Assembly (NCBI RefSeq): GCF_963853765.1
Contig: NC_088854.1
Location: forward strand, 44,702,001 to 44,766,000
Direction of reading: 5' to 3'
From: Magallana gigas
Taxonomy: Eukaryota
Length of the DNA stretch: 64,000 nt
Below are positions 1 to 64,000 of this stretch, piece by piece (within the stretch, counting starts at the first letter, position 1; each line of letters opens with the position of its first letter). The translations under genes and the position numbers were made by a program. The notes beneath the pieces are model-generated. The model did not search any database. It was not told the DNA's origin and saw nothing but the letters and a program-made list of their open reading frames with translations.

Positions 1-125
1 TGAAAATAAACGAGAAAGTGAAAATGGAAACGGAGATACTCATCTGTAGCGAAAAAAAACGTTGATATGTAAGACGAAATGTGCCAATTTTGAATTCTAA
101 GTACAATTTATATGTTTTATTTTAG

Positions 126-247
126 CTGTGTTCATTGTAAATAGGGACCGTACGCCGGTGGAGGAATGTTTGTCTACCATGTTACTCTGTGACCCATTAA
201 CGTCTAAATATCTTTGGGAGTACCTCTTGAATTCTAACATAGCATAG
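126..247 (+). CDS. Possible terminal coding exon of a gene starting left of the window
   Basis: Acceptor ttttag at 124-125 is followed by an open phase-1 frame (x)VFIVNRDRTPVEECLSTMLLCDPLTSKYLWEYLLNSNIA ending TAG at 245-247. No family recognised. Confidence 0.35.
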
Positions 248-1099
248 CAACGACCCAGTAGCAAGTTTTTATCTACCAAAGTTAAAAGACATCTTCTTTA
301 TATTCATCACAGCTAATTTATTTGAACACGTATTCTTCCTGCAAGAGAACCCCGTATCTTTCATTTGACGCCTATTTCGTTTTTATCTATTTGCTCTGGT
401 ATATTATTTTTTTGACGCCAATAATTTGCTGTACCTAATTGCTTATTTATTCTTTTAACCCTCGGCTAATGAAAAGCCGTCTTGGGATTCACCTTGATAT
501 TATGTATATACATCAATGCTATGAATGTGACATCGTCATTAATGATTAAAAATCACGTATTTCTGCAATAGTGGTTTGCAAAAGAATGTATACATTTTTG
601 AGTTTGAAATAAAATTATAAATTACGTACATGTGTATTTAATTTTGCGTGCAAAGAGAATCAAATTTACGCAACGCTATTATAATACTTGTCAGATAAAT
701 TTATTTTTAGTACTTCACGTAGAACATTTACTAACATTGAGAAACTCTCAAACAGATATAGAATTTTTTGCTTTTACAAAAATAATTTATAGTAAAAACA
801 TGAGGCTTAATTCAAAATAGATCTTGTTGAAATTTTGTTAACATAAGGCCCGATTTTCTTATATTAATTATATGCTGGACCATTTCGTAAGATATTTTGT
901 TGTTTTCACCATCAAAGACAAGTTTAGACTGCATGTGAAAATTTCCGTGACGGTTTAAGATATTTTTGAATGAAAAAGGAATACTTTTGGCTAACGTAGT
1001 CACAATTTTCGAACATATTTTGAGACGTATTTTGTATGCGTGATTTTAAGACTTATTTCATATTGTTCCATATTGTTGAAACATATGAAGCATTGGAAT

Positions 1100-1610
1100 T
1101 TGAATAGAAATATATACATGCATTGGAGTACGTATAAGTGAATATATTTATTGGGAACTTATTTAGGGTATGGATAAAAATTGAGATTTGACAAATGTTG
1201 AATAAATAAAATGAGCCAATTCGTTTATTGAAAGCGCAATTTGAGTTTTGATGGATAGAACTTTGCAGAACGGGGTAACTAGGAACGTGGTTTGACTAAT
1301 CAACGTCATGGCAGAAAGTGTAGTTAATTTTAGTTAGTTAAGTGAGTTAATTTTCGGGCAGTTACATTTTACCTTGGGTATGATAAATTTGGTTAAAGAT
1401 GTGCAAATGAATATGCATAAACTAGTACTAGCCTTTATAAATTATATATTTTTTTCATACCTCTACAGATTGGAGGTGAACCTTAAACATTGAATTGCGA
1501 CCTATGAATAGATTGTGCTAAAACACTACGTCATTATGAATAAATGATGATGGCATAAAACGGGGAGGTTGAATGGGAGAAGGGAAACTTCTTTTATCTT
1601 TTAAAATTCT
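1100..1610 (+). repeat. Diverged direct repeat, copy 1 (partner ~7050-7490)
   Basis: Shared blocks such as gaataaataaaatgagcca...gaaagcgcaattt...gatggatagaacttt...cagaacggggta and ctacagattgg...gaacctta occur in the same order in both copies. Boundaries approximate. Confidence 0.75.
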
Positions 1611-2529
1611 TATTTGGCACAATGATTATGGAATTTGTTTACTTGAATATTAATTTGTTTATTTTGTACGTAAATAAGTGTTATGTATGTTATCATATAA
1701 AAGATACTCGACGGCACTATTTAGGGAGAGACACTATACGATCCTCCATACGATCTGTACCAAGTAAACTTTTGGAAAAGACGTTTTATTTCTCTTATTG
1801 GCTTACAAGTGGTAAAAATTATCCTTCGGATACGTCTTAATTTTTTTAATACGATATGATAAATCATAAGCTGTTATTAAGTGAAGAAAATAATTAGATA
1901 TGTTTGTTTTCAAACTTTAAAATGTTTTCCTATGTCTTTTTATATAACTCGGATTAATATAGTCTAAATATGTCGAAGACCATTGAGGCCTTAGAGGATC
2001 TTAACTAAGTTTTAAAAGGAAAGGTCAGACGAGTAAGCTAAGACAGGTACATGTGCAGTCGGCATCTCACCAGCAGAAACTGTACGAAACACTGTTTATA
2101 TCTAACTGTTCGGTAAATCAAACACCTGATCAGGTCGGCAGGAATCGCAAACTGTTGTATATGGGTTGTTTTTTACACCCAACAGCAAAAAGGTAGATTC
2201 GTATCAATCTTTTCAATTCAGCGATTAGATCTATGTAACATTTCAGTTCACGTTTCAATTATTTGTTGAATGGCTACAACACCGTTCAACAGTCTCTTAA
2301 AACGAATAGCTGCTAATACTCGTGAAGCAACATGATACCATCATTTAATATGAGAATCTGGTTACGGAAAATGCCCTTATTATTTTTTAGATGCATGTCG
2401 ACTTGTTTTTGCTTAAAGACAACAGCTACAAAACTAGACATTTTCTTGTACAGCTTTTACTAAATTTCAAAAAGCCGAATAGCTGATCCATATTTTAACG
2501 AACGTCAGTCTGAGTTTAGATATGATATT

Positions 2530-3550
2530 AGGCGTAATTGCTTGCTATTTCATCTTCTCCAGAACCATTAGGCCACTTTAAACCAAACAGGCACAAAGCA
2601 TTCTTTTCTCTTTGACATGACCTGTAAGTTTGTTCTTATGGAGGGCAAATTTCCCTTCAAAAAAGGCAAATACATGTAAGTTGGAAAGAGGAAAAATATG
2701 GATTAGTATTTTAAAATCTCTTTCTCCATAACCACTCGGCCAATTTGAAAAAAAACTTCGGTAGATAATTAAGAAAGAGTGAAAATAACGTTGAATAATT
2801 TAAAGTTTTCTTCAGGGCAGTCAAACCAATTTTAACCAAACTTGGCAGTAAGCATCCTTGAAGGTAAGGCTTTCAAGTTTGTTCCAAATGAGGGCTAGTT
2901 TACCTTTCATGTTGGGTATAACTGGGAAAAGGTGAATATGTGCTTTAAAAATCGTTTTCTCAAGAAACAAAAAATCTGATAGGTACAATTAAAACCTTAA
3001 CATTAGCTTTCTGATAAATGGTAGGAAAATCCTAACGCAGGTTCAAAGTTCATAAAATGAATAAGTGGAAGAAAACACATAAATAATTTATCTGAAGAAT
3101 AAAGCGACTTTAATTTGTAATTATCGATAAGGAGGTCGCTTTTACATGACTGTTTAATACCAAATTCTAAGTTCAGCAGTGGGTTTACCACTGTCAGTCA
3201 AAATGAGGTGGGGAGATTGAATTAATAGGTTTTATATAGAAGTTCTTACAAAGCAATCATCTAAAAGATATTCATGTGTACTATTNNNNNNNNNNNNNNN
3301 NNNNNNNNNNNNNNNNNNNNNNNNNNNNNNNNNNNNNNNNNNNNNNNNNNNNNNNNNNNNNNNNNNNNNNNNNNNNNNNNNNNNNNNNNNNNNNNNNNNN
3401 NNNNNNNNNNNNNNNNNNNNNNNNNNNTTAATGAAACCTCGCATCTATGTCAGAGAGTTGATTTAGATTGGATAGCCAGTCCTTGATTCCAAACGCTGTT
3501 GCTAGTTGATAAGAGTTATGGCAAGTTACTTAGGTGAGCGATGTGCCCGC
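2530..3550. mobile_element. Helentron/HINE-like non-autonomous element with satellite-like internal repeats, interrupted by an assembly gap
   Basis: Recurring motifs aaccaaactt..., aagcatcctt, caagtttgttc; ends with taggtgagcgatgtgccc (~3532-3549), like the ends at ~10801, ~13024 and ~17552. Boundaries approximate. Confidence 0.55.
3286..3427. other. Assembly gap (142 N)
   Basis: Run of N directly in the sequence. Confidence 0.99.
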
Positions 3551-5063
3551 TTTTGACTCTTTATCTGGACAAGAAGTCGAGAACAGTGCATAATATGAAA
3601 ACCTTTGCATTGGATTTTTTTTCCAGATTAACTGAGAAGATGCTTTGTGAAAACATCGGACGCTAAGAGGAAGCCAAAGTTACTTGTATTTAACTTTGGC
3701 TCTGCTAAGCAATAAAAGACTAAAATGTATTATGATATACATTTTTGATAACAAAAGTAAATATATATATATCGATATTTTGGAAAATTTGTTCAAATAT
3801 TAACCAATTCACGAAAAAAAATCTATTATAAGAACCACGTGTTTCAACAGAAAAATATAAACAATCTGTTTCTTTCCCAGTTTTTAATAATAAGATTGTT
3901 AAAATTTGCGAATTATTGATTGACATGGTGGATATAAAAGTAGGATACTGTTTCCCTTAACCCAACGATTCGTATGCAGTGTGCAGGGCGCTGTAGCTTT
4001 CCTGTTAATTTTATCATGCGTTACGACAAAAAATTCGTGTTCTTTGTTTCATATGCGAACAAAAGAATAAAATGTAATTAAATTGATGTCAAATTTTCTT
4101 CCTTACTTCTTTTTATCTTTCGATGGTCCTCCAAAGACAAAAAAAACCGCGTATATTTTCAGCAAGATTTTGTAATTTTATATATTTTGCCGATGTTCAG
4201 CGGAGGATGGACATATAGGGTCCTCCACACATATGGGAAAGGTTTTTAATACGAGCCCATTCTTCTACGTACATTACTTAACAACATGGATTTTTATCAT
4301 GTGTTCGACTTGAAAATGACCAAAAAATATTTCAATTGGAGAGGGAGTGTCAACTTTTAAAATTTTATCACTTTTCATGAAAATTTAAGTTCCTTCCGTG
4401 ATCGATTTCGGGACCTGCGGGTTGAGAGATCAAATCTTCATCCCAAAAAATCTCATGTGTTGTGACGTACCGTCATAAAAGTACGCGTAGAAGTCACGGG
4501 GTGTCGATGATCGTTCAGGCGGGGATACAATGTAGTTGATACAATACAACAGACTGTTACAGAAGAATTATTCAGCTAGTATTCGGCTAGTATTATTTTA
4601 ATAGTAAATCTAAATTCAAACTTTATCAAAGTATGCCTCACAGGCACATGGAATTATGTAATTTTCTCATAGTAAAGAACCATACCCTCTACCTTTTAAT
4701 AAACAAGATACACATCGTCGCCATCTTGGATTTATTTCAAACTTTCACATCAGCTTGACTCATCTGTAGTTTTTTTACGATCGTCTCCGTCTTTTGATCG
4801 GTCCTTCAACTCCTATGCTTACAGCCAATTCATCAAAAACGGCACATTACACCTGTCATTTTAATAAAATCACCCATCAATCTGCATCTACTGGCTAAGA
4901 CATGCGATAAATTTCAAAATGGAGGACGAAAGTTTACACCTTTAATAATGTAAATAAGATTTCCTTGCATCATGTGTTTTTGTTAATATCTAAACTTATA
5001 AATTAAGACATTTTGCCAATAAACTACGGAATGCCTGCACCAGAGTAACTGCTTACACCTTAA

Positions 5064-6882
5064 AGGGTACCTGCAGCCAAGCCGATGTGAAACATATGTC
5101 AAAGAGTTTAATTACCAAAATTGAATGCAAAAAACCGCATCGAAATCGATGCAAAAATAACGGAGTTACGCCGCTTCAAAGTGGCTATTTTTACCTGCTT
5201 TGGGAAATCTAATCAAGAGAAAACAGAATTAGGCGATATCGAGGCTTCAGCGGAAGTGACGTCACGAGGTCAACAGGAGGGAAATTCCTTTACAAAGCTA
5301 TACAAATTAAATTCGATTTTTCAGCCAAAATGACTGACATAGGTCAGATGTTTTGACGTATCTAGTTATTTTAAGTGTTGTAGATTTAGAAATTTATATC
5401 CGTAATTATTTTATTACAGTCAGATTTCTTTTTAAAGGATTTTAAGATTTGCTATTCTCGTCGCCTTTTTACCGATTAATACAATAACTTAAAACACTTG
5501 CATGGGCATATTTATGTTCATTATTCATTTTTTGATTACATAATATCCTTTCACACACGAGTGATCTGAGACAATGACTCAGGTAAACAGGTAAACTAAC
5601 GAAGCCACTGCTCCAGACACACGTGTATCTGGGGTATGTATACACATGGTACACGAGTCTGGTGAACAAAGAGAGGGTTTCACACCTCTAGACTGGTAAA
5701 TTGATTTGTGTATAATTAGCTACTCAATTGTTTAACCAAAAAAAAACCCAGAAATAAATCAGACTCTGCAAAATCAATCATTCGTAAGCTAGGCCTAATA
5801 CATGTGTATAGTCCGTTAATCAGTGATTAAAGAATCATGCATGAGACAATCAAATAGTAAACTAATGTTCGAAGTAAATGCCTTTATTGTTACTTATCTA
5901 ATCACTTAAATAATGACCAAATTTACAATTCAGCAATTTAAACCCTTTTTTATGTGATCAAGTATTTATTTCGGAAGCCCTGTGGTCAGCAGTTTAGTTA
6001 ACGCTTTAACTCCATATAGCTTAAATTGTTATACTGACAACGATTTATTATGAAATCTGAATAAACTTGAACATTTTGACAAAGGATGTAAATAAATGTA
6101 AAATAAAATTCCATTATCGTATTTTTACTGAAAGAATACGAGACAGACTTAATCATGCAGCCATCTTGGACTTTCGCCTTGATCCGTTTATAATACCGTG
6201 TTTTGTTAAAGAATGCATACTATTTTGATTGTTATTGGTCCGATATCAATATTTTTGAATAATCGGCCGACATCATTTGAAATTTTATGCCTTATACGAG
6301 GAATAGACCCCGCGTTACCTTTTACGAAATATGTATTATCAATATTATTAATCAGTTAATAATGTCACGGAAAAACCATTCGAAAGAATGACAATATTAA
6401 CAAATTATGTTTCTTATAAAAATAGGGATTTGATTAATTGTCATTTTGTTACATATGGTGTGCATTTATATGGAAAATGTGTTACACATTTGACTAAATT
6501 CATGAAGCAAACAATTTTCCGAATTCGGCATTTTTGTTCGATAAAATACGGGTTTAAACTCAGACAACAGTATATTTAGTCATCCAGGGTTGATAAGTAA
6601 ATAAAACAACAGAAAAAAATGTTCAGATATCGATAAAACAATGCAAGAAAACGAACAGTTTTCCTACGATATTCCTGTTTCTCATACAGCGGCGTTGACC
6701 CCGTGACGTCACAGCTCATCTCGCGCCAAATCGGCTTGATTCAAAACTCGTTCAGGTGTGAAATCGGGTTTTCCCCAAATATCTCGAAAACTACTTATGC
6801 GATCGCTGTAAAATTTTCAGGATGATGTTTTTACACATAGATCTTCATTATATCAAAAATTGACCGGCACTGCAGGTACCCT
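5064..6882. mobile_element. Non-autonomous TIR element with TTAA target duplication (Kolobok-like), 1.8 kb
   Basis: TTAA(5060-5063)|AGGGTACCTGCAG ... CTGCAGGTACCCT|TTAA(6883-6886): perfect 13-bp TIR with RR/YY termini. No transposase ORF. Confidence 0.75.
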
Positions 6883-7049
6883 TTAAGTATTTCATTACGT
6901 GTGGAATGATGTCCGTAAGCTGTAATTTAATTTTAACTGATAAGTAATTATCGCGAAATAAATTAAAAAGCTACTTTCATTTTCGATTAATCAGTCTAAA
7001 ATAGCAAAAATAATCGAAATACATGTACATTTATAGGCTTGCAATGAAA

Positions 7050-7490
7050 TAATATTGAATTACTGGTATTACGTAAAGAATGTTTATATTTACTGGGAAT
7101 TTTTTAGGGTATACATAGAAAGTAAGATATGACAAAATTTGAATAAATAAAATGAGCCATTTCGTTTCTTGAAAGCGCAATTTTAGTTTTGATGGATAGA
7201 ACTTTCCAGAACGGGGTAGCCAAGAACTAATTAACGTATTGGCGGAAAGTGTAGGGCGAGCTAAATAAATCATCGGGCAGTTGCCTTGGATAGAAAACTT
7301 AACTGAAGATATGCAAATTATACAATGTATTTACTCGCGTTTTTCAATTGCTTGCATCTTTATACCACTACAGATTGGTACTGAACCTTATATTTTAATT
7401 TATGAAACATGAACAGATTGTGTTAACAACTCTACGATGATGTATGCATAAAAAGGGAGAGTTGATTTTTTTAGGGGGGGGGGGGGCAGT
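7050..7490 (+). repeat. Diverged direct repeat, copy 2 (partner ~1100-1610)
   Basis: Same ordered blocks as copy 1. Boundaries approximate. Confidence 0.75.
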
Positions 7491-8079
7491 CTTTCATCTG
7501 AAGTTCTTGAGACAGTGATAATAGTTGATAGTTGTAGTGAAATTATTATACCTTCAGAACAAAATTTAGAAAAGAGATACGACACTATTCACCAACTCAC
7601 TGGTTTGAGATGAAATAAAAAAAGTTTTAATGTTATATAATTTTTCAAGTCAGCTGCAACAAAAGGAATAAAGGCCATGCATGCACACGCACATGAAGGA
7701 TTGTATCATTCAATGCATAAAGTGTTAATTATAAAGCATAATCAAATGAACTAGAAAATTTCAAAGCAAATATTTTGTTTCATATTTTATAGAATTCTCT
7801 CTCAAAAAAGAAAATACTTGGGCGTTTTTATCCAAACATGTTTCATACGCTCTAGCCAAGCTAATGAAGCATTGAATATAATTATGTAGAAACTGCGTTT
7901 TAGCAATATAAAGACTTATAGGCAATTTTAAAGATATGTTTTAAAAACTTTCCATTTTTTCAAACTGTATTCAAACTTATCATGTAAATTTAATTGTCTC
8001 ATTGTTCCACTCAATCTGCTGTTCTATTGCGGTTTGTTTTTAAAATGTGACACTAGTATGTGGTATGTATGCAAGCCTA

Positions 8080-8550
8080 TAGCCGTTCCAAGATATTGTT
8101 TCCATCACTTTTTGATGATTTTTAATAAAAATACACATACCTGTGAAAGAAATACAGTTGAAATCGATGAAAGGGAATATATCAAGATATCTTCATTGAA
8201 CAATTATCATTTTTCACTCATGAAAGTTCACAGGAACGAAAAACAGATTTCTTACGGAGAGTTATAATTGGAAATGTTTACATCTTTTCTCCATTCGGAA
8301 ATACTCGGGATACCTCGCGCAATTTTTCAACGTTATCATCGGGGCTTATTAATGGCTGATGCAATGCAAAATCCCCGTAGACTTTCTATATTTGGATGTG
8401 TATTGAAACCTGAAGCGGTAGAGGGGGCGTTTCAAAACAGATAATCTGGACATTTTTCATATTAGTGGATGAACGAAGTTTGAGCACAAAGGTATTTATC
8501 ATTATCGAAATATCAAGCAAAAAGTGATGGAAGCAAAAACTCGGGACAGA
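8080..8550. mobile_element. ~470-bp TA-flanked MITE (Tc1/mariner-like), diverged copy
   Basis: Aligns over its length with 14509-14982 and 43868-44341; degenerate left TIR tagccgttccaagatattgtttcca, right end ggaagcaaaaactcgggacaga. Confidence 0.85.
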
Positions 8551-9255
8551 TTTTAAAAGAAATTGCGTAGAGTCAAGCTCTTTTGTGCTGTTTGATGCTT
8601 TGTTAAATTACTGAACCTAGTCTCATTGGTAGGATATGCAAAAGTCTTCCCTACCCCCCTCCCCCACCCCACTCCCCTCCGCTTTGAGTTCCTTATTGAA
8701 TACTTTTCATCGATCGCCCACGTCAATTTCGTTTATTATTATTTTGATTTATTGAGTACATGGCACGGGAAAGAGAGATCCTGTCCCGGTTTATTGGCCA
8801 ATCGGTGAGTAGTCATCCATTGTGTTCCACAGAGGTAAACAAAATTTCGCTATCTGACCCTTATATTTGGTGCTTTACCGTATTGGATTTTTTGGACAGT
8901 ACGTTTTCATTCAACCATAGGTATGTATACATATGTTGGTTTTTATCATAAAATGTGTGTAGAAACACACATACTGGAATAAAATTTATTGTTTTCAGCT
9001 CTGAGTGATTACTCATTCATTCCCCTCTACTAATAACTAACTTTCGAAGTATTTTTATTTTATTTTTGTTAAGCTAAACTTCCTAAAAGAACACATATCC
9101 CGCACTGCTATATATATTTATACACACCAGCACTTGACACCAATTTAGTTTGAATGCATATGCATATAGATGTATATAAACCAATCAGATCTTGTTTGAT
9201 TTGTAGAACCTGTTGAAATTTAGGACAAATATCGCTTCTCCCCACCAAGGCAGGC

Positions 9256-12200
9256 ATGTTTACCTTTCTAAGGTAGGATCCTCGACTTCAGAGTGTGACA
9301 ATAGCGGTATTCATTAAATGTTATGTATTCTTACATATTACCAATACCTTTAGTTATAAGGAAAACCAACGTGTAAAAGACCAGACATTCAGTTTCGTAA
9401 AGTACTTAGGCTTAGCCGTAAATATAAAGAGCCATCCATTGATAACTTGCTTGAGGCTAATAATTGTACAGTCATCTTTATGGAGGCTAATGGTCAACAA
9501 ATTAACCGTCAGATTTTTCTTTAAGTCTCAGATATGACGTCTTCAGCTATAAATAATCATTGCAAAAAAAATACGTATTTTTTGGCATAAAAGTTTAAAT
9601 ATTTTGCTATATATTTATAGGAAGGTCTTTTTAACCAGATTTATATAGTGTAAAAATGGCCACGGCCATTTAGCCCTCTCAAACAGCTCAATTCAGAAAA
9701 TGCTTCATGTTCGATGCTAAACTTTCGCTAATCTCTAATGATATATTTACAGAACAAGACCAAATTTTCCTGGTTGAAAAAGCTTTACTTCCCCATACAC
9801 TCAACCCTTGAAACATATCATTGTCGGCTTTTAGAGATGGTTTATTTTTAACTCGAGCATTTCAGAAGCTTTTCAACTAGGGTTTTTATTAAACCAACAC
9901 GTCTATTTGTTAAATAATTAAAGGCAATAGTTAATGCACTTGAAAGACTGTAGGGTATTTCCATATTGCGTAACACAGTTTAAAGCTTCAGCAAGGGTAA
10001 TGATTTAAGATGTGCTGTGCACACTAAACACACACTTTGCGATGTTATTAACGGTTCTTGAATAACTAGTACCAGCATTAAAACTTCTCGTCATCCGTCG
10101 TTACTTCTTCTCTAGAACCAACCCTTTATAAAAGGGAGATAATTGCGAAAAGTGAAATAGGGTGAATGTCTTTAAAATGCTAATATTTAAACAAAAGCTT
10201 GTATATATAGTGAAGATTTTAAATTGATAAAATTATGACCCCGAACTAATACTGGGGCCGCAAAAGATGTTCAATGAGTAACATAAAAATATATAGAATT
10301 TTAAAAATATTCCTCTAAAGAACTATAATGCTACAATTTGTGAGATCACTATGCAGGCATCCTCCTACAATGTAGATTATAAATGTTAAAATCGTGACTC
10401 CTGGACTGATACTGGGGCTCTAAGAGGAGGTTAAAAATTAGCAAAGAAATATATAATGAAAATGTTTAAAAAAACTTCTTCTCAAAAAACTGCAAGCTAT
10501 GCAAGCATTCTTAAATAATGTAGATTCTAAATTGTAAAAATCGCGACGTCTGCACTAATACTTGGGTTCTCAAGAGGGGTTGAAAGTTAGGAAAATGTCT
10601 AGAATATTCATCTCAAGAACTACAGTGTTACAATTTGTTGGACTTCTGTGCAAGCATCCTCATATGATATAGATCATAAATTATTAAAATCGTAACCCTA
10701 GACTAATGCTTGGGCTACAAGAGGGGTTCAGTGTTTAACTTTGAAATATATTGGGAAAATATTAAAAAACTAAAATAAAATGGTAAAATGAACTATTGTT
10801 CAGATGAACGATGTGGCCCACGGGCCTCTTTTAATTGTTTATGTTATTTAAGGAATGAATATAATTTCTACCTATGTTATACGATATAACATAACTTGGG
10901 GCAGTTTACGATTTATAAACCGCGAAGTTATGTTATACTCGTTTAACATAAGTAGAAATTAAATTTATTCCTTATAATTTAATTTTCTACTATTTAAATT
11001 AGATAATAAGGCCCATTAATTAGTTAAAATATGTTAATCTGTACAAAATTTAAACGTAACGTTAAGCGGATTAATACGTTTCGCACGTGCGTCGTATTTT
11101 GACGTAGGCAAGTTATGTTATACGATATATATGAATTTGTTTAGCCAATCAAATGAGGCGTTACAATCAGAATTAACGAGGCCGAGTACAGAACGAGTAC
11201 GCACGCTTTAGCGCAGCGTTTCATTTGTATTGTGACGTCATCTTTTTGCTTTGTTGACGCCATGGCGTGATAGTTTCAACTGCAGCTATTCAGCGAGATT
11301 TGTTGAAAATAGCTCGTTTGATGCGTAAAATTGATATTATATTGTGGAATAAACATAAATGTTTCTAAGTATAAGCTATATTTGGGCTCGGGTCGAAAAC
11401 GTGAAGAGGGTTCAGCAAGCCTAGCCCTCTGTCACGTTTTCTTAACCCGCCTAAATATCGATTAATTCATTTATTTCAAGACATTAACCATGTATTTTAT
11501 ATTAATGACCCTTAAAGGTATACACGCTATAATTTGCGTCAATTTTGAATGACAGTGAAAACGCATGTGTTTGTCTACTTATAAAAGTTATCCTTAATCT
11601 GTAAATTACAATGGTAAATTCCATCTCGTTACAAAGATTTAGATTTTTAATTGTTTATTTTCCTGCCAGGAAAATATACCTTTTCATGAATATTGATGAA
11701 GGAAGAGCGAAACCGACCTCATTGCGCATGTCCGCAGAGAACTAGGTGGTCGTCATTGTTTGCCTAATTAAATATCCAGCTTGATTTTTAATATGCTTAA
11801 CAGTTGTTAATTTGAAATACATACATGTATAATGAGTAAAATACGTTTGTCATTCACGATACCCTTACTTCTGCATTAACACTTATAGGATCTATAAATA
11901 GCACATAGGGGAAAAACACAGGTCTACGTCATTTTTTTTAAAGGAAGTATTCATATCTACTCACAGGCTTTTATTTTTTTCTTTTGTTTGTACTCGTATA
12001 TCGGACAAATTTATGCTTTACTGAAAATATCCTTTCCTTTGTGAAACTATCACAATTATGAAGATGTTGACCCTTCACCAGTTTTGGTATGATAGACTAA
12101 ATTTAGCTGTCGATATCACGTGATAGATTGATATTCACGAGGAGGCATTACTTTCCTGGCAGGAAAATAAATATTTTTTATTGTTTAATATTTGATATAT

Positions 12201-15200
12201 TTGTTACGTGATCGAATTGAGCATTATAATTAACAGCATAAAGGTAACTTTTATTAGTAATCAAACACATACATTTTCCCCTTTATTCAAAATTGACGCA
12301 AATTATAGCGTGTATAGCTTTAATGTGTGATGTTATATATTTATTTATTACTTAAATATGTCTGAATGTTTTAATAATACTATAATGATCACCATTTCCG
12401 TTTTTGTCAAATAAAAAATACTCATTATCTGACAAACTGAGAAATTGGGCATACAAAAAATAACTTTGATAAGACCCCTGAAACAAACCAGGAGGTAAAA
12501 GGTTTTTTTATTTGACCATTTGACGCCTTTTAGCAATAACTTTAATATGTAGAACAGAAAAAGAAATCCCTAGGGCAGAAGTTTAAAAAATGTGAAAAAT
12601 TGGTACATTTCAAGCTAAATCCCATAGGGTCCTATGTTAAAAATTAGCAAACTTTGAAATGACCCCTTAAACAAACGGTGTGGTAAATGTCTTATTTTGT
12701 TTATCTTAAAATAATAATTATATCAGTAGAAATTCTTGTAAAAAATTTTATTCAAAAATCTAGGGCAGAACAAATTAGACCCGGCCTCGTTAAATTATTA
12801 GTTCATTTTCGATTTTGTAATCTTTAATATGTTGAGGGCTAGGATATTTATATTGGTCAATTGTTGCATCTATTAGATCTTAAGATATGATGTCCAAAAA
12901 GTAGGCTTCTTTTTGTGTTGTGTTAATCGTGTTGTGAATTATTTGAATGTTTGAGAGTTTTACAATATCTTTAAAGAATTTCATATTAAAATTTCAAATG
13001 GAAGGATTCAAGAATTGTCGTTCAGGTGAGCGGTGTGGCCCACGAGCCTTCTGTTTTAAATAAATATTTGTTTATGTTTTAAATTTTAGATATGCTTGAT
13101 ATACTTTACTTATTTCTAATATTTTTTTACATGACAATCTCTTTTCAATTTATTATAAACTAAATATACCATCTCCATCTTTTGGCGTTACATGTTCATG
13201 AAATTATATCCATTCATATTTATTGTAGAAATCCCAGCCTCCTCTTCATTATTGTATCACTTCCGGTTCCTGTTGTCACGGACAATGTGGCCCTGCTTGT
13301 GATTGACGTTCAAAACTGTTTTCTTCCCACGGGAACTTTACCGGTGACGGAAGGTGACCTAGTTATACCAATTATCAACGAAATACGCCAAAATTACGAC
13401 AACCTTTTCTCGTTGGTTGTGTTTTCCCAAGATTGGCACTGTGATGACCATGTTTCCTTTGCATCTCAACACAACGGGAAGAACCCATACGACACTACAG
13501 TTCTTCACTACAACAGTACAGGTGAAAATTTTCCCAAAGCTGTAAACAAGATTTCTATTGTATTTGACTCAATTGATCATTTATTTCCCAGTACAAGTAA
13601 GTAATACTATAGATGATGGTCCCACTGCTCTTTACTGTCTTTGCTTTTTACATGTACTAAAGTCAAAATACTTCCATACTAAACAGTTTTTAGTATGGGA
13701 GTCTTTTTTTACTCTAAAGATTTTTCCTATACTATGAATCAACCTCACTTTCCTTTACCAGCTCATGTAAGTCTGTAGCAGCAAAATCAGCACGATAAGT
13801 CTTAAGTACTGGTATTACACAAATATAGCTCATATATATTTGTAAGGTAAGTCTAGGAATGACTGCAGTTCTTATATATACCTGTGCTTAAAAAGTAAGT
13901 TTACATCCACGGATTTTCTATCTGTTACACTGGTTTTAACCCTGTTGAAAGCAGTGTAACGATTAGAAAACGCGTTGATGTCGACGTTAGTTTGCATAAT
14001 GACTCTGCAACTCATTGAAAAACCAGTACATTAAAGTTACAACACAATATATTTGATATACCAGTATTGTAGGTCTTTAGTCTGACTAGTTCTTTCACTT
14101 ACCAGTACATATACATGGATGTACTATTGTGAGCATGGCTGTACAGTTCTTGTACAGGTAAGTAAGGTCAAACAATAACTCTACAGTCCATTATTAATTG
14201 TGATTGTTCAGTTTGTTGATATGTCAGTTATGCAAGTCTACAGTAAAACTCTACAATAGTTCTTTAGCTTACCAGTACATGCAGAAGCCCATTTTAATTA
14301 CTACTACAGATAATTCAATATTTTTATATAGATTCATATAAGTACGTGTACATTTTATGATTGTTCTGTTATTTGACATCAGTAAGTTAAGTTTACGGTT
14401 TGACTTCATAATTTAGTTATTAAAACTTGAAATATCTTAAAATATAATTATATTTACAACATTATTATAATGTATAATAATAATACATGTAATATGGCAA
14501 ATTTACTATAGTCTGTCCCAAGTTATTGCTTCCATCAATTTTTGATGATTTTTAATAAAAATACAGATACCTGTGAAAGAAATACAATTGAAATCGATGA
14601 AAGGGAATATATCCAAGATATCTTCATTGAACAATTATCCCTTTTCACTCATAAAATTCACAGGAACAAAAACAATTTTCTTACGGAGATTTATAATGGG
14701 ATATGTTTACATCTTTTCTCCATTCGGAAGTACTCGGGATACCTCGCACAATTTTTTAATGTTATCATCCGGGCTTATTAATGGCTGATGCAATGCAAAA
14801 TCTCCGTAGACTTTCAATTTTGGGATGTGTATTGAAACCTGAAGCGGTAGAGGGGGCGTTTCAAAACAGATAATCTGGTTATTTTTTATATTAGTGGATG
14901 AACGTAGTTTGAGCACAAAAGTATTTACTATTATTGAAATATCAAGCAAAAAGTAGTGGAAGCAAAAACTCGAGACAGAGAATAACATCTTCAGGAGTAC
15001 AATGTTGTATTATCTTCAATGTAACAACACAGCTAATTAAAAAACCCATGATGTGCTAGATATCGATTTTTTTTTCACGATTTCAAATAATTTCATATAT
15101 CACATAAAAAGATGAACATTTTGAAAAGTAAATAAATCGATTTTAGAGGAGAAAGATATAATTAAACGTTGGGCCAACTCAAAAATATTGACTTTCCTTC

Positions 15201-18200
15201 CGCTTCATAGCCACGCAGGCGCATGGACATGTAAATAATGCGGCGTGGCATATATCATGGACGAACGGCTCTAAGTGAAACCAGATGTCTTTAAGAACTG
15301 CACATCTATTAAAATGCACAATCCATAAAATTAATGCATTTTTCTTCATACGGACATAGAATACCTCTTTTCTCAGTGTGTCAATCCCACTGTAACTATT
15401 TTTAGATGGCAATCGCAATCACGCGACACTCAAATCCCTGTCCAAAATTTACATGTGTAATTCCGGATGAGTTTAACGCCTTGTAAACTGATATGTGATG
15501 ACTTATAATGTGTGAAACTTTCCATATGATGAAATTTTGTATATTTCCTCTCATTTCCGTTGTTATAATCAAAAAGTCAAACATCTTTTTTGAGTCACCG
15601 TGTCACTTTAAGGTGCCTCACTACACCTTAAAAAAGTTTCTCAAATCAGCAGAAAATTACTTGATTATGATAGAAAGCATGATGGATAAGAAGTATATAT
15701 GTCAAATAGGCGAAAAAATGTGCAATTTTAGTTAAAAAATGATATTTTCAAAAATTTCATTCAGTAAATATAAACAATGCCCCAGGTGGATTCGAACTCA
15801 TGACCTGCGGTTCACATCCCTGATACTTTAACCACTGAGATATGACGATATACATCTGAATCGATTGATACAAACAGTTTAACAAAACATTTAATTCGCC
15901 ATCTTGTGACGTAGTGTCTTTAAAAGTATAAGTCTCGGTGTAGTGAAGTACCTTAAATTGACTACTATTTCATGTTTTATATAACGCTAAAGCATAAATT
16001 ATCCTTTTAAGCCTACAATAGTTCTGTCTACATATGATAATACAGCATTCAGTTAGGTAGCCCAATACGTTCGTTAAAAATCAAAGTTTAGTCTACAACA
16101 TGTGTCAAACATGAAAGCACTAAAAATGTTTATTTACTGTAGGAAACCTTTGCGAATCAACGTGTGACGCTCAATACAACATTACCCAAGTCTTGTGGCC
16201 AGATCATTGTATAAAAAACACAGCGGATGCAAAATTCGCTTCGAACATTACCAGAAAAAGCTCTGATGTCGTTGTGCAAAAAGGCTACCATTGCAAGGTC
16301 CGTATATTTACACGTACCTTAATAATGCTTCATGTTTCCTGACTTCCATTTCTTGCTTCTTGCTGTTCATCATAAAGGCAATACTTTTCGAACACTTTTC
16401 GCGCGGATTTTTCGCAAAATAAATACATTTTTATACGCACTTGCGTATCGTTTGTTAATTCTACTTAAATTAAATCCGTGTTGTTGTTGACTTCGTATAC
16501 TTTTCACTTTTCAGGGGTAGGGAGGGGGCACAATGGGGGATCCCATAAGAATACATAGATAGAAAGAAAATCTTCAAAAATCTTCTTCTCAAACACTATT
16601 TGGTCAAAAAAAGCTGGAATATGTCTGGAAGAATCCTTAGGTAGTGTAAATTCAGGTTTCTTCTAATCATGGTGCCCGTGAATAGGTTGGAGTCACACAT
16701 GGGGGATCAAATTTTACATAGGAATATGAGAAAATATTTATAGAGTGAACTTCTAAAAATCTATTAGGCCAAACAAGCTTGAACATTTGTGGAAGCATCA
16801 TCAGGTAGTGTAGATTCAGGTTTGTTCTAATCATGGTTCCCGAATGGGACCACAATATGGGAATGGATTTTTACATAGAAATATATATAGAAAATCTTTA
16901 AAAATCTTCTTCCCAAACACTATTAGACCGGAAAGCTGAAATTTGTGTGGAAGCATTTTCAGGTATTGTAAATTCAAGTTTATTTAAATCATGATCCCTT
17001 CGGTATGGTGGGGCCACAAATGGGGGATATCAAAGTTTTATATATTTAGAATATTAAGAGAAGAAATTTTAAAATCTTCTTGTGAGAAACCATTTGCCCA
17101 GAAAAGCTTAAACTTTGGTGGAAGCATCCTCATGAAGTGTAGATTCAAGTTTGTTCAAATCATGATCCCTGGGGTATGGTGGGGCCACATTGTGGGGGGG
17201 GGGGGGGTCAATTTTTTTTCATAGGAAGATATACATGTAAAGAGAGTCTTTAAAAATTTCTGTAAATGCATTCAGCTTAAAAAGCTGAAAGTTGTGTGAA
17301 AGCTACAGAAAAGTTAGGCCACAGGAGGGAGGGGGGTATTAGGGAACAGAAAACTAATCATTTGATATAGGAATAGAGAAAACTCTTATCACTAGTACCC
17401 AAAAAAAGGGGGGTTGGTGTTTACCATAAAAATATGTGGATAAAAATTGATATTTTTTTATTCTTTGGCAAGATCTACTGTACCTAATTGTCAAGATATT
17501 TTGATTTTGATACTGCAATGCTGATTTGATCAGAGTTATGGCTCTTGTTGATCAGGTTAGCGATGTGGCCCCAGGACCTCTTTATTCTCATTTTTTCATA
17601 ACAATTTTTTTTTCATTTCTAGATCGATTCGTATTCAGCTTTCTTTGACAATGGTGAGTTCAGTCAAACAGAGTTGAACACAAAACTCAAGGGAAAGAAC
17701 GTTGATACCGTTATTATAGTAGGACTTGCTCTGGACTACTGTGTTTATTACACAGCCAAAGATGCCAAGAAATTAGGTACGATTTCCTAGAAGTCTTATT
17801 TTAAAAACACTGTTAAAACGATACTTCATAGATATTAAGGTGGAATGCTACCTTAAGTGTATCAGAAGGATCGGTAGTAGAGTAGCATACCTGAAACATA
17901 TTCCGTTATTTGCTCTTAATTATTGGGTGCGAATTTTTTTAAAAAATTTTTTATAAGAAAGTGGACATTTTTGTTTTGGTTGCAAGTAACACTTTGTAGT
18001 TAAAATGTGGTGTGAATAAATGCATTATATTGATATCTGATTAATTATTTATGGTTAATTAAATACGACTTTTGGTTTTAAAAAAAAAATTAATTATAGA
18101 GGTAAAAACATCTTTTGCTCATAAATTTTACAAACTTAAGGATAATTCATAGAGTCGTGTGTTAAGGAGAATATACTCCAATACATTTTACGGTTGCGCT

Positions 18201-19531
18201 TTTACTATCTACACTTCCACATGAGTGTGTGTTTTCATATGTAATGTCAATTTCGCAGTAGATCATGTCGATGACAATATGACTCTATGTCAGTGACAAA
18301 CAGTGTTGTTATACCCCTGTATAACAGTTACTATATAACTCTATACGAAAAAAAAGTCCAGCATTTTGACTGTTGGACTGGAACTGTTAGATTGGAACTG
18401 TTAAAATCGACTGTTAAAAAAGACTGTTGACCGGTGACGTCACATTCCGCGAAAACGTGTTATTGATTAGAAGGGGTATAACAAAACAGTTGTTGACTGT
18501 GTCTCGGTCAACAGTTGATCTGTCGGACCGGCTCCCAAACTGTTGCCCGCGGCCTTCGGCCGCGGGCAACAGTTTGGGAGCCGGTCCGACAGATCAACTG
18601 TTGCCCTCGACCACAGTCAACAACTGTATAATATTGTCGGTCATGCATGCATCTCTTCGGATAAAGTTTATTATGATTTAGTGAAGACCACTTATAACAT
18701 ACATGGTAATTCAGCAATTATGTTAGCAAATATAAAATATAATACTCAAAATTGTTGTACCTTGTTTGTATTTTATTTTTACAAATAAAATCGGAAAAGA
18801 AAAGTTTAAAAATTTTGAGCTTAAATTATGTCCAAGTCCCTTTAAATGTTCATATCAAAAGTACCTTACTGGATCTTTACATGATATGAATCATAAAATT
18901 TATGCATTTCTGTCTCTTTATGTGTTAAAATAATTTTTCATAACTATCTTAAATTCTTGTTATGTTTTCTGTAAAGTTTAAGGCCATGGTACGTTTTCTC
19001 CTGACACCAGTTTACGACAGTTAAAACGATGCGCGGGTTTAGAGGGAGGGGGTGGGGAGAGAGGGAATTTCCTGGATCCACGCATGCAAATGACAGTTTC
19101 CGTTTGCATGCATATTCTGTCATATTTTCCTATTTGGCCATTAGGGGTAAAAGTTCTTTGAAGTTTGTTGCTGAGTGTAACTTTCACTTAGCTTTCATCA
19201 ATGTCTACACAAAAGTCTACCTTTTTTCCAGGCTACAAAGTTTATGTAGTACAAGATGCCACACGTGCCGTAGCAAATGCAACTTCAATAGACGCGTTGC
19301 ATGACATGAAAGAACGCGGTAAGTAAACTTTCACAACGTACTATAATATTATTACCACTGAATCGAATAAAACCAGTTTATATTTCCTTTCAAGGCGTCC
19401 ATATTGTGCAGTCCTCGCAGATGCCAGATTTGATGGAGAAACTGACAAGTTCCGGCAACATCCCACAGTGCTTTCACCTCATCTGGTATATCGCAGCGTT
19501 TGTGATTTCTCGGAGACTGGCATTTTTCTAA
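9256..19531 (+). CDS. PNC1: Nicotinamidase/pyrazinamidase (isochorismatase superfamily), ~280 aa, with signal peptide and hydrophobic C-terminal tail; 6 coding exons
   Basis: Exons 9256-9272 (MFTFLR; least certain), 13229-13521, 16143-16297, 17623-17776, 19232-19318, 19395-19531; all GT-AG and phase-consistent (843 nt). Motifs: LLVIDVQNCF (catalytic Asp), QDWH...HVSFAS, LWPDHC, VQKG (Lys), DSYSAFFDN, GLALDYCV (Cys), VVQDATRAV. Confidence 0.92.
10080..10830. repeat. Tandem array of ~150-160 bp diverged monomers inside a Helentron/HINE-like element
   Basis: Monomer core ...ctaatactggggc...aagaactata..gctacaatttgtg...gcaagcatcct..tgtagatt recurs near 10236, 10395, 10545 and 10692; element end atgtggcccacgggcctctt at ~10811-10830. 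Confidence 0.75.
10848..10973. repeat. Fold-back (palindromic) element with asymmetric tail
   Basis: taaggaatgaatataatttctacctatgttatacgatataacataactt ... aagttatgttatactcgtttaacataagtagaaattaaatttattcctta form imperfect inverted arms. Confidence 0.7.
11516..12319. mobile_element. TTAA-flanked MITE (Kolobok-like), 804 bp
   Basis: TTAA(11512-11515)|AGGTATACACGCTATAATTTGCGTCAATTTTGAAT ... ATTCAAAATTGACGCAAATTATAGCGTGTATAGCT|TTAA(12320-12323): 35-bp TIR with 1 mismatch, plus internal inverted ttttcctgccaggaaa. Confidence 0.85.
14509..14982. mobile_element. ~470-bp TA-flanked MITE (Tc1/mariner-like) in nicotinamidase intron
   Basis: ta|tagtctgtcccaagttattgcttcca ... tggaagcaaaaactcgagacagag; near-identical to 43868-44341. 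Confidence 0.88.
15612..15952. mobile_element. TTAA-flanked TIR element containing a tRNA-derived segment
   Basis: TTAA(15608-15611)|GGTGCCTCACTACACC ... GGTGTAGTGAAGTACC|TTAA(15953-15956). The minus strand of ~15781-15847 reads tctcagtggttaaagtatcagg...gagttcgaatccacctggg (A/B-box-like). Confidence 0.8.
16510..17583. repeat. Tandem array of ~165-bp satellite monomers (resembling oyster Cg170-type satellite) inside a Helentron/HINE-like element
   Basis: aatcatg(g/a)t..cc recurs at ~16665, 16830, 16988 and 17158 with a shared aaaatcttcttc...aaagct...ggaagcat...gtagtgtagattcaagtttg body; element end gatgtggccccaggacctctt at ~17562-17582. Confidence 0.8.
18486..18627. repeat. Long palindrome with a perfect 46-bp inner stem and TTC/GAA triloop
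   Basis: 18509-18554 is the exact reverse complement of 18558-18603; loop TTC at 18555-18557. Confidence 0.92.
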
Positions 19532-19654
19532 TTTGATTACTCTTCATGTTATATATAGTACAGCTATGTACCGAGTATTAAGTACCAACAATCTTTAAAG
19601 ATATTTTCCATGTATATATATGTATTTACAAAGTACATAATTCACATATTTCAT

Positions 19655-19760
19655 GCCAGAATATTACGAGGCGATAATTTCGGTCGGGGTGTGACCAAAT
19701 CTATCATATACCCTTCCGGTTTCATTGGATTTGACCATGCCCCAACCAAACTCATCACCT
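19655..19760. repeat. Degenerate copy of the palindromic family at 36942-37100, just downstream of the nicotinamidase stop
   Basis: gataatttcggtcggggtgtgaccaaatct...cccttccggtttcattggatttgacc matches the 36942 element. Confidence 0.7.
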
Positions 19761-20397
19761 TTAATTCTCGTTTACAATGTATATTTGCCTTTTACTGTTT
19801 ATACATGCATAATTATGTTGTTTTAAACCATTTTATGACTTTATAATATTTCCCATGCGCCATATAGCATAAAAAGCATATACACTGTTCATGTGGCCTA
19901 CAAAACAACTCAAATGCCATTTCGTGATACAAAATGTATGAAAGACAAGGAATTATAATACCTGTAAATTTTAAACATAGTGAATTGGTTGTGAATTAAA
20001 GACAAAATCACATTACAGTGCCTTCACCTTTATTTATAATGATGATTGAATATTGAACGTATCAAACAATAAAGAGATTGGAAAGCAGAACAACCAACAC
20101 ACAATATAGACACTGCTTCATTATTTAGAAGTCAGTTTGGCGCCAAATTATAAAGTTGACATCCTGATTCTGTTTAGCTTTTTTTCTGGGGGTTTTGGGG
20201 GTTTTTTTGCATTATTTTTTATTTCCTAACAATTAAAGAAATATCAAAACGGCGATAAACAAACTGAAATATTATCTCTTTTTATGCTCTAAGTTAGTGA
20301 TTTCCAAATAATAAGCATTTTGCTGCTATCGGTACATAAACATTACACAGAAGTAATATGACTATGCCAAAAAATGCATGGTTTGTATACGAAATCT

Positions 20398-23083
20398 TCA
20401 GTGGTCTGACTGTGTGGCGGCATCAGGGGGCGGAGTCATTGCCTGTAACCACGTGTGGATCCGCCCTGGTAACTGATAGAGGTAATAGTCAAATTTGCAC
20501 CTTGTACCGCAAAGGTAACTTCTTTTGGGCATCACGGAAAACAGAGCATGGCTCAGTGCATTGTTTACCTCTGATAGGTCCTCACATTGGCTAGTTGTTA
20601 TACCAACAAACTGCTCCTTTGCTACAAAAACAGGTAAGTATATTTAAATGGTTGTACAGGTTACCCTTTAAATAGCAATTGTAACATCTGGGGTAGTTTT
20701 TTGTTTGTTTATGAATAACTTGGCAAGACTTATTTTACTTCATAATCCAATTTGCAGAACCAGAAGCTGGTTTTTTTTAAGGCGTCGAGCTAAATTAAAT
20801 GCTCAGCAGCCTTCTAGCGATCGTCTGGATTGGCAATCGTCCAAAAATTCATGCTCTGCACCGCCTTTTAAATATGCACAAGATATAAGTTCCTTAAAGT
20901 ATTACAGAATTTTTATTCCATTTATTCAACTACATTGTGTACAAAAAATCCAACTTTGCTTCCCTGGTTATTGACAACTCATTGCATAAGTATAAATTTG
21001 CCTAATCAGGAATGGCGGATGAATACAATAAGGTGTAAACATTCACGAAATATTATTTTAGTTTACCGCTTATATTCTAATTGGAGACCATGCTCGATAA
21101 AAATAAAATTTAATATGTAAATTTATTTTTTATCGGGCACGGCCTCCAAAATGAATGTAAGCTATAAACGTATCTAGTGATTTTGTTGCATTAAATAAAC
21201 ACGATAATGCAGTCGGTTTGGTCGAGCATTTTCAATAGCACATGTTGTGGATTTGTTTGTAAACAACCATGTAATCTTGTTTCAAAAATAAAAGTATGTC
21301 TTACTATTATAATTAGGGACACACTGTAAATGTATTCAAATTATATATATGAACCTTGAAAATTGTTCAAAGACTGTTTCAAGGAGAAAAAAATGTAATT
21401 TATTTTTTAACTTTGAAATTTCTTTGATTTTTGTAACCATGATGATTTATTGTATTATAAACGCATCACAACCTAATTTATAAGGAAATATACTGATTTT
21501 TGTTTTTAAAGGACATAAATCATTTACTTTTTTATTCTAATATGTATTATTTGATATACGACTATTAGTACAAAAATTCAAATTATTGATATCATTTTAT
21601 AAATCTATATAAAAGAAAATGTCAGGTCGACGCCTTTGTGGCCGTTCCGGCCTTTGATTCTTATTCCACATTTGGACTACATGTATTTTCTTAAATTTGG
21701 CGCCTTTCATATTCTTATGATAAAAATTGAGTGATATATTGCTATAAACGATAAGACAATATATAATTAACATAGAAAGGATATGTTGAGTCGTTGGTGA
21801 TTGCTACTCACTTTCCTGTAACCACTTTTGGCCGTAGAAAGCTTGTACTTCACTGTCTGCCGCGTCAAACGCCTTCTGTAGGGTTGACTTCATCTCCTCT
21901 GGATCTACGATGCTGGTTTTGAATGCTCCAGGTTGAATGGTGTGAAACGTCACGCCAGCGTAATAAAGTTCACGTCTACAAAGAAAGACTAAGCATAAAT
22001 GTAACAGGAGAAACGTCTCTACTATTATCTAAAGTATGCATTGGACGTTTCCAAAAGGAATAAGATTTCAATGTCAAGTGAACGTGGTAAGTATACTATA
22101 GTGTAAAAACATATACTGTAAGGATCGGTACTATTTTAAAAGTTTCAGCATTTTTTTCTTACAGAACAAACATATTTGTTAGCAACATGTGACAACGTCA
22201 TTTATGGCTTTGATGACTTATGATTTATGTACATGTAATTCATGAATTACAAAAGAGCAATGCTACCATGATAGGATAAGTAATAAAACATAAGTTACAT
22301 TTGTGTTATTTCAATACTTTGTTGTCTGACAGATATGTTTCAAACCTTAAACATTCTGCCATAGCATCCAATCCAACTTTGCTGATGACGTAAGGTACTC
22401 GGCATGCGTAAGATTGGAATGCACAATCACTGGTAGTACAAACAACCCTTCCTTTAGCCTTCCTAACGAGAGGCAAGAATGCTTTGGTCACCTCAATAGC
22501 CCCAAACAAGTTGACAGCCATACACTTGTATATGGCTTCATAAGAATGGAATTCCAGCGGCGCGTGCAACACCTGAATCCCTGCATTGTTGACTAATCCC
22601 CAAAGACCTTTTGAAAAATATATGGGTTATTTTACAGGGGTTGCGCAATCAAAGATTTCATGTTATAATTAAGAAGTAACTCGTCTTTTTCACATAATGC
22701 ACGAACGGGTTCCGGTTTTTTTAAGCTCTTACATTAGGCAAAATCTTACCTTCTGACTTGGGAAGGATGCGTTTGACAGATTCCACAGCATTTCGGATAC
22801 TTGTTTGATCTGTGACGTCAATTTGCACGACACGTAATCGAGATGACGTTTTCCTTTTTAAGTCCGCACCGCCCTTTTCCGTCAAACATCCGGCGATCAC
22901 TGGGACCCCTTGTTTGTCCAATATCCGAGCCAAATCGTTCCCAAATCCGGAATCACAGCCCGTAATAAACACGTAACGATTGGTTATTTTTTCTATGAAA
23001 GTTTTACCTTTTTGGTTCTCGTAGATTTTATACGCAATATAAATAACCAAAATTAATGCTAGAATTAAACAGCACATGGTCAT
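20398..23083 (-). CDS. Short-chain dehydrogenase/reductase, RDH16/HSD17B6/BDH1-like, 327 aa, 4 exons
   Basis: Exons 23083-22750, 22607-22346, 21975-21812, 20621-20398; phase-consistent (984 nt). N-terminal hydrophobic anchor, TGCDSGFG, LWGLVNNAGI, YVISK (YxxxK), IQPGAFKT, DLSEVNNALSHALFSVMPKRSYLCG. Confidence 0.93.
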
Positions 23084-35044: not shown

Positions 35045-38000
35045 ATGTTTTATCGGTGCGACCCATAATGGAACAAGTATGTGTCCGTATCAGTGCAGTA
35101 CTTTCCTTAGAATAGAAATGGAAAGATTCTTGATTAGTTCTTGGACGCGAAATATTATATTGTCTTTTTTCTTTGTTTTTTTTTTAAAGGATTTTCCTGT
35201 CTTTTGTATTTATCTCATAAATTACCTTTTGCACTGTAACGGCTGTGTAGCCTCGAACACAGAAATATTTAATCTTTCTCTGCTCTTTGAAGAGCAGATT
35301 CATCAATTTTGGGTAGTTTAACTTTACTAAGGAGTACCTTTAAAGTCATGGGAAGTCTATAGAAGGCTTGACGGTTTTAGGTACAAAATATGAAAGTCGG
35401 TGGGTTTATTATGGATCAAGACTAAACATTATGTTGAGAACCTTCAAGATTTTGTGATTTTATTTTTTTCATGTATTTCATTGAGTAGCTTGATTTTATC
35501 AGCCAAACTGTGTTTGAAATACGATAGCATTATTACCACAAAGACGAATCTCAAATAAACTTTACAAATAAAACTCTGAAGCCTATGGATCACGCGGACA
35601 AATTTTCGGGGTAGGTTTTCTCACGAGCAGTAAACCCGCGAGCTACCTTTAAATAACGGCTCTAAAGTAGTCATTTTTACAACATGAGTTTTGGAAAAGT
35701 CAACATTTATTTTAGAAATGTACAAAATCATAAGCGCTTAATATAATCAGATATATATTCTGTCATTGAAAGTTCTATCCCGTTGTACCCCTTGGGTTTT
35801 TGGTGTTTTTTTTTGGGGGGGGGGGTGGTTTTATAGTGGAACGATGGTTGCTTTTGCGGAGTTCACTCGTTTCTCCAACGTATTGTTTTGAGCAAACCTT
35901 ACAGCCTAAATTTAGCTTAAGTTAAATGCAATTGTCTGTGGAACAAGACGTGTTACTTAATATTTTATCGGTGCGACCCATAATGGAACAAGTATGTGTC
36001 CGTATCAGTGCAGTACTTTTGTTAGAATAGGAATGGAAAGATTCTTGATTAGTTCTTGGACGCGAAATATTATATTGTCTTTTTTCTTTGTTTTTTTTTT
36101 TAAAGGATTTTCCTGTCTTTTGTATTTATCTTATAAATTACCTTTTGCACTGTGTCGGCTTTGTAGCCTCGATCACAGAAATATTTAATCTTTCTCTGCT
36201 CTTTGAAGAGCAGATTCATCAATTTTGGGTAGTTTAACTTTACTAAGGAGTACCTTTAAAGTCATGGGAAGTCTATAGAAGGCTTGACGGTTTTAGGTAC
36301 AAAATATGAAAGTCGGTGGGTTTAATATGGATCAAGACTAAACATTATGTTGAGAACCTTCAAGATTTTGTGATTTTATTTTTTTCATTGTTGTAAATTT
36401 GGCGAGTTCCAATCTGATTAAAATCAGATCTTGTATCCGCTTCGACAAATTCGATGTCGCTACACCTTTGTGCTTTGTGTACCGACATCGAATTTGTCGG
36501 AGCGGATCAAAGATCTGCTGTTAATCAGATTGGGCGAGTTCACATCCCGAGGCCATAAAAGTTAGGTGATCCCGCTTTTGATCTCCGTCTCACTTTTACG
36601 AAAGGAATGGTCCTTATAACTCAATAATAAAACTGATAGTCGTTTCAAATGTGAGGCATTTGCCTGATTTGCCACCATTGCGCTACGGCCGTGCTGGACG
36701 GGCAAAGACAGTAATGATTCTTGATGCACAGACTTACTCGCGGGCTGAGTGATCTCAGACTTTCAAGTAGTTTTAAGTAGTTATATTTACATTTTCCAGT
36801 GTCTTTGCCTGTGATAACACTACATATCGATTTTGTACTATATAACCCATAATACAAATGACGCCAAAACGAGGCGCCAGCGGAGTTTGCTTATCAATAT
36901 TTAAATATATAATCGTACGATGGCTTAAAATTATATAAATATAAGTAATAAGGAATCATTCTTTGAATATTATGAGATGATAATTTCGGTCGGGGTGTGA
37001 TCAAATCTGTCATAAAGCCCTTCGGGCTTTATTGGATTTGATCACACCCCGACCGAAATTATCACCTCATAATACTCAAAGAATGATTCCTTATTCCTTA
37101 TGTAATTACCTTGGTAACCTTCACATGTAGGAGAATCAGCTGTTCCTTCGTTGTAACGTTCTGATCCACAATAATCATTTGGTTGATTTAGTATTTTTAA
37201 CAACTTTTCATGGATAATTTATCACATGATTCCGTAAACATTAAAATATTTTCGTTGGTTTTTCATGTGGTCTATGTAGTTAGCTACCTAACATTGCAGA
37301 AAAAAAATTCCCCCCTGCAATGTGTTGACTACCTCTACACCCGCATAAAACACCTAAAGAAAGCATTTCATTGTTTGAATTTTTCATTTTTTTTACTATA
37401 TGTTTGTCCTCGATGTTATTCTATAGTTCTTTTTAACTATACTCTCCCTAATTTCTTGTTCAAAACGATAATTATAGTCTCAACTGCAAAACATGTACTT
37501 TTTGCCGCCACTGCAAAAGGGGTGCGCTACGGCCGTGATAACTCCTATCAAAATATCTCCCTTGCAAGGTAAGAAAGTAGTCATGAAAATAATATGCTAT
37601 GGAGGACATCTTAGTGTTAAAAAAAGAAGAAAATCATTGACAAATAATTTTACACTGCAAGGCCCTGTTTCCCCTTATCTTTTTTTTCATTTACCTATTT
37701 GGGAAGTTTTAAGATTGGAAATAGCTAGCAATCACAGAAGAGCACAACGCACAGTGGAAACGATAATTAAATTAGACACTGTTCTATAATGAATGTGGTG
37801 TATATATTTACATCTACCAAGTATTATTTCCTCTATTTCTTACGGAAACTTATAGTTGATTCATTTAAACAATAAAATGCTCACTTTGGTGATTCATTTG
37901 GGATATGAAGGTAGCGACATTGCAGAAAAAATACATACCTTCATAACCCACATGAATCACCAAATTGAGCATTTTATTGTTTATATTAACATCTTTATTT

Positions 38001-39574
38001 TAACTAATTAATAAATTGAGCATAAAAAGTAAGTAAAATTCACTAAATTACTATTAATGTACATAAGTACGTTAGCTAAAAGAAACAGCCAAATCGTCTC
38101 CAGTGAGACTTCGAGTCTGACATCATCATGGTTAGTTCGTGCAGTCCGTGATTTTTCTTAGGTAGTTGTAGGTCTCGACCAATCGAAAAACAGGGCGTGT
38201 CAAATTCAATCCTGTCACTTTCTTGTCAGTTTCAGTCGCCGTAGATTTCGACCAATCGATAAACGGGGCGTGTAGATTTCAGTCTGGCTGTTTCTATAGA
38301 GCTATGATATAACTATAAGTTTCCGTAAGAAATAGAGGGAATAATACTTGGTGGATGTAAATATAGCTCTATAAACAGCCACACTGAAATCTACACGCCC
38401 CGTGTATCGATTGGTCAAAATCTACAGCAGCTGAAACTGACAAGAAAGTGACAGGACTGAAACTAACACGCCCTGTTAATCAATTGGTCGAGATCTACAA
38501 CTACCTAACAAAAATCACGGACTGCACGAAATTATCATGAGGATGTCAGACTCAAAGTCTCACAGGAGAAGATTTGGCTGTTTCTTTTCGCTAATGTTCT
38601 TATGTACGTTAACAGTAATTTAGTGAATTTTACTTACTTCTTACGCTCAATTTATTAATAAGTTAAAAGAAAGACGTTAATTTAAACAATAAAATGCTTT
38701 TCTTTAATGATTCATGCGGGTTATGAAGGTAGCAATCATTGCAGGAAAAAACCTGACATAACCCGCTAACGCGGGTTATATATAATACATTCACTGTTTT
38801 ATGATAAATTTACGCTCGTATAATAAATCTATTTATTCATAATAATCGTACTGTTCTATAAGAATGAAATGCTGTATAAAAAATACTATGAATCACTTAC
38901 TTGAAAACATAGAAATTTCCTGAACTAAAATCACAGGTGAAATTTGTGGGGTTATTGACTGATTGCGTTATGATGTCATATTCAGAGAGGTACATGATGG
39001 ACTCGGTAAATTCCGTGTCCCCAAACACACTGCTGATCCAGGTTCCCCGCAAAGCGCCCGGAAGTGTACATGCGCCATCTTTCCAAATCATGAAAGTGTT
39101 GAAATTGTAAAATATTAATAGATTTCTTTTTTCATAAAATCTTAATGCTACAAAAAGTACGCTTTTTATTCAATGTATACTGAATTCAATTTCATACTGA
39201 ATTGTGCAAATATGCAGCATTATGTTGATGGCGAAAAACTAATTCTGAAAGATTTTTTTTTTACATCAATATAAGTTAAATAGCTTGTTTTTTATTTATC
39301 AATTCATTTTTTTATTCTTTAAACGTTTTGGTGGTAAATGGAAAACTATTTTTTTTTTACTGTATCGCGAGCAAAGTAAATTCGCTTTTTACAAACGTTA
39401 TACATTTTCAGTTTACATTGAAATAGAAACATTAAATCAATCACCATAGAAACATTTTAACGTTTTTACATTGTATTTCACAAAAACAAAATCATACCAA
39501 AAACATCTACCTGAGCTGTTTAAGAAAAATAAAAATATTAATCCCGGCAAACACCAGAATAAAACAGTGGGCAT
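29238..39574 (-). CDS. Uncharacterised type I membrane glycoprotein, ~600 aa: signal peptide, two Cys-containing extracellular domains, TM helix, acidic disordered tail; 10 exons
   Basis: Exons 39574-39511 (MPTVLFWCLPGLIFLFFLNSS), 39078-38901, 33848-33742, 33266-33174, 32813-32628, 31945-31827, 31083-30963, 30681-30673, 30554-30399 (TM AVIIAGVVVSLVVIATVIGAILGY then KYYKRKK), 30007-29238; all GT-AG and phase-consistent (1803 nt). Confidence 0.85.
31314..31793 (+). mobile_element. Helentron/HINE-like non-autonomous element with two ~160-bp monomers and a 3' hairpin
   Basis: Starts aacaagagatgtttgtgaaacac; monomers gggc(c)ataactctgtc.aaaattgctc near 31410 and 31573; gac-rich microrepeat; ends atgccctcccttcttcgaaggg...gggcataaaa. 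Confidence 0.75.
34466..36388. repeat. Intronic tandem duplication of an ~865-bp unit (34466-35472 and 35529-36388)
   Basis: Both copies run from attattaccacaaagacgaatctc to ttttatttttttcat at high identity; copy 1 carries an extra 139-bp insertion. Confidence 0.92.
34909..35047. mobile_element. 139-bp MITE with CATGCGCGGATC TIRs and apparent TTTTA target duplication
   Basis: tttta|catgcgcggatctaga ... tctggatccgcgcatg|tttta; the sister copy shows the empty site aatattttatcgg. Confidence 0.9.
36410..36532. mobile_element. 123-bp fold-back MITE with 9-bp target duplication (Mutator-like)
   Basis: GGCGAGTTC at 36401-36409 and 36533-36541 flanks caatctgatt...aatcagattg, whose halves are ~55-bp imperfect inverted repeats. 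Confidence 0.85.
36942..37100. repeat. Palindromic element, ~159 bp, with TTC/GAA triloop
   Basis: taagtaataaggaatcattctttg...tgatcaaatc...ataaagccc TTC gggctttat...gatttgatca...caaagaatgattccttattcctta; loop 37021-37023. Confidence 0.9.
37803..38790. repeat. Large imperfect inverted duplication (~370-bp arms) with nested inverted segments
   Basis: ~37935-38305 is the reverse complement of ~38364-38731. The central spacer 38312-38364 is the reverse complement of 37803-37857. Confidence 0.85.
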
Positions 39575-40653
39575 TATTCTAGTTTCTGTACTTGTGTTCC
39601 GTGTCTAATATCGCTACAATTTATATATAGAGACAGTCCCTAATAGTGTTAACCAATCGGACGAATAGTTCTTTTTATTAACCATTTACAAATTTTTCTG
39701 TCCCATTACTCTTTTGTATTGTGCCCGCTTATTGCTGATTACAATTTAAAGAACGAAAGCACGTAATAGAATTTAAGTGGTTTGAAATATTCCAATATTC
39801 CTCGCATTTGTAAAAAAAAAAAATCTTGCAATATATATTTAAATCTGTTACATTTTTAACAATAATTTGAAAAATAAAACAATATTCCAAAAATCAAATA
39901 ACTGGAATTTCACTTAATTTTATTTAGTTATAAAAATCAGAACTTAATGTTCCCTTGTTTGGCCTCGGGCCACAATTACAAGAATATGTTAAATAAACAA
40001 CTAGGGCGTACAGTACATTGTCAACGTTAGAGCAATGTTTGCATGTACGGACCGCGATTCATTTGGACTTCTGTAAAATGCTTTAACTGGTAAACGTGTA
40101 AACTATTTCTCTGATTCTCAGCAAAAAATAGTATGGTTTATTATGGTTCTATTATTATTATTAGAAATCTAGCTTTCTCAAATTCTATATGCATGGACTT
40201 GCATTATTCATAAAATTTAAACAAAACTTCTTTAACTTCAATTGTTTTAGGTGTATCTCGAAACAAAGTTGGAGAACTGGATTTTAGAGTACATTATGTA
40301 TCAAACAGAGATCTTCCTTTGTTATAAAATTTCAATAACATCCGAATCTCATCTACCACGGAACTGACGTTTAGAGAGATTTAAATGTAGTTTAAATTCA
40401 ACAAAGAAAAGAAATCTATTTCAAAGATCACTCAAGGTAAAATCATATTGAGATGCTATTGAAGTGTACGCGATTCATTGAAAGCAATGAATAAAAAAAT
40501 CAGTGAATTAACTAGCGTCTCCTATAGCAATACCTCAAAACAGATCCATTCTTCGCGCAAGGAAATAAAAGAAAAAGGCAGTATGAGTCGCGAAGACGGT
40601 TTAATTATAAAATCGATGAAACGGATATAAGCAAGAGACAAGAAGAATTCAGA

Positions 40654-42711
40654 ATGGCCAAGACAGGACGCGGAGATATAAAAGTGAATGAGAGATTCCT
40701 GACGTGTGGTCTGTGCAGCCAGTGGTTCACTCAGCCCCGGACCTTACCCTGCCTCCATTCCTACTGCGAGAACTGTCTGTCCAAGCACATTCATGACTAC
40801 ATTGCCAAGTCCAGCGTCAAAAAGGGGAGTCAAACCGCCCACCCGACGGAGTATGTGTGTCCCACGTGTAACAAGGCCATCAATGTGTCCAAGTTCTCCT
40901 CGCAGTCCGCCAAAAACTGGACAACCAAGTTTCCCCTTAACACGTTCCTTATGGATCTACTGGACGTGGAACTCCTGATGAGGGGCGAGAAAACTTGTGG
41001 TCCGTGTACACGTAATGGCGACCGATCGGACGTAGTTTCCTGGTGCAAAGAATGCCGGGACGGGCTCTGCAAGAACTGCTCCAAGGTTCATCGTGGAATG
41101 CGTGTGTCCATGGACCACACAGTGCTTAGCAAGGAAGAGTTCATGAAGCACGTTTCTCTGCTACAGGAACAACAAGAGCCGTGTCAGAAACATCCGGGCA
41201 AGACACTGGACATGTACTGTATGACGGACAGGGAACTCTGTTGTCCGAACTGTGTGGCGGAAGAACACAGGCGCTGTGACCGAGTTGTGTCCGTGATGGA
41301 CGCGGTCAAGCAGAGCCGTCTGGACAAAACGCCGGAGTTCCTCAAGAAAAACCTTGAGGAATACAACGAGCACATAGAGAAGGTCATCGCATCCAGAACC
41401 AACAAGTTGCTGAGCCTGGACGAACAGAAAACCAAGCTTATTGACGAGTTTGCTCAAATTCGCATTAACGTCATAAATATTCTGGACAAAATGGAGAAAG
41501 CTATCAAGAAGGAGCTCTCTGACATACATTCTGGGGAAACCAAGGCAATGGAGAAAGAGGTGAGCAAGTCTAGGAAGATACAATCGGCGGTAACAAATGC
41601 GCATGAATTGCTGAACGTTACAGAAAACCATGGGTCCGACTCCAACCTCATGAAAACTATTGAAGAGGTCAAGAGGGAATGCCTGTGGTACGAAGAGGAG
41701 ATGGGTAAACTGAGGAGCAAAATTCAAGACTGTGAGTACGTTTTCGAAATCGACGAGCATATAGAAACATTGCTCAACAAAGTGAAAAAATACGGAGAAT
41801 TGAAAGTCCGCCACTCGCCCTCAAAACTGCAACCCTTCCCCAACACCGTGACGATTGAAAAGTCGATCGAGCAAGGGAAACAATTCAAGTCTACCCTGTC
41901 TTTGAAAGGGCGAAAAGCAGAACTCGCGAAAGCATTTGATGCCAAAATGGAAGATGACATTAAAGACTGTTGGTACACTGGGGCCGCATTCCTTAGCGAT
42001 GGAAGATTTGTACTGGTGGATCGTTCTAATCGAAAACTGAAGCTATTCAGCAAGAACTACCGGCTTCTGAACAGCATCTTTTTCACAACGAAACCTTGGG
42101 ATGTGACAGTTGTTGGGGAGAACGAAATCGCCGTGACACTTCCGGAGGAGCACGGGATACAGCTTCTGACCACGGGGGACTCCATTAAAATGTCGGACTA
42201 CTTTACCACGGAGGAAGCTTGCTTCGGAATCAAGCACGTGCGAGGAAAGTTCTTCGCTCTTTGCTACGACGGAAAGCCTCCGGCATTGAAAGTTATTTCT
42301 TCAGACGGAAGGGAACTTGCAGCCATTGGAGTTGATGACGACGGATCTCCGTTATTTTCACGGCCGATATATGTAACGTCAAATAACGCCGGTACCGTGA
42401 TCTTCGTGTCAGACGAACGCCGAGGTTGTATCACGTGTCTTACGGAAACCTCCGAGCATTGTTACACCTATTCCACAATAGATCTCAGCCATGTAGCAGG
42501 AATAACGTTGGATCGTGAAGGCAACCTCTATGTTTGCAGGAACCATGCAAAAAGCGTGCAAGTTGTAACACCCGAGGGAGACCGCATAAAGACCATCGTG
42601 TCACGAGAGGAAATTACGTATCCACGTGCTATTGCATACGACGAGAAAGAGGATCGTCTGCTCATAACTCAGGGGGATAAGAGCGTAGTCAAAATATTCC
42701 AGTTCGAGTAA
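40654..42711 (+). CDS. TRIM-family E3 ligase: RING, B-box1, B-box2, coiled coil, NHL-like beta-propeller (TRIM2/3/56/71-like), 685 aa, intronless
   Basis: RING CGLC...CLHSYCENC...CPTC; B-box CGPC...WCKECRDGLCKNCSKVH; B-box CQKH...YCMTDRELCCPNCVAEEH; helical middle region; repeats such as GRFVLVDRSNRKLKLF and GITLDREGNLYVC. Confidence 0.96.
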   Translation: MAKTGRGDIKVNERFLTCGLCSQWFTQPRTLPCLHSYCENCLSKHIHDYIAKSSVKKGSQTAHPTEYVCPTCNKAINVSKFSSQSAKNWTTKFPLNTFLMDLLDVELLMRGEKTCGPCTRNGDRSDVVSWCKECRDGLCKNCSKVHRGMRVSMDHTVLSKEEFMKHVSLLQEQQEPCQKHPGKTLDMYCMTDRELCCPNCVAEEHRRCDRVVSVMDAVKQSRLDKTPEFLKKNLEEYNEHIEKVIASRTNKLLSLDEQKTKLIDEFAQIRINVINILDKMEKAIKKELSDIHSGETKAMEKEVSKSRKIQSAVTNAHELLNVTENHGSDSNLMKTIEEVKRECLWYEEEMGKLRSKIQDCEYVFEIDEHIETLLNKVKKYGELKVRHSPSKLQPFPNTVTIEKSIEQGKQFKSTLSLKGRKAELAKAFDAKMEDDIKDCWYTGAAFLSDGRFVLVDRSNRKLKLFSKNYRLLNSIFFTTKPWDVTVVGENEIAVTLPEEHGIQLLTTGDSIKMSDYFTTEEACFGIKHVRGKFFALCYDGKPPALKVISSDGRELAAIGVDDDGSPLFSRPIYVTSNNAGTVIFVSDERRGCITCLTETSEHCYTYSTIDLSHVAGITLDREGNLYVCRNHAKSVQVVTPEGDRIKTIVSREEITYPRAIAYDEKEDRLLITQGDKSVVKIFQFE

Positions 42712-43238
42712 CTTTCATTAGAAAGCTTATTTCTGTCACATAATCATTCTCATGAAACATGTTATATTTGCCAAACTTGCTTATAATTATCCCTTATCAA
42801 TTCCGTAAAATAATAAATATATGCATTTTTACGCAATGCTGCTAGTTTATACTACAACTTATTCAGTAGCTGAACATATTGTCATCTTATAACCTTGATT
42901 ACCCTATCATCTGTAAATGTGAACATTTATATAGGAAGACAATGGACCATTTCATGATAATTTTATTATTCATTATTTTTTCACAATTAAATTAAAAAAA
43001 GCATTTTACTGACTTTTTTGTCAATGAGTTATACATGTACATGTAAAACTAAGCACATGTGGAGAGTATATAGTTGACTGACAAGCTTTACCAATTATCA
43101 TATTCCAAAGTTTAAATTATAAGCAAAAAATTTAAGAGTTTGAAATTCAACTGCTTTAGGCATGTATATTATCCAGTCTTTGTAGAGGGACACTTTTTTG
43201 CTGATAAAATAATCCATACTGAGTCTTGCAGATAAAAT

Positions 43239-45927
43239 CTAGGCTTTGGTTCCCACGACTTCATCAATCCATTTTAAGTATGGCGGATTTCCATTGTCAA
43301 TCTAAAATTACACAAAAACCTTTGGAAGTTGTTGAAAATATCATTATTCATTTAAACCAATGCAACTGACTCAGTTTTTCAAATTCTTCATTCCAAAAAT
43401 GCAGTCTTGTATATTTTTTATATACTCGTAACTTAATGTTTAGTGTAGACAGAGTAAATTATAACAAATCAAAAGGTTATTTCAATGATGATTGCGATTT
43501 AAATATTAATGACAGTCAATATTTGATGTCTAGAATATAATAAGATTTTTTATGTCGAAGGGAGAGTGAGGATGGGGGGGGGGGGGGGGGGGGGACAAAT
43601 TTACCTTGACACTAATCACCTCTGCAACATCATATGGGTGGTTTTCTCTGTAAAAAAAAAACAACAAACTGAACCAGTAAAAATCAGCTATTTGTTTATG
43701 TTCAAGAATCTACATGTACATAATAATTTATAAAATGAACTGCAATGTACATAAAAATTCAACAAAACCTTTTTCATCAAAAACTTGTTGGTCATGTCCA
43801 GAAATCTAGGTTAATATATAGGTATAATATACTATGTAAATGGTCTTACTTTGGTTAGTAAGTGTTATAGTCTGTCCCAAGTTATTGCTTCCATCAATTT
43901 TTAATGATTTTTAATAAAAATACACATACCTGTGAAAGAAATACAATTGAAATCGATTAAAGGGAATATATCCAAGATATCTTCATTGAACAATTATCCC
44001 TTACTCATAAAATTTCACAGGAACGAAAACAATTTTTCTTACGGAGATTTATAATGGGAAATGTTTACATCTTTTCTCCATTCGGAATACACTCAGAATA
44101 CATCACGCAATTTTTTAACGTTATCATCCGGGCTTATTAATGGCTGATGCAATGCAAAATCTCCGTAGACTTTCAATTTTGGGATGTGTATTGAAACCTG
44201 AAACGGAGGAGGGGGCGTTTCAAAACAGATAATCTGGACATTTTTCATATTAGTGGATGAACATAGTTTGAGCACAAAGGTATTTACTATTATTGAAATA
44301 TCAAGCAAAAAGTGGTGGAAGCAAAAACTCGGGACAGAGTATAACAATTATATGTATTACCTTACATATTTGATGACATCTTCCACTTTACTTGTAGCTG
44401 TCTTTATTTTCTATAAAAATAAAAAAAAAAAAACAAATTTTGAAAAAATAGAGAAAATGTTATCTCTATTTTCTAAATCAAACTGCCGTGCTGCTTTATT
44501 TTATAAGAGAATGCTAAAATTAATACTTTACCAGAAGAAGCTCTGGGTCTTCATTGATTTTGCCCTCCCATTCATACCTGTAATGGATTTTAAAAACCTG
44601 AATTTTCAAGCATTTTAGAAATATATGCCAGGAGTCATTTCAACAAGACATTAAGCATTGGGTAGTTGTTTTCAGAAACATTTGAATGTTTGCAATTCAG
44701 CCATGGCTCAAAGAAATCAACATTTATTAGATGTGCCTATAATAAACAGAGTAAATTTCACTTGAAATTATTTTAGATGCATAAACTAGTTATTTACATA
44801 ATGAAATCCCAAGGTCTTATTTATTACATTAGCGATATCAAAATCTGCTTAGGTTTTTTTTCAGAGTTGGGTAATTGGTGTTTCATACAGGAAAGGACAG
44901 TGGCTATCATTGCAAAAAAATAATATAAATTGCTAGAGCAGGTTCTGTATTTTTTTTCTGCAATGCTTGCTATCTTTTTACTTGCATGAGCCATCAAAGG
45001 AAGCAATACACTAACGACAACTGTTGTTTTGACTTAAACACTCACACAGATATCAGGCCTGGGATAATGTTGACACAAGCAGCGTGCTTCTCTTTCACCA
45101 AACCTCTTTAAAAAAAAAAAAACAAGAATGAACAACAGACATGCAGGCAACTATATAATCACAATGGTCTATATATTTAACATTTGTGTTTATACACATA
45201 CAATAATGGATTTTGAATAAGTTGTGCTATAGATTAGCCTTTAGAGATAAATTTTGTCATAGCATGCAATACTGTATCTGCCCAATAAAATTATCAAAAA
45301 ATGAACAAAATGAAATAAGCAGTCTAAATTGGGTGGAAGAGGTCAGTTCATATTTAGTGACTTGGTACATGTATGTTATATCATCCAGCAAATCCAGGGT
45401 GTGTACGTATTGTAATGTTATATAGCTTTTTTAAATCTTATGGTTTATATGCATAAAAATGAACTTATTAGAAATTAGAATTTAAAATACCTGTACATTA
45501 AACAAGTACATGTAAATAATTCTTAAATCCAGACTCTCCTTGCAAAATTTCTGGGGTAGGAGTTCTTTATCATATCAAAAGAACACTTTCATGAAATTTG
45601 CTGTTCTGAGCATTTCCTCAAATAATCAAGGTAGGTAACAATGAGTCAATGACAATAATAGTCAAAATTTCTTCCAAAGGAATTTCTTTTAAAATCAAAT
45701 TTTCCAAGAAATCAATGTTAGAAATGTCAAAAAATAGATTCATGTAGGTAGAAGAATATGTAAAAGGAAAAAGAGAGGGGAGTGAGGGATCAGGAGAATT
45801 TTTTTTCCTACGCTGCCAGCTTCTTTGCTTCTTCCATTTTGTTAATTGTGACAAAGGCCACGGAGTAGCTTCCTTGTTGGCTCATTGTTGACAACGTGCG
45901 ACGCAGCAATCCAAGGAAAGGTGACAT
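43239..45927 (-). CDS. CUTA: CutA divalent-cation tolerance protein homolog, 125 aa from the first ATG, 6 coding exons (absent from the ORF track)
   Basis: Exons 45927-45812, 45105-45046, 44577-44532, 44410-44361, 43647-43605, 43301-43239 give ...SVAFVTINKMEEAKKLAAGLVKEKHAACVNIIPGLISVYEWEGKINEDPELLLKIKTATSKVEDVIKYVRENHPYDVAEVISVKIDNGNPPYLKWIDEVVGTKA*, the canonical CutA pattern (378 nt, phase-consistent). Confidence 0.95.
43868..44341. mobile_element. 474-bp TA-flanked MITE (Tc1/mariner-like) in a CutA intron
   Basis: TA(43866-43867)|TAGTCTGTCCCAAGTTATTGCTTCCA ... TGGAAGCAAAAACTCGGGACAGAGTA|TA(44342-44343): 26-bp imperfect TIR. Confidence 0.9.
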
Positions 45928-46472
45928 GCACACTCCTAGCAAAATCTACATGTAAAAATTTTAAGTCATCATGAATACAGTTGTCTCTATTGAACTGTTT
46001 GTTTATTGCTTTTTCTTTCAATTCTTGGCATTAAAAAAAATTATATGTACATATCATATGTTAATTAATACTAAAGAAATTAACAGTAAAATGGTTCGAT
46101 TAATCGCTGTACAACATAGTACACATGTGCTTTCCACTCCGACATGCTAATATTCTTTAATAATTCTATTTCATCAATACCGTGCATTCATAAAAATACA
46201 ACAGTTATAGTGCATACTAATAAATGTTGGCATAACTAATCGGGCAACGTGATCCTTTCTATTAAATTGTCTGTAGTGAGTTATTTTTAAAAGATCTCAG
46301 TAAACCGAAAGTAGTTTTTATTTTTTAACAGTTTGCATGTGCTCCGAATCTATACAAGACAGTATTTGCGTCTAAGATTAGCCAGAGACGTCTCTGGGTT
46401 AGCTAATAATGGAATTTACTTATTTCATGTATTATCTCTATACTAAGACAATCAAAGCTAAGATGGTCTTAC

Positions 46473-46640
46473 CAAAGATGTGGATATAACAAAGCAGCGC
46501 CTTGAAAACTCCAGCTTTAGTTTCACTTTCGGCAGACGGGTACAATGTAGGTCAACAGCTGTTATTTCCGGTTTCGGATTATTCGTTTGTACGGTATTAA
46601 AGGTCTCTTTTAAACGCCTCTTTATACAATTTAAAAAAAA
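46473..46640. promoter_or_regulatory. Probable CutA 5' exon and bidirectional promoter region shared with the cupin gene
   Basis: Minus-strand donor TTG|gtaag at 46473/46472; ETS-like ttccgg at 46566-46571; lies between the divergent CutA and cupin genes. Confidence 0.45.
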
Positions 46641-46777
46641 AACATTCCTCTTACAAATATGATCATTTTAAAAAAAAATAAGTACAAAACGTTATTCTAG
46701 ATGTATTTTATTTTGATATACCCGGTATATTGGAACATAGAACATTATTATATTTTGAACACAAATCCTCATGTAAA

Positions 46778-47109
46778 TGTGACGGTCAGACTGGTTCAAA
46801 TATCTGCACCAGATAGCTCAGTTTGCAGGCAGAGCACTAAATTGACACGAGATTCAGGGAGGGGTGGGTATGGGTCCAGGTATGGTCCGTACCAGCCCCT
46901 AAAACTAAGAGGGAAAGGGTGTTAATCACTGAGGGCGATGATGATATAATGGGAGATTAATTTGTGTGATAGTCAGACCAGTTCGAATACCCGCGCCAGA
47001 TAGCTCTGAGTTAATAGGCATGAGCATCTGACTATATATAGAGATTCAGGGAGCCTGGGTTTGAAATCCAGTCAGGCCCCCTCACCATTTGATCTCCCAT
47101 CTTGTTACA
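46778..47109 (+). repeat. Two tandem tRNA-derived repeat units
   Basis: Units start tgtga..gtcagac (46778, 46965) and contain ccagatagctc...gagca...gagattcaggg...gggtttgaaatcc (A/B-box-like); the second ends tgttaca. Confidence 0.6.
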
Positions 47110-47397
47110 TACTGCGCAAACTCTTTTTCTCCACTCCTAATGCAAACGCTGTCAAATTATAAGCTTAGAAGGAGCACTTGACTGCCTTGCAAAAGGTCTT
47201 GTTGTCAATTAAGTCCTAATACAGTCCAACTTAAACTTGAATTGAACATTTAAATAATTGTTATGCAAATAATTTTTGACATAATTAAAATACTTCTATC
47301 ATAATTCACATTGTAAATTTGTAATACACTTATGCAATAGTTTTATGACCAGTGAATTAAGTTAGTGATCATATGTCATTGTTCATTTTCTGCAGAA

Positions 47398-48837
47398 ATG
47401 TCTGCCGACGAGGAGATAGATCATTTGGTTCGCAGTCTTGAGCTGATTCCTCACCCAGAGGGCGGTTACTTTGGTGAACAGTACCGCACCGACCGACAAG
47501 TCACCTTCATACAGCCCAACAAGTTTGTTCATCTCAACTCTAAAAATGATACCTTAGCATTCAGTGTTATGACTTTAATAGCATGCAAGACTTGCCGTAC
47601 TGATAATACCTAAACTGCACATATAAATGTGTGCAATAATTCAATTTGACAAGGTGGTTCCGATTTCTCAATTATTGTCAATATCTCTAGGATCTAATTT
47701 TTATAATCTAAAAATAGAATTACTTGCAACTCAATTAGCATATGAATTATATCACAGGAGTCTCATTTTGTAAATTTAGGCCTCCAGGCCTACATTTGTG
47801 CTGAAAATTAAAATGGCCGAAATATTTACACAGTCACCCAGTTTAAATTACTCTATGCAGGAGTAATTCATAGGTTTGTGACATCTCATTATTTGATATT
47901 TTTTAATTTTTCTGCTCTTTTTACAGGTTTGATGGGCCAAGAGATGGTGGCAGCTGCATTTACTATCTTTTAAAGTCGGGCAAATATGTCTCCTTCCATC
48001 TTCCCCTGTTTGACGAGATCTTCCTCTGGCATGCAGGAGGACCAGCAAAGGTCTTCCATCAACTTTCTACAGTACTCTGAGTTGCATTTTAATTTCGGAT
48101 CAATTTTTTAAAAACTTTTTTTTTTAAATTACTTTTAGATATACACAATAGACAACGAAGGTAAATTAACCCAAAGTATTCTGGGAGATACATTGAAAAA
48201 TGGTGATTATCGTTACCAAGTAACGGTGCGACACGATACGTGGTATGCTGTGGAACCAATGGAACAAACTCAGTATGTTCTCTTTGGAGCTGTTGTCATT
48301 CCAGGTAAATATATACTTATATATATCCAACTGTTCCAAAACAATACCTAACTAGATATTTAGTAATATCCATAACTTTACATTAATATTTCATATTTTA
48401 TCGGTTCCAGAAAAGATATAGTGTAATCCGAGTGCATTACTGTAGATTCCAAATCATTCGTAAATGCAGGTTATTTTTAACTGCAAATACATGCATTTCA
48501 AATTAGCAAGACATTTTTTGCACAAAATTTAAAAGCTTGCATTCATTTATATATGGGAGCACTCCTACATTATTTTACATTTTCTCGTATATATGCACAT
48601 CTGCATTGCAATTTAATATCCCCTCAAACTACATTTAAAAGTAGGTGTTGCAATCAACAGCTTAAATTTGACAATCAGTATGAATTTCCTTTAAAAAATC
48701 TCATTTACATGCCAATATGTATAATTAAATGTGACACAGGCTGGGCATTACAAGACTGGACTCAGGGAAAGAGAGCTGACCTGTTGGAAAAGTTTCCACA
48801 GCACGGAGAACTCATAAAAAGGCTGTGTAAAGAATGA
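47398..48837 (+). CDS. Cupin-fold protein of the DUF985/Cupin_5 type, 170 aa, 4 coding exons
   Basis: Exons 47398-47522, 47927-48050, 48139-48304, 48740-48837 (513 nt, phase-consistent). LELIPHPEGGYF..QYR, SCIYYLL, SFHLPLFDEIFLWHAGGP, LG......YQV.V...TW, V.PG, LLEKFPQH..LI.RL match the family pattern. Confidence 0.88.
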
Positions 48838-50206
48838 GGCTCATTAACATACAACTCGAAGAGGTGCCAACAAAGATTTGTTCCTGTTCAGCTACAAAAA
48901 AGTGCCATTAAAGACTTGTCCAGACATTTATTTTTTTTAACATATATACAAACAATGGAAAGTCCTAATATTTTAGCACTATGAAGCAAACAATGTGTTA
49001 TAAATGTCCATACAAATAAATGCATAGATTTCAATACTGCAGTTCTATTTGTGATAATACATGTACATGTATAACACTTTTGCTAAGGCTCTTAAGTACA
49101 TTGCAAAACATTGCACCATAAAAAGAAACCAGACAACTATCGGTGCATTATAAACAATCATTAGTACATGTACAACATGTAACAAGTTTTAATTGTTTAA
49201 AGAAATAAAGGACAGAGTTAATTCAAGCATTCACCAATTTTGGAGTTGACATATCGATCCTGTTACACATGTTAGCATTTGCAAATCAATTACATGTAAT
49301 ACAATGAATATAAGTGAACCCATTTTAAAAATGTTATAATTTATAAATAATACTGCCTTTGTGACTTAAAACCCTGTGAACAAGATTACAATGGTAAAAG
49401 TAAATGTTGATTGTGTCTGCAATGACATATCTATAGGCAAGCACCCTGTATCAGAAGTGGGTATACATGAGATTCTATCGCCTACTAAAATACATGTACA
49501 TTATATGTACTAAATAAATTCTCTTCCCAACAAAAACATGGCTAATAATATACAATATAGTATATGTACCACAAACTAAGGCATGAGGTCCTGCTGAAGT
49601 TAACAGCTAAAAAATAAAAGATTATCAATAAGACAAGAAAAATACTAAAAAGGCCACAATGCATGTCCGTATTTTATGACATGCGTAAAAGGCATAAAAA
49701 AACAAACAGTAAGGCTGATAAATGAATAATCTATATAAGGCAGATAATTGAATGTCAGGCCATTTGTTTTATATCACAGCATTTGTAAATTGAGGAACAT
49801 ACAACAAAAACAAGACCATGTTACAGATCATAAGCTATAACTGCATTCAGGTGTTTACATCACAGTCACCACATGCTCTTTCTAACAAAGCATAACTTAA
49901 CTGCATACCAGTATTTGTAGCAGTAATACACATACATGCAAGAATGCACATGTAAAGGCGTTATTTCATGGTTTCCATATATATCAAAATAAGTAAATAT
50001 ATATTGCAAGGCTTCTGTAATTAGTTGTAATGTGCGTAAAAGGTCACTTTCTCAAAATTATTAATTCAAAAATAAGTGGCAGGGGTCAATTGTAAATAAA
50101 AAATAATTGAGGTTTCAAAGACATGAATCCATGTGATGCATGATGATAGAAAAATTATAAGCTGCCTATGACTACGAACTAAAAGTTTTGACCCAAAGTC
50201 CCATTT

Positions 50207-53200
50207 TCAACATATGGACTTTTTCTTTACAGTTGTTTCCCCTTTCTTCTTTCCAGTCCCTTTTTTCTTCCCTTTCTTTCCTTTCTTTTTCTTGGCGACT
50301 GATCCTAGCTCTGCCAGTCTAGCTTTCCTTTCTTCTGCCAGTTCCTGTCTGCGAATTATTTCATTTGCCCTATCTGCAAAGGTAATTATACTCAATATAA
50401 TCAATTTCTCTCTCTCAAACATTTCCTATCGGCATGTTGGTATGTGAAAGGTAAATCCACAGCAATAGGTGAAAAGTTCTGAAGAAATTTTGTGCCTAAT
50501 CATTCCCCACTGAATTACTATTAGATGTAATCGATTAAATTACGCTTACAAGTAATCAAAAATCTCTTTGATTACAGATTACTGTCAATTACTTGAAAAA
50601 GAGTAATCATTACAACCGATTATGATTACTAAATTACGATTACCCCATGCCTGATTACTAATGAATAACATGTACTTCATTTCGGACATACTTAAGTTTT
50701 TCTCAGCTAACTTAAACTGTTTGTATTCCACTGGAAGCCAGACCTTAGGATGACTTAGCAAACTGAAATATCAGAATCATTAGAAAGTTAATATAAGTTT
50801 TCAATGCATAGACAAGACAATCGATTTTAATAGGCAAACACTTTTAAAATGCTGTTGCCAGTCACACATACCTTGCTGAGGTAGATCTAGGTAACTTGTT
50901 CTCGATGTCATAATACAAAGTTTTTCCAGATGGTGGATAAAGAGCTCTAAAAACAAATAACAGTACATGATTATTAAGTTTTCTTGTAAAAGTAAAAGAC
51001 AGTCTGAAGGTTAATGTCCATGAAAATATATAAATATAAATCATGCATTTTTGTCTCAATTATCAAGACTGACCTCTCTAGTGTTTCTGGTCTAATGTAC
51101 ACATTGTCAGAAGCGAGTCGTTCATGAATAAGATGAGCCTCAATTTCATTCTCGGTGACCACATCCTAAAAGGCATAGACAGATTATGACATTCAATACG
51201 GCAAACTAACACTCACCACCAAATTTACAAATGTATAAAAATTTGAAAAATATGTATGGGAGGTCAATTTAATTTATGAAATATCAAAACTTGGAACTTA
51301 CATCATCTGGAATTTTGGAGTGGATGTAGAGAGGCTTGGTGTATCTCACTTTGGGCTCTGATGACACCCTTCTGATGGGAGCAGAGCGCACTCGACTCCG
51401 GGAGTAGGAGGCATAATGTCCTGTACATTAAGGAGACGATTAAACTAACTTAAATTTTGTACTATATACATGTACTTTAACAAATGTTAGAGCTATGATC
51501 TAAGAGCTGACCACTAAAAACAACATCAAGGTGTATAAAAGGTCAGTTTAATTAAATTGAACCTCAGAGGGTCTGTCAAAAGTATTAACAGCTAGAATTT
51601 TGTCAATCAGGCAAATTACCGGTAACACCTTTATTTAATAAATAAACCTCTAAGATATAACCCAGTGGTTTAATTGTAAACTTACTTGTGTTGTCTGATA
51701 GCTTAGCATTGACCTGGGTTTCCGCCATTTTCAGCACCATTCGGTTGACCTTATTTTCTTTTGAACTAATTAGGAAAAACACAACAGTTTTCATTAATTA
51801 AACAAAGCTTTAAAAATATTATTACAACAATGACATTAGAACCATCTTCTGGTACTTCATTTAATTAAATATGACACATAATTCACATTAACCAACAATG
51901 TTTATATTACCTCTCTGTCTTCTCTGAATGTTGACATTTCCCACTAACAAGTGTTTCTACGTCCTCATAGTTTTTCTTTGTCTAAAATTAAAATTAATAC
52001 ATGTACGGGTATATAAATGCTAATAATAGAGAACTAAACATAAATACATGTATTTTAAAATTAATTTTCTGTTGTACATGTGTAACTCTATCGTTTACCT
52101 TTCTGCTGACTGTCTTTGGTTTGCCGGCTGATGATGGAGTGTTTGTTTCAATCACCTTTTCTGCCTCACTAGGTGTATTATCTGTGACCTCTGAGACATC
52201 AACATTCGTCTCCTCCTCAGTCAAAGCCACTTCTGGTTCCTCAAGTTTTAAGTGCTCATTCTCAGGGACCAGTGGTTTGGATGACAGAGAAGCCAAGTTA
52301 TTTCTGCGTAGATGTTTGTTTATGAGGTTTTCTATCTCTTTTTCCTTTTCACTTAAAACAGGTTTCGTATCAATGGAGATATTTTGATTCTCCTGAGCTC
52401 CTTCATTTCTTTTGTTTTCCTCTTTTTCCAAGAACTCTAGAGCCTTTCTTTGACTTGGTGCAGAAAGGGGTCTTCGCAGCATCTGAAATAAAGAAAATCT
52501 AATGGAATTTACTGTGTCATTGTCAACACTAATTTTACACTAATGTCATGACTACGTTAGACATAACCTACCCTCTTTGCACCAGTTTTTTCTGCGTGTG
52601 CTGTCACATGTGCACCTTTTGTGAAAGAATGCTCCATGTCAGTATTGGATTTGGTTTTCTGAATCTGAAAATTAATACAATTTAATTTTAGCAGATATTT
52701 GTACCTGTGAAAAGTAATCTTTATATAATATTTTACGGTAAATTCTTGAAAAATAATATTCATTATTTTATATTGATGACTATAACCATGTAAACCAATT
52801 AATAACTAACATTCTACCAAAATATACTCTCCTTCATACATGTATATCTTGTAAGGAAACATAAAAGAAAAGGGGGCAGGCCATATTACTCATTTAACAC
52901 TTCAATCTTTATACTGAGGAAAAACTTAACAAACCATTGCACTTCTTGGTCTGTTCGCTGGCCTGTCCTTGGGGGTCAGATGAGGGGGGTGCTCACTGGA
53001 CAGCCTGGCCCTAAGTCTGCCTCCTTCCTCTAGACCAACGAATCTCTCTTTGTCTCGACTCTTCAACAGAGCACTGTTATCAATCACACTCTTAATGGAA
53101 GTCTCTTTGGGCTTGCATTCATCAAACTCGATGGTCTTGGTTGTCTTGTACACATGAGAAGATGATGGAGGAGAGACTTCGCGGACATGACTCTGTACTG

Positions 53201-56027
53201 AGGCTGACTTCCGTGATAATTCGTAGTAGTTCTTCGGGGGATCTGATACACACTTTGTTGGCATCCAAGACTCGAGTTTGTCAGGCGTGATTTTGTCTCC
53301 ACTTCCATCTTCCAGTTTTCTATCTTCTTCATCTTCACTTTCTGATTGTACTGTCTGCACCATTGTGATCACATCTTTTTCTGAATGCTTTTTTTTGGAC
53401 TTTGATTTAGACGTTTTCTTTGCATCTTCCATATCACTATAAGCAACAGTAACCATGGCAACTGGCGTGGACGGCTTGTTTGCAGATTTGGGTCTTTCCT
53501 GGGTCAGTCTTTTTTCACATTTAGTGTCATGAACTTCGGTTCTATTCTTCAAAACAGAACTCAAAGGTCTTAGCTTTTTTGTGTAGCTCTGTTGACTAGA
53601 TTTAACTTCTGCAGTGTGTTTGTTACCATGATTACTCTCAGCTAGTTGACTCTTGGTTGGACCTGTACTTCTGACTGATAAAAATGACTGAAGTTCATCA
53701 TCCTTTGGTGAAATATGCTTTTTCTTTGTATGAAAATCCAAATCTGCTACTTTGTAGCCTAAGTTTCTTGGAGTTATATCAATTGTCACATTCTTATCTT
53801 CTCTAAACTTAACTGAGGTTTTTTCTGTTGGAACAACAAAGGGTAAACTTTCCTCATGATGAAGATCTGCCAACTCCTCATCCCAATCATCTTCTAAATC
53901 ATCATTTTCATCATCATCAACCAAATCAAACTTAACTGAGACAGTATTTTGCTCTTCAGGAATTGTAACAGCTGTGATATCATCCTCTTGATTGCTGGCC
54001 TGTAGAGGACCACTTGATGGATAGTGAGTGGTACTGTGTGTATAGTTAAATCCAGCAGGTGATGGTGCATGCATTTCTGCCTTGGACAGAAGTCTGCAAT
54101 TTTTAAAGAAAGCCTTTCATAAATCAAAATGAAATATCAATTATATATTTCTACCCTCTACACTCTTATCTACAAGGAATGAACTGTAATCATATATTTT
54201 TCTTTATTTTTCAAACTTCTGTTCATATATATATTTTTTTTTTCAAACTTTTGTTTTGTACAGTACAGGATACATAAATTTGTTTACCTTTCTGTGTCTA
54301 GATCGCTGTCTTCCTCATCATAATCATCTTCCATCCTGGGAAGTGAAAAATGAATCAACTCGGGGGAGGGGGGTTTGGGCGGCTCTGGGGTCTTGAGCTC
54401 ATTTCTGTCTTGATCACCCAGCACTGAGTCTCCATGATCAAATCTATCAACAGGAAAACATCAAATATGGAATAACTACCCATATAATCCATAGAAAGTA
54501 AATGTCAAAAATCATTAAATTATTCGACTTTGAAGAATATATTCAGCCAGTGAATAAGGAGAACATACTCTGAGGGAATAGGAGTGCCTGCAGGTACTAG
54601 TGGGGTAGAACTCCAAGAGGTTGTTTTGTCATTGGGTATATCTAAGATAAATTTTTAAAACATGCTTATAATGGCATAAAATTCAATGATGACACTTGAA
54701 TGCATAAATGTACCAAAACAAGAAAGTCATTACAACTCAAATCATAAATAACAAGAGATTCATTACAACTTAAATCATAAATACCTACCTGTTTGAAAAT
54801 CATCAGCAAATTTAAGACCAGCTGGTGGTCCCACCCACCCAGTGGAGGTGTGGGGGACAAACTTTGGGGGCCTCCCTGTGGGGTCCACTCGAGCTCCCTT
54901 TACTGCAATATTGAAATCCTATACTCTTACTAAATATTCATATTTATCAGCATTTCATGCAAACCAATGACAATAATTCAATAGTGAAAAGATACAAGAG
55001 AAAGAACCAGGAATGGCCAGCTAACTGTCTCACACACTGATAAATTCTTAAAGCTTAATCCTTATTATGAACGTAGGGAAACTGCCAAATATATCATTGG
55101 GCATAAGATAAAATGGTCATTACCAAAAAAAATATTTTTTTAATATAATTCTATGTTAATTAACTGATAAATGTACATGATAATTGGATCAAAACACCAA
55201 TAAAACAACATAAATTATACCTGATCTTCCCTATTTACAGTAAACAACTGAACATGAGAAGAATTTCATACATTACTTGTACCTTATATTTCATGACTAC
55301 ATAAATTCTAAACTCAAGACCCAAAATAAATAATGATGATGTAAATGATATACATGTATACCTCCAATACTGGGAGCTTTTGGCGGGAGCTGTGACCCTT
55401 GGCGACTTCCTGATTCTTTAGCGCTCTGTGGTCGAAGTTTTTTTCCACTTGAGGGACGAGTTCGGCGAGACGATAGTCTCTCATTTGTCTGAGATCTAGC
55501 ACTATGTTGAGCCAGAAGGTCAGGAATGGATGCATTACTCCCCCTGAATTTTCAAACAGTCCATTAATAAAAAATTACCCCAAAGAAACAACAAATACAA
55601 GGAATTTTTTTTTTATCATAACTATTTTACTGCTGAAAACACTCAAGACATGCATTATCTAACATAAAATTTTAAGATATTAAAAAATTTCAATGTATTT
55701 GAATTTTAGCCTGAAACTTTGAAATATAGTTCATCAATAACTGACTTAAAAACTATTAAAAACAGACTGGAAAAATTGTGCTTCAAATTACCATGCAATA
55801 GCATTTTGCTGGAGTGATAGTGGTGGTGCATTTGGATCAACAGCTAAATCTGTAAAACTCTGGCTCCTCTGTCCTCGCGAGGATAAATTGGTAGCTTTAA
55901 GCTCCTTCGGATCATGAATTCCAACATTGTAAATAGAGGTCTTGATTTTGTCCAAATGCTGCAAGGAACTGTGAGTTGAACTCAACCAATTCTGAAAGCA
56001 TAAATTTGATCTTAATGTACATATCAT
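50207..56027 (-). CDS. Uncharacterised, largely disordered protein of at least ~1020 aa with an ordered-looking C-terminal block and Lys-rich tail; 15 or more exons
   Basis: Exons 56027-55792, 55543-55362, 54902-54789, 54641-54569, 54443-54288, 54093-52935, 52664-52572, 52482-52099, 51981-51911, 51765-51686, 51420-51302, 51165-51074, 50946-50872, 50762-50692, 50373-50207 join in phase with GT-AG sites (3072 nt). The true 5' end is uncertain. Confidence 0.75.
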
Positions 56028-56788
56028 TGTCTGAACCCTAGAAAATAGATCTCATAGTATCAGTAAACCATTATTTTTATAACGACAGAATAAATGCTGC
56101 ACAACTGTTAAGAAAAGCAGTGTACACATGGATGATGCATGTTCTATATTCTGTTAAAGATTACAGTGTATACGCAATTCACAGGATAAAATTCATTCCT
56201 TGATATCATTCTTGTATCTCAGTATGTTTCTTGACATCATTTGGAATTCTTAATTTATCACTATACTTTCTTTTATCTTTTATTCATATTTTTTTGCAAA
56301 TTGATATGCTGAATATTGTGCACTTACACAAAACAATCAAAACTATGTACAATATTTCACCTAAGCAACAGAATATCTTAAAAACTTTATTGTTCAATTT
56401 AACTTCCATGTCAATAAGATCTCTTGTATTTATCCTTTAAAATCCTATAAAATACCTTATGAAGACAATCTTTCTCCGGCATCATCAACTTGTATATTTA
56501 ATAGCATCATAACTACTAAGCCAACAAAACTCCACAACAAAATGCAATATGTTACTCTTTGATTCAGACAGTTACAAGTTAAGTCAATATATGCATCATT
56601 CAACTGAAATTGCCCATAGTTCACTGCAATACTACAAGTATATACTACAAATGTATACAGTAATGTATCATGTTTTGCAAACCATGTGCATGTATTTAAT
56701 GCGTCAATTATGCTAGCAAGGGTAAAGTTCAAATTTATCAGAACTGACTGTCATGCATTTACTTTAGAGAATTATGTTTTATCATTAA

Positions 56789-57235
56789 GGTCAGATGACA
56801 CGTTCATCTATTTTACATAACTTTTTCCAGGAATTTGTTGCTGGTTTACTACTATTTTGACAAGCTCTCTTGCAAAAAATTAGGGTACCTTACCAGGCAT
56901 TTCTGCAAAATACTAGAGTATGCAATTTCCTATATAATCTTCTGAAAAATACACTTGAATTGCTGATATAAAATAAATACACATGCAGCACAGCAAAATT
57001 CACTATATTGGAACTCTATCTCGGCCGGGGCGGGGCTTTGAACTCACGACCTCTATAACCTATACGCTTCTGGCAGTGAGCGGCCACAGTTCTAACCACT
57101 CGGCCATCTAGTCACATAACAACATCCAATTAAATTTAATCATTTTTAAAATAATTATAAAATTAATATTTTTTATTGGAACTTTTTATTACGAGGAGAT
57201 ACAAAAAAGATTCTCGAGGTACGTGTCGTCTGACC
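56789..57235. mobile_element. TTAA-flanked TIR element (447 bp) containing a tRNA-Ser-like head
   Basis: TTAA(56785-56788)|GGTCAGATGACACGT ... ACGTGTCGTCTGACC|TTAA(57236-57239). The minus strand of 57021-57113 reads GACTAGATGGCCGAGTGGTTAGA...GAGTTCAAAGCC. Confidence 0.82.
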
Positions 57236-57354
57236 TTAAGGGGAAAATATACATTAACATCATTTTATCTAACCAAAAAAACCCCAAAACAACCATGCAA
57301 TGAGAACCAATTTACTAAAACATGAAATAATCATAAATCACATTTATACATGTA

Positions 57355-57789
57355 AGACTCCAAGTCCGATTGTCACCTCAAAGTCTGATGGTTAAACCAT
57401 AGTCAGATGGTCATGCCAAAGGCTGATGGTCTGCACCAAAATCTGATGGTATGTTGCCAATATGGATGCTAAAGTCCAATGGTGAGGGAATAACAACTTC
57501 TGTGATGTCATATCATGATGACATCATAGTGTACGTCTTACATGTATTCAAAATCAACAAAATGGCAATGGTACTTCATTCTAATAGGCCTAGTATAGTT
57601 TTTTGTGATGCATACATGCATACCATATGCATAACGCAAACAATTTTTGTGCCTAATGAGTTTAATTAAACCTATCAGACTTTGGCGTGTCACACCATCG
57701 AACTCTGGTGACAGCACCCAACCATCCGACTTTAGCGTGTCACATCATCGGGGTTTGGAGTGACCATGGACTTTAGAGTCCCATCACTA
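57355..57789. mobile_element. Degenerate DNA-transposon derivative with inverted subterminal ~20-bp repeats (hAT-like right end)
   Basis: The left part repeats aaagtctgatggt variants, the right part repeats accatc.gacttt variants, and it ends cccatcacta. Confidence 0.5.
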
Positions 57790-58320
57790 GATATGTATAA
57801 GCCCTTTCAGATCTAATTCCTTAGGATTCAAATCTGTAAACATCATAAAGCAAGAAGCAATAAATATTGTATTTTTCAAAAGTCAATTCTGGCTTAACGT
57901 TATATCAATAAATATACCAACAAGCAGAATTATATTCTCCCTGAAGTTTTAAGATATGTATAGCATATTTACATATGATAATTGATATTGGTATTTGTAG
58001 CATGATAGAAACTCCTAGCGGTTTCTACTTCAGTTCAAATGCATTTATTGATGTTTATCTATGTCTATAAAAACCACAACACATAAACTAAATGATAAAT
58101 CACCTCTTTTTCAATATCTTTCATAATTAAAATTCTAATTAAGTGACCCCTGAAAACAGATAAATTGTAGAAAGTGAACAAATTAGTTAACTATTTTAAA
58201 TTAACAATGTATTACCGGTGTTGATATGATGTCAATATTATTATAACCATATTTAAATTTACTCTCTCACAAGCAAATTATCAAAATGTGTTTTAAAGTA
58301 ATTATTTTCACAAAACAAAC

Positions 58321-58425
58321 CTTTGAAGCAATAGCTCTTATTTCGTTGCATTGATTTTCAAGCTCTTCGTCAAGCAAAAGAGGCTCTGGAAACTCCATCC
58401 TTCTATTATCATGTTGGAACACCTT
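58321..58425 (-). CDS. Possible upstream exon of the uncharacterised minus-strand gene
   Basis: ttgtag|KVFQHDNRRMEFPEPLLLDEELENQCNEIRAIASK|gtttgt, phase 0; could splice to the tttcag acceptor giving an exon start at 55991 (NWLSST...). Confidence 0.4.

Positions 58426-64000: not shown

What the first reader, a model, noticed from the sequence alone, without database searches (positions are those of the whole stretch)
9256..19531. Nicotinamidase with a signal peptide and GPI-like C-terminal signal: a candidate cell-surface NAM-clearing ecto-enzyme
Seen: the spliced protein keeps the Asp/Lys/Cys catalytic triad and metal-binding D/H/H motifs. It starts MFTFLRNPSLLFIIVSLPVPVVT|DN and ends ...KLTSSGNIPQCFHLIWYIAAFVISRRLAFF, i.e. 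small residues S-S-G, a short spacer and a hydrophobic tail. It has four N-glycosylation sequons (NST, NIT, NIT, NAT). Established: most nicotinamidases are cytosolic, vertebrates lack the enzyme, C. elegans PNC-1 has a secreted isoform, and nicotinamide is an agonist of invertebrate TRPV channels (OSM-9/OCR-4, Nanchung/Inactive). Inference: a GPI-tethered form could terminate extracellular nicotinamide signalling or feed NAD salvage at epithelial or sensory surfaces. I know of no description of a membrane-tethered form in molluscs.
Basis: partly seen in the sequence, partly recalled or inferred. Interest (0 to 1): 0.72.

Follow-up and report, generated by a model that had tools for sequence, protein, structure and literature searches.

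The report
Oyster nicotinamidase built for the cell surface
This oyster gene encodes a real, expressed nicotinamidase that carries a secretion leader and a hydrophobic C-terminal tail shaped like a GPI-anchor signal, and many molluscs, amphioxus and an annelid share this layout, so the enzyme probably works on the outside of cells, but no experiment has shown that yet.

Summary
A public transcript contig reproduces all six coding exons and both termini. The doubtful 17-nt first coding exon is joined to exon 2 in contigs from four runs of four studies. An in-frame stop 13 codons upstream fixes the start at 9256.

The protein is a nicotinamidase. It passes the curated NCBIfam equivalog cut-off, matches solved nicotinamidases, and keeps D32/K150/C195 and D74/H76/H125.

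The leader and tail are a family trait, not chance. All 48 eukaryotic relatives with a C-terminal extension end in a hydrophobic segment. These relatives form a single well-supported clade. The clade also has extra conserved cysteines and 1.8-fold enriched N-glycosylation sequons.

The same genome holds a second, leaderless and tail-less EF-hand nicotinamidase, plus NAMPT and NAPRT. The window gene therefore looks like a dedicated extracytoplasmic enzyme.

GPI anchoring is the best reading of the tail, at about 0.5. This species' tail is suboptimal: 13 hydrophobic residues followed by SRRLAFF. No GPI predictor could be run. The proposed role in TRPV signalling is untested speculation.

I found no paper describing a membrane-tethered nicotinamidase. 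This is a new variant of a known enzyme, and the interest is moderate.

The parts
6846..6875 (+). 5'UTR exon (its 5' end is not defined); non-coding
   Evidence: Bases 1-30 of transcript contig L007 align here at 100% identity. The loose end of run X1 before 9205 carries the same letters.
8693..8920 (+). Alternative 5'UTR exon, spliced to 9207; non-coding
   Evidence: The joint 8920->9207 (GT..AG) occurs in runs X10 and X7. The in-frame stop before ATG 9256 is retained in this form.
9207..9272 (+). First coding exon. The start codon is at 9256, so 17 coding nt encode MFTFL plus 2 nt.
   Evidence: L007 aligns over 9202-9272. The joint 9272->13229 occurs in four runs of four studies. An in-frame TGA lies 13 codons upstream of the ATG.
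13229..13521 (+). Coding exon 2. It encodes the rest of the leader (up to about residue 23, 13229-13280), strand beta-1 with catalytic D32 (13305-13307), and the metal-binding motif QDWHCDDH (D74, H76).
   Evidence: The exon's words occur in 20 runs of 11 studies.
16143..16297 (+). Coding exon 3. It encodes the C107/C111 loop, metal ligand H125, the sequons at N116 and N138, and catalytic K150 (16280-16282).
17623..17776 (+). Coding exon 4. It encodes the DSYSAF motif and the catalytic cysteine C195 (17740-17742).
   Evidence: Pfam Isochorismatase match at E 3e-8.
19232..19318 (+). Coding exon 5. It encodes the end of the catalytic domain and the sequon at N222.
19395..19823 (+). Last exon. 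The coding part runs to the TAA stop at 19529-19531, followed by at least 292 nt of 3'UTR.
   Evidence: L007 bases 785-1213 align here.
19424..19528 (+). C-terminal extension beyond the nicotinamidase fold (residues 246-280). The candidate omega triplet S254-S255-G256 lies at 19448-19456. The hydrophobic core C261-I273 lies at 19469-19507 and is followed by SRRLAFF.
   Evidence: Alignments to solved structures and folds end at residues 244-247. Heuristic scan. Mean pLDDT is about 68-83 over residues 251-280 (blocks of ten), with a helix modelled over 242-279.

Best explanation
The gene encodes an active-site-intact nicotinamidase, which converts nicotinamide and water to nicotinic acid and ammonia. 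The enzyme is made in the secretory pathway. A cleavable N-terminal signal peptide (about residues 1-23) takes it into the ER, where it is glycosylated and probably disulfide-bonded. The C-terminal 27 or so residues act as a GPI-attachment signal: omega at about S254, a short spacer, then a hydrophobic tail. The catalytic domain therefore ends up tethered to the outer face of the plasma membrane, where it deamidates extracellular nicotinamide.

Shown here: the gene model and its expression, the enzyme family and catalytic residues, the presence and conservation of the leader and tail, and a separate intracellular paralogue.

Inferred: cleavage of the leader, GPI attachment, the surface location, and any physiological role (feeding NAD salvage through nicotinic acid uptake and NAPRT, or lowering extracellular nicotinamide).
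For: Gene model: a transcript contig matches all six coding exons. The exon 1-2 joint occurs in four runs of four studies. The start codon is fixed by an upstream in-frame stop.

Enzyme identity: NCBIfam equivalog NF008623 scores 185 bits against a cut-off of 174. The solved A. baumannii nicotinamidase 2wt9 matches at E 1e-48 over residues 24-244, and yeast Pnc1 2h0r also matches. The AF2 model has mean pLDDT 92, and its best fold matches are reviewed nicotinamidases over residues 24-247. D32, D74, H76, H125 and C195 are invariant and K150 is present in 55 of 56 relatives.

Secretory route: the leader has a basic n-region (R6), a hydrophobic core LLFIIVSL and V-x-T at -3/-1, and it ends 2-3 residues before strand beta-1. 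Orthologues have equivalent leaders with unrelated sequences. Sequons are 1.76-fold enriched in the clade, against 0.67-fold in bacterial relatives. Cysteines at positions 36, 77, 107 and 111 are conserved in the clade, and 107/111 are missing in the two bacterial rows.

Tail: all 48 eukaryotic relatives with an extension of at least 25 residues end in a hydrophobic segment. The median best 12-mer hydropathy is 2.6. A median of 4 residues follow the core. The last 20 residues hold 0-3 charges. The 12 residues before the core are rich in small residues.

Clade and context: the leader-bearing eukaryotic sequences, most of which also carry the tail, form one clade with 97% SH-aLRT support. The same genome holds a leaderless, tail-less EF-hand nicotinamidase, P0252, plus NAMPT and NAPRT.
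Against: No dedicated predictor (SignalP, NetGPI, PredGPI, big-PI) could be run. My scans are simple hydropathy and small-residue rules with no calibration.

This species' tail is among the weakest in the clade. It has a 13-residue hydrophobic core that includes a histidine, followed by S-R-R-L-A-F-F. Two arginines near the end are unusual for GPI signals.

Threonine at -1 is an uncommon signal-peptidase site.

There is no protein-level, localisation or activity evidence for any member of this clade.

The runs are coded, so tissue of expression is unknown.
Confidence: 0.5

Rival explanations
1. The enzyme enters the secretory pathway, but the C-terminal hydrophobic segment is a conventional transmembrane anchor. 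That would make it a type I membrane protein with a tiny cytoplasmic tail, not a GPI signal. It would still be a membrane-tethered ecto- or luminal nicotinamidase.
For: In this species the hydrophobic core is followed by S-R-R, which resembles a positive-inside stop-transfer. Some relatives have 19-22-residue hydrophobic segments followed by a few polar residues, such as P0006, P0160, P0163 and P0167.
Against: The window protein's uninterrupted hydrophobic core is only 12-13 residues, too short to span a plasma membrane. Most relatives end within 0-5 residues of the hydrophobic core with no charged cytoplasmic tail. Most also have S/G/A-rich stretches 6-12 residues upstream, which is the GPI pattern.
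Confidence: 0.15
2. The enzyme enters the secretory pathway but is not surface-tethered. It might be released as a soluble extracellular enzyme, like the secreted PNC-1 isoform reported in C. elegans. Alternatively it might reside in the lumen of the ER, Golgi or lysosome. The tail would then be an inefficient or vestigial signal in this lineage.
For: The tail of the two closest oyster sequences is degenerate, with R/H/K/Q inside the hydrophobic part. Some clade members lack the tail altogether and end in short polar sequences, some resembling ER-retrieval motifs (...HTDL...SEDL): P0176, P0183, P0187, P0188 and P0208. So soluble or luminal forms exist in the family.
Against: The hydrophobic tail is retained in all five oyster sequences examined despite free sequence drift, which argues for selection on the property. 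Only one 3' end was seen in the transcript evidence.
Confidence: 0.2
3. The hydrophobic termini do not target the protein anywhere, and it is an ordinary cytosolic nicotinamidase of NAD salvage.
For: Most characterised nicotinamidases are cytosolic, and all top reviewed fold matches lack extensions.
Against: The leader and tail lie outside the conserved fold and are conserved as properties across the clade. Sequons are enriched and extra cysteines are conserved. A distinct leaderless paralogue exists in the same genome.
Confidence: 0.05

Closest known systems
Cytosolic nicotinamidases PncA/Pnc1 (A. baumannii 2wt9, E. coli P21369, yeast Pnc1 2h0r/P53184)
   Same: They share the isochorismatase-like fold, the Asp/Lys/Cys triad and the Asp/His/His metal site. 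Identity is 33-39% over residues 24-247. The protein passes the nicotinamidase equivalog model.
   Different: Those enzymes are 213-235 residues with no leader and no tail. The window protein adds about 23 N-terminal and 35 C-terminal residues, four sequons, an extra loop with C107/C111, and cysteines at positions 36 and 77.
C. elegans PNC-1, secreted isoform (Vrablik et al. 2009, cited from memory and from reference lists; the paper could not be read here)
   Same: It is an animal nicotinamidase that leaves the cytosol through a signal peptide, and it controls nicotinamide levels that act on TRPV channels (PMC5064019).
   Different: In the worm, one gene is reported to give secreted and intracellular isoforms. 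In the oyster the two locations appear to be split between two genes, and the exported one has a membrane-tether-like tail. Whether PNC-1 belongs to the same clade was not tested.
EF-hand nicotinamidase (own-genome paralogue P0252, 361 aa; a 357-aa solved nicotinamidase 9u8m matches residues 97-294 of its chain; I recall Drosophila Naam being of this type, from memory)
   Same: It has the same catalytic domain and lies on the same chromosome, about 2.8 Mb away.
   Different: It has N-terminal EF-hands, no leader, no hydrophobic tail, and QNDF/WHP in place of QNCF/WHC. It lies outside the leader-bearing clade in the tree.
Vertebrate GPI-anchored ecto-enzymes of NAD and nucleotide metabolism (CD157/BST1, ART1-4, CD73); established knowledge
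   Same: They show the same predicted topology: signal peptide, catalytic ectodomain and C-terminal GPI signal. They also act on extracellular NAD-related metabolites.
   Different: Their folds and reactions are unrelated. Some of them produce nicotinamide, whereas this enzyme would remove it. No homology exists.

Membership tests
Nicotinamidase (PncA/Pnc1, isochorismatase-like cysteine hydrolase) | Isochorismatase-like fold | tested here: met
   Pfam PF00857 matches exons 2 and 4. The AF2 model has pLDDT 92 and matches reviewed nicotinamidases at TM 0.89-0.93 by hit.
Nicotinamidase (PncA/Pnc1, isochorismatase-like cysteine hydrolase) | Catalytic triad Asp-Lys-Cys | tested here: met
   D32, K150 and C195 align with yeast D8, K122 and C167. 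In 56 relatives they are invariant, 55 of 56, and invariant respectively.
Nicotinamidase (PncA/Pnc1, isochorismatase-like cysteine hydrolase) | Metal-binding Asp/His/His | tested here: met
   D74 and H76 (in QDWHC) and H125 (in WPDHC) are invariant in 56 relatives.
Nicotinamidase (PncA/Pnc1, isochorismatase-like cysteine hydrolase) | Score above the curated equivalog threshold | tested here: met
   NF008623 scores 185.1 bits against a cut-off of 174. The next family (biuret amidohydrolase) scores 40 bits against a cut-off of 370.
Nicotinamidase (PncA/Pnc1, isochorismatase-like cysteine hydrolase) | Nicotinamide deamidase activity | not testable with these tools
   This needs an enzyme assay on recombinant protein.
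GPI-anchored protein | N-terminal ER signal peptide | tested here: met
   The n-region is MFTFLR, the h-region is LLFIIVSL, and the c-region is PVPVVT with V at -3 and T at -1. The leader ends just before beta-1 and is conserved as a property in orthologues. This is a heuristic reading only; SignalP was not available.
GPI-anchored protein | Omega site of small residues (omega, omega+2) followed by a 5-10-residue spacer | tested here: met
   S254-S255-G256 lies 7 residues before the hydrophobic core. Equivalent TS[SGAD][GA] clusters occur in oysters, scallops and mussels.
GPI-anchored protein | Hydrophobic tail of about 10-20 residues running to the C-terminus with no cytoplasmic extension | tested here: inconclusive
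   The core CFHLIWYIAAFVI (13 residues, 12-mer hydropathy 2.1) is followed by SRRLAFF. Two arginines there are atypical. Most relatives have cleaner tails.
GPI-anchored protein | Positive call by a trained predictor (NetGPI, PredGPI, big-PI) | not tested
GPI-anchored protein | PI-PLC release or lipid-anchor chemistry | not testable with these tools
   This needs bench work.
Soluble secreted nicotinamidase (C. elegans PNC-1a type) | Signal peptide with no membrane-binding segment in the mature protein | tested here: not met
   The leader is present, but a terminal hydrophobic segment is also present.
EF-hand (Naam-type) nicotinamidase | N-terminal EF-hand domain, no leader | tested here: not met
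   The window protein has no EF-hand. That architecture belongs to the paralogue P0252.

The most novel reading that the evidence does not exclude
Molluscs, annelids, amphioxus and some protists keep a dedicated clade of GPI-anchored ecto-nicotinamidases, separate from the intracellular EF-hand enzyme. Extracellular conversion of nicotinamide to nicotinic acid would then be an old, distinct arm of NAD metabolism or vitamin B3 signalling that vertebrates lost together with the enzyme.
Probability: 0.4. Interest if true: 0.65.

Novelty: new variant of a known kind. Interest (0 to 1): 0.5.

Why it matters
Nicotinamidase is usually treated as a cytosolic NAD-salvage enzyme. If a whole clade is displayed on the cell surface, invertebrates would control extracellular nicotinamide with a dedicated enzyme.

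Nicotinamide is a sirtuin/PARP product and a proven agonist of invertebrate TRPV channels (PMC5064019).

Such an enzyme would be a functional counterpart to the vertebrate ecto-enzymes CD38/CD157/ARTs, some of which release nicotinamide.

It would also explain why oysters keep two nicotinamidase genes alongside NAMPT and NAPRT. The claim is directly testable with PI-PLC release and activity assays.

Tried and rejected
- **Minor alternative exon.** An exon at 12901-13025 is joined to exon 2 in one 151-nt contig of run X10. It has no in-frame ATG and cannot give a nicotinamidase ORF. I treat it as non-productive, probably repeat-derived.
- **Upstream start codons.** All three 5'UTR forms keep an in-frame stop before ATG 9256.
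- **tRNA-like stretch.** I suspected one near 15780-15850, but ARAGORN finds no tRNA in 9000-20000.
- **ADP-ribosyl cyclase in the own genome.** PF02267, a possible source of extracellular nicotinamide, gave no match. The control genomes were silent too, so this is uninformative.
- **Literature.** Searches for nicotinamidase with GPI, glycosylphosphatidylinositol, signal peptide or secreted returned only coincidental co-mentions by title and abstract; I did not open those papers. The metazoan NAD-salvage survey PMC3665594 does not mention localisation. Vrablik 2009 (PMC2761111) is not held, so the secreted PNC-1 isoform is cited from memory.
- **Earlier findings of this scan.** They hold only this same note.
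- **Disulfide geometry.** It could not be checked because model coordinates are not returned.
- **Breadth of the clade.** Named members come from molluscs, Branchiostoma, Owenia and Balamuthia. No echinoderm, cnidarian, arthropod or nematode name appeared among the best 120 hits of two searches. That is not evidence of absence.
Full report

They join in frame to an 843-nt CDS of 280 codons plus stop. The product starts MFTFLRNPSLLFIIVSLPVPVVTDN and ends ...KLTSSGNIPQCFHLIWYIAAFVISRRLAFF. It has sequons at N101, N116, N138 and N222.

The weakest element was the 17-nt first coding exon, which lies 4 kb upstream of exon 2. It is now well supported.
- A 1223-nt public transcript contig (L007) aligns to 6846-6875 (a 5'UTR exon), 9207-9272, 13229-13521, 16143-16297, 17623-17776, 19232-19318 and 19395-19823.
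- Its ORF, P0151, has the same termini and differs from the window's protein at three residues (64, 179 and 242). It represents a cluster of 143 near-identical sequences. One of these is a RefSeq protein named nicotinamidase-like isoform X1 of Crassostrea (Magallana) angulata.
- I laid contigs of four runs from four studies on 7600-13599. All four show the 9272->13229 GT..AG joint.
- The 5'UTR is variable. It uses exon 6846-6875, exon 8693-8920, or an unspliced 8937-9272. Every form keeps an in-frame stop 13 codons before ATG 9256, so the start codon is fixed.
- A rare joint from 13025 to 13229, seen in one small contig, has no in-frame ATG and is non-productive.

**2. What is the protein?**

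It is a nicotinamidase.
- It passes the curated NCBIfam equivalog for nicotinamidase/pyrazinamidase at 185 bits against a cut-off of 174. The next family is far below its own cut-off.
- Its best solved relatives are the Acinetobacter baumannii nicotinamidase 2wt9 (E 1e-48, residues 24-244) and yeast Pnc1.
- An AlphaFold2 model built on 56 relatives has mean pLDDT 92. Its best reviewed fold matches are nicotinamidases covering residues 24-247.
- D32, K150 and C195 (the triad) and D74, H76 and H125 (the metal site) are invariant or nearly so.
- The fold therefore occupies residues 24 to about 247. About 23 N-terminal and 35 C-terminal residues lie outside it. These are the low-confidence parts of the model.

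**3. Are the two extensions meaningful?**

The N-terminal extension has the three parts of a signal peptide: a basic n-region, an eight-residue hydrophobic core, and a proline-containing c-region with V at -3 and T at -1. It ends two to three residues before strand beta-1.

The C-terminal extension has S-S-G, a seven-residue spacer, a 13-residue hydrophobic core and then SRRLAFF.

Neither extension is conserved in sequence, but both are conserved as properties.
- Orthologues from other oysters, scallops, mussels, Dreissena, Mactra, gastropods, Branchiostoma and the annelid Owenia all begin with a hydrophobic leader.
- Most of them end with a cluster of small residues followed by a terminal hydrophobic segment.
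- Among 48 eukaryotic relatives with an extension of at least 25 residues, all have such a segment. The median best 12-mer hydropathy is 2.6. A median of four residues follow the core. There are 0-3 charges in the last 20 residues. Half of the 12 residues preceding the core are small.
- That pattern is expected of GPI-attachment signals. It is not expected of type I membrane proteins, which usually carry charged cytoplasmic tails.

Other marks of the secretory pathway go with it.
- N-glycosylation sequons are 1.76-fold over the shuffled expectation in the clade, against 0.67-fold in bacterial relatives.
- Cysteines at positions 36, 77, 107 and 111 are conserved in the clade. The solved cytosolic enzymes have other residues or a gap at these positions, and the two bacterial rows in the alignment lack the C107/C111 loop.

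In a maximum-likelihood tree the eukaryotic sequences with a leader, most of which also carry the hydrophobic tail, form one clade with 97% SH-aLRT support. One sequence labelled as a metagenomic archaeon nests inside it.

**4. Context in the genome**

The same chromosome carries a second nicotinamidase gene about 2.8 Mb away. Its transcript-derived product, P0252 (361 aa), has N-terminal EF-hands, no leader and no hydrophobic tail. It has the cytosolic-type motifs QNDF and WHP. In the tree it lies outside the leader-bearing clade.

The genome also encodes NAMPT and NAPRT. This matches the published finding that lophotrochozoans keep both nicotinamide salvage routes while vertebrates lost nicotinamidase (PMC3665594).

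Intracellular salvage is therefore already provided for. This makes a specialised extracytoplasmic job for the window gene more likely.

The neighbours in the window are an intronless AMP-binding enzyme ORF and a RING/B-box/NHL ORF. They have no evident link to this gene.

**5. Most likely mechanism, and how sure**

- Entry into the ER and an extracytoplasmic catalytic domain: about 0.85.
- Some form of membrane tether: about 0.65.
- GPI anchor specifically: about 0.5.

The main reservation concerns this species' tail. The hydrophobic core is short, contains a histidine, and is followed by two arginines. No trained predictor could be run.

The rivals are a short transmembrane anchor (0.15), a soluble or luminal enzyme with an inefficient tail (0.2), and an ordinary cytosolic enzyme (0.05). 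Clade members that lack the tail, some ending in ER-retrieval-like motifs, show that soluble or luminal forms exist in the family.

It rests on solid worm and fly data for the agonist (PMC5064019). Nothing here tests it in a mollusc. I rate it as speculation.

**6. Novelty**

The gene and its orthologues are already named nicotinamidase-like by annotation pipelines, so the enzyme identity is not new.

I found no paper that describes a GPI-anchored or otherwise membrane-tethered nicotinamidase. The survey of metazoan nicotinamidases does not discuss localisation.

The finding is best filed as a new variant of a known enzyme kind, and it is shared by a clade rather than unique to this locus. It is moderately interesting and cheap to test.

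Noticed in passing
G000:C2:47500095-47505020 (loci L002, L004, L006): A second nicotinamidase gene lies about 2.8 Mb downstream on the same chromosome. Its product, P0252 (361 aa), has N-terminal EF-hands, no leader and no hydrophobic tail, so it is presumably the intracellular enzyme.
   Followed up: yes
proteins P0176, P0188, P0208, P0212, P0213; P0207 versus P0208: Some members of the leader-bearing clade lack the hydrophobic tail and end in ...HTDL, ...SEDL or ...TEDL, which resemble ER-retrieval motifs. P0207 and P0208 share an N-terminus but differ at the C-terminus, one with the tail and one without.
   Followed up: partly
proteins P0217-P0251: The nearest bacterial relatives carry 40-residue leaders with an RR motif followed by a hydrophobic stretch, like twin-arginine leaders. 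This suggests periplasmic nicotinamidases.
   Followed up: no
protein P0209: A sequence labelled 'MAG: nicotinamidase [archaeon]' nests inside the eukaryotic leader-bearing clade in the tree. This suggests a mis-binned contig or a gene transfer.
   Followed up: no
window 18501-18611: An inverted repeat with 54-nt arms (94% complementary, 3-nt loop) sits in intron 4. It looks like a hairpin-forming mobile element remnant.
   Followed up: partly
window 8000-8600, 10000-10600, 11000-12800: Repeats upstream of exon 1 (8000-8600) and in intron 1 are covered by very many short RNA-run contigs at high depth, with many sequence variants. They are probably dispersed repeat families transcribed elsewhere in the genome.
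   Followed up: no
window 26172-27878 (+) and 40654-42711 (+): Two long uninterrupted ORFs were found: a 568-aa AMP-binding (acyl-activating) enzyme and a 685-aa RING/B-box/NHL (TRIM-like) protein.
   Followed up: partly
protein P0155 (Crassostrea virginica): The database model starts 19 residues upstream of the methionine that corresponds to the window protein's start. If real, this would bury the leader; it may be an annotation artefact.
   Followed up: no
window 3286-3427: A run of N (an assembly gap or masked stretch), left untouched.
   Followed up: no
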